A stretch of 64,000 nucleotides of DNA from Mobula hypostoma. Its lineage: Eukaryota. The position numbers and the translations under genes are program-made. Each line of letters starts with the position of its first letter. Position 1 is the stretch's first letter. Positions 1 through 64,000 of this stretch are shown here, one piece after another. The notes under the pieces are model-generated. The model had not been told where the DNA came from. It saw nothing but the letters and a program-made list of their open reading frames with translations, and did not search any database. Where the stretch lies: positions 24,242,001 to 24,306,000 of the forward strand of contig NC_086108.1 of assembly GCF_963921235.1 (NCBI RefSeq), written 5' to 3'.

Positions 1-202
1 ACTGGAAGAAGCACAGTCCACGTTTCAGGCCGAGACCCTTTCTCAGGACTAACTGAAAGAAGAGATAGTAAGAGATTTGAAAGTGGGACGGGGAGGGGGA
101 GATCCAAAATGATAGGAGAAGACAGGAGGGGAGGGACAAAGCTAAGAGCATTGACTTCTCTAACTTCCGTTAATGCTCCTCCTCCCCTTCTTACCCCATC
201 CC

Positions 203-220
203 TTATTTATTTATAGATAT

Positions 221-295
<75 letters not shown>

Positions 296-298
296 TTT
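203..298. repeat. (ATTT)n microsatellite inside PLE 3' UTR
   Basis: Direct tandem attt units with one interruption. Confidence 0.95.
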
Positions 299-554
299 TC
301 CCCCTTTCTCTCTCTCTCTCTGACCCTCTCACAATAACTTCTAGCCTGCTCTCCATCTTCCTCTGGTTCTCCCCTCCCCCTTTCTTTCTCCTTAGGCCTC
401 CCATCCCATGATCCTCTCCCTTCTCCAGCCTTATATCCCTTTTGCCAATCCACTTTCCAGCTCTTAGTTTTATCCCTCCCCCTCCTGTCTTCTCCTATCA
501 TTTCGGATCTCCCCCTCCTCCCCCCACTTTCAAATCTCTAACTTACTCTTTTTT

Positions 555-596
555 CAGTTAGCCCTGACGAAGGGTTTCGGCCCGAAATGTCGACTG
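555..596 (+). ncRNA. Minimal type I hammerhead ribozyme motif (PLE-associated)
   Basis: cagttagcc CTGACGA a ggg tttcgg ccc GAAA tgtc gactg: core CUGANGA, stem II, GAAA, GUC cleavage triplet. Confidence 0.7.
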
Positions 597-1244
597 TGCT
601 TCTTCCTATGGATTCTGTCTGGCCTGCTGTGTTCCACCAGCATTTTGTGTGTGTTGTTTGAATTTCCAGCATCTGCAGATTTCTTCGAGTTTGCGTCTTC
701 CCTCAGTCCATTAGGTTTCTGAACTCCCTGCCACATTGCAGTTGAAACATCACCTGATAGCTTGACCTGTACCCTACAATAATTATTTATGCACTTGGCT
801 TTGTTTATCTGTAGATTTAATTCATACTTTCCTAAGTTATAGTGTGTAATGTTTACTATTGTGCTTTACACCCTCGTCCGGAAAAACGTTAACTATATGA
901 CAACTATATTGTCATATAGTTAAATGACAATAAACATGACTTGAGATTTAGAGAGAGTGATTTCGTTCCTACACTCCATTAGTGCTGAGATTTAGTTTTT
1001 ATTCATGAGAAAAAGTGATTTGTCCCGAAAAGAAGCTCAGTTTAGTTTGCTCTTATTAGAAATGCATAAATACAAAAAGGCAGAGTTAATCATAATCCAT
1101 GTTGATTTCAAACAGATCACAGAAACTAAAAGGATAGCCCGCAAGCACTGTTAGCTTATTATTGTTCAAGATACATCCTGACAGGAGGCCATTCAGTCCT
1201 TTTAGAACTCCACTATTGATTTTTGTTGCATTTCATTCCCAGCT

Positions 1245-1505
1245 AGTGGCGCAGTAAGATTAGTGCCGGGCTCGAGAACGGAGGTTCCCGAGTTTGATCC
1301 AGTGACAGACCGCCCCCATGCGCGCTCTCCATCCGCGCTGGGTGGATGTCGAGCTCACAACTCAGCCTCGTAAAATAATACAGTGAAATGTCTGTGTGAG
1401 GAGTGGCGCCCCACACAGCCTTTTGAATTGTGCCTTGTAAGGCATGAAAATGCCCGATGCTGGCCTTTCAGGTCTGAGCCAACGTCATCATCATCATCGT
1501 CATCA
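1245..1505 (+). mobile_element. tRNA-derived SINE with (TCA)n tail
   Basis: A-box-like tggcgcagtaag, B-box-like gagtttgatcc, (tca)n tail; flanking duplication tcattcccagct at 1233-1244 and 1506-1517. Confidence 0.75.
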
Positions 1506-2234
1506 TCATTCCCAGCTTCGAATCTCCAACATTTTACTTCCTTAATGTACTGAAATTCATCACTGATATAAATGTTATCATTTGAATTTTTCAATTAATC
1601 CACAGCTTCAGCAGTTGTTCGCCTCGTGAGCCTTAGATTGCTACTAACTGCGATGTGTAGACTTGCAATGTGAATAAACTTTACTATCATGTCCCCATGT
1701 TCTGTACTGCTTCAGAAGTAGGGAATAGTTCCTATCTATCTGCTCTATGAAATCACTCAGTAGCCTAAGGGATCTCAACGGGATCACTGCTTCTCTTTGT
1801 ACTCAGGGAAAAGCTGGTTTTGTTTTTAGAGATACTTCAGCCCAGTCAGCCTCACTGCCCAGCAAATCACCCATTTAACACCAGCCTAATGACAGGACAA
1901 TTTATAATGACCAACTTCAGAACATCCTGAGTTGTAATAGCGTTGCATCAACCACTAACTTGCTCCTTCCTAATAAACCTAATCTGTACCAAATGTAAGT
2001 GGCTAGGTTCTCTAGGGATAACGATTGCACTGCTGGCAAGTAACGTAATTTCAGATCAGTTTGAACTCATCCGTGTTAATTTATATGATAATGTTATAGG
2101 AGATGGCATTCAATTAACCAAATCTAAGGTATTTTACAGAACAATCTATATTACTTTTCCCCTAATGTAAGCAAAATGGAAGATCTAGCCATTGACTTGA
2201 TGTGGGATAGAAAACAAAACCAAGTACGAGTATG

Positions 2235-2915
2235 TATTAATAGTGCTGAGGTGGAAATGGTTGACAGCTTTAAGCTTCCAGGTGCAAAGATCATGAATAA
2301 CTTGTTGTGGTCCAAATACTGGATGCTATGATCAAGAAGGTATACAGTCCATAAAACGTACAGTTTCTACTTCCTCAGAAGGCTAAGGAAATACACTGCT
2401 TCTTGATGATCATCGTCCATTTTTAAATCATCACCAGAGAGAGCAATCTATACTTTGGTACAGCATCTGCTTGCCCAAGACTGCAAGAAATTGAAGAGAG
2501 TTGTGAACACAGCCTGATCTGTCGGGGAAACATTGACTCTATCTATCCTTTACACTGCCTTTGGAAAGTAGCCAGCGTAATCAAAGACTCCTCTCACCTT
2601 AGGCATTGTCTCTTCTCCTTCCTTCCGTCAAGCAGAAGATACAAAAGCCTAAAAGCAAATACCATCAGCTTAGGGTCAACTTTTATCCTAATATTTTGAC
2701 ACTCCAACAGAACTGTTTTATGATGAAGATGAATTTTATCTCTCAACCTACCTTGTTATTGCCCTTGAACCTTATTTGCCTACCTGCACTGCACTTCCCT
2801 GTAATTCTAACACAGTATTTTGAATTCTACACTACTCGATGCACTTACATTTAGAGTAATCTGCCTGGATAGCAAGCAAAGTATTTCACTGCATCTCCAT
2901 GTATGACAATAAAAA
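2235..2915 (+). mobile_element. Degenerate Rex1/Babar LINE 3' fragment
   Basis: Degenerate EMVDSFK.G and FLRRLRK segments, then IIKDSSH..H, matching the better-preserved copies at 8100-8570 and 44920-45400. Confidence 0.6.
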
Positions 2916-3199
2916 AACAATTCCAATTCTTCAGTTAATTTTCCAAGTAACCTATCTTCCCTGTGTTCCCATCATCTATCCTCAGATTCTGCCAGACCCT
3001 GCATGGTAGTTGTCATTTAACCAAGTGACCTGCACATTCTTTAGTACATGGTACCTGGAAATAAATGGGAACACCCAGAGGAACTTAAAAACTTCACACA
3101 ATCAGAACCAAAGTTCACTGAACCTGCACTGCTGGAGTGATAATGCAGTGGCTCTATCGCACATCAGGGTGCCGCACTAAACTAGCCAATATCAATGTT

Positions 3200-3610
3200 T
3201 GACAGGATGCAGTGCTGGACGAGAATTGGCAGATGGAACTCAATCTGGAAAAGTCTGAAGTGATACACTTTCAAAGGTCAATCTTGAAGGTGGAGTACAA
3301 GGTTAATGGCAGGATTCTCAGCAGTTTGGAGGAATAGGGCAAACTTGGGGTTCCAAGTGGCTTGATAGACATGTATAAGATATTAAGAGGCATAGAGTGG
3401 AAAGCCAGTGTCTTTTTCCCAAAATGACAATGGCTAATAGAAGGGGACATATTTGAAATTTATTGTAGAAAAGTATAGGGGGTATATCAGAGGTAGTTGT
3501 TTTTTCACGCAGAGTAGTAGTAGGTATATATAACACACTGTCAGGGGTGGCGGTAAAAGCAGATACATTAGGGACATTAAAGAGACTCTTTTTTAGGCAT
3601 ATGAATGAGA
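3200..3610 (+). mobile_element. Degenerate CR1 LINE 3' fragment
   Basis: W..NWQMELNLEKSEVIHF-like segment and a 3' part similar to 26180-26420. Confidence 0.6.
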
Positions 3611-3867
3611 TTATATCATAGGCTGAAGTACAACAGTGTACTTCACAAGTACACTGGTGTACAGTTCCATGCAGTTTTCCTCTGGGTTGGACACTAAAGC
3701 TGGTGAATAATGTTAGTTATTTTTTCAGATTCCCAGAATGAAACAACAGACCTTCTTTCAGGATTTGGTAAAGAAGGGATTTATTGCTCATCTAATGTAA
3801 GAGGACATGTACTTATGGTTCAAAAGGAGTTTTGTGGGGTAGTTTTTTTAAACAGAAAGAGTAGGTC

Positions 3868-4420
3868 AATCACAAATAAGAGGAAATCTGCAGATGCTGG
3901 AAATCCAAGCAACACACACAAAATGCTGGAGGAACTCATTATGCCAGGCAACATCTATGGGAAAGGGTACAATCGATGTTTCGGGCCGAAACCCTTCATC
4001 GGAAATGGAGAAGGAACAATGAGGAGTCAGAGTAAGAAGGTGGGGGCAGGGAAAGAAGAAACACAAGGTGATAGGTGAAACCGGGAGGGGGCTAGGGAAA
4101 AGTAAAGGGCTGGGAAGTTGATTGGTGAAAGAGATGCAGGCCTAGAGAAAGGAGAAGCTGATAGGAGAGGACAGAAGGCCATGGAAGAAAGAAAAGGTGG
4201 AGGAGCAGCAGAGGGAGGCGATGGGCAGGTAAGGAGAGAGGGAAATGGGAATGGAGAATGGTGATGGGTGGGGGGCACTGATATACAGGAAGCCACACTG
4301 GGAGCACCAACTACAGTAAATAACCACAACAGACTCACAAGAGAAATATCACATCACTGGGAAGGGCTGTTTGGGCCCTGAGTGGTAGTGAGTGAGGAGG
4401 TGTAAGGGCCGGTGTAGCAC
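3868..4420 (-). mobile_element. Penelope-like element 3' fragment with degenerate hammerhead
   Basis: Same tail and pLTR as other copies (aaatctgcagatgctggaaatccaagcaacacacacaaaatgctggaggaactca); hammerhead core mutated to CCGATGA. Confidence 0.75.
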
Positions 4421-5000
4421 CAGGGGATAGCTGACTGATCCCCTGGTTATCGGTTGTTGGGAGCATTGATACCTCGTGTGCCAGTTGCTCCCAATTGGCC
4501 CTGATCCCTCAGATGCATAGGTGTGCAAATTGCATCCAGTTCAATATACTTGTTGATAGCGTCTTCCATTGGGAAACATGCTTCTAAGAAGTCTCTTGAT
4601 TTCTTTTTTGTGCTTCTTCTAGGAATTTTGTAGCTTCCCAGTTGAATTTGTGTACTTCTTGATAGTCATGTACTGATAAGAGTGACAGAGGATCTTCTTA
4701 TGGCTGGCTGATGTTCATCTATTCTCAGGGATAGTTTTCTCCCCATCTGTCTATGTTTGGGGCAGTCTCCACACTCAGCTATCTGATTGCCAGGACCCAT
4801 GGAGCCTGGCGGCCAGCACAACAGCCGTCCAATCAGAACCACAAGTTGGACCAATATAAACACAAGCACTCGACCGAAACAACACTCAATTGTGTGCTGA
4901 TGATGCAATCCCAATTGGTGATGAAATGCTTACGACCTAACCTCCAGACAGGATGAATAACCTTACAGACAAGCAGACAACCCAAGCTACCAAGCTTTTC
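4420..5000. mobile_element. Older, different PLE family: GIY-YIG fragment (minus, ~4480-4790) plus inverted pLTR-like piece (plus, ~4800-5000)
   Basis: Minus-strand C..CPKH.QMGRKLSLRIDEHQPAIRR resembles CxxC...YIGQTGRxLxxRxxEH; plus-strand ctgatga...gaaa at 4897-4926. Confidence 0.6.
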
Positions 5001-7491
5001 TTTCTCTTCAAACAGCCAGCATCATTAAACCTCACAAACTGCAACAATCTTAGTTGTTGTCTGGGACAATGGTTATGCCAGTCCAACTGGATCATCACTT
5101 TTGGATTAGGAAATGTAATAAATCAGAAATCAGATTGGATTCATTTTCCTGAGAACCATTTGGTGATCCAGCCATCCTATGCAAATGAACACCTCAGATG
5201 AAGTTTGCTTCAAAGATCTTCACAACTGGCTGAGCTCCTAATCATTTAGACCTGGACCAGCCCATTGAACAATGTTTTATGTTTGGGTGTCAGTTATTCC
5301 CTGTCAATCTGTACTCTCCTATGACTATGAACACACGGACACAGTAGGAGAAAAGTAGGAAAGGAAAAATATTAAGAACAAACACTGCACCAAGTTGAGT
5401 CTTATTTCTCTGAACTTCATGCCAGAACTCTTTCTTCCCCCTGAGCAACTATCCCTTAAATAATATTTGCTGCTAACTAAATGCATCCAGTGAATCAGCA
5501 ACAAGCTTTCAATTATTCATTTGGAACTGGTGGACCTATATTTCATTAAGTTTTCTCTACATTTTTAATAAAAGTGATGGAAGGAGGAAGAAGTTTGCTT
5601 TCTATAGTGTTCCAGCACACTGGAGAAGTTGATAGGAAAATCAAATAGAAGCTGAAAATGCTGTGCAAAGATATCAGTAAATCTTCAGCAAGCTGCACGG
5701 TTTATTTCAATGTGGCTGCCAACTTTGATGGGTATAAGGTACAGCCAGAGAGACTTGCCCTTCATCTGTATCTTTTTCCTACAACCATTTGTTATAGGTT
5801 CATCCAGAAATTTCAATTGCCTCCATCATGCTTTGATCGTAAACTTTGATTTAAGAAGACCAATAACAATTCCACCCAAGTGACTTCTGCACCATGCCTC
5901 AGAATGTGTTACACAATACATCACTGAGTGAGGAGCTGTCACTTTAACAAGGAATAGATCCTAGGGATTGGAGCTAACTTTAGCTATACAACTCCCTTAC
6001 AGACATGACAGGAATAGATTTCCAGATAGCAAAAGAAATGGTTGCCATTGCTATGGTATTAGGAGATTGATTGTCAACTGGATTGATAAGGGACCAAATG
6101 AAAAAATGCTTTGAGGAGGCAAGGGCATGACTACAGTACATCATATAGTGTTGCCCAATGAAGTGGACTTCCCAAGACCACTGTAAATGAAAGGGCTGTC
6201 AGGATATCATATGGGCTAAGATAACAGGAAAGAGCACTGTAGGTATAGAAAGGCTGCTGTACTTAACGAGGATGTCACCTTGAGTAGGTGGGATGGATCT
6301 GAGAGAAGAATAAAAATTGAAAAGGTGCTGGTTTCCATTTGCAAGAAATGCAACTGAATATATTATTAACCAGCAATTTCTGTGGATAATCATGGTAAAC
6401 TATCACCACAAACAATGAAGAGGCAAGCAAAAATGAGGCTGACGAGGGCCGAGATGTGTGGGTGCGATGCAAAATGGGAGTGAGGTCAAGGCACTTTCAT
6501 GGAGAAGTGGTTTGACTGAGGTCAACACATGTTTGAGATGGAGCTAACGCGAGCAGAACAGAGGAGTTTCGGAACCCATTCATCCAAACTGAGAGCGAGG
6601 TTGGATCAATCTACGTGCCGAGCCGATTAGGAAAGGCCTGGTACAGGTTGAACATGGCAGCAGGCACGGGCCCAGAGCATATCTTTACATGTCAGAGTTA
6701 ACTAAGATTCAAGGTTCAAAGTACATTTATTATCACAACAGGTAGAAATTGCACTTTGAAATTTGACTACTTATAGGCAGTCACAAAAAAAAAGAAACCC
6801 AAAGAGCCCAATTAAATTAAGACCAACACCCAATGTACAGAGAGAGAAAAAAAGACAAATCATCAGTGTTGGGGTACCTTTCAGAAATTGTAATGCTCGG
6901 CAAGACTAAGTTAAAATAAAGAAAGCTGATGTAGAAATGTTAAAACCAAGACTCATCTGACAAAGCTGAATTTTTTTCGATAAAATGCAGGAAGACAGTG
7001 CAATTGATGTTGTGCACATGGATGCTCACCGAAATTTTAATTAATGAACACGTCATTGCTTTGTTACTACAAAGGAAGTTCATGGAAGCAAAGTCTGGTT
7101 ACAAAGTTGGATATAGCTGTTCTAATATACTATATGACCAGTGATGAAAGGACAACATTTTGAGGTTTTTAAAAGAAACAAAATTGCCAAATATTGCAAA
7201 TAGTAAGGAAAAGAGCAAGATCGTTCAATGTAACATAGAAAAGTGTTGTGGAATTAGTGATAAGATTCTGACGTGCTACATTTTGGAAGGCAAAATGTGG
7301 AAAGAAAGTACGTGAGAGATGGTAGAGATTTTTCCAAAGGGATAGATGCAAGGTAACAGACACGTGGGGGTGCTTCAACATAATTATCCTCAAATATGTT
7401 CGAACGAGCCCCCACACAATGCTGTACATACACGCAACCGTAGACTAAACACAGCTCCAATGTAATCTTCAAATTCACCGATAACACTACT

Positions 7492-7914
7492 CAGTCAGTC
7501 AGTCAGTCAGTCGGTGCTATCTTGAATCCTGGGTTGGTGGCTATGCACCTCCAACTTCTTTGATCTCGTGACAGCACCGAGTACAGCCTGTCCTCCAGTT
7601 TGTTCTCGTTGGCCGCCTTGGCACCGCTCACTGCTGCCCCCGTCGAACTGCAGCCTGAGGCCGTATCGGCCTCCAGCCGCGGCCGCTTCTTCGAGCTCGG
7701 ACCTTCCTTAGGCGGAGGCCTTGGGCATGTCCAGGCACACGGTACAGCGCCCAAGTTCATCATGTCTATTCTAACTAAGTGCATAGCATACGATTCGTAG
7801 ATATGTGGTGAGGCTTTAATCTCTTCCACAGAAGATGGCCGTTGGCTCACAAGGATCTCATCCGCCCTTTGTCAGGTCTAGTTTTTTTAGTCCTGCTGGG
7901 TGTCCTCACACCCT
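7492..7914 (-). mobile_element. Short RTE-tailed retroposon (5'-truncated SINE or non-autonomous RTE) with (CTGA)n tail
   Basis: 12-bp TSD gataacactact at 7480-7491 and 7915-7926; (tcag)n at 7491-7511; removing the internal insert gives MMNLARDQRSWRCIATNP, resembling RTE C-termini. Confidence 0.75.
7571..7748 (-). pseudogene. ZFTRAF1: Circularly permuted 178-bp fragment of ZFTRAF1/CYHR1 N-terminal coding sequence
   Basis: 7712->7571 reads PKEGPSSKKRPRLE...[10 protein letters not shown] plus one T; 7748->7713 reads GC plus [11 protein letters not shown]. Joined, this gives [22 protein letters not shown], matching vertebrate CYHR1 [22 protein letters not shown] as I recall it. Confidence 0.85.
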
Positions 7915-10900
7915 GATAACACTACTATTGTTGGTTAAATCATAGGTGGCGATAAGTCAGATTTCCAGAATGAGTTCGATCTCTTGGTTGAATGATGCTG
8001 CAAGTGCAACCACTTATTCAATGTAAACAAATTTAGAGAGCAATTGTTGACTTCAGGATAGAAGTGGACGGTGAATATGCTTCAGTTTCATTTGGGGAAC
8101 TAGTGGTTGAGAGAATCAGCAGCTTTAAATTCCTGGATGTTAACATATTATATGATCTATCCTGAGCCCAGCACATAGATGCAATCATAAGAAAAGTAAA
8201 CTAGCATCTGTACTTCCTTAGGAGGTTTAGCTCTTCATTGAATACTCCAACAAACATCTACAGAGGCACTGTTGAAAGTATCCTTACTGGTTGCATCATG
8301 GTCCGGCCTGGCAATATGAATACAGTGGAAGATAAGAAACTGCAAAGAGTAGTGGACTATGGCCAAAACATCATGGGCACTTCCTACCCTACCACTGGTA
8401 GTATCTACAGAAGGCACTGTCTTAAGGAGGCAACATCTATCATCAAAGATCCCCATCATATGGGCCATACCATCTTTTCGCAGCTACCATCAGGCAGGAG
8501 GTACAGATCCTTAAGTCCCTCACTACCACTTTCAAGAACAGCTACTTCCCTTCAACCATTTGGTACTTGAACCAACCAACAAAACTCTAAGCACCACAAT
8601 TTAGCACTATGACCACTTTGCAGCTAAAATTGACATTTTTTTTCTGTTCCAGGGGTAAATTGTTCTTGTAAAAGTTGTTTATAATATATTTCAAATTAGT
8701 TTTTCTTGTGAGTGCTGCTTAAATGATGCTATGTTCCTAAAATGTTGCCACAACTATTTCAGTACACTCGTGCATGCATGTACTTGGGCGTATGAAACAA
8801 TCCACTTTGACAGCTTAACAAAGTTGGACAATAGGAATCTGGACTTGTAGTATGAAAGTTACGTCAAACCAACATAAAATACGAGATCAGCCCAGTTGCG
8901 GAAGTCTGTCTACAATATTTAAAGAAGAAAATGAATGCATTGTAATAGATTGAAATTTACTGCTTCGAGGGAAGATGGATTTCAGCTCTGGAGATAGCTA
9001 AGAAAACTGTCTTTATTTCCTCAAAGTTATGAAGGTTTAGAATCTTGAAGGGAGTGTTTAAAATCATAGAGCTTTATGTAGAATAAAGCTGGGAAATTGT
9101 TTCTAATACATGCAGAATCGATAACCAGATAGAACAGATTTAAGATGATCGATAAATGAACTAGACGCAAAAGGATTAATCAGACAATGCGTCGTTAGTA
9201 TTTCATATCTTTCTATCTGAACAATTTTATTTACTGAATTTATGGAGTTCCAAACTTAGCCATTAAACAACATTAATTTTATTAATAATTTTTCATTGCT
9301 CATAAAGCAATAAATGGCACTTCAGCCACAACTTGACCTCTTCTGCTTTAATTCTGCTTTCTAATCGTAAAATGTGGTACTCTGCATGTCTTGCCTGAGT
9401 GAATTCAATTGAAGCTGAGGTTTTGATTAAGAATCTCTACTTTATCATTAAAAAAGATTTTGATAACCATATAATTCCAGCAATTTTTGTTTCAATTTTT
9501 TTGTAGTTAACAGCATGATTTACGTTTATAGAATTCAAGTTGCCAAGCGACTGTCAGTTTGATAACTACTGCTTGATACAAGCAATGAAGTGGTAAAATA
9601 AGTAATTCATGTAGAAAATGTCTTTTTATATATATAATTACTCTAATAGTATAATGGGATACATTAAGGAATTTAAGTACACTTAAACTGGCTAGACCAG
9701 CAATGTAGGTAATGAGCTCTTAAACTGACCTACTTAGGTGAACAATTAGCAGATTTACCTTTGCAAAGTAGGGTATTAGACATCCATTTTTTGCTATTCA
9801 AGTAGGCAAACTGTGAGAACCACAAGACCCAGACTCTGGATTTTAGAATTATTTCCTTGGGTATCCAGAATGCAAATACACAAAGGACTCAATCCGTTAC
9901 TTGTAAGAGTAATTTGGAAATTTCCATTTGTTACATGGGTAGCAAAAAGGTTTCTTCCATCAAGGCACCAGTCTACTCTCACCCTCTCCTGAGGAGACAG
10001 ACTTTTGCTGGCTCCACAGGAACTGTCAACCTTCTTGTAACTCATCCAGGTAATGAGCTGAGAGTGTAGTTGGAGGAACATAGAAACAGCATCAGGTCCA
10101 TTCTTTCACAGGTCCATTTTCCTTTCTACTAAATCAGGGTTGCTCTGTACTTCAACACCTTTGATCTAACGTTGAAGTCATATCTCTACTTACCTGACAA
10201 CATTTGATCAGTCCCAGTTGACTCAGTGGTTAAACACTTCTGTTGGAGAGAACTCTTGTTTTCCTTTATCTTTTTCATGGAAGGTAGCTATATTTTAAAC
10301 CAGATTGTTCTGCACTCCTCTTTCTGAAGGTAACACTTCCTCTCGGTCCACTAGATTAAATCACTTCATTACTTTAAGCCCTTCATGCACATATTCTGAA
10401 ACTCAAGGGCTTTAGCAATCTGATTTTGCAAGTGAGTCTCAGGCAGTTGAATTTATGTGGCTGCATAAATATATTCTACCTGAGCAGCAGTGACTGAAGT
10501 TTAAGATACTGTACTTAAGAATTGGATGATTCATTCCTGCTGAACATTCCCAGTTTTCTCCATTATTTCAGATTTGCTGTACTGGGCCTCATTAAGTCCA
10601 ACAATGATTTTATTTCCTTTCTTTGGCTCTCATCAATGCCCCTCTTACTGACTATCTGCTACACATATCAACTATCTCTAATGACCATCCACTCTTAGAA
10701 CATCATTTGCATCAGCTGCATTCTCTTGTCCTGCACCTTCTCACACATATCCTTTTCACTCCCTCTGCAACTGGAAACAAGTTTGTTCTCTTTTTTTTTA
10801 GCTCCGATAGAAAGCCATCAACCTAAAACATGAATTCTGCTTTTCCCTTCTCAGATGCTGCAAGACCTACTGAAAATTAAATATTTTCTCTAAGACCATT

Positions 10901-11584
10901 GTTCCACCCATTTGTACTCACTGTCAACTTCCTCCTATGCTTTGCAATTACATATCAAATTTCAGAACTGTAGCTGACATAGAAACTACTTTTCAGCAGG
11001 ATCAGGAATCCCTGGATAGTGATCAAAGAAAGAAACTCTGCATGATTCTTTCTTCCACAGATAGAACAACAAAGACCCAATGTAGTCAGGGAGTGGTTAG
11101 TTTGAACATAACAGATCTATATAGCTGTATTCTAAGCAATGGACTACTATGATTTTATAACACTATTCCACTCGCTGCATTGTCACATGAATTTTATGAA
11201 ACCTTATTAAAATTTAACAATTTTCATTGCAGTTAAAACATAGTTCATCCCTGTAGCCTTCCAGGTCTCTCTTTTTCTCTCACTTGAGGTGCTGGCATAC
11301 TTAAGTAACTGCAGCAACAGTGAAAGAGCATGAGAATGTGACCAGTTAGTTTGTGATGCTTCCGTTTGCTGGAAGTGATGGTCGTCAGAGGTGAACACAA
11401 CCAGCAGCAGTGTTAAATATGTGGTAGTCAATAAAAAGAGAAATCTTTAGAACAAAGGTATAATGGATAGTTTCTTTAAACATCTTCAGTAATATTGGGA
11501 AATAAAGTGGGAAGAAGCATGTAAGGAATTTCAACAAGAGGGACAGTGAGAAGATTCAGAAGTGTCACATCTTTTGTAAACAGA

Positions 11585-11720
11585 ATCAGAAAATGCTGGA
11601 AACACTCAGCAGGTCAGATAGCATCTACAGAGGAAGTAAAAATGCTAACGTTTCAGGGAGATAACTTTTCATTGGATGCTGCCAGAGCTGCTGATTATGT
11701 CTAGCATATTCTGTGTTTGT
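11585..11720. mobile_element. Degenerate mini-palindromic PLE remnant
   Basis: gaaaatgctggaaacactcagcagg...gatgctgccagagctgctga...ctagcatattc: inverted copies of the PLE terminus. Confidence 0.55.
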
Positions 11721-13744
11721 TTTCTTTGTAACATCTGTACACTTTGGCTTTTTGATTAATGTATCCTTAGATCACACAGCAATTGCCTCCCACCCCTCCC
11801 CACAATCCAAGGTCCAGAGTCAAGATTACAGGGAACAGAAAATGGGAGTGGGCATGTTTATGCAATTCCATGAAGGGTTTCTTTTGCTAAATAGTGCTTC
11901 CATCAATGGCGTCCAGTGAATTAGAAGATGGAATGTCCAAGTCCAACTTGTCCATTTCTAAGTTAGAGGCCGAGCTTCCAAATAAAGGGAACAGGTAAAC
12001 TTCAGTAGTTATGGTTTATTTACCATTGTTTGACATTTGAATAGCTGCCTTGACATTATTATTGGCCAGTAGCAGGTCAATGGTAAGTTAATGGGCAAAT
12101 ATTAGTGATTTAAAAGCTTGAAAGAGAAGGGATTGAAGTAAAGTTAAGGAGTTGGGGGACTGAGAAAAGACTTTGGGAAATGGCTGGCGATTTTGGGAGG
12201 CAGAAACGGAGTTCTGGCTGAGGAGTTGGGAGTCCAGAAAGGAATGGTGGGAGTCGTGGAATTTGTGACTCCTTTTTTGCGATTCGATTCTTTTTCAGAA
12301 CTTCCTGGATTTGCCCTTGATTATTTTTTCTCGCTGACTCCAACATGTAAGTGGATGTCAGCTGGTATCCAACAGCTGTGTGGATATAAATATTCAAAAT
12401 CTAGCTCCTCTCTGCAGCAAGGTACTGCAGCCTCCTCTCTGTGTTTCTACAAAGTAGCAGCTGACCCTTGCACGTCCTGCTTATTGGTACTTCTCAGTAG
12501 TTACTGCAAAAATACAAATCAATTATTTTGCCTTTATGGTACAAAGAGGATTTATAAAATATTTGTAAATGCTTCACTCTTTCAGAGTCACAAATCCCTG
12601 GTTGTGCAAGAAAGAATCCATATATTCTTGAAAACTGAATTATTCTATTCACAGTTAATAGCTACAAACAAAATCCAATCTGATTTCCAAGTGTCTGCTT
12701 TTTTTGATACTCCTGAAGATGATAGCATTGCAGAAGTGGACACAGATGGCAAGTCTGTGAAAAGACAGGGATACGCCTTTTCATATCACTCACCATTATA
12801 CACTTCAGTTTTTAATCTTCAATTAAGTTTCAGTACACTTATATTCTGGGATCATTCTGATAGAATCCTGCACCATCTCAGTTGTAATCCTATGACCCTT
12901 TCAATAGTTCAAAGTTACAGAAATGTTTTAATCTGTGCCTTGTAAATCCTTGCATTGTCTGTGATGCAAAATGAATCAGGGCAAAACACTGCACTGGGTT
13001 TCAAACAATGAAAATGTTCAGGCAAGGCAACTGATCTTTTTATCTGCAATGAATTGTTTCATTTCCTTGGTATAATAACTATAATCCATTGAAAACTTCA
13101 GTGTCATATTACATTTTTTAACAGCTACCACACATATATAAGATTAACACCAGCCACAAAGAAGGCGCTGGGGAGTGCAAACAGAATATATTCTCTTATA
13201 GTTTGTAGAGGCTTAACGGACCTTGTGAATAAATGTTGATAATTTCCTGAATGATTTATCTTTCTACTCTAACAACATTGCTGCCTGACCGTGCTGAAAA
13301 CACACTATTCTGTGATAGAGCCAGTGAGAGGCAGGAGGCAGAGATCGAGTATAATTTAGCACATGGAGTCTTAGTTTCAATCTGGTGAGGAGCAGGTGAG
13401 TATAGAAAGATTCATTTGCAGAAGGGGGAGAGGCAGTAAGTTTCAAAGCAGTTTTGAAAACTGTAATATTTATAAAAAGCTATACATGACCAGTAAGATT
13501 ATTAGCTTTAATTCATGCTACTGACTACATTATGGAGATCTATAGTCTCTACAAACAATAATCTTCCTGTGACACGGAAACATAAATTATTGTGGTTATA
13601 ATGAATTCCAGTAAGTCTCCTCCTGCCAGACTCCAATAATACAGACTTATTTACTAGCTCCATGTTTTTAATGACTCTTGTCTTCAGGGATTAGAACAAA
13701 GCCGTGAGAGTACCTTGGGATTACTTACACAGTTGCTTCATAGT

Positions 13745-14315
13745 AGTCATAGTCATAGTCATACTTTATTGATCCCAGGGGAAACTGGTTTTCGTTACAG
13801 TTGCACCATAAATAATAAATAGTAATAGAACCATAAATAGTTAAATAGTAATATGTAAATTATGCCAGTAAATTATGAAGTAAGTCCAGGACCAGCCTAT
13901 TGGCTCAGGGTGTCTGACCCTCCAAGGGAGGAGTTGTAAAGTTTGAAGGCCATAGGCAGGAATGACTTCCTATGGCGCTCTGTGTTGTATCTCGGTGGAA
14001 TGAGTCTCTGGCTGAATGTGCTCCTGTGCCCACCCAATACATTTATGTAATGGATGGGAGATATTGTCCAAGATGGCATGCAACTTAGACAGCATCTTCT
14101 TTTCAGACACCACCGTGAGAGAGTCCAGTTCCATCCCCACAACATCACTGGCCTTACGAATGAGTTTGTTGATTCTGTTGGTGTCTGCTACCCTCAGTCT
14201 GCTGCCCCAGCACACAACAGCATGAAGGCACTGGCCACCACAGACTCGTAGAACATCCTCAGCATCGTCTGGCAGATATTAAAGGACCTCAGTCTCCTCA
14301 GGAAATAGAGACATT
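13745..14315 (-). mobile_element. Rex1/Babar LINE 3' end, relatively young
   Basis: LYFLRRLRSFNICQTMLRMFYESVVASA...CWGS.LRVADTNRINKLIRKAS...HPLH; (atagtc)n tail at the left end. Confidence 0.8.
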
Positions 14316-14794
14316 TTTGTAAATTAATGCTTATTGCCCACTTGCACCAGAGAGTAAAAGTAATACTGTACTGGGTTGATGGGACAGTGAAAAGATATGG
14401 CAAAATGGGGGTCGTGCCCTGGCTGAGAGCTAAATTAAGTTTTAGAGGTCTGAAAATCTTGACCCTGCAAATAATTGAGGGAAATGAGGGATTTGTTCCA
14501 CAATTGAGTTCCTAAGAAAGTTTAAGTTAGACATGATATCACACAGTACTGAATTTTAATTTCTACACAGTGAGAAGTTGTTGATGGAAAAAATTCTTGA
14601 ACAATCAACTCAAAAGCAGTCCAACTAGAATGGAACAAAATGGATAACAACATTTTCTTGCAGTGTGGACTTTCAACAAGATGCTTTATAAAAATGCAAA
14701 CAACAGGAATTCTGCAGATGCTGGAAATTCAAGCAACACACATCAAAGTTGCTGGTGAATGCAGCAGGCCAGGCAGCATCTCTAGGAAGAGGTG

Positions 14795-14836
14795 CAGTCG
14801 ACGTTTCAGGCCAAGACCTTTCGTCAGGACTAACTG
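14795..14836 (-). ncRNA. Minimal type I hammerhead ribozyme motif
   Basis: Reverse complement: cagttagtc CTGACGA aaggtcttggcct GAAA cgtc gactg; stem I agtc/gact. Confidence 0.75.
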
Positions 14837-15467
14837 AAGGAAGAGTGAGTAAGGGATTTGAAAGTTGGAGGGGGAGGGGGAGATCCAAAATGACAGGAGA
14901 AGACAGGAGGGGGAGGGATGGAGCCAAGAGCTGGACAGGTGATTGGCAAAAGGGATACGAGAGGACACTCACCTACGCTCTGTCCGCCAGAGAAAGCAGG
15001 ATCTCCCAGTGGCCACACATTTTAATTCCACATCCCATTCCCATTCTGACATGTCTATCCACGGCCTCCTCTACTGTAAAGATAAAGCCACACTCAGGTT
15101 GGAGGAACAACACCTTATATTCCGTCTGGGTAGCCTCCAACCTGATGGCATGAACATCGACTTCTCTAACTTCCGCTAATGCCCCACCTCCCCCTTGTAC
15201 CCCATCTGTTACTTATTTTTATACACACATTCTTTCTCTCACTCTCCTTTTTCTCCCTCTGTCTCTCTGACTATACCCCTTGCCCGTCCTCTGGGTTCCC
15301 CCCTCCCCCTTTTCCTTCTCCCTGGGCCTCCTGTTCCATGATCCTCTCATATAGCTTTTGCCAATCACCTGTCCAGCTCTTGGCTCCATCCCTCCCCCTC
15401 CTGTCTTCTATCATTTTGGATCTCCCCCTCTCCCTCCCACTTTCAAATCTCTTACTCACTCTTCCTT

Positions 15468-15509
15468 CAGTTAGTCCTGACGAAGGGTCTCGGCCTGAAA
15501 CGTCGACTG
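15468..15509 (+). ncRNA. Minimal type I hammerhead ribozyme motif
   Basis: cagttagtc CTGACGA agggtctcggcct GAAA cgtc gactg; intact core, GUC triplet, palindromic ACGT in place of stem III. Confidence 0.8.
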
Positions 15510-18468
15510 CACCTCGTCCTAGAGATGCTGCCTGGCCTGCTGCGTTCACCAGCAACTTTGATGTGTGTTGCTTTATAAAAACCCTGGTCTGTTAAATCAG
15601 GTCCTCACATTCCGCTACCTGAACAAAATACTGAAGTCACAAGATGCAGCCCCGGAATGCTCACTCCAAAATGCCCATCCAAGATCCCACACCCCTCTCA
15701 GTCCTGTCCTTGCCACAGCTGAACAAGATTTCCCTGCCTTCTTCCATTGATTCTGAGGAAGGAAAGTATATTATTTGTGATATATTCATATGGAAGGCCT
15801 TCCTGCAGCAAACAGTTCCTTGGACAATATATGCAGTTCCCCATAAGGTGTTGCTTCTGAGGCACAAAAGTGTTTTCAGATGACAGATTATTTGAAGTAG
15901 GCAGCAATGTATTTCTCTGCACTTCACATTCTACTTTCAATGAAAGATCTAAGGAAATTCAAAGTTAATGTGATTTCTGAGGTCTTGACATTTCTTGCCG
16001 TGACTCTGTGCATGTTACGCAACTCATCGAGAGACCCAAAGGTCATGTAAGGGCAAGCACTGCCAGTTCTGGGATTTTCAATGGAATAATTCTAGCTCGT
16101 GCTGTGTTGACCATGTACTTAAGTAGGTTTTCACAACACCAGTAAAGCCTCCTCTATGTGACTGTTTGAACAGGTCACAAAATGGTGTTGAGGACCCAAC
16201 CTAGGTTAGTTTCCTTTAAGGTAGATGTTTTCCCATTTCTCCTTTTATCTCCCCCTCCAAAGTATATTTCCCCCACCTCAAGAGACAGAACAGTCTTTCC
16301 CATGCGTTAGCTCACCACCCACTGCTCTGCAAAACCAAAGAAAACCCTCAGCAAACATTGGCTTCACCCTGAAACCACTGTTATCCCTCCTTAGCCACTG
16401 ACACCTCCTTTTACACTCACCAAACACTACCGCAAACCTCTTGATCACCAATTGTACCTCTTCTACCTTACCCAAACTCCACTATCCCCACAAATCCAGA
16501 TATACTAGATACCCTTTGACTGCTGATTCATTGCAAGTTGTTAGGCCAGCATCTACACCCTTATGTTTCTCATAAGGCTTCTTCTGTATAATCAGCTAAA
16601 TCCAGGACAAAGAGGAACACAAGATATTGACCAATTCAAGATTCATGCACTGCACTAATAATCTAACATTAGGAGGTAAATTTAGAAATTAGAAAAAGAG
16701 CACGGATAAAGTTGTACTTAAAACGTTTTCCTGAGCCTCATTAAGATCTTCTTCCAGAGTTGATGGTTTCCCTTAACTATTTTTGGATTAGGCTCCATTC
16801 AGAATCTTCCCTCACAATTGTTGTGTACAACATATATCACTGTTAGATCAAGACAGCACTTCTCCCTCCTATTTAAAATTAGCTTAAATAATGGCTGATG
16901 TAGAAAGGGACTGGAGTACTATTTAACATTTACAGGTGTTCTTCCCGTGATGGCTGATGTTGTTAATGAGATTGGATAAATATTGTTCTTTCCAGTTCTT
17001 GATGAGCAAACACTTTGTATGACCTACTGGTATGTGGATACATCAAGAATAATTAAATTTGGTGCTAATCGTAGAATTTTCATGGTGCAGGCCAATGAAG
17101 TACTGAGCTGATGAAAGGACTAAGTGAAAAGCTAGAGAGAGTAAAAGACAAAAGTTGCACCACAATTAATGCAAAGACATCCCAAGGTAGGTCAGTGATG
17201 GATATCAAAAGAAGAGGATTTTAATGGGATTTGCTCACATTGAGCATGAGGAGGTTTCTCCAAGACAGGAAGCACAATGGAGGGAATGCTGAATCCCAGA
17301 AACATTTATGTGATGAGGACCAGTTGGCAAAAGTGGGGTAAAAAATGAAATTTGTATTTTAATGCATGATCAAAGTCAGAAAATACAACGTCTTAAATGG
17401 AACTCATTTCATTGAAAGAAATGAGACCCAGATTAATTTGGAAACTAGGATCACAATTTGTTGCTATGGGGTAGAAGTTCAGCAAGAATATGATGACTGT
17501 CATACAGGGAAGGATGGACACACTTACTTTTAAATATGCTTATGAAAGCTAAAGCTGGAAACTGTGAGCTCCAAAATGGATCAGGAATTGTTAAATTGAA
17601 CCTTGAAGAAAGCTGAAGGGAGTTTAATGCCAATAAGAGAATGGAACTAAAAGCAAGACAACAGAGATCAATAGCTTCTATCCCCATGAAGACAATTCAA
17701 GGAAAATAAAACTTGATTTTCACTTAATGTTCATCAGAAATTGAACCATATGAAGAGGTGCATGTTCAAGGAGTAGAATTGTATCTCACAGATTACATAT
17801 AGTGGTGATGTCTCCTACCAAAGCACAAAGAAACTTAATGATACTTGGCATAGCTCTACAGGCAGGGATTTAGTGATTAGAGGTAGAATTGTTCAGTTGC
17901 ATACCCATAAAATTGAATTACAGAGAATAAAAAATATCTTTGAAAGGATGCCAAGAACTATTATACTGAGTATTCAATGATTACAAGTGAGCACGCATTT
18001 CCATGTCCATAAAGAAAACTTAACAAGTTAAGTTTTTGTTTTGACCAGAATCTCACTACAGATATTAAAATGATATTTCCTGTTTACAGATTAAGTATTC
18101 CTTTGAAAAGTATATTCATTAGGCTGGCATCATTAACTTTCAGTTTGCTTAACCTTTCCCCAGGTCTCATTCTATTACCTTTGCCATCCAAATTGACATT
18201 TACTAATCCAACCCTTGACTGAAAAAGGATTGGGTACCTTGATCTTGATGGACTCCATAATGTAAGTAGTTTATTCTAAAGTTCTGTGAGTATAAATAAG
18301 GAAGGAAAGTATTTATATACAAAACTACAATACTTATGCAATGTAATTCTCTCTTACTTCTTATTCTTGGAACATGTAGATTATCTGTGCTTATGGTATC
18401 TGTAAACACGCATAGTTCCTACTTTTCCTAGAAAGAGTTTGTGAGATTTTGCAGCAGGATTATTGAAG

Positions 18469-18668
18469 ATGAACTAAAAACAAAAATTGCAGGAAACATT
18501 CAGCAAATCAGGCAGCATCTGTGGAAAGAGAAATTGTTTATATTTCGGGTGTGCGATCCTTTATCATAAACAGTCACTGCTTCTCTTTCTGTAGATGCTG
18601 CCTGCCTGATTAAGTTTCCAGCATTTTCTAATGTTATATCAGATCGCCAGCATCTGCATCTTTTAATT
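18469..18668. mobile_element. Mini-palindromic PLE insertion, old
   Basis: 11-bp duplication gattattgaag at 18458-18468 and 18669-18679; inverted aatcaggcagcatctgtggaaagag / ctctttctgtagatgctgcctgcctgatt. Confidence 0.7.
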
Positions 18669-19159
18669 GATTATTGAAGTAAATATGCATTAAGATTTTG
18701 AAATCAAGAGTACTTTGTCTCAAAATCTCCTCCCCACTTTGTGCTCAATGTTAATTTGTTTTACTTTATGTTGCTCTTTTTGATTAAATGAATGTTCAGC
18801 AGAAATGAATCACTGTGACATTCAGTTTCCAAACCAAGCCACTGAACTTCGCAGATTTTTTGTTCAAGCTGTGCGCGTGTGATCATCTCACAAGCCTTTG
18901 TCCTGCCAAGGTACAAACAACTTTACAAAAGCAATATTTATGCTACAAAAGTTCAAGGCAATGATTGTCTCAACAAGTCAGCATCTAACTACCCATCCTT
19001 GATATACAGTGGCATTACTTTCATGAACATATCAACATTAAAGGCCTGGAAAGTGACATTAATCAAAAGTCAACTGGACCAGCCACATGAGCAGCACAAT
19101 TACAAATGGTTCAGAGGCTTTCTATGCTGTAGTGAGTGATTCAACTCTTGACACTTAAC

Positions 19160-19630
19160 AGTCTTTCAATTTATACAAGGCACAGTTTGGGACTGTAATT
19201 GGATACTGTCTGGAGGTTTGCAGCTCAAACAACTCTTAGTAAGCTTGATGCCACCCGGTATCAAGAAGCTGCCTGCTCGATGACCCATTTAATACCCTGT
19301 AAGGGTGTTCTACCAATGCACAGTGGCTGTAGTGTGCACCAGCTATAAGAAATACTGATGTTTCTTGCTTAGGCTACTCCAACAGCACCTTGCAAACCTG
19401 ATAATAATAAGGGGATAATATTACTCACATTTTCATCTTCCATTTGTACACCAGCCTAATGTGGAAATAAACTATCATTCCTTAATCAGTGCTTGGTCTA
19501 AATCCTGGAACTTCATTCTTAACAGCACTGTGGCACTATATAATAAATCTGTTGAGCTTGAAGAAAGTGGCTTACCACTAGATCTTTAAGGTAGTTAAGG
19601 GGTAAGTGATAAATGTCAGCGTTACAAACC
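19160..19630 (+). mobile_element. Degenerate CR1/L2-group LINE 3' fragment
   Basis: Similar to 57700-58040 (cagcaccttgcaaacc...aaatcctggaac...aacagcactgtgg). Confidence 0.5.
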
Positions 19631-21629
19631 TCAGCATTTAGCTTCTAATTGCAAAATGATGAAATTACCTTTTGACAACTTCATATTGTGTTTGCCTAAT
19701 CTCTTGAACATTTCTTTCAAAATGAGAAGATTTTCTTTTATTCTCTTAGTAATCAACAGATCAGCTCTGATAAACAATGATCCATTTTAACTATCATGGC
19801 TTTGAAAATGTTGTGCTTAAATGTACTCAGTAGGATAGCATTGTGGGTCGGTAGAGCCTTATGTATGTGTTGCTAGTCAGGTATTGCTGACTATTAATAT
19901 TGACATGGGAATTATGTATAGGCAAGGTGGAAGTCCAATTTTGTGAGCTTCTACAAACTTGTCAGCTCTGGATACAAACCAGTTGTGACTTAGTGCGGCT
20001 TGAAGTCTCCACACAGCTGCTTAACTGTTACTGGCCAATGTGTTCTGACCAGATTTCATGCTGTTCTGTTTTAGCCTTTTCAATATCTCGTCAGCTTGAT
20101 TCTTTACTGTAAAAGACATGACTGGGCTTGTGGCAGACCAACACTATCTGTCAAATCTGAATTTGTACAGTGCATCCTGTTGCATTAGTACAGCTGATCT
20201 TGAATGTGTTGTCAGGGTGTGAATTTGAGGGTGGCATCAGCATTGGAAACATTCTTCCACTCTTGCTTGAGGAGCCTCATCCAGCCTTTCACCAGTAAAT
20301 AAGACATTCACTGTCCAGGACATGGGAGATGGTGGTGGGGGGTTGCCAAACTCAGCTTTCTCATAGCAGTTGATCAAAGAGCTGGGATCAAAGAGTTTTC
20401 TTTTCAGTAAGTTAAACTTCCAACCAATATTCTTTGCTCAGATTCTTGCCATAGACAAGAACTAGTTTTCAGTTCAGCAAGCAATAATCAGTTTGAAGTT
20501 AAAAAGACAGCATTGCAAACAGACACCACTCTCTATAGAGCAAGGGCTACTGGCGCACAACACGGGGCTGGATTGCTCAAGATATGTAGTGTAAAACAAT
20601 AGGATCATGTTAATTGGGCCTGTATCAAACCAGACAACACTGGCTAAATTATTTCATTCAAAGAAGCTTGCAGACCAGACTGATGCTATCACGTAGAACA
20701 TCAAATAGCTGATTTATAAACAGTTGATCTGTGTATTTAGAGTTTCAGCCCTCACAATTTTAATTGTGTATGTCTGGGATCTCTGTCCCCAGAAGACTAT
20801 GTGTGTGAAATCACCAAATAGCAATAAGAACAGTATAAATGTTAGAGAGCAATCAAGTTCATAACGAATGGTCAAGGAACAATCAGAAGAATGACAGAAA
20901 GATGGGTGACTAGAATCCATTTGTCTTCAATTTCTGTGATGGACAACTCATTCATCTGCAACTTGCTGGTAATCTCATAGGAATTGCACCTGTGTTTTGG
21001 AAATCCTTTGTGTTTTAAAAACCATTTGTAATTTGGAAATTTTCTATAAGATAGAAATCCACTCTGAGATTTAAATGTGTTTAAAAATTTTATCTAAATT
21101 TAAAGGTGTATCACTAAAAATAAATAAAGTGTGTTTACACTACTTCATTAGCTGGAAGCATCTCTTCCTTGGTAGGGAGGGGGGAAAACCATTCACATAT
21201 TGGGTATTAGCAGCTACACTTGCCATGGGATAAACAGGGAAATGAATTAGGCCTTGAAGAGTAGTTGGCTGCAGTATAACTTCCTTTTAGTGACCCCACC
21301 TGTAGCTATCTGTATCGGCTTAAGATCTTCATTTGAGTTCAGAACTTCGTGGACAGTAAACACAATACTATCACATAAGGTCAGCCTGTTTTCACATTTG
21401 CTATAACAATAGAAAGCTGTTCTACCTTCATTTGCTGCATCATACACTCCATTTGTCTCATGGTCTGCGAAATATCAGTAGCGTAGGTTTTCAGCAGAAT
21501 GGTACTTTCTATCAAGTGCACCTGGCTGAATTTGCTCAAGTACGTGCATTGACTCATTATCGCAGTCTGATGCAGTATCAATTTGCATGTCAATGCCCTG
21601 GTAGTTAAGTGAGATGGATGAGAGAAAAG

Positions 21630-21815
21630 ACTGATGAAACAATGAGGCATAATGCTGTCAGGGTCTTTGACCTGAAACATTACCTTTGTTTCTCTTCCCA
21701 CAGATATGGCATCACATTTCTGAGTGTTTCCTGCAGTTTGTATTTCTACCTTGGACTGTCAGATTTTGGTCTACCAGAACTGTTGAGTGTAGCCAACATT
21801 CTCTTTCATTTCAAT
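21630..21815. mobile_element. Degenerate PLE terminal fragments
   Basis: cagggtctttgacctgaaacatt and ctgagtgtttcctgcag motifs. Confidence 0.45.
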
Positions 21816-22189
21816 ATTTCAAATCACTGCATTATTTTGTAGATAAGTCCCTGTGCTGCTTCATTTTGACTTCTTTTCTTCCTAATGTCAATAGTTTGGC
21901 CAAATATGGGGAATGCACTCTATATATAATGGCTATATGGCCAAATAACTTATAAAGAACAATGGGACTGAGCAGAACCAATATGAGTTATTCGTTTGTT
22001 TAGCCTCCCCACGTTAAACAAAGTCACGCATAGGTATTCTCCATTTATTTGGATCCTGGATTGGTTTTACAGCCACCTGAAGACCCACCAATAGACAACG
22101 CCTTATGAGAACATCATACTTGATTTGAGTGGAAATTACTACTATTATGACAGCCACTACAACTGTTATTACTATTACAATGATAAGGG

Positions 22190-22570
22190 GCGACCAGTGG
22201 ATCAGGGATGTAAGATTAAGAAGTATTTCGATAGGTTGGGCTGCAGGAAACTTCTCACCTTTTTAGAGGCAAATAAAACTAGAAGGTATAGATTTAGGGT
22301 AAGGGCTAAGAGACTTAGAGGGGATCTAATGCGAACTTTTCGTCCAGTGAGCATGGAGTCTCTGGAATACACTGTTTTAGAGAATGGTGCAAGCAGAGTC
22401 ACTGACAGATTTAAGAAGTGTTTAGGTAAGCACTTGAATTGCATAGGTATAGGGGTATATGGGCCAAGTGCTGAAAAATGGGAATAATATTGATGGAAGC
22501 CCACTAATCGGTGTGGACGTGGTGGGCTTCAAGGCCTGTTTCCATGCTGAATGATGCTATGACTCCAATA
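22190..22570 (+). mobile_element. Degenerate CR1 3' fragment
   Basis: TRRYRFRVRAKRLRGDL-like segment; tail ggcctgtttccatgctg...ctatgactc. Confidence 0.6.
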
Positions 22571-22862
22571 GTATAACTGTACAGTAAATATTTCTAAGTC
22601 ACCAGAGTCATTGGAATTCAGAATGGATATCTGGGAAGATCACAAAGAAAAAAAATCATGAATACTGACTCAATTCAACATTTAAAAACAAAACCAGATG
22701 AATATTTGATTTGAAAATGCTGAAATGATAGAAGCAGAAGATCAGAATGTTAGAGATTTCTACCATCAATGCCATTCACAGCAAACATAGGTAAGCTTTT
22801 TACCATGTAGTGACATTAATCTTAATATTACTATATTGCTTTTCCAAACTAATTTGTTCAAG

Positions 22863-23122
22863 TTTTTTTTTAGTGTGTCACACCAGACAGTCAGTCATTC
22901 TTGTCCGGCGTGTGGTGTCAGGATTGGTCTCATTTCGGATTAACTGGGTCACGATATGAACGTTCCTGATTCATCCTTTTTTTTTTATGCTGAGTGGCTA
23001 GCTCGACACTCAACCCAGCATGGATGGAAAGCGTGCTCGGGGGGATGGCCCGACTTGGACTCGAACTCAGAAGCCTTCGCTCCGGAGTCCAGCGCTGATG
23101 CCATTACACCACCAGCAGGCCT
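22863..23122 (-). mobile_element. tRNA-derived SINE
   Basis: Minus-strand A box tggtgtaatgg and B box gagttcgagtcc; 11-bp TSD atttgttcaag at 22852-22862 and 23123-23133; related to the SINE at 1245-1505. Confidence 0.85.
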
Positions 23123-23429
23123 ATTTGTTCAAGCAAATTCCAGTCATTGTCAAGTTCATGTGAAATAGTCTTAATGGCTGGTCACTTTTTTCAGGCGTCA
23201 CCCGCTCAAAAGATGCTTCCAAGATGCCATTCTTATTCTGATAATACAAACAAAATTGGATTTACTTTAATGTAAAAACATGAATGGATTGGATTGCTTC
23301 AATGAGATGCAAAACAATCTGATTAATATCAAATCACAAATATGTGGAATTTATAAAATGATACAGAAGGTTTGTCAATCATAATGCCAAAGTAAAAAGA
23401 ATTTTAAGATTTTAGGAATCAATAAACCA

Positions 23430-23582
23430 CGGTAGTGTAGCAGTTAGCAAGACGCTATTACAGCTTGTGGCTTTGGAGTTCTGAGTTCAGTCCCAGCACC
23501 CTCGGTATGGAGTCTCTGTACGTCCTCCCTGTGGAATGCGTGGGTTTTCTCCAGGTCCTCTGGTTTCCTCCCACTGTCCAAT
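23430..23582 (+). mobile_element. V-SINE-type fragment
   Basis: Head ggtagtgtagcagttagc; V-domain-like tgcgtgggttttctccaggtcctctggtttcctcccac. Confidence 0.7.
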
Positions 23583-25704
23583 TAACCGGAATCCATTGCA
23601 TTACCATTAATGAAACACTTGGACTCTGATTCAGTGGAGACCTGAAAGATGTTAGTATACATCTTTTTGTTCTGACAATTTGTATAAATCTTTAAAGTGT
23701 TAGAGTCTTGTGATCAACCCCAGGTACCAGTTTATCTCCAAGCAACAATATAAGCTTGTTAGGTTCTTGTCCTATGTGTACATATTTTATTCTTTGAGTA
23801 ATAACCCCTGTGCATTAATTCTTCCCGGTGAATTGTCTTGAATATTCTTGTCTTTGATTCTGTGAAATGGTACATGGTCTAAATCTTCGAAGTTCAATTT
23901 GTGTCAGTACAGACAGTGTAGACTAATAATTCAATCAGAACTGCTTGATATGCTGGACATGATGTCAAGTAAACTCACGCTATCACAGCTTCCATAGGAT
24001 AAGAATATGGCTTAAAGCATACAGCAGATGTGGCATACCACTCGGTCATGACCTAGGCTCAGTAAACACTTGGTAACATCCACTAATAGAGCTTCAGGGA
24101 ATTTAGTGAAAGTTATCATGAATTTAAAATGAAAAGGAAGAACAGACTTCATGATTTCTGTGTACAGTCCTCAGAGAAACGATTGTCTCAATGCAATGCA
24201 AAACTTTAATTTGATTTGTCACAGTCAGTCTTTGTTCGGAATTAAAGTAATTAATGCAACAGTAGATTGGGAATATTAGTGGATGAAAGTAGGCCAAACC
24301 GGAAACACTAAAAGACATGTATATTTCATGAAGTTTCCTTCAAGCCGAAGTCTGAGCGGGATTGCATTCTCAATGTGTCTGCAACCAGTCACCCCTGTTT
24401 CCCAGTTTCATAGACACAGTGGAGCAGTGAGTCAGGTAATGAGTTGATATCACACAAGCAATTTCTATTCAGTCTGAAGACATTCGGGAAAATGAAGAGA
24501 AATATTCGTATTCCTTCAACGTGCTCATCAAAAAGCAACGTATTCTCCACGGTTGCTAATTTTGCTGGTGGAATTGGAGAATTAAATAGTACAGGAGAAG
24601 GTTACACACCCCTTTCTGTACCTTTTGAATCTTTGTGAAAAACAATCCAATTGCAGCCACTCTCTCTCTATATCCCTGCATTATTTCTTCAAGTATTCGT
24701 TTGATGTCCTTTTATAGACTGTTACTGAAACCAACTTCCAAAGAAAATAACAAGGAATTATAATTACTCCATGGAACAGGCACTAATCTTTTGATTTCTA
24801 TAAGGCACACACTTCTGTTCAAGTAGGGGAGCGTTATACAAAAGTAATAGATTCCAAATCTAACAACTCAATCCGAAGATTATTATGCTAACTTTTGTTC
24901 ATAATGCTTAAAAAACAGATTGCCTTCATGCCTTCAACATGGATATTTAATAATAGCTGCATACAGTACGTTTCAAGTCTTCCATTCACCCTGTGAATTG
25001 TTTGTTCCATAGATCGCCTAAATCTTGGAAAATTCTGAGTCACCTTCCCAAAATGTTATTCAGTACATAGTGCTGATATTCCAGACTTAATTCATAATAG
25101 CAAATTTGTCTACAACTTTTGAAAATGTCCTAGGTTTCCGGTATCCCCTGAGCTAGCCTTTTCTTCAAACAATCTCAATAACTAGGCCTCTCAGAGAAAA
25201 ACATGTGTACTCAGATCAGGCTGAGTGTGTATTCTGTTCCTATGTTCTTTGGATTGAGTTAATAACATGTATATAACATGTATAACATTCAAGAGAACAG
25301 AAAATTTATAAAAATGCACCACTGTTTCTGCTCTTAGGATTTTAGTTGTTTCTTTGCCAAGATTGTTGAAGATAGCTGTGTCCAACAATATTACCCTACT
25401 AATAAAACAGTCACAAACTGTTAAGGTGACAAATGTTCTTGAAAAACAGGAACTGTAAATCATTAATATAAACTTCACAGAAGGTGGACATTAGTTTACT
25501 AAATACAGCACTCTACACATCCTCTGACTGAAATACTGCTTTTCTCCCCCAACCAAACAAATAACAGCCCTTGAGATCATCTTACCCATTGTTTTCCCTT
25601 TCACACCCCAATCTCTACCTCCATTTTGTTCAATCAACTGTCAAAACATTGTTGCCTGGAATTCCTCTCAAAATTCCTGTTCTCTTCTTTCATCAGACCA
25701 GTTA

Positions 25705-25950
25705 GGGCATCACAGTTAGCATGATGCTATTACAGCTCAGGCGTCTGAGCTCGGAGTTCAGTTCTATAAGGAGTGTCTGTACGTCCTTCCCAAAGAATAG
25801 CTGGGTTTTCCCCTAGGAACTTTGGTTTCCTCCCACAGTCCAAAGATGTACTGGGTAGGTTAATTGGTTATTATAAATTGTCCTCTGATTAGGTTAGGGT
25901 TAATCGGGGTTGTCGAGGGTTTCTGTGGTGGCGTGGCTCAAAGGGGTGGA
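25705..25950 (+). mobile_element. V-SINE-type element
   Basis: gttagcatgatgctattacagc...ggtttcctcccacagtccaaaga. Confidence 0.7.
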
Positions 25951-25977
25951 TTTATTTTTCATCAAGATGCAAACAGC

Positions 25978-26522
25978 TACATAGGACCCTGGTCAGACCG
26001 CACTTGGAGTACTGTGCTCAGTTCTGGCCACCTCACTACAGGAAGGATGTGGAAACCATAGAAAGGATGCAGAGGAGATTTACAAGGATGTTGCCTGGAT
26101 TGGGGAGCATGCCCTGTAAGAATAGGTTGAGTCAACTTGGCCTTTTCTCCTTGGAGCGATGGAGGATGAGAGGTGACCTGATAGAGGCATTGATTGTGTC
26201 GATAGTTAGAGGCTTTTCCCCAGGGCTGAAATGGCTAACACGAGAGGGCATAGTTTTAAGGTGCTTGGAAGAAGGTACAGAGGAGATATCAGGGTTAAGT
26301 TTTTGACACAGTGAGTGGTAAATGCTTTGAATGGGCTGCCGGCGATGGTGGTGGAGGTGGATACGGTAGGGTTTTTTAAGAGACTCCTGGATAGGTACAT
26401 GGAGCTTAGAAAAATAGAGGGCTATGGGTAACCTTAAGTAATTTCTATAGTAACTACATGTTTGGCACAGCATTGTGGGCTGATGGGCCTGTATTGTGCT
26501 GTAGGTTTTCTATGTTTCTACG
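25978..26522 (+). mobile_element. CR1 LINE ORF2 3' end and tail
   Basis: RTLVRPHLEYCAQFWPPHYRKDVETIERMQRRFTRMLPGL...LGLFSLERWRMRGDLIE; tail ttctatgtttcta. Confidence 0.9.
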
Positions 26523-26755
26523 TTTACTTTTAAGATTTTATATCCCGGCTAATGAAGGAGTGTACTTTCTTCACCTCTGTCAGTCTACATGTTACTACCT
26601 TAAGAGATCTTTGGACTGGTATCTCAAGTCTTCAGTGCTCCCGATTGCCTTGCCATCCATAGTAATATGTTGTAGCTGTTTCAGTAAACCCCAATATGAC
26701 ACTGCCCAATTAATATTATTATGATCTAAGACCGTTCTCTTTGCTATCAATAACA

Positions 26756-27045
26756 TCCTGATGAAGGGTCTCGGCCCGAAACGTCGACTGTACCTCTTCC
26801 TAGAGATGCTGCCTGGCCTGCTGCATTCACCAGCAATTTTCAGGTCAGTAGCATATATGGAAAAGAGTAAACAGCCAATGTTTTTGGCTAAGACCCTTCT
26901 TCAGGACTCCTCAGAACTCCTCCTCTTTCTCGGCCCAAAACATTGACTGCTTACTCATTTCTATAGATGCTACCTGATCTGCTGAGCTCCTCCAATATTT
27001 TGTGAGTGCACGCTTTGGATTTCCAGAATCTGTAGACTTTCTTGT
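26756..27045. mobile_element. Rearranged PLE terminal fragments (+,-,+) including a hammerhead core at 26758-26790
   Basis: CTGATGA agggtctcggccc GAAA cgtc gactg, then an inverted gacccttcttcaggact piece, then a further plus-strand terminus. Confidence 0.7.
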
Positions 27046-27199
27046 TAACTATCTGCATTCCTTTTCATCCACAGCAGTAAGTGGGCTTTCAATTGCTTCC
27101 ACAGTAAATGCTCATACAAACAATTGCATAAAAACATCTAACACCTGAAGATGCACAAAAATTCTGACAGTCCAACTAATGACTGTTACAGGAAATTGT

Positions 27200-28250
27200 T
27201 CCATTGTAGATCACAAAATACAGAAGTAGGCGTGGGCCATTATGTCCCATGTATTGCTCTGCCATTCACTGTTGAAGTAAAAGATAAGCATACTTTACAC
27301 TTCAGAATAAGTTTTCTGCAGTGACCCTATGTCCAATGCCTGTCTAAATATCTAACTATCTATTGATCACTGTCTCTAATGTATTCAGTAACTGTGCTTT
27401 CCAGGATGAAGAATAAAGGTCTATAAAGGATAAAGACCTCTTGGATAAAGAATACCAAATGGCTGACTCATTATTCTGATAACATAACCCCTGATTCTCA
27501 TTATCCTGCAAAGGGAAACATCGTCCCTGTGTCTATCCTATTGAGCCCCATATGTATTTTAAATATTTCTGTTACATAATCTCGTATCGCTCCAAGCGTT
27601 AGACTGCATAGGCACAGTTGGTTTAAGCTCTCTTCATGTGTCGGCACAGTTGGTTTAAGCTCTCTTCATGTTGCTATCGCTCCCTTCTTCCATTATTCAC
27701 TCCCCTCACCACTCCCAGTATCAATCAAATCTTTGCAAAGCTCCCTCATTCTTTCCTTGGGCATAGACACCAAACCTTTCATATTCCAGGAGCTGTCACC
27801 ATGGTTCTATGAAAACACTATAAGGTGGTTTTATTTTTCTTGTTAAATCATCTTGCAATGAACACAAACCTACTATCTGACTACCTGATTGCTTGCTGCA
27901 ACCTACAAACTTGTTCCCAGTTAGTCATGCAAAGGACACCCAGGTCCTTCTGAACACCAACATCTCTCATTACTTAAGAACGACTCTAACTGGACACATT
28001 TTCTATTGTTGACCTAACATTTCCATACTACATTCCATCAGCAATTTCTTGTTCATTCACTTATCGTGTCTATATCCCCTAAAACTACTCAACATTCTCC
28101 AGAGCTCCCTTCACCATCCAGCTTCATAGCACTAGAAAACCTGAATGTTTAAAGTGGACTCTTCACCCAGATCACTAATATAGATTACAAACAGATGGAA
28201 CTTAGTATCCACCCTGTGGTACTCTACTGTTTACAGCCTAATAACCTTAA
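27200..28250 (-). mobile_element. Highly degenerate CR1 3' region
   Basis: Similar to 29370-30100 (aggacacccaggtccttctg, ccatactacattccatc). Confidence 0.45.
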
Positions 28251-29369
28251 GAAGACCAGTACATTTACTGTCACAGTCATAGAGAAAAACAGCACAGAAG
28301 TGGGCCATTCAACACACTGAATCCATCAACAGCCCATTTACACTAATATACATTAATCATTATTTTAATTCTCTCCACATACTAATTAACTCTGTCTAAA
28401 TGTTACTACTCACTTGTACATGACAGGCAACATACTGCAGTCAATTAACTTACCAACTCATACGACTTGAGGATGTGGGAAGACAGAACCCAAAGGAACC
28501 ACACAAGGTCTTAGGGAGAATATGCAAACTCCAAGAAGATAGCATACAAGGCTTCCTATGCTGTGAAGATTAGTTCTAATATCTACACTAAATTTTCCAC
28601 TCTTTGCTTTCTGTCTACAAACCAATCATCAATCTATGTTACTGTGGTACTTCCAATCTTGTGATGCACCTTACAAAACTATGTTGAAGTCCAAATAAAG
28701 CATACAGTGCATTCACTTTATCTTTTTCTGTGCTTACGATCTCCAAACTTTATTATCACATTTGTTACATTCCTACTGTAACTGTGTGGTGACTCAGCCC
28801 AATCCTATTATTATGTTCTGGGTACCCTGTTATCACATCCTTCATCATGGATTTTTCTCCTTATGGCTACTGCACTGTATTTGACACAGTTACTCTGTTG
28901 TTATATCTGTCTCAAGCCACCTCTTAACATTGCTGTCTGATTAGTCGATTATAATCTCAGTTGGTTCGGGTATGTTCTATAAACGTTAACAAGTAAACAA
29001 TCTGAAGATAAAGAATCCTGCAAGATGAAAAACGAGTTCTGTTGATGCTAGATTTCAATGGCTGTGTCATTTTCAGGTTTCATCTGTACAGTGAATTGTA
29101 AACATCTTCACCTTGTTTCACCACTCTCCACTGATCTGTGAAGCAATCTACTGTTACTCACCCAGTCTAATATAGAACAGCCCATCCTCTCCAACAGAAC
29201 ATAACACCATGTATTTTATTGTCACAAAGAAATCATTATACGATGTCACAGAGAGTTTCTAAAACTATGGTATATAATGAAAATCCAGCAAAAATCCTGT
29301 TGTGCCCAGCAAAGCCTTCAATTTTCAATGCAAAACTCTTTAGACATTCTATGCTTCGTGCTTAGAACA

Positions 29370-30610
29370 CACAGGACAGAAACAGGTCCTTCAGCCCATC
29401 CAGACTGTGCTGAAATATTAAGCTGCTTCGACCCATCAACCTGCACCCAGATCACAGCCCTCTATATCCCTTCCATAATATGTAGTAGCTATACAATTTT
29501 TTCTTAAATGTTGGAATCGAACCCGTGTCCCCACTTCTGCTTGCAGCGCATTCCACTCTCTCACCATCCTCTGAGTGAAGAATTTTCCCTTCATGTGCCC
29601 CTTAAACATTTCCTTCTTTCACTTTTAACCCATTACCTCCCTCTTCTAGTCTCATGCAACCTCAGTGGAAAAACCCTGCTTGCATTTACCCTATCTATAC
29701 CCCTCATAATTTTAACTCCATCAAATCTTCTCTCATTCTTCGATACATCAAGGAATAAGGTCCTAATCTATTCAACCTTTCTCTATAACTCAAGTCCTGG
29801 TAACAGCCTTATAAATAGTCTCTGCACTCTCAGGAGTGTATACTGCATATATACTTAGATAATAAATGTACTTTGAATCTTTGAATCCAATGTCTTATAC
29901 AACTTCAGCATAATGTCCCAACTCCTGTACTTAACACTTTGATTTATAAATGCCAATGTGCCAAAAGTTTTCTTTATGGTGCTATCAATCTATGATGCTA
30001 CTTTCAAGAAATTATGGACCTGAATTCCAGATCTACCACACTATTCAGTCTGGTCCGTCCTCCCAAAGTGCTACACCTCGCACTTGTCCACATTACTTGA
30101 AAGTTGATTTCTCGAGCTTCCAGTAATCGCTCTCACCTTCTCCTTCACCATTCCCCATTCCCATTTCCCTCACTCACCTTATCTCCTTTCCTGGCCAACA
30201 GATCCCTCCGGTGCTCCTCCCCCTTCCCTTTCTCCTATGGCCTTCTGTTCTCTCTGATCAGATTTCCCCTTCCCCAGCCCTTTATCTCTTTCACTAATCA
30301 ACTTCCAGTTTACTTCACCCCTCCCCCTCCCAGTTTCATCTATCACTTACTAACTTGTTTCTCTTCGTTTCCTCCCCCAACCTTCCTATTCTGATTTCTA
30401 ATCTCTTTTTCCAGTCCTGATGACGAGTCTCAACTTTCTTCCATAGATGCTGTCTGACCTGCTGAGTTCTACCAGCTTTTTGTGTGTATCACTTTGAATT
30501 CCAGTACCTGCCAATCTTCTTGTTTGTCTGCATTAAATTCTATTTGCCATTTTTCCGCATGGTCCAGATCTCACTGCAATCTTTGATCATCTTCCTTCAT
30601 TTCCACTATA
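29370..30610 (-). mobile_element. CR1 3' fragment interrupted by a plus-strand PLE 3' end (~30100-30525)
   Basis: CR1 tail gaaacaggtccttcagcccatc; PLE tail ccagtcctgatga...ccatagatgctgtctgacctgctgagttc. Confidence 0.65.
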
Positions 30611-30619
30611 TGTGTCACA

Positions 30620-31330
30620 GGTAGAAAACCTGAGATCACAACCCTTGAGGTCCGGTCCTTTAAATTAGCTCTTAATTCCATGAATTCACTTTGCAGAACC
30701 TCGTCATACTTCCTACCCAGGTCATTGGTATCAACAAGGGCCATGACCTTTGATTGCTCACTTTCTCACTTAAAAATGCTGTGGACTTGATCTGAGATGT
30801 CTCTAACCCTGACACCTGGGAGGCAACATAATATCCAGCAAACTCATTCTCATCTACAGAACCTCCTGTCTGATTCCCTAACCAATGAATCCCCTATTAC
30901 TGCGGCTTGCCTACTCTTCCCCGTTGCTTTCTGAGCCACAGAGCCAGACTCGATGACAGAGAACTGACTACTGTGGCTTTCCTCCAACCCCACCAACAGT
31001 ATCCAAGGTGGCATACCTGTTGTTGAGGGGAAAGGCCACATGGGTGTTCTGAACTGGCAGCCTATCCACTTCCCCCTCTTGTTGGTCACCCAGCTACCTG
31101 TGTCCTGCACCTTGGGTGTATCTACCTACCTTTATGTCCTGTCTATCAACCCCTTAGTCTCCCAAATGATCTGGAGTTTATTCAGTTCCAGTTTCAATTC
31201 CTTGGCATGGTCTGAAAGAAGCTACAGCTGGATGCACTTCTTGCAGGTGTAATCTTCAGGGAGCCTGGAGGTTTCCCTGCCTTCCCACATCCCACAAGAG
31301 GAACATTCCAATATCCTACTTGGCATCTCC
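30620..31330 (-). mobile_element. CR1 ORF1 remnant (zinc-finger/leucine-zipper and SGNH esterase-like region)
   Basis: Minus-strand ECSSCGMWEGRETSRLPEDYTCKKCIQL*LL...ELKLEL and AAVIGDSLVRESDRRFC. Confidence 0.8.
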
Positions 31331-33653
31331 ACTACTCAAACTGTGCAATATGAAATAAAAGAAAAAAGAAAATTTAAAGGAAAAAAATCCACCTATAGCA
31401 TCTGCCTCACTGAAACCTCTATGAGCCAAAGCCTTAACTCCCCACTCTAACAAAGGCCACTCTGCTTAAACTTAGCTTCTTTATATTGATCCTTGCCAAG
31501 TGCCTAATTATGTCCAGCTAATTTCTCCTCAGGAACTGTGGCGTGCAGAAAGTCCTGACTGCTCCCACTCACCTCTCGTGAACTCTCTCTCCTGCTACAC
31601 AATCCACCTCCTCAAGAACTGTGGTGTGCAGAATGTACGATTTTTAAAAAATGAAGGTAAATTATATTTTAGCATGATATTAATGAGGAATTATGATTTA
31701 TTGTCACAGCAGAGTTTTTATTTAGCACCTTGTGCACCATATATGTGAAAAATATTGGTCTTAACATTCGTATTAGTCACGGACTGATAGCAAAATGTGC
31801 AGCTCCAACAGTTGTTTGATTAGAAAACAGGAGAAATCCTTTTCAGAAGAAAAATACTATTGTTAGGAAAGAATTAATGAAAATAATTGTTGCATCATGC
31901 ATTTCAGAAGCTGAAATTATTTTAAGCAACATATTTTCCAAATTAAACGGGAGTTATGCTCTGCTTGAAGTTATTTATATTTTGTAGATGTAATTGAAAA
32001 CTCTGTTCTCAATGGAAGTTTCGAGGATGGCTTACAATGACGGCAATGTAACTCACTGAATTATGTGTGATGTATTTGGAAAGTTTTTATTATCAACTTG
32101 CTGGCAAACTGCGGTTAGGTTTAGTCTCTCATACAGATAGTGAAATACTTCTGCAAATGATCTGTTCACTGGAAACTTACAAGGAAACAGTGCATTTGAG
32201 TTGTGCTTGAGTTTGAAGGGAATCGTACTTGCCTCTGTATGTTATCTCAATCACAATCAATAATTAAACAATTGTGAAAATCGAGCAACATTGCCCCATT
32301 CTGTGGGAGCCTGCAATGGTTAGAAATACCCTGCGACCAATTCACCTGCTCCTGTGGGTTGATGGAGCTGTACATGATGCCGACTCTGATGGAGGAGAGA
32401 GCATATATGGCTTCACTAATGCAGTGGTGAGGAACACACTTTGATACATGGCGTATATCAGCAAGTGTACGGTGGAAATATTCTAAGGCTGGGACACTGA
32501 GAGTGAGGGTGACTTTTCCTTCCTAAACATGAGCAGGGCAGCTGTGTTTGTCAGTTTCTAACTTTAGTTTCATTAGCTACACCAAAGTGAGGACTACCAC
32601 ATGGAAACATAGATTCTGGGATATTGCTGTTCCAACAAGTGTGGGTGCCTGTGGTGTTGGTACTGTGCACTTACAAAACCCTGGGCCACGTTCTCCATGG
32701 GCACTGTTTACCCCTGGGAAGTGACTTCTGAATGCCAGTGTCTTCCATGAACAGCCCTGTCATGCTGAGACAAATGGATGATGTACATCTGTGTTTCTTG
32801 ATAGCAAAGCAAAGGTACAAGGAAAGTCAGACATTGGTGTGAGCGGTGAGTGAGTCTGACTACCGATGAAAATTTAGTGCACGATCAGTCCTTGAAATAC
32901 TGCTGAGTGATCCAATAGTATTAATAAAGCTGCTTTGTTCATGAGTAAACAATGTTCATATTTTGCAGACAAATAAATGTTCTTATTGAATATTTTGCTT
33001 TGCAAGACTATTGACATTATTTGGGCATGGTCGATGCCAGGAAAAGCAGTGCCAGCAGGTAAAAAAATCTCAAAATGGCCAGGCATTAGTAGGCTGATGC
33101 ACAGACACAGAAAAATGAACGCAAAGTGTTTCACTTCATGCCGATGTAATTTTCAACCAAGCAACTATACTTTTTGGCAGTGTATAAATAAAACTCTTTT
33201 CTAGCTGAGGTGAGAGTGAAACTGGCTTCCACAGCTCCTGTTGCATCAGGTCTTGCCAAAGCTGGCACATTGAAGGAAATTGAACTTCTCTCACCCTTGA
33301 TTTCCTTTTTCAATGTCACACACTCAGCATAAAAGAACAATCTCTTTATATTTGTCATACATCAGTAAACCTGACCACTGAACCCTACCGTTTGTCGATT
33401 ACCTGAAGCTAATTGTGAAATTGAAGGGTGTTCTGTGACATGGAATGGTGTACAGCGAGAGTGGTATTGAAAGTTGCAATTACTTTGAAGCTTCCATGTA
33501 GAAAATATGCATTATTTGAATGCTTCCTGTGCCTGAAAAGTTTTTGCAATTTTAAATCACAATGATGCACTGGTGTATTATGAAAATGTTAGAGCGGTGC
33601 ACATTCAAATCGTAAAGCCACAACAAACCTGAAAATGATGTGTTTCTTTCATG

Positions 33654-33655
<2 letters not shown>

Positions 33656-33696
<41 letters not shown>
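33656..33696. repeat. (TA)n microsatellite
   Basis: Perfect TA run. Confidence 0.97.
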
Positions 33697-33705
<9 letters not shown>

Positions 33706-34830
33706 ATAATTTGTATAGTGCTTGTTCATTTTGATAGATTCCCTTTGGTGATTACTGGACAAGTATATTGTTTTTACAAGTTAATAGCAGAAGCCTTTTA
33801 CCTGGGAGTTCTTGGCATACTGGATATGTGCAAATAGCTGAGCAATTTCAAAAATAAAGTGAAAGTAAAGTGTATTAGATTTTTCTTTGTAGTTTCTCAG
33901 TTATGCATTTAAATTATGTTCCTCTTTATATCAAAACTCTTTCTAAACAGGATGCAACAAAAGGGTAAAAATATGACATAAATCACTTTTTTTACTTCAT
34001 GCAGACAGCTCCTGTGACTACATAAGGTCCACAGCAAGTATGGTACATAATCCATTGACAAGAGTCCCAGGCAATCATGATAATCAGACAAAAACTGTGG
34101 ACACTAGAAACCTGAAACAAAAACAGAAACAGTTGTAACTCAGCAGGTTGGGCAGCATTCAAATGTTCTTTCTATTAATGCTGCTTGACTCGATGAGTTT
34201 TTCAAATGTTTCCTGATTTTCAATCGTTATATATATCACTGTGACATTGATTTCTTTGGTCTACATAGATGAGGGTAAAAACTTTGTTATCTGCATGATG
34301 CATGGTTACCGCACTGTAGTAGCCAAAGTTTCAGAGATAGCACCAACACTGATTGGTAGAACTAAGAGAGTGGGTGACTGAAAGTGCAATATCATGGAGG
34401 CTCCCGGCTGATGGAGCATAAATACCAAGGGAGACAGTGGGCCAAGGCTTCTATTTCAATTCTGAGTCCTTGTTAATTTCACTGTTAATGTTTGTGTACC
34501 AATATGAGCCTGGATTCTTAAAATTCTTCTGGAGCTGTACTCTACATTAAACCAATTGAAAGTGAATGACTGTGCTTAGCCTTAGAATCATCAGTAATAA
34601 CATGCACTTTACTTATCTCTCTCTATCAAATGACTTTCAACCAGCCAAGCAAGACAGCCATGTGTTAAGTTACAGCTAAGTGTTAAGTGGTCGATAATTA
34701 ATTCTTGGTATATCTGTACTTGGCGTTCTGATGCGGAATGGTGTCAATTGAAATTAATCTTTAAACCCAATTAAATTAAATCTGGATGCACTTTTTACCT
34801 TGTATCAAAGTTTAAAGTACATTTATTATC

Positions 34831-37800
34831 TATGTGGTGGCATCCGTTAGTCTCGCGAGACTATGGATCTGCGCCTGGAAGGTCTTGCTTCAGTCTGTGT
34901 TAGAGCAGCGTCTGTTATGGCTGCAGAGGCCCACACGGGAGTGACAGTCTCGGCTGCAGTGACTGCACTTGAAGGCGCTGTCCTCCAGTGTTGTCTTGGT
35001 GCTGTTTTTCCGACGAGTGTGCTTTTCTTCAGCAGCAAGCCTCAGCTTTTCTTCTCCTCTTTTTAGACCTCTGAGTAGTTCCAGCCTCCAGTGAGAGCGA
35101 TCGCTTGCGATGTCCTCCCACCTCTCGACGTTCATTTTCAGTGACTTCATGTCTCTCTTGCAAACGTCTTTGAAACGAAGATGGGGCCGCCCTTGTGCTC
35201 TCTTGCTGGAGGCCAGTTCCCCATACAGCAGGTCTTTTGGGACCCTCCCATCGGACATGCAGTGTACGTGGCCCAGCCAGCGGAGACGGCATTGTTGGAG
35301 CAGGGTGAAGAGGCTGGGTATCTGGGTGTGGGCCAGGACCTCGTTGGTGACTCGGTCAATCCACGCGATGTCCAGGATGCGTCTCAGGCTGTGAAGGTGG
35401 AAGGCGTTGAGATGCCATTCTTGTCTGTAGTAGAGGCTCCAGGTCTCGCTGCCGTAAAGCAGTGTGCTGAGGATGCAGGCCCTGTAGACAGCAACTTTGG
35501 TGTGCATCGTCACCTTTCTGTTCTCCCAGACTCTCTTTCTCAGCCTGGCGAATGTCGAGACTGCTCGTCCGATCCATCTGTTGATCTCGGGGTCTAGGGA
35601 GAGGCTGTCCGTGATGGTGGAGCCAAGTAAGGTATGTAAACTCGTGAACTATCCCCAGCTCGTAGTTGTTGATGGTAATGACAGTGGGGTGCTCAGTGCC
35701 TTGGCCCAACACATTGGTTTTCTTCAGGCTGATGGTCAAGCTGGAGTCCTGGCAGGCTCTTGAGAAGCTGTCCATGAGGTGCTGCAGTTGCTCTTCAGAG
35801 TGTGTTGCCAGTGCCGTATCGTCTGTAAATAACATGTCCCTGATGAGTACTTCACGAACCTTGCTTTTCGCCCTTAGCCGGGACAGACTGAGCAGCCTCC
35901 CGTCCAATATGGTGTGGAGGTAGACACCATCAGTTGATGTTCCAAAGGCGTGCTTCAGCATGACTTCGAAGAAGATGCCAAACAGGGTGGGGGCAAGCAC
36001 ACAGCCCTGCTTTACACCGCTGCGGATGTTGAAGGTCTCCGATGAAGAGCCGTCGAACTGAATGACACCCTTCATGTCTGTGTGGAATGACTGAACTATC
36101 CTGAGGAGCCTCGGGGGACAACCAATCCTGGCGAGGATTTTGAACAGGCCGTCTCTGCTCACAAGGTCGAAAGCCTTCATAAGGTCAATAAAAGCGACGT
36201 AGAGTGGTTGTCTTTGCTCTCTGCATTTCTCTTGTGGCTGTCGAAAGGAGAAGATCATGTCGATTGTGGAGTGTTCTGATCTGAAACCGCACTGAGACTT
36301 GGGATATACCTTTTCAGCTATTTTCTGCAGTCTGTTCAGGGCGAAGACCTTCCCAACATAACTCAGCAAGGAGATTCCCCTGTAGCTGTTACAGTCGCTT
36401 CTGTTCCCTATATGGTGACAATATTGCAGTCTCTCATGTCTTGCGGCACTGCTCCCTCTATCCAGCACTGGCACAGTAGTTTGTGCAGATGGTTTTGCAG
36501 GACGCCCTTTGCGCATTTGATGGCCTCTGGTGGAATGCCATCCAATCCTGGTGCCTTCCCAGTGGGCAGGCTGTCAATGGCTTTACTCAGCTCTTCGGCA
36601 GTTGGCAATGCATCAAATTCCTCCATGACAGGCAGGCATTCCACGGTATCTAGCGTGCTGTCCGAGATGCTGTTTTTTCTGGAGAAGAGTTCAGAGTAAG
36701 GCTCCACCCATCTCTCCATCTGCTTGCCTTTGTCATTGATGGTCTCACCTGTTATGGTTTTCAATGGTGCTGTCTTGCTCTGGGTTGGCCCGATGGCTTT
36801 CTTGATCCCCTCGTACACTCCATGGATGTTGCCTGTGTCTAATGATGACTGAATGCATTCACATAGTTGTAGCCAGTAGTCATTTGCACAGCGTCTGGCT
36901 GTTTCCTGGGCCTTGCTTCTTGCTGTCCTTAGCGCTTGCAGTGTTGCCTGGGTGGGGTGGTGTTTGTGCTCTAGTAGTGCAACACGCTTCACCTCGATGA
37001 TAGTGGTGAGCTCACTTGAGCTCGCTTCAAACCAGTCCTGTGTCTTGCCCTGTTTCTTCCCAATGGCCTTGAGTGCAGTGCTGTGGATAGTGTCCCTGAG
37101 AGAGTCCCATCTTTGCTGAGCATCGCCTTCTGGTGGGTCTGCAAGGAGAGCATCCTCCAGTGACTTGAACTCCGCAGCTTTGTCTGGGTGTTGTGTTTTA
37201 CTGGCATCGATGCGCTGCTTGCCTGGAGGCTTGGCGCAGTGCATCTTCTTCGGCCGAAGTCTGATCTTGCAGCAAACCAGAGAGTGATCCGTGTCGCAGT
37301 CGGCACTCTGAAAGGAGTGAGTCATGAGCACGTTTCTCAGGTGATGGCGTCTTGTGATTATCAGGTCTAGCTGGTGCCAGTGTTTGGAGCGGGGATGCTG
37401 CCAAAACACTTTGTGCTGAGCTTTGGTCTGGAAGTAGGTGTTGGTGACACACAATTCGTGGAGCATGCAAAGCTCGAGCAGTCGTTGCCCGTTGTCATTC
37501 ATGCTACCAATCCCATACTGCCCCAGGCAGATTGGCCAGGAGTCGTGCTCAGCGCCCACTCTGGCGTTGAAGTCACCAAGTAGCAGCAACTGTTCCTGAC
37601 TTGGGATCTCCTGTATCATTGAGAGCTGGTCGTAGAACTCATTCTTTGCGTCTTGTGTAGAGTAACGGGTTGGGGCATAGACGTTGACAAGATTGACAGG
37701 CCCATCAGATGTGTGGAGTCGAAGTGAGAAAATCCGCTCTGTCCCTTTCTTACTAGGCCCTACCATCTTCAGCAACGAGTTCTTCATGGCAAAGCCGACA

Positions 37801-38669
37801 CCATGCTCTCTGGTCTCGTCTGAGCCCTTCCCCTGCCAGAAGAAGGTATAGTCTCTTTCACGTAGGGGTCCTGATTCTGCGAGATGTGTCTCTTGGAGTG
37901 TTGCGATGTCCACTTGGAGTCTCGACAGTTCACTGTTAATCACTGCTGTTTTGCGAGTGTCACTGATCTCCCAAAGGTCATCTGATATGCCAGTTGTCAT
38001 GGTCCGTATATTCCAGCATCCTAGTCTGAGTGCTGGCTTCTTTCTTTGTCTTCTAGTTGTGCTTGGCGCAGCGTTTACAGTCTGCAGTTCGGGCTACTTG
38101 TATCCCTAAGCCCCACACACTCAGTGGAGCGGGCGGACTGTGGCAGGACAGCACCTAATTGGCTGGGGGCTGCCCAGTTTGAGGTGGGTGGTAGCTGTCC
38201 AGTGAGACGCGATGGTCTCTCCCTCCGTCGAAAGCAACCCCTGGTGCCTTGCTCTACGCCAGTCGATCGCAGGCTTATAACCGGTAGACTGCTGCTTTCC
38301 GTGTTGTGCCGTCGCAGTGAGGCGACGCTGGAGTGTCCTCTCCAGGGCGCAGGCCTGGGCAAGGTTGTATGGAAGACCGGCAATTGCCCATGCTGCAAGT
38401 CTCCCCTCTCCACAACACCGATGTTATCCAAGGGAAGGGCAAGGGCCGATACAGACTGGCACCAGTGTCATCGCAGGAGTTGCCAGAACGAGGTTGAAGC
38501 CAATGTCGGACTGCCTTAGGGACTCCAGCTCCGGATTTGTCCTCAGGGTTTACTCCCAAAGCCTTTCCCATCAGTGGGTATGGCCACAAGGAAGCCAAGG
38601 TTTGAAATCAGAGTTTTCCCTCTCTTAGATGGACTGCCTTCCCAGGCTGGCGAGCTCCATCTACCCGAA
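34831..38669 (-). mobile_element. Full-length RTE-clade LINE
   Basis: 10-bp TSD atttattatc at 34821-34830 and 38670-38679; long 5' UTR followed by a single APE-RT ORF. Confidence 0.93.
34890..38000 (-). pseudogene. RTE APE endonuclease-reverse transcriptase ORF, disrupted by frameshifts near 36410 and 35630
   Basis: APE motifs (W)NIRTM, LQETH, VYAPT, LLGDFNARVG, TDHSLV; RT motifs YRGISLL, FIDLMKAFD, GVKQGCVLAPTLF, LFTDD; C-terminal LRWLGHV and FKCSHCSRDCHSRVGLCSH. Confidence 0.9.
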
Positions 38670-39430
38670 ATTTATTATCAGAGTATGTATATAGCATACA
38701 ACCCTGAGATTCATTTTCCGGGAGATAGCCAAAAAACAAAGAAACACCACAGAACCGTTTAAAGAAAAAGACTATCAAACATCCAATATGCAAAAAAAAA
38801 GAATCACACTAACAGCAAAAAGCAAGCAAATAACTCAGAGAACATTAAACATCAAACCGCAAAGTCCCCGAAATGGTCCTGTAGCCACAGCCGCTGAGTC
38901 AGTCAATTCAGCACCATGTTGATAGCTGCAGCTCCATGCCAAACAACACAATCAAATTATGCAAATAGTTAAAAAGAGCAAAGACAAACACATGAAACAA
39001 GAACTGCAGAGTCTACAGCCACGGAGTGCAGTCAGCACTGAGGTTACTAGACGTGGAACTGCAGAGTCTCACAAAAATGAGTCCACAGCCACGAACCTCC
39101 AAGGCAATTGAACCTTGCAGCATGGGAATTAGGATTCCTGCACCTTCTGCAGGCAGCAGCGAGAGGGAGACTGGTCAAACACAGGCAGATGGAGCTGAAC
39201 ACCTGTTTGTTTTCTGCTCATGTCCTCGTCAACTTTAATCTTGCTTGATTCTTTAATTGGTGTAGAGTAATGGAGCAGGCCACAGGTTCGTGTTCTGCCA
39301 TTAGGGATCAATGGCTGTCCCTGCTCACTCCACTATCAATCTCACTGAACTCCCCAGGACATCGCAAAAGCGGGCCAGATCGCTTAGCTGATCCTTAAAA
39401 TAGAAAATGCAGGCTGCAATCGATACCAGT
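38670..39430 (-). repeat. Unclassified interspersed repeat hosting the RTE (other part at ~34805-34830)
   Basis: aaagtacatttattatc continues after the RTE; the same terminus occurs at ~6710-6740. Confidence 0.45.
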
Positions 39431-41711
39431 TCAGGAGGAGAAATATATGTTGTATACTTACCTACACACTGATTTCTAAACTACAAAAACCACCTGGTAA
39501 AACACATGAAGGTGAATGGCAACTGTATTTTAGTTTTCATAAAAAGTCAGTAATCTCAAATTCATTCTGCCTCCATGGATACGTCCTGATGCACTGAGTA
39601 TTTCTATCATTCTCTGATTTTATTTCACTTGCGGTACAGCTGAATTGTGTAAGGTGAAGGAGTAAAGACTAAAATAAAGACATAAAGGCAGCAAGACTAC
39701 CATGATCAAAAACACATTTGACTCAGATGTTTAAGAAATAAAATCAGAAAATGTTCACTAGTTTTAGCTACAAAAGTATTAAAATTGAATGAAACACTTT
39801 TTGGACATGTGCATGAGAACCAGGTATCAATTTGGGGGCCACTCTCTGAAGATGCTAAATAGCAAAAAGTTAAGGTCCTAAACAAGTTGGAAGCCTTGCA
39901 AGGGAAAATTAAATATAATGAGGCCACAATTGTAAATAGTGTTAGGAATGTGGCAGTATTAGGGGCAGTAGCAGACCACAGAATCCATTAATCGGACTAT
40001 GGCCGATTTGCTTCTCACTAACATTTGATTGCCCTTGTGTCACATCTTTCGATATCTTCACTGAAAAAATCTATCACTTAGCTTTAAAAATTTCACTTTG
40101 CCGAACATCCATCTTCTGAGGTGAGAGCTTCAGATTTCTGTTTGTACTTGTCTGAAGAATTACTTTCAGATTGTGCTGTCAAATGGCCAAATTTGTTCAC
40201 ATTGCTGAAAGGGGCATCGGTTCACTACCTTGCACTTGTACTTCATCACTCAGTAGTGCAGTCTATTCCAATGAGTCAAAAAGTAAACACAAGTCAAGGC
40301 ACAGGCTTAGGTCTGGACACATCATGAACAAACTGTGCTCTTGAAAATGATAAAGCAAAACAATGCCTCAATGTGGAGAGGGGAATTTATTTTCTACTTA
40401 TGACTCATTCAAAATGGAGACCTGCAAACCAACAAAATTTCAACTTACTCCAAACAGGAAGTAGGCAGTTGAATACTCTACTACTCTTGCCATCATCTTT
40501 TTAACTTGACATCTGAGTTATACTACTGTAATGCTTCGATAAACATTCTCTACATCCACACTTTGGTCCAGCAATGACAACCTCAGAAACACTTGTGTAA
40601 GAGCATGTTGACTGGATGATTCTGTTTGAAATGGCACCATAGAAAGGCAGTGATGAATAGAAAGCATTCTGTGCAACAACACCGACATCTTTTTCAAGTT
40701 CTTCATCACTTTTGACTACTCCAGATTTACAAGGTGATTTTCTGCTGTAGTCTATCTCTGCAGAACTCTTCAGATGAAATGCAGATGCTATTTTGCAATC
40801 GAGGGTTTCTGCGGCTTTGCCTTCTTGTTCATGCCACATCCTTGCACCACTCGGGTACATTTATAAAACTGACTCTCAGTTCCTTCTTCTAGACAAGATG
40901 CTGATTCCCTCATACTAAAACTAGAAGCAACTTAAACATATCTAGTTAAATGCCAAAATGTTTTGAGGTTCCGATACACTACTGAGCAAAAAGGGATACA
41001 TCAGCACCTGCTTCCTCGAATATTATCAGATGGAGAGCAATGTCCAAACATATTTCAATTTTACATCCTTCTCCCACTTCCAATCTTTGCTCCTGTACCT
41101 TTGTTAAGTTCATTCCTCTATCATTTCCCCATAAAACATTTGTTATTTTAATCAGAAGTATAACCTGCAGATTCTGGAAATATAAAATAAAAAGATTTAT
41201 TGATACAGAAACATTCCGCAGATTAAGTAGCATGCGCGGAGAGAAACTGAGTGAATGAAAATTCATCGCTCTGAAACATTAAACCTGTTTCTATTACCAC
41301 AGATGCCATCTGATCTTTTTGAACAAGTTCAGTATTACTAGCCATCTCCTCATTACTTCAACCTCATTTATCCCAAAATTTCTAAGGTTTACATCAGTAT
41401 TCCTTATTTCATGTCACCCAAAAAGCCTGACATATTATCCACACTTATTTTTTTCTTCTTCTTTCTGCTTCAGCTTCATTAACTAAATGTGTCTTTGGCA
41501 TAGATTCCAAAACAAATCTCTTTGTGACCTTGACCCACATTAATTCAGCATTCTGCCTCTAGCTCCAATCTAAGCTCAAAATCAAAATTGAGAGTGCAGT
41601 GCGCTCCTGCTAGCTGGAATTTAATGTTCCCAATGACCCTTTTTGGGTGGCAGGGTGGACATACATCTCTACCAAATGAAGTATAAAAGCACCTGCCGTC
41701 CCCTATCCTCC

Positions 41712-42851
41712 TGTCATGGTCCGGTCGGTGAAATCCGCATTCCGGTTCATGGTCTGGTCCATCGTTCCTTATTCCCGTTTTTCCAGTTTTCCCTTGTTCT
41801 ATTGGGTGCTCTAATTGAGGCACCTGATTCACATTTTGGGCTGGCCATATAAATAGGTCCTTGGTTCAGCTTCATTTGCTGGACTGTTCCCTTCCCTTCT
41901 CTCTATAGCCCTTGGCTGAAGCCTGGCCTGCTACCTTTCTCCTGAAGCCTCGCTTGCTACCTTTCTCCTGAAGCCTTGCCTGCTACCTTTCTCCTGAAGC
42001 CTCGCCTGCTACCTTTTGCCTGAAGCCTCGCCTGCAGTCTTGCCTGTGTACTTGCCTATATCGCTGTCAAGTTCTACTGCTGGAGCAAGACCAGAGCCTT
42101 GCTGTGTCTAGATAAGGAACAGTCTATCGTTGTTTGGAACTGTCTCTGTATCCTTGCCTTCGCTAGGTAGGTCTGGCTATTTGCCGCTACCTTGTGTTGA
42201 GATCTGTCTCATCATGTTCAGCATTCTGTGTATGAGTCCCGGCCCTACGTCCTGTTCCCAAGGAGGGGTCCCGGCTCTGTGTTCTGCATTCCTGTCTCTC
42301 AAGACCAAGGCTCTGTATTCTGTATTCATGTCTCCCAAGATTACCAAGGCTCTGTGTTCTGTTTGCTGTTCTCCCAAGACCAAATCAAGGCTTTAGGTCC
42401 TCGTCCTGTCCATGTGCCTCATCCTGTGCAGGAGTTCCATGTCCTGTCTCCCAAGGCTCTGTGTTCTGCGTCCCTGTCTCCCAAGTCCAAGTCTTAGCTT
42501 TGTGTCCTCATCCAGTTCTGGTCCTGCATCCTGCTGCCACATCCAGTCCTGTTGCCTTGCCATGTCTTCTCCTCACCTAGATCCAGAGTCCGAGCCCGAG
42601 TCAAGACCCAGGTTCTGGGTCCCTGTGCAGTCTCTGGATTGGAGTCCTTGTCCAGGTTCCAAGTTCCTTGTTCCTCATCCAGGTCCCGCTTTCCTAGCCT
42701 AGTCCAAGCCCAGGCCCTGTATCCTAGTCTCGTCCAGGGCCTGTGTCTTGTCCAGTGTCATTTTTTCCTCGCTTCCCTTGCTTCCACAGCTAGTCCTGTT
42801 CCTAGTACTTCAGTGTCTGTGTTTTACATTTGGGTCTGCCATCAGATGACA
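41712..42851 (+). mobile_element. Solo LTR, 1140 bp
   Basis: Starts TGTCA and ends TGACA; 5-bp TSD cctcc at 41707-41711 and 42852-42856; TATA-like tataaata at ~41848; internal tandem repeats. Confidence 0.85.
41916..42035. repeat. 26-bp minisatellite, about 4.6 copies, inside the LTR
   Basis: Unit ctgaagcctcgcctgctacctttctc starting at 41916, 41942, 41968, 41994, 42020. Confidence 0.92.
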
Positions 42852-44739
42852 CCTCCAAGTCACCATTGGGCAAGGTGTAGTACCTACTTAGTACCCCCCA
42901 CCCCCTGCTGACCCCCCCAACCAGGGTCACTTGAAGTCATCAGAGCAGGTTGTATGAGCAGCTGGTGCATATCACAAGTCCTGGTTATGCGACCACTGAC
43001 ACCAGGCAGACAATCTCTGAAGAGTATTGATAATGGCTGGAGTCATCTGTCTTGTAAAGTCACTACCCAGAAGGCAATGGCAAACCACTTCTGTAGAAAA
43101 ATTTGACAAGAGCAGTCACGATCATGGAAAGAACATAATCAGCCATGTCATATGACATGACACATGATGATGATGAATGACCTTTTCCTCCCTCCCAATG
43201 CTCCAGAACTCCCCATTTCAACCCCACCATCATCATAATGCTTCTGTCTCTTGACAGGTCCATCCTTTTCCTTCTCTAATTCCCACTGTTTCTTTTATTG
43301 TCTATTGTAAGGCAATAATACCAAAGTGTCATTTTGCATGTAGGGAAATGGTTTTCTGGGTTTTCAATGTTTCAACCCAGTACTGATCTTCATTTGCCTT
43401 AACTGCTTAACATTATGCCACAGCCAAATGTTACATTCAAAATAATGAAGCAAAGTTTTTCTATGCTCTAAAACATTTTCCCCATAAGAACAAATGAGGG
43501 CCAACATTCATTTAATGGGTTTCATTTCCCACAGGCATGATTGACAAGACTGAAAGTTGTGACCATAAAACAACTGAGTGCATTAGAAGTACTCAGTAAG
43601 TCTCCAGATTTAATAAGTGTGCAGTGGGAAGGGGCAGGATTTGCAAAGATGGAATGAATAAAGTGCAGTCAATTGTTATTAAAATTTATTGCATTGATGT
43701 GCAGTTTATCTTTATGGATTCTCCGCTATTCATCAGTCAACTTTTATTCAGAGCAAGTGGCTTATTATGAACAATCAGTACCACTGTGACTGATTTCTAT
43801 TCACCACAGTCAATAATTAATCATTGCCGACCAATTTTATTTGTTGTAAAAAAACTTTTATTCATTGTGTAACTACCTATAATCATCATAAACTTGACTC
43901 TTACTTATTCACATAGAATTGCAGGATAGAAAAAGTGCTTCAATCCATCTAGTTTGTGGTGGTGTTTACATTACACAACAACTTCCACTGCATTCCTCCA
44001 ACCATAACTTTCTATTTCTTTCAGCCTCACATTTAATTAGCTTCCTGATAAACTTGCTTTTGTTTCTCATCTCAAATGATCCCCGTGAACAGAACTTTCA
44101 ATTTTAAACCCCTTTTGGTAAAGTTTAAATGGAGGAAATACTTCAGAAGGGATGAAAAAATGAGTAATGTAGGTTAATTGGGGAAGATTGTTTGGACATT
44201 TAAAGCAATTTATCCAAGAAATTGGAACCAAACAGGGAACATGATTGTGTTGCAAGTCATTATTATAATGGCATACTGCTAGATACTAGGGACTATCCCA
44301 TCAGTGAGTTGCTCGATAGCGATGGAGCTGGACTTACTGCATACCTTTGTTATGTTGTCGCCTGGACCAGCTGCGTACCACTGTGCTGGGGCATTGCGCA
44401 GTGTGAGTGATTATCTTGAATGTTTTTATTGTGAACACAAGACCCTGTTAAACATTGGTAATGTAGAATACTGCAAGTCTGGTTCACTGGCAAGACCAGA
44501 GGAGCTGCGTAACAGGATCACCTGTTGTGGTCACCCAGGAGTGGATGTGCTGGAGGCAGTGTGGGAGAAAGTAGGGGCCTTTGTGGGTGTACTGGAATCC
44601 ATACTGGGTTGGGGACTGGCCCCTCCCATCAGTGCTCACTTGGTGCTGCTGTTCATGTGCTTTGCAACTTGGCCCAAGAGGAACACTGTTTCGTTTGGCT
44701 ATATTTATGCGTGGTTGAAGGATAATTGAACTTGAACTT

Positions 44740-45835
44740 GAAATTGGCATTAGAATCAGGTTTAATATCACTGTCGTACATGGTGAAATTTATTCTTTTG
44801 TGGCGCCAGTACATTGCAATACATAATAATTAAACAATATAAGTAAATGAGTAAATATTAAAAAAAAACAAATTAAGTAAGTAGTGCTAAAAGAGAAAAA
44901 AATGAGTGAAAGTGTTCATGGATTCATTGTCCATTCATAAATCTGATGGTAGAGGGGAAGAAGCTGTTCATGAAACATTGACTGTGTATTCTCAGGCTCC
45001 TGAACCTCCTCCTTGATGGTAGCAATTGAGAAAGGGACATGTCCTGGGTGATGGGGGTCCTTAATAATGGATTCCCTCTTTTGAGGTACCACCTTTTGAA
45101 GCTGTTCTGGATGCTGGAGAGGCTGGTACCTATGATGGAGCTGGCTGTGTTCACAACATCCGATCCTGTACAGTGGCCCCTCCATATCAGATGGTGGTGC
45201 AACCAGTTAGAATGCTCTCCATGGTACATTTATAGAAATTTGCGAGATTCTTTGCTGTCATACCAAGTCTCCTCAAACTCTCAATAAAACATAGCTGCTC
45301 TTGTGCTTTCTTCATAATTGCATGAATATGTTGGGGCCAGGATAGATCCTCAGAGATGTTAACACCCAGGAACTTAAAACTGCTCAACCTTTCCATTGCT
45401 AACACCTAGATGAGGACTGGTGTGTGTTCCCTCAATTTCCCCAATTCTTTGGTCTTACTGATGTTGAGTGCAAAGCTGTTCTGCAACATGATTCAACCAG
45501 CTGATCTGTCTCACTACTGTATGCTTCTTCATCATTATCAGAGATTCAACCAACAATAGTTGTGTGATCGGCAAATATGTCGATGGTGTTTGAGCTGTGC
45601 CTAGCCGCACAGTCGTGGGTGTAGAGAGAATAGAGTAGTGGGTCAGCACAAACCTTTGAGATTGTTGCTGAGGAAGAGATGCTATTTTCAATCTACACAG
45701 ACTGTAGTTTCCCATGAGGAATTCAAGGATCTAGTTGAAGAGGGAGATACAGAAGCTCAAGATTTGAAGCTTGTTGATTAATATTGAGGGGATGATGGTG
45801 CTGAATGCTGAGCTATAATCAATAAACAGCAGCCT
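44740..45835 (-). mobile_element. Rex1/Babar LINE 3' part (continues at 50490-50650)
   Basis: DYSSAFSTIIP...SFKFLGVNISEDLSW...FYKCTMESILTGC...IIKDPHHPGH. Confidence 0.85.
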
Positions 45836-46169
45836 CCCTTTCCAGTCCCATTTTTTAAAATTATCTTTTTAAGCCTTCTATGACTGATGTAGTTTTTAAA
45901 CAATGGGAAGGATTGGGCATTAAATGTTTCTGAGATCTGTTTGTTGGAGGAAGTCTTTCTTCGTTCGAACAATTGTCAACTAAATATAATTTACGAAAAC
46001 CCATTTATTTCGGTACTTACAAATTAGAGATTTTCTGCGATCTCAATTATGTATATTTCCTAATAGTCCTGATAAGAACAAAAAATAATCTGCAGATGCT
46101 GTGATCAAAGCAACACTTTCAGTACGCTGGATGAACTCAGCAGGTCGGACAGCATCAGTTAGAAACGAT

Positions 46170-46207
46170 GAGTCGAAGTTTCGGGTCGGAACCCTTCATC
46201 AGGACTG
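46170..46207 (-). ncRNA. Minimal type I hammerhead ribozyme motif
   Basis: Reverse complement: cagtc CTGATGA a gggt tccg accc GAAA cttc gactc; UUC triplet. Confidence 0.7.
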
Positions 46208-46793
46208 AAGAATGAAAGATGGGGAAGGATTTGAAGAATGCTTGTAGCGTCAGTTGAAAGACTAGTAATTTGAAAGACAAAGGGGTGGGGGAGGGGAAGC
46301 ATTGACATCATAGCCCTTGAAAACAATGGGTAGTAGAAGAAGGAGGCGGAACCATGAGGGAGCTGGGGGAAGGGGTAGAGTGAAATAGGGATAGAGGAAG
46401 GGAAGGGGAGGGAATTACCAGAAGTTGGAGAATTCTATGTTCATACCAAGGGGCTGGAGACTATCTAGACAGTATATGAGGTGTTGCTCCTCCAACCTGA
46501 GTTTAGCCTCAGAGGAGGCCATGTATGGACATATCTGAATGGGGAATGGGAAGCAGAGTTGAAGTGGGTGGCTACTGGGAGATCCTGTCTGTTGTGGCGG
46601 ACGGAGTGGAGGTGCTCGACGAAGCGGTCCCCCAATCTGCGTCGGGTTTCACTGATGTAGAGGGGGCCACACCGGGAGCACTGGATGCAATAGATGACCC
46701 CAACAGACTCACAAGTGAAGTGTTCTCACCTGGAAGGACTGTTTGGGGCCCTGAATGGTTGCAAGAGATGAGGTGTAGGGACCGGTGTAGCAA

Positions 46794-47852
46794 TTAACGC
46801 CTACAGGGATAAGTGCCGGGTGGGAGATCAGTGGGGATGGACGTGCGGATAAGGGAGTCACGGAGGGATCGATCCCTGAGGAAAGTGGAGAGGGGCGGAG
46901 AAGGAAAAATGTGCTTAGTGTTGGGGTCCTGTTGAAGGTGGCAGAAGTTGTGGAGGATAATGTGCTGGATCCGGATGGTGGTGGGGTGGTAGGTAAGGAC
47001 AAGGGGAACTCTGTCCCTGTTGTGGTTGCAGGAGGATGGGGTGAGGGCCAAAGTGCGGGAAATGGAGGAGATGCGGGTGAGGGCATCCTTGATGACGGTA
47101 GAAGGGAAACAACGATCCTTAAAGAAAGAGGACATTTGAGATGTCCTGGAATGGAAAGCCTCATCCTGGGAGCAGATGCAGCGGAGACGGAGGAACTGGG
47201 AATAGGGAATGGCATTTTTGCATGTGGCGGGGTGGGAAGAGGTATAGTCGAGGTAGTTATGAGAGTCAGTAGGCTTGTAGAAGATGTCAGTGGACAGTCT
47301 GTCTCCAGAGATGGAGACCGAGACATCGAGAAAGGGGAGAGAAGTGTCCGAGATTTGAATTTGAGGGCTGGTGGAAGTTTGAAGTAAAGTCGATGAATTG
47401 ACGAGCTCAGCATGGGTGCAGGAAGCAGCACCAATGTAGTCGTCAATGTACTGAAGGAAAGGTTGGGGAGCAGTACCAGAATAGGTTTTGAGCACAGACT
47501 GTTCCACATAACCAATGAATAGGCAGGCGTAGCTGGGTCCCATGCTAGTTCCCATAGCTACACCCTTAGTCTGAAGAAAGTGGGAAGAGCCAAAAGAGAA
47601 GTTATTAAGTGTGAGAACCAGTTCCGCCAACCGGAGGAGAGTAGTGGTGGTGGGGAACTGGTGAGGTCTATTATCCAGGAAGTAGCGGAGGGCTTTGAGG
47701 CCATCTTGATGGGGAATGGAGGTGTATAAGGATTGGACATCCATAGTAAAAGTGTAGCGGCTGGGACTGGGGAATTGGAAGTTATTGAAGAGGTTGAGGG
47801 CATGGGATGTATCGTGGATGTAGGTGGAGAGGGACTGAGCTATGGGTGACAA
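46794..47852 (-). pseudogene. PLE reverse transcriptase fragment
   Basis: FTMDVQSLYTSIPH, QTKGVAMGTSMGPSYA, YIDD, LPFLDV, KPTD..NYLDYTSSHP, IPYSQFLRL. Confidence 0.9.
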
Positions 47853-48044
47853 AATGGAGTCCAGGTAGGCAGATACAAGTTCGGTGGGACAGGAGTAGGC
47901 AGAAACTATGGGTATACCGGGACAGTTAGGCTTGTTTATCTTTGGGAGGAGGTAAAACTGAGTGGTACGGGGTGTGGGAATAATGAGTTTAGCAGCTGAG
48001 GATGGAAGGTCTCCAGAGTTGATAAGGGTTGAAGAAGAGTTGAC

Positions 48045-49185
48045 CCAGCTATGCCTGCCTCTTTGTTGGTTATGTGGAACAGTCTGTACTCAAAACCTAT
48101 TCTGGTACTGCTCCTCAACTTTTCCTTCGGTACATTGACGACTACATTGGTGCTGTTTTCTGCATCCATGCTGAGCTCATCAATTTCATCGACTTTACTT
48201 CAAACTTCCACCCAGCCCTCAAATTCACTTCCTCTATCTCAGACACCTCTCCCCCTTTCTCGATGTTTCAGTCTCCATCTCTGGAGACAGACTGCCCACT
48301 GACATCTTCTACAAGCCCACTGACTCTCATAACTACCTCGACTATACCTCTTCCCACCCCGCCACATGCAAAAATGCCATTCCCTATTCCCAGTTCCTCC
48401 GTCTCCGCCGCATCCGCTCCGAGGATGAGGCTTTCCATTCCAGGACATCTCAAATGTCCTCTTTCTTTCAGGATCGTGGTTTCCCTTCTACTGCCATCAA
48501 GGATGCCCTCACCCGCATCTCCTCCATTTCCCGCACTTCGGCTCTCACCCCATCCTCCCGCCACCACAACAGGGACAGAGTTCCCCTTGTCCTCACCTAC
48601 CACTCCACTAGCATCCGGATCCAGCACATTATCCTCCGCAACTTCTGCCACCTTCAACAGGACCCCACCACTAAGCACATCTTTTCCTCTCCACCCCTCT
48701 CCGCTTTACTCAGGGATCGATCCCTCCGCGACTCCCTTATCCACATGTCCATCCCCACTGATCTCCCACCCGGTACTTATCCCTGTAAGTGTTAAGTGCT
48801 ACACCTGTCCCTACACCTCATCTCTTGCAACCATTCAGGGCCCCAAACAGTCCTTCCAGGTGAGACAACACTTCACTTGTGAGTCTGTTGGGGTCATCTA
48901 TTGCATCCGGTGCTCCTGGTGTGGACTCCTCTACATCGGTGAAACCCAACGCAGATTGGGGGACCGCTTCGTCGAGCACCTCCACTCCGTCCGCCACAAC
49001 AGACAGGATCTCCCAGTAGCCACCCACTTCAACTCTGCTTCCCATTCCCATTCAGTACGTCCATACATGGCCTCCTCTACTGCCATGATGAGGCTAAACT
49101 CAGGTTGGAGGAGCAACACCTCATATACCGTCTAGGTAGTCTCCAGCCCCTTGGTATGAACATAGAGTTCTCCAACTTCCGGTAA
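48045..49185 (+). pseudogene. PLE RT C-terminus and GIY-YIG endonuclease, frameshifted
   Basis: FLRYIDDYIG; FTCESVGVIYCIRCSWCGLLYIGETQRRLGDRFVEHL. Confidence 0.9.
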
Positions 49186-49393
49186 TTCCCTCCCCCTCCC
49201 TTCCTCTATCCCTATTTCACTCTACCCCCTCCCCCAGCTCCCTCATGGTTCCGCCTCCTTCTTCTAGTACCCATTGTTTTCAAGGGTTATGACGTCAATG
49301 ATTCCCCTCCCCCACCCCTTTGTCTTTCAAATTATTGGTCTTTCAACTGAAGCTACAAGGCATTCTTCAAATCCTTCCCCAGCTTTCATTCTT

Positions 49394-49430
49394 CAGTCTT
49401 GACGAAGGGTTCCGACCCGAAATGTCGAAT
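49394..49430 (+). ncRNA. Degenerate hammerhead motif (core C mutated)
   Basis: cagtc TTGACGA a gggt tccg accc GAAA tgtc gaat. Confidence 0.5.
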
Positions 49431-50489
49431 CACCGTTTCTAACTGATGCTGCCTGACCTGCTGAGTTCATCCAGCCTACTGAAAGTGTTGCCTAGTCCTG
49501 ATAAGAACTTATTAGACGTAATTCTTAATATGAAATTATTTTATAATGGTTCAATATCCAATATTTATGATATGTTGTTGGGAATGAGAAATGAATTCTT
49601 TAGACAAAATCAAAAATCTTTGGGAACGAGATTTACAGACTTCAATTTCTGAAGAAACTTAGAATGAAATGTTTTAATTGGTTAATGCTTCATCGTTATG
49701 TGCTCGTCATTCCCTCCTACAATTTAAAGTGGTTCACAGGGCTTATATGACCAAGGATAAGTTATCTCGTTTTTATATGGATATATCTCCCTACTGTAAT
49801 AGGTGTAACAATGGAGAAGCTTCATTTATTCATATGTTTTGGACATGTCCAAATCTTGGAAAATATTGGAAGGAAGTATTCCAAACATTTTCCAGTACTG
49901 TTTAAAGTAAATTTTAAGCCTAATCTTTTGACTGCCCTATTTGGTATTGTTGGAAGGAAAGATATCATCTTGAAGACATCTGATTTGCACATTCTGGCTT
50001 TTACCTCTCTTATGGCTGGGAGGGCACCTTTGTTTAAATGGAAGGATGCTGTTCCACCTATTCATGCTCAGTGGTTACGGGATGTTATGGCATGCCTAAA
50101 TTTAGAAAAGATTCGTTGTTCAATTTCTGAATCTAACCAAGATTTTCAAAATTTGTGGGGGCCATTTAAATTATTTTCATAATCGTTGACTCCTTGTTAA
50201 AGTGCAGAAGTTAGTTAGTAGCATATTTTATTATCTAATAAGGTTTTTTCTTATTTTTCCCCAAACAGCTTCGACTTTGGTAGTGGGTATAGAACATTTT
50301 TTTTATAAAGTTGTTTGTATTCTAATATACAAATTAATCTAATCTCTATGAATATAGAGTAGGGAGTTTGTTAATGTGATTCAATGTACTGTATATGGTA
50401 TTATGATATTTTTTCTTTTGTTTTATAATATGTATTCTCTTGGACTCTATATTCTTCTATAGAGAAATCAACAAAAATATTGAAAAAAG

Positions 50490-50650
50490 AATAAACAGCA
50501 GCCTGACATAGATATTGCTATTGTCCAGGTGATTTAAGGCCGAGTGGAAAGCAGTGAGACTGCATCCAGTGTAGACCGAATGTGGCAACAGGCAAAGTTG
50601 CAGCAGGTCCAGGTCCTTGTTTCGGCAAGAGTTGGTCCTAGTCATTAACA
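50490..50650 (-). mobile_element. Rex1/Babar RT fragment, upstream part of 44740-45835
   Basis: TAFHSALNHLDNSNIYVRLLFI joins DYSSAF across the L1. Confidence 0.85.
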
Positions 50651-51544
50651 ACCAATTAAATGTCAGACAATTAAAAACAGAAGTAGTACCAAAAAAATAA
50701 ACAGCTTAAAGTTTGGAACTGAAGAGACAGGAACGAAGTAACACAAGATAAAAAAAAAAGCATACAAAATCAAGCAGGTAAAATTAAGAAACTAAGGAAA
50801 ATGTAAGGAGGGAACAAGAATGTGAAATATTACCTAATTTGCATATGCACAGAGTGAAAATGTGAAATACATTAACTCTTTTATTAGGGACTAGGGCAGG
50901 GAATAAAATTATTATTTTGTTCCTTGTCTGTAATGAGGAGTGGGGGAGGTGAGATGAGCAATGTGAATCAGTGCAGCACAGAAGGAGGCAAGGTGGGAAA
51001 CTACCCGAAACTACTGACATAAGTATATGCTGTTGGTGCTTCTACACCTCCCCATACTCATTCAGGCAAACCCATAGGTGCCCAACAGACTGTAGCCCCA
51101 TCCACCTAACTTTTCATTCTCTCCCCCTCCAGTTTGTTTTTGTATCTATACCAGGCTGATCTCAAATCTCTTCATGCAATAAGGGTATTTCTTGCCCTTA
51201 CTGAATTTATTACCTTGCTGGGCACCTTGTATGATGACTTTGTAACTATTGGCTCTTTTTAGAAGTAGTATCAAGGATGGCACAAAATCATAGGCTGAAA
51301 AGTCCGTACTCCACTGCACTATTCTATATCAATATTATTGTCATGATCAACTCTCTCATCCCTTACCCACCTCAAAATCCACTACTGGAACCCTCTAACT
51401 TTGCCAAGTACATTGCTTCCTGCAATTCTTTTCCAAGTGTTTCCTGCACAGTTGAGGCTTCTCGTAGTATCAAAACAATACAAACTATCCATCATACTTG
51501 GGCTCCATTTTCATCACTAATCACCTCAACAATGGCCACAAAAT

Positions 51545-51800
51545 CGAGACAACAAAGACTGCAGAGGCTGGAAATCTGGAGCAACACACAAAAGAGCTGG
51601 AGGAATTCAATGGGTCAGGCAACATCTATAGAAGGAAATGAACAGTCTTGGTTTCAGGTTGAGACCCTTCATCAGGACTGGAAAGAAAGCCAGTGTGCAA
51701 AAGTGGGGAAAAGTGAGGAGCAAGAACTAGCATTTATAGGCAGGTGAAGGAGAGAGGAGGATGGTAATGATGTAAGAAGCAGGAAGGTGATAGTGTGGCA
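51545..51800 (-). mobile_element. Degenerate PLE 3' fragment
   Basis: ctgcagaggctggaaatctggagcaacacac...gtttcaggttgagacccttcatcaggactgg. Confidence 0.7.
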
Positions 51801-51996
51801 AGGTTGAAATCTATTCAATTTAGTTATAAATAATTGTTCAAATAAGTTTCAATAAGAATTAAAATAATTTATTTGATGTGAATATAATTTCATGTTAAGG
51901 GAAACCTGCAAATGTGTTTAGTCGAAAATTCTGAGAATCTGTGTGCGAGGTATTCTCCAAGAGTATTGAGCACTGGATCTACCATTGGCTTGCATT

Positions 51997-53081
51997 CAGA
52001 CATCCCACCTCTCCCGGAAGTTCTGGGAGTCTCCCGCATATTGATAGCGGCTCCCTGACGCCCGCAAATTATATACAATATCCCGGAAATCGATTTTTTT
52101 TTGAGAGCAATAGCGAGTGAGGGGAGAGGGAGGGGGGCGAGAGAGAGAGAGAGACAGACAGATGTAACGCGAGGGTGACAGAGAGAGCATCATGATTGGT
52201 CTCTCTGTGCAAAGTAGACCTATCAGTTTTCTCTGTGGGCGGGGCTCTCTCTTTCATTGTCCATCAGTTCAGTTTAGTGTCCTGCAGCACCATGGCAGAG
52301 TGTTCCAAAAAAAGAAAATATAAAACGTACTTCACCCCAGACTGCATTAAAGTGTACCCCTGCCTAATAGGGGTCAAAAATAATGACAGTGTTGCTCACT
52401 GCACTGTTTGCAACAGTGACCTTTCTATTGCCCATGGTGGGTTAAATGACTGTAAAAGACATGTTGAGATGAGATTAACAGATGTCATTCGTTCATTAGC
52501 ATCGCTAACGTTATTTAAACTAGCTGGCTAGCTGCTAAGGAGCCACTCTATTGAAGTCCTACGTGATGAGGCCAAATTCCCTGTAGAGTTGCTGAAAGTT
52601 GTAACAGAATAAAAAAATGACTCCGATAATATAAGTACATATTTTAATGTCATATTTTCTGCATAAGACAATATAATAAGGATACACCTTATGCTTTTAG
52701 GGACCACAACATATTAGGGAGGCTAAACGCAGGGAAGGCTGCTCAAGTATTTCACAGTTCTTTTCAGCAGAAAGCCAAAGTCTGACAGAGAAGGTCACTA
52801 GAGCTGAGGTGTACTTTACATCTTTCATCGTTGAGCATAACCTGCCATTCCAGGTGTGTAAGCATACAGGCAAGCTATTCAGGAAAATACTCAACAAGGA
52901 ATATATGTGTATGTAAATAGTTTCAATATGTGATCAAATAAATTGTTGTGTTCTTTCATAATCAAATGTTCTGTATACATACATCCTTGGAGATCAACTG
53001 GGGGGGGTGACATGGGGTTGCAGGGGGCGGGGATGGTGGTGCTACCTCCATGAAATGAGTTTTTGCAGGGTGGGATGTCAG
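51997..53081 (+). mobile_element. Non-autonomous hAT DNA transposon (internal deletion derivative)
   Basis: TIRs cagacatcccacc / ggtgggatgtcag (1 mismatch); flanking tgcatt(ca) duplication; transposase N-terminal remnants inside. Confidence 0.8.
52292..52853 (+). pseudogene. Two-exon transposase N-terminus (52292-52468, 52701-52853) with BED-like zinc finger
   Basis: MAECSKKRKY...CTVCNSDLSIAHGGLNDCKRHVE | GPQH...KVTRAEVYFTSFIVEHNLPFQ; acceptor ttttag at 52695-52700; first donor reads AT instead of GT. Confidence 0.72.
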
Positions 53082-55024
53082 TGCATTCAATCTTCAGCAC
53101 ATGATTGATTGCTCATGCCTGCCAGAGTGCCTGGAGAGGGGCAATATGTACTCATTCACCATGAAATGACTGATGCATGAACATTACAGAGTTTATGTTT
53201 CATTTGTCTCCCCTTTTCAGGTAGGGAAAGAAATACAGCAAATAATTGGAATTATAAGCAAATTGGCACAATTATGTTCTCAGAAAAACATTGTTAAGTA
53301 TTTTTTCTGAAGTTTTGTATAATTCTTTTGAGTTATGTTTGTTTGAAACCATGAAAAAAGGCTGCTTTCACCCACATAGCTTGTATGATCAAAGCATTAA
53401 AGCTGCATGGAAACAGTGCCATAATTGTAACTGTGTGGATGCATAGTACTGTTGACAAAATAAGTTGATAGTTTATTGGAGCATTTTTATATTTTGTGTT
53501 ATATTCTTGATAGTTTATAACTGAGATGTTCCAATGGAATATCAGAAATGATAGTTAAACTAAAAAAAAGCCTGAGTGTTAAATGAATAACAGTATAAAC
53601 AAGAAAGGAATTGAACTTGATTTAATGCACATCTCATTGCCTATTGTTATACAGTTAACTGGATGTACTGTAATTTATTGTGATTCACCATAAAATGGTC
53701 GATGCATGAAAATTACAGAGTTTATGTTTCACTTGTCTCCCCTTTTCAGGGTACTACAATAGGTGGAAGCGACTAAGGGCTAAAAAAAAGATGGAATCTG
53801 ATAGGAGAGGACAGTGGACATTGAAATAAAGACAGGAGGTGGCAGGAGTAATTTGGGCGGAATGTGTTGGTGATGGGCAGATGGAGAGGGGAAAGAGATT
53901 GGGTGAGAACATAGATCTATTTGCTCCAATGCCTATCTATTATCCTGACCTTTGCCTTAATAACATGTGACTGAAGTTTGCAGATGGGCAGATGACCAAA
54001 AAGGTCGTCAGTGCCACATTTCCACAGCGTCTTGGTTGGTAGGTTCAGTTATAAATATTGTTCTGGATAGAGTGGCTTCTAATTTAAGCTTCGGATTTAA
54101 GAGAAAATATTGGATATCATGAACAATATCCATCAGACACAGGGGATCATACACTTGAACTACTTAAACCAATGTACATATGATACAAATTATGCAAATA
54201 TGGAAATTCAATGCCCTCGCACACATTGCTATTCCACTGAGTCCTGGAAACCACCAGCATAGTATCTTATAATATGGCATTTGGTCATTTATTATTTTTC
54301 TCTACAGTTGAAAAATATTATGCATTCATTAACATATATCATAAAGAAAACGTGACTTCTCATAATGCCCGTAAGAAATCAAAATAAGCACGGTTGTGTA
54401 TTCATACTTTGTAAACCAGAACATTTAAAGTATGTCAAAATTACTTAATTGGTTCTGAATGCTGTCATGTTGTTACAAAGATTTCCTGGCAGTCAATGTG
54501 AGGTCAGCAAGACACTATAAGCAGTGGTGAAACCAATAACTAAGTAATGTGGTTTGATAATGCAACTCCGTGGGTTTATACTTCAGATACAATTCCACTG
54601 CCCACACTTGCCTTCTTATTTTTTATATACTTATTCCAGTAGGTTGACTCCTTTTCCAAAAGCTGTCACATATCTTAGTGAAGTGTGATAACTACCACCA
54701 GTGATGGTTAGATAACTTTCAATATAAAAAATGCTCTAAAGACTCAACTATTATAAAAGCCCAGACGGACTTCTCATGCCTTGTGAAGGGTAAGTTCTGT
54801 AGTTTCTGCATTAAAAAAAGGTTCCTGATCATGGAAAGTTACTGATTTAGAAAATCATTTTTAACGCATTGTTTGGGCTATGGTAATTCTGATGCAGTAC
54901 CACAGTTATGTCCCTAAGAAATCTTGCATTACAGAAAATCACACTATGAAAACAATTATGTCAATGGGATAAAGAGTTTCAGACTTGCAAGAACAAACTT
55001 ATTTTTCCTTGCATGATTTTCAGG

Positions 55025-55365
55025 TTTAAAGGTTCTGGGAGAAGGTTCAGGAGCTTGAAGACTCGTACGGCCAGATTTGGGAACAGCTTCTTTCCAACTG
55101 TGATAAGACTGCTGAATGGATCCTGACCCAGATCTGGGCCATACCTTCCAAATATCCAGACCTACCTCTTGGTTTTTTTGCACTACCTTACTTCCCATTT
55201 TTCTATTTTCTATTTATGATTTATAATTTAAATTTTTAATATTTACTAATTTTAACTATTTTTAATATCTTTAATATTTAATATTTGTAATCCAGGGAGT
55301 GTGATGATTGTATGTTCTAGTACCAATTGTTTGGCGACAATGAAGTATAAAGTAAAATAAAATAC
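55025..55365 (+). mobile_element. Rex1/Babar 3' end
   Basis: SGRRFRSLKTRTARFGNSFFPTVIRLLN followed by an AT-rich UTR. Confidence 0.75.
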
Positions 55366-55971
55366 GAAAGGCTGTATGTTTATTAAAGGTCGATAGAAGT
55401 AACTGTTCGCCAACTTCCAATTGCCTTCCACAGTGAGATGAGCAGCCTATACTCTTAAGAGACAGTGGTGTCTGATTACTTCAGGGAGGTAACATGGAAA
55501 GAGCTTTTTTCCTCAACACTGTCTCTTTTCTGGTAGTTTTTTTTCAGCTTGGCATTTCCAAACTAGCTCTTTAAGTGGTTCCCTAGTTCCCAAATAAAAT
55601 TGCATTATAACCAGTTCACTCTGCAATACACTGTAGTCCCCAAATCATCAAGTGTATTATATTAATTTTCCATTACAGAAACAACCTTTAAAGCAGAACT
55701 ACCTTATTTGGTTCATGTAAAAAAAACTTAACTGCATGGATAACTAATTGAGAAAGTTATGGCACATTAACCACTGATCTACACAGGAATATTCTGTCTT
55801 TCTACTTTCCTTAAATGTTGTTAACTCAGACACAAGGGTGGTCTCATAGAGCTCCACGAAGAATGATCAGGTATTACCTTTGTGGAAAAAGGTGTATAAC
55901 AATAAGTCCCTTCATAGGTCGTCTGGCAAACTTAATCGATCTCAAACACGACAGAGATAGAGTCTCTAGAC

Positions 55972-56051
55972 CAAGGGTTCCTAACCATTTTTATGCAATG
56001 AGCCCCTACCATTAACCGAGGGGTCTGTGGACCCCATGTTGTGAACCCCTG
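55972..56051. mobile_element. 80-bp hAT (Charlie-like) MITE
   Basis: Ends caagggttcctaac / gttgtgaacccctg; flanks ctctagac / ctctattc resemble an 8-bp NTCTAGAN TSD. Confidence 0.65.
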
Positions 56052-56682
56052 CTCTATTCTCTATTCTAATTGCTAGCAGCCTCCTTGTATTGGGAAAGAG
56101 AAAACATAGTCTATTGTCTATGGGCTTAACCACGTCTTTCACGGCTCCTTTCCTCATGCCAAATAAAGTATTACTATTAAGGCACTCTTCAACACGATGA
56201 CTTCAGAGGCACAATGTTCAGCTTCAATAAATGCCTGAAGCATTTAAGAGAAGCAAAGCTGTTTTATTTCAGACTAACCTCTGAGCTTGCACTAACGGGT
56301 TAGGGAATAAACATGCACTGAAGTGCCACAATATGTATGAATACTGTTACTTAATAGTTAGTAGGTTGTTCGATGCCCCAAATGCCACTACAGTGCCTTG
56401 TCTTATGTGGATCAAGTGATTTAAGTAATTCACTATCTGAGAAACCCTTTGATAAAGTTCCTTTTACTTCACCAGAAATATAAGGAAATCTTTCAGAGCT
56501 CTTTTACATTCTTTAATAAACAAACAAGGATAACTATCCTACTATTCAGCTTTTTCTCAGAACCTGTGCAAAAATGTATATGTTGTGTTATATCTCTATG
56601 ATTGGGTAAGAGGAATGAAATATTCATCTGAATTGGCTCATTGTAACCAAGAGACTTCTCTGCAGAGCTTCTGAATATGTGT

Positions 56683-56845
56683 CACAAACAAGAGAAAATC
56701 TGCAGGTGCTGGAAATCCAAGCAACGCACACAAAATGCTGGAGGAACTCAGCAGGCCAAGCAGCATCTATGGAAAAAAGTTGAACCGAAACTTCGACTGT
56801 ACTCCTTTCCATAGATGCTGCCTGGCCTGCTGAGTTCCTCCGGCA
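56683..56845. mobile_element. Mini-palindromic PLE insertion
   Basis: 14-bp TSD ttctgaa(t/g)atgtgt at 56669-56682 and 56846-56859; about 40-bp inverted arms; only the 3' half of the hammerhead remains. Confidence 0.82.
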
Positions 56846-57564
56846 TTCTGAAGATGTGTGTTTATTTTTATGAAATAGTGATCAGGCTGCAAATTGGTAA
56901 TTACATTCTCACTTAAACTAGATTTTGCTATATTTATCTCTCTCAAATGACGCATTATTTGAATGATACAGGTTAGGTAAGTCGAGATATACGAAGCCTG
57001 AAAGAAATAGTTTGTCCTCTTTTAAAGATGGAGACTCAGTACAAATGAATAGAAATGATGCATGCTTCCAGCTTATGTGGTGTTTTGTATGCTACTTTTG
57101 AACAGCTGAATACAGATTGTCTTACAAGTGGAAAACAGTTCTTTCCCCAGTTGTCACCATTTCCCTTGGGACAAGCTCTTGGAAGATGAGCTGAAAAGAG
57201 CCCAAGCATGTTAAGCAGCAAATGCACATAGTAATAAACACAGCTCAATGGCAGAACTGTTATGTCCAGTCCATGATTGTGATGAACGTATATTGCCAGA
57301 TGTAAAATATTCACTTAGATGACTGTCTCCAAGCACCTCTTGAACGATTCTTTACAAATCTTCACAGCTGCCACATAGCTTCTTCAGCTGTCTCAATATC
57401 TATCTCTGTCTCATGTTTCATTATACAATGAATACGTTAAAAATTACATATACTTAATTGCAACATTTAAACTTGCCTTAGTTTTTGTTTTTCATTCAGT
57501 CCTCCTAACTCAGCAAACTTGAATCTGTATTTTGCCTTTTTATTTTTCAGTTTATTTTCAGTAT

Positions 57565-58570
57565 CTGGTTGCACTGGCAAGGGCAAAATTTATTACCCAT
57601 TCATCGCTGTCCTTGAGAAGATGGTAGTGTGCTTCTTGTGATAGTGCTGATTGGTTGGAAGTTCCAAGATTTAACCTGGTTACAATAATGGTTACAAGAT
57701 GCACTGCAACCACACACCAGAGTTCCTAAGGCAACACCTTCCAGACCCACGACCACTACCAAGAACGACAAGAATAACAGATACCAGGGAACACCACCAC
57801 TTGGAAATCCCTCTGCAAGTCACTCACCATCCGTACTTGGAAACTTATCGCTGTTCCTTCATTGTCACTGCATCAAAATCATGGAATTCCATCCCTACCA
57901 GCACTGTCGGTGTACCTACACCTCAGGAACTGCAACGGTTCAAGACAGTTCATCACCACTTTCTCAAGGGCAACCAGGGATGAGCAATAAATGCTGGCTT
58001 AGCTGGTGATACCCACATCCTGTAAATGAATAAATTTAAAAAATGGACCAATAATACATTTGTAAGTCAGTGTGGAGTGTACAATTCCAGGGAATCTTAA
58101 AAGGCAGTGTTCCAATATACCTGTTGCCATTGCACTTATTGGTGGCAGAGGTTATGGGCTTGGGAAGTGATGTTGGAAAACCGGGACAAATATCTGGCTT
58201 GCATTTTGAAGATGGTGCACACTGTAGCCACTAGCTGCCATTTATGGAAGGAATGGATGTTTAGGACAGTTGATAGGGTGCCATTCAATCAGGGTGATTT
58301 GAGTTAGATAATTCTGAGCTTTCTGATCGTTCAAGAAATTTGAGAGTTTTCCATTCCAATGCTACCATTTAAATGATGGAAGGACCTTTGGATGTCAGGG
58401 GTGAGTCATTCACAACAAAATACTTACTCTTATGTCACTGGTGCAGCTGAATTCTCCAGTCAGCGTTAATTTCCAGAATGTGGATGGAGGGAAAACAGGT
58501 TAATGAAGATGTTACTGAAAGTCGAAGGGAGTGGTTAGACTATACCTTGGTGGAGATGATCATTGCCTGG
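57565..58570. mobile_element. CR1/L2-group LINE fragments (minus copy interrupted by a plus 3' end at ~57700-58040)
   Basis: LRQHLPDPRPLP...KSWNSIP...HHFLKGN; tail aataaatgctggcttagctggtgatacccacatcc. Confidence 0.65.
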
Positions 58571-58626
58571 TAGTTTTAGAATCATAGAGGGATACAGGAC
58601 AAAACAGTTGCTTCCTTCGGTCCAAT

Positions 58627-58760
58627 CACAAACAAGAGAAAATCTGCAGATTCTGGAATCCCAAGCAACACACACAAAATGCTGGAGGAACTTAGCAGCC
58701 TAGGCAGCATCTGGCCCATTCTCGACCCAAACGTCGACTGTACTCTTTTCCATAGATGCT
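58627..58760. mobile_element. Mini inverted PLE remnant within a CR1 tail
   Basis: cacaaacaagagaaaatctgcaga...ggcagcatct then aaacgtcgactgtactcttttccatagatgc. Confidence 0.7.
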
Positions 58761-60447
58761 TGTCTGAGAGAGTAACTCGAGCAGCTGCACCACTTTACCA
58801 CTCTCAGTGTTACTTGCTACTTATAAGCTAATGGCTGAATGTTCATAGAGCCATGAATTGAATCATGCAGTCACACAGCATAGAAATAAGCCCACCATAT
58901 CCTTCTTTACTAATCCAATATCCCAAAACTCTTCCACAGATTCAAAGCTATGACTTCACAATCTTACAGCCATAAACTGCCTGCAGCACCACTTCCAATT
59001 TTAAATTCTTCCTTACATCCACTCTAAATCTCCTCTTCTTTATCTTAAACCTATGCCCCCTGTTTACTGTCACCTCTACTATAAGGAACAGTTTCTCACT
59101 ATTAATGCTCCTGATAATTTCTACACCCTAGTCTTCCATCAGTCTTCTCTACTCCAAAGAAAAGCAACATACCCCAGTCTACCCTAGTCTCTGCTTATAG
59201 CTTCAATGTTCCATAGTTGGCATCATCCTGGTAAGTTTCCTATTCATTCCCTCCAATACAATCATATCCTTTATCAAGTTCTTCTTACATCCAGGAATGG
59301 ACTACTTCACTTGCTGATCAGTTGAAAATGGAATTAAATATTGAGCATCATCACCAAATATCTTCATTTTAGTCCATAGGATAAAAGGAAAGATATTTTT
59401 TGGTTAGGTGTTTTGAGATTTGTCAAAATTTTCACAAGACTTCCAGGAACCTTATTGCAAGATGCCCGAAAATAAAATCTTCTAACCAGAACCCACAATG
59501 CAAATGAGGATTTGAGCAGATGGTTGCAACGATCAATTTAGCATAGGCTCCTGAACAACAAGGATAAATCTTCTTTTCAATTTATGCCTTCATGTGCAAA
59601 TTAATGTTTCACAAAACTTTCATTCATTCCATTATGTCTGTTGAAAGTACATTCATTTTAATGCCAAGGATGTCCTCCTTAAAAAAAATATAATTACAAT
59701 TCTTTTGTCTTTCATATACAACCCACTCCACCTTCTGCCCCTAGTTCCTCCAGTTCCAATTTCCCTGAATCATTTATTCTTATTGAAGCCCTGTATCCAC
59801 CAACTCAGTGAGCAGAGCCTCAGTAAATTTACTTGTAAAGTGAAAAAGATGTGACTGTTATTAAATTGCCAAGCTGTAATGGAGATCTGCATTGTTAGGT
59901 CACCCACCATCCAGCCTGGTCCCTGAGCAGCAGACACCTACACACTTGGAGCAATTTCATTCGTTTTAAAGCAGGTGGTGATTTATTGAGCTCTCCAAGG
60001 ATTCAACCCATTGAAGTATGCTGGTAGTAGTCTATGCATTGAGGGCAGATACTGGAACTAGACTTGAAATTGCAGAGTTAAGAAGTGAGCTAAATTCATA
60101 GCCGAATCTTGCAAATGAGTTGCAGAACCCAGGGAGTAAATCAATACACAGAAGACTAGGACAGAATTTTGTATGCAGAGCTGAATTCCAGGCACTGGTC
60201 TGAAAACCCCCAATTGAATCTTGATGGAAAACTTTGAACTTCCCTGAAAAAACTTGACCAGTTTCAAATTGCAATGTGGCAAGTGGGAATCCTCTCTGAT
60301 ATCTTTGGCATGCCTTCAAAGACTGCAGGGCATCTAAAAGCCTTCACGCTTCTATTTCCTAATGAAGCACTCAAGTAAAAACAAGAACTCAGGGGCTGGA
60401 TGTCGATGAAGGGGAGGTGCTGGCAGTGATATCTTGAACAAGAGGCA

Positions 60448-60775
60448 ATGCGGTAATGTAGCAGTCAGCATATCATTTTACAGCACCAACGATCACCAAT
60501 CAGGGTCCAATTTCTGCCACTGTCTGTAAGAGTTTGTAAGTTCTCCTCATGATGGGGTAGGTTTCCTCCAGGTGCTCTGGTTTCCTCCCACATTCCAAAG
60601 ACGGATGGGTAGGGTTGTCAGTTATGGACATGTTGTGGCCACTGGAAGCATGGTAGCATGTGCGAGCTGGCCAACACAATTCTTGTTAATTTGATTTGAT
60701 GCAAAATGACTCATTTTCACCGTGCATTTTGTTGTTTTGATGTACATATGATAAATAAAGCTAATCTTTCTTTCT
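60448..60775 (+). mobile_element. V-SINE-type element
   Basis: cggtaatgtagcagtcagc head; ggtttcctccaggtgctctggtttcctcccacattccaaagac; aataaag and (cttt)n tail. Confidence 0.75.
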
Positions 60776-61119
60776 TTCCGTAATCACTAAGTTTGAAGCT
60801 GTGATTAAGTTGTGTCACTCAGCATCATCTCTCAAGCTCTTCTAGCCGAGTACACATAATTTCTTCCATTGTCTGGAAAACAAACTACAGACCGTTACAC
60901 TGCTGTGAAGTCTCTATCTTTGATGAGTGATGCTAAGACTATTCTTTCCAACAGCAATTATACTATCTCACCAAGCAATTCTATCCCTCCACTAATTTTC
61001 TTTGTGAACCTACTTCCCTACAATCCCCTCATCTGTCACTCACTTACATACGAGGGGCAATCTGCAACAGTCAATAAACCTACCAACTCACACAACTTTG
61101 GAATGTAAGAGGAAACCGT

Positions 61120-61590
61120 GGAAGATGCTGGAATCTGGAGCAACTCAGCAGGTTAAGCAGAATCTCTGGTGGGAAGAAATTGTTGAAGTTTCAGGGTGAA
61201 ACCCTGCATTAAGACCGAGGATGGCAGGGAAGATAGCTAGTAGGAAGAGGAGAGAAGCACCGGTGATTGATATTATGTGGACTGAAGAGGGGTGAACGAT
61301 GGTGATAAGGCTTAGCTCGGGAGGGTGGCATTGGGAGAGAGAGAGAGAGAGAGGTGGATGATGGATGAAGGTAGAGAAAAAAATGCTTATGAACTCACTT
61401 ACTCCTACAGTTTCCCAACATCCTTTAGCCCTCCTCTTTATAACGGACATCCACCCTCTCCTCCCTCGGTACAGATGCAGGGCTTCAAACCTGAAATATT
61501 GACAATTCCCCCCTCCCCTGGCCCCTCAACCACACTTCTCTTGCCTGTACAGATGCTGCCAACCCACTGATTTCCACAAGCAAATTGTTA
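61120..61590. mobile_element. Degenerate inverted PLE inserted in a minus-strand V-SINE (~61040-61690)
   Basis: agatgctggaatctggagcaac...gtttcagggtgaaaccctgcat versus gatgcagggcttcaaacctgaaa...agatgctgcc. Confidence 0.6.
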
Positions 61591-62284
61591 GTCATTGGGA
61601 AAATGTACACTCTCCATATTGACAGCCTAGGAGGTCAGATTGAACCTAGATCATTGTCTCTGTGAGGCTAGTGGTTCTGCTAGCTTTACCATCGTGTTTT
61701 CACCGAAAACAAAAGCTAAGCAGCCTTACCTTACACTTAGATTTTACTGATGGAAGTACAGATCATTAGGTATTAACATGTTTACAAATAAATATGAATT
61801 TATTACTTTGTAAGTAATGAATGGCTCCCTTCAAACTACCAAGTTAAAAAGTAGATCCTGACCAACTGCTGCTTAATCACTCAGAGTGTAATGATCATTC
61901 TTTTGAAATCAGGCCTGTGTTCAGTTGTTTGTTCTCAGCCTGTACTGCCACTAGAGAGGAGAAAATAAAACCAGTCTGGGTCTTGCTTCAGTGCAACGAC
62001 CTCTATAAAAAAAGGAAAGAGATGAAATATCTTCGGACGCTGAGGCAAAAATGGACACTTGTCAGTAAGGGAGATAGCTGCATACAAGAAACGGACAAGT
62101 GATTTATGTGACTTAGGTATCTTTGCAGTTATAGAAGTTCAGTTTCAGGGCAGCTGTGTCCATGGGCACTGCATCAGAGTGATGTCTTGTAAACTTCTGT
62201 CAGAGATGGGGGAGAGGGGGACATAATGCTGAGTGGATCTGCAAGTCAACTGATCTTGCTATCTTGAGTTATGTGGTAGTATGT

Positions 62285-62432
62285 TTTAAGAGACTCCTGG
62301 ATAGGTACATGGAACTTAGAAAAATTGAGGGCTATGGGTAACCTTAGGTAATTTCTAAGTAAGTTCATGTTCGGCACAGCATTGTGGGCCCAAGGGCCTG
62401 TATTGTGCTGTAAGTTTTCTATTGTTTCTATA
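62285..62432 (+). mobile_element. CR1 3' tail
   Basis: Near-identical to 26374-26520. Confidence 0.85.
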
Positions 62433-64000
62433 TTGCTGCCAATATTTTCTGCCATGACTCATTATTATTTTATCTCCTTCTTAAGTCTCCCAGGGAATCC
62501 CACACCAAAGTAGCTTCAGGAATAGATTTCAATGTAGAATTCCAGTAAGGAAAATAAGTTGAGAAAATAGAAGTTATAATTCACCTCACAAAACTCAGGG
62601 AAATGTTGTTGCTCTTAACTTTTCTCTTCCATCTGAATCAAGCAACAGGGGACCTGTCATATTACTTTCAATTTTTCTAGAGTGTTATAGTGGCATAAAA
62701 TCACATTAATATTCAAACAAAAACTGCAGTACTTGGCCGTATAGATCAGCAAAGCTGTCAAAAATAGAGGAAACAAATTGCAAGTGCTCATTGGGAACTT
62801 GTACTTATGTAGTTCCCCTGGAGATATTGGTATAGATGTCCCAACACCTGGTAAAAGAGGCAGTGAATTAAAAGGGATAGATGCAAAATTCCACAACTTT
62901 GCAGCTGAAGCCAAGGGAGATCATATTTTGGTAGTAAATTATGAATTTTCTTATTTTTATAAGTTCAATAACTGCAATATGGATCATGAATGATTTAAAG
63001 GAAGGGAATTTAGGACCAAGAACATTGGACTGATTGTGACATCTACTAGAGACAAGTGGCCAAGTGATGCACAAGATATCACAAACGTTTGTAGATATGT
63101 AAAACAGTTGTGGGAGCAATGTGAGGTCTGTCAATAAAAAAAAGTGGAAGTATTTAAAGAAAAAGCTATAAGACTAAGCTAAACATAACCCCATTTTCAG
63201 GACAGGGTGAAAAAAAAGAAATTAAATAACAATGGCCATGCAGGTTTGCCTATGTTGGGCAAAAACATAGTAAATTGGTGGCAGTTATACGTCATGTGGA
63301 TTCAGAGCTGTCTACTAATACACTAATCATAAACAATAGCTGAACACTGAGACGCATGGAAGAATTTGAAAATAATTGAATGTGGAAAATGTTCCAATGA
63401 TAAACTCATTCTGCCAAATATAATAGCTTTGTTCATATTTCTGGTTATTTGAGTTCAGAGCTTGGTTGATTAATCTATTGAAACACCTTTAAATGTGTAT
63501 TAAATGACTAATTCTGCAGTATGGGCACATTATCTCTGGTTCAATAAGATTTGAATATATATTTTTTCATCAACATTCTTAATTCTGCAGGACAATGGGA
63601 GTTGCAGGGCATAGTCAGAACTGGAGACAAATATTGATTTCTTTCCTGTTAACATGCTTTCTCAGGCTCATGCTGTGCAGTAGAGAATGCTTAGATTATT
63701 AAGAGTCAAATTCTGATGATATTACATTAACCTTATAGCAAGAATAAAAAAATAAATGATGTTCTAGATTTGGGATCTTTTTCATAATGTAACAGCATGA
63801 ATAGTCTAAGAACTGCTTAACACAATCCTTAAAACAATGCGGCTTTTTAAAAAAAAGTACCTCAGGGCAAATTTTCTGGGTGATCTACAACATCAATATT
63901 TGAGGTCATAATTATACTTAGTCACTTTCTTCAGCCAGGAATCTGGTATTCATCTCATACCAAATTTTAAAAGTAGATACTTCATTTAAATACCTATCGT

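Follow-up and report, generated by a model that had tools for sequence, protein, structure and literature searches.

Non-autonomous derivatives of RTE LINEs that are built in two parts are common (PMC5786205, PMC7245038). According to Kojima (2018, PMC5786205; 2020, PMC7245038), elements such as Bov-A, RTESINE1/2, WALLSI3 and MAR4_MD join an RTE 5' part to the extreme 3' end, end in a microsatellite tail and have no ORF; a partner LINE resides in the same genome, and some bird SINEs have an added GC-rich head. Exon sequence in altered order has been described elsewhere. CircRNA-derived pseudogenes, for instance the 33 mouse copies of circRFWD2 (Dong et al. 2016, PMC4897178), carry exon sequence in reversed order without poly(A), occur in many copies and are tied to retroelements; their joints are exact exon-exon back-splices across several internal exons and their flanks are LTR-rich. 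Germline insertions of eccDNA, as outlined in a preprint (bioRxiv 10.64898/2026.09.03.749254), follow an AB-to-BA order in which one cyclic shift fully covers a single source interval, and they are single and mostly local. LINE template jumps and mRNA/LINE chimeras, finally, fuse sense host RNA of first-exon origin, with a long next intron, to a LINE (PMC13174262, PMC2104539, PMC3414825); some of these founded a subfamily of their own, with the host piece 5' and colinear.

The locus described here lies in a 64,000-nt stretch of DNA (the window) and compares in part with each of these systems. It has the 5' part, extreme 3' end, microsatellite tail and lack of an ORF of the bipartite RTE elements, together with a partner LINE in the same genome and an added GC-rich head. 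Unlike them, it holds a permuted piece of a host coding exon at the deletion point, and its head is a fold-back derived partly from an inverted RTE 5' UTR and not from tRNA, 5S or 7SL. The reversed exon order, missing poly(A), many copies and retroelement tie are shared with circRNA pseudogenes, whereas the piece here lies within a single first exon, its joint lacks 2 nt of a back-splice, and it is carried by an RTE LINE derivative. As in eccDNA insertions, a single source interval is fully covered after one cyclic shift, but here the insert sits inside a retroposon that multiplied it. As in the mRNA/LINE chimeras, a sense host piece from a first exon followed by a long intron is fused to a LINE, but it is internal and rotated. 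SVA_F1 with MAST2 exon 1 is a comparable LINE-related host-exon chimera, its host piece being 5' and colinear. The kind of carrier is thus already known, as is rotated exon sequence, from circRNA pseudogenes and eccDNA insertions. Literature searches that were not sharp and ran outside Repbase, Dfam and supplements turned up no RTE derivative with a rotated first-exon piece as its internal module, and a loose term match, a weak test, gave no mention of CYHR1/ZFTRAF1 among the papers listed.

The window copy occupies positions 7914-7492 on the minus strand and is the sole family copy within the window. It is flanked by an exact 12-bp TSD, whose 5' copy (7915..7926) is repeated without change in the 3' copy (7480..7491). 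The copy opens with the 5' part of an RTE-clade LINE (7749..7914), which runs from the 5' UTR into the start of the frame, shows 86-89% identity to three full-length elements (L066, L068 and L069) and carries two family-wide deletions of 7 nt and 10 nt. Block B follows (7709..7748), 40 nt from the 3' part of ZFTRAF1 exon 1 that end 4 nt short of the splice donor (parent G000:C5:228091045-228091006), and then block A (7571..7708), a 138-nt coding stretch that begins with AG and lies immediately 5' of B in the parent (G000:C5:228091183-228091046). The copy closes with the final ~70 nt of the RTE LINE, followed by its (GACT)n tail (7492..7570); over 60 nt of this part, the family majority is the majority of 23 RTE 3' ends. 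The copy is 5'-truncated and has no hairpin head, and 161 of the 178 positions of its exon-derived block are identical to the parent. We conclude from this anatomy that a bipartite non-autonomous RTE retroposon left a 5'-truncated copy at the window locus, and that target-primed reverse transcription (TPRT) with the proteins of a co-resident 3.25-kb RTE LINE put it there (probability about 0.97). The insert as a working coding exon in place was also considered and ruled out, both by its arrangement, in which B and A are out of frame with each other, and by its family-wide differences from the parent, which are decay at CpG sites.

A first-pass annotation of the window had recognized a circularly permuted ZFTRAF1/CYHR1 fragment here, and much of what it described stands. 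Both blocks were located on the minus strand where it had placed them, the A-then-B order gives a single open frame encoding the peptide it quoted, and the stretch is CpG-rich (17 CpG in 7601-7800, against ~1.3 per 100 bases across the window). The circular permutation is real and exact. The proposed block sizes of 36 and 142 nt had to be adjusted, the B|A boundary lying 4 nt further on (B, 7748-7709; A, 7708-7571), and the two extra bases (gc) seen at one junction are the end of the RTE 5' part and not filler. A TSD had been reported as missing; the 12-bp repeat at 7915-7926 and 7480-7491 flanks the whole element, together with the (GACT)n tail. The annotation went on to propose that a microDNA circle had been captured by end joining at this very site, a one-off insertion with an empty allele (aacttgg|cacgag) to be sought in related species. 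This proposal does not hold for the locus. The supposed flanks are mobile-element parts in every copy that extends to them (53 of 54 at each side), and instead of a single insertion there are hundreds of copies; the locus is one of ~800 that were mobilized by RTE, with tail, 5' truncation and TSD.

A first look with the 178-bp block gave 922 candidates in genome G000, and among the best 40 of these, which were scored, all spanned the block at 90-100% (39 over bases 1-178 and one over bases 2-178). An 18-base probe across the B|A joint had 313 exact matches genome-wide (control, 0). Since 9 of 23 copies that had been found without the joint probe match it, the family comprises ~800 copies; a divergence-based estimate gave 760-1100. 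In an alignment of 54 distinct copies, 30 of them chosen via the existing joint and 24 not, the shared structure is ~570 bp long with a common 3' end and with 5' starts that vary from position 1 to 323. From 5' to 3' it consists of a hairpin head, the RTE LINE 5' part, B, A, the last ~70 nt of RTE and the (GACT)n tail. A TSD of at least 8 nt was present in 17 of 52 copies, as against 5 of 2652 mismatched flank pairs, the test leaving out L084 (3'-truncated) and L020 (the query), so that the tail, the variable 5' truncation and the TSD, the marks of TPRT, are all found in the family. Divergence from the majority amounts to 3.0% at non-CpG and 18% at CpG sites, values that understate the age because the aligned copies were chosen by best score or exact probes. 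The family majority differs from the parent at three fixed positions of the 178-nt block (175/178 identical). The window site is therefore an ordinary copy, and the capture of the exon happened once, in the founder of the element. Near-identical pairs of family copies were observed on C45 (L012/L013) and C12 (L103/L104); L012 and L013 share their flanks, and hence some copies stem from segmental duplication rather than from new insertion.

The partner LINE was sought with a tail probe that carried a different preceding base, which gave 166 matches, from which 30 loci were retrieved. RTE LINE sequence lay upstream in 26 of them, three were family copies and one consisted of the tail only. Three of four extended loci proved to be full-length, ~3.25 kb with one long frame, and the domains found are endonuclease and reverse transcriptase (PF03372, PF14529, PF00078). 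By size, layout and tail this LINE is marked as a putative member of the RTE clade; a C-terminal motif characteristic of the clade also lies behind the assignment. Family and LINE share ~240 nt in the 5' region as well as the final ~70 nt, the latter identical at the majority level, while ~2.9 kb are replaced by the insert. Divergence among 23 LINE 3' ends (2.1%, likewise non-CpG) is close to the 3.0% of the family at non-CpG sites, which implies that both were active at about the same time. An empty element, with the RTE 5' part 5-35 nt from the tail, had no match in the genome, and the nine matches of a family-type 5' part followed by a base other than the first of the insert were all ordinary family copies. 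Nor was a SINE-type Pol III head (tRNA, 5S or 7SL) recovered by Rfam on copy L020, where the best score was 19.6 bits against a threshold of 40 that no hit reached.

For the parent, we searched genome-wide with a probe made of the end of A plus the next base expected in the parent. Its two matches were a mutated family copy (L023) and a CpG-island exon (L024; G000:C5, minus strand), in which A passes directly into B and then on to a splice donor. The exon ends at 228091002 on G000:C5, and intron 1 is 91,110 nt long. The peptide of exon 2 shows 99% identity to the ZFTRAF1/CYHR1 of skate and sawfish, the best-matching among 523 matches, and that of exon 1 is 78% identical to the sawfish protein P0009 over 85 aa; by these matches the parent is identified as ZFTRAF1/CYHR1, the gene that the first-pass annotation had named. 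The same matches suggest that the host is a cartilaginous fish, probably a batoid. Its forecast that A and B would be found contiguous and in that order in one ZFTRAF1 locus was borne out, in exon 1, and the join of A to B, described as free of lost or doubled bases, is just so in the parent exon. The 47-aa peptide of block A by itself was uninformative in protein searches (0 of 26 candidates at E<=1; a single, low-complexity match, P0002, among representative proteins). The source stretch is CpG-rich and about one nucleosome long, and no family copy was found in the 110 kb around parent exon 1. In L024, a good-looking internal acceptor (CAG, pyrimidine-rich, 16 pyrimidines) precedes block A by 24 nt; with it, a genuine intra-exon back-splice in ZFTRAF1 exon 1 could be possible.

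The insert has three joints. Those with RTE (RTE|B and A|RTE) are blunt, with no shared and no added bases. In the parent, B starts at the base right after the end of A, 138 and 40 nt without gap or overlap, a single cyclic shift; from this exact match we infer a template with one cut, because nothing would have made a reverse transcriptase that left an intact circle, or one that jumped freely, halt just where it had entered. The B|A joint brings together the end of B, 4 nt before the exon-1 donor, and the AG with which A opens. The joint may be blunt as it stands, or it may derive from a donor-to-AG back-splice or a 3-base microhomology joint with a later loss of 2 nt; it has no shared bases in its present form, and three only if the 2 nt were lost afterwards. 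The founder lost 7 nt and 10 nt elsewhere, which makes such a loss not far-fetched. A clean back-splice joint was seen in none of the 54 aligned copies, all of which are 2 nt short (one with a larger deletion there), and genome-wide, probes with 1-3 extra bases at the joint had no match. As an acceptor, the AG that opens A is poor (GAG, with 9 pyrimidines and one T in 20 nt) by comparison with that of exon 2 (CAG, with 14 pyrimidines and 7 T), and the better CAG 24 nt upstream, with its 16 pyrimidines, was left unused. The hallmark of circRNA pseudogenes, a joint running exactly from splice donor to acceptor, is hence absent, while their reversed exon order from one parent is present.

The founding capture is not firmly assignable to RNA or DNA, although the window site is a real, exact and ordinary copy. 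A circle-like template, the core of the earlier proposal, is still the simplest reading for a single founding event, even if not for the window locus. We give an even chance to an RNA circle that was opened and copied by RTE template jumps. A circle of ~180 nt from the 3' part of ZFTRAF1 exon 1 would have formed while the donor waited across the 91-kb intron, either through ligation of a fragment or through a back-splice to the weak AG in the same exon with subsequent loss of 2 nt, and a single cut at the A/B point would then have opened it. Starting on a broken RTE RNA, the RTE reverse transcriptase would have copied its last 70 nt before switching to the 3' end of the opened circle, which it would have read through to the other end; a second jump would have taken it onto a 5' piece of RTE RNA. 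Having both RTE ends, the product could be transcribed and recognized anew, and so spread. A circular RNA had been mentioned in the first-pass annotation as an alternative, and three features lean that way rather than to a DNA template: the insert is wholly exonic, it is in sense orientation to RTE, and its right edge lies 4 nt from the donor of the 91,110-nt intron. LINE/mRNA chimeras that end at donors are tied to long introns, with a median following intron of 48 kb for mRNA/LINE-1 (PMC13174262). Template jumping needs 0-2 base pairs, and non-LTR reverse transcriptases jump end to end (10.1101/2021.04.30.442027), which fits the two RTE borders, where the joints are blunt and share no bases; double jumps have yielded three-part chimeras in vivo (PMC2104539). 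Against an RNA circle, the clean back-splice joint is absent from all copies, the AG acceptor is weak and a better CAG was bypassed. Moreover, blunt joints with no untemplated bases fit DNA end joining equally well, and for R2 deletion elements DNA recombination was favoured over jumps (PMC3414825). A DNA-level insert has been amplified at at least two sites in the same RTE family (L037 and L040), and neither an intermediate nor an empty form survives, so that the order of events was not observed.

The founding template may instead have been a 178-bp DNA circle (microDNA) from the CpG-island exon, opened once, joined by NHEJ into a broken RTE copy that lost ~2.9 kb and then spread; this shifts the mechanism of the first-pass annotation to the founder, and we hold it possible but less likely. 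The AB-to-BA order is the signature of eccDNA insertions in the preprint cited (bioRxiv 10.64898/2026.09.03.749254), the three joints can be read as blunt, without templated or added bases, the source is CpG-rich and about as long as one nucleosome, and inserts made at the DNA level were amplified in this RTE (L037, L040). A DNA circle would, however, owe to luck both its sense orientation and the closeness of its edge to the donor, 4 nt (a rough chance of 1-4%, our own post hoc estimate), and it requires a large deletion at the same time. In the same preprint, 80 of 82 eccDNA insertions stayed on the chromosome of their source, 78 of 80 of them within 10 Mb, whereas no family copy occurs in the 110 kb around exon 1 and none of the 11 exact-probe matches listed on C5 falls within 10 Mb, the latter a weak point since the probe detects ~4 in 10 copies. 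We consider it improbable that no circle was involved and that a single cut left exon-1 RNA as two linear pieces, taken up by three jumps (RTE tail to A, A to B, B to RTE 5' part) or ligated in this order beforehand. The single cut would account for the end of A being the start of B, a free 3' end of exon 1 near the donor would supply the end of B, and serial end-to-end jumping over many templates by a non-LTR reverse transcriptase has been described in vitro (10.1101/2021.04.30.442027); yet both halves of one cut must be taken in turn, with one jump more than for an opened circle, and sequence alone does not separate the two. An assembly artefact, which the first-pass annotation had named as a possible undoing of its reading, or a chance rearrangement at the window locus is practically out of the question, since the joint recurs in 313 exact copies that are spread over many contigs and independent in their flanks and divergence.

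As for the amplified DNA-level insert, L037 and L040 (G000:C2, 23.09 Mb and 25.19 Mb) are RTE copies at different sites that share a ~340-nt stretch of another repeat, inserted ~60 nt upstream of the last 70 nt and 84% identical to window positions 55038-55356; they are a second chimeric RTE form, itself retrotransposed, and show an insert made in DNA amplified to at least two sites.

Full-length family copies start with a fold-back of ~125 nt (for example L017:1494-1621, minus strand), and all 12 loci retrieved by this head carry the insert, with L011 repeating L009 and L013 duplicating L012. In copy L017 the head folds at -83.1 kcal/mol (z -6.3; none of 200 shuffles as good), while the opposite strand gives -48.7. 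Both outer arms of the head derive from a stretch of the LINE 5' UTR, copied directly in one arm and inverted in the other. The inverted arm differs from the closest LINE copy (L066) by four changes, all A to G, and the direct arm from the LINE by one added base and five A-to-G changes, of which one falls at a site that is G in L066; counted against the closest copy or the majority, the arms and their RTE source show eight differences, all A to G on the sense strand, while changes in the remaining RTE 5' part are mixed. The paired stem contains 4 A and 19 T, where the remainder of the RTE 5' part has 58 A and 37 T; the stem's pairs include 15 G-U and 4 A-U, with the G state fixed across copies. 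With three LINE copies as outgroup, the pattern resembles ADAR editing that took place in the founder RNA and was then copied into DNA. A genome search for the source or an unedited form of the head gave four matches, all family copies, without a source for the inner ~70 nt, and the head had no match in the 110 kb around the parent exon. Along with the opened RNA circle we suppose that the head was gained somewhere along the way, its stem edited A to I and the result fixed by reverse transcription. The whole sequence of events, a small first-exon circular RNA opened and caught between RTE ends by two jumps to found a ~800-copy family whose head froze ADAR hyper-editing in DNA, is offered tentatively.

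In this mobile family a circular piece of a host coding exon has become a fixed module; it is a clean fossil of one way in which bipartite RTE elements can originate and incorporate sequence from their host. Were the first-exon circRNA reading true, it would offer a concrete route for circular-RNA retrotransposition, by a LINE and outside mammals, a matter left open by Dong et al. (PMC4897178). About 800 near-copies of exon 1 of a live gene, sense or antisense, might hypothetically feed small-RNA or methylation effects on ZFTRAF1, and for that exon both read mapping and the calling of circRNAs will be confounded by them. A rotated exon at a single locus also calls for a copy-number check before it is labelled an eccDNA insertion.

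Other retroelements were observed in passing. One RTE copy on G000:C2 (L067), where L066 also lies, has a ~515-nt 5' inversion of twin-priming-like appearance. Within the window, positions 34890-38093 (minus strand) hold a second, different RTE-like LINE, nearly full-length, with long open frames and without a DNA match to the partner LINE, and positions 46709-49135 hold two inverted copies of a reverse-transcriptase element, which we presume to be Penelope-like.
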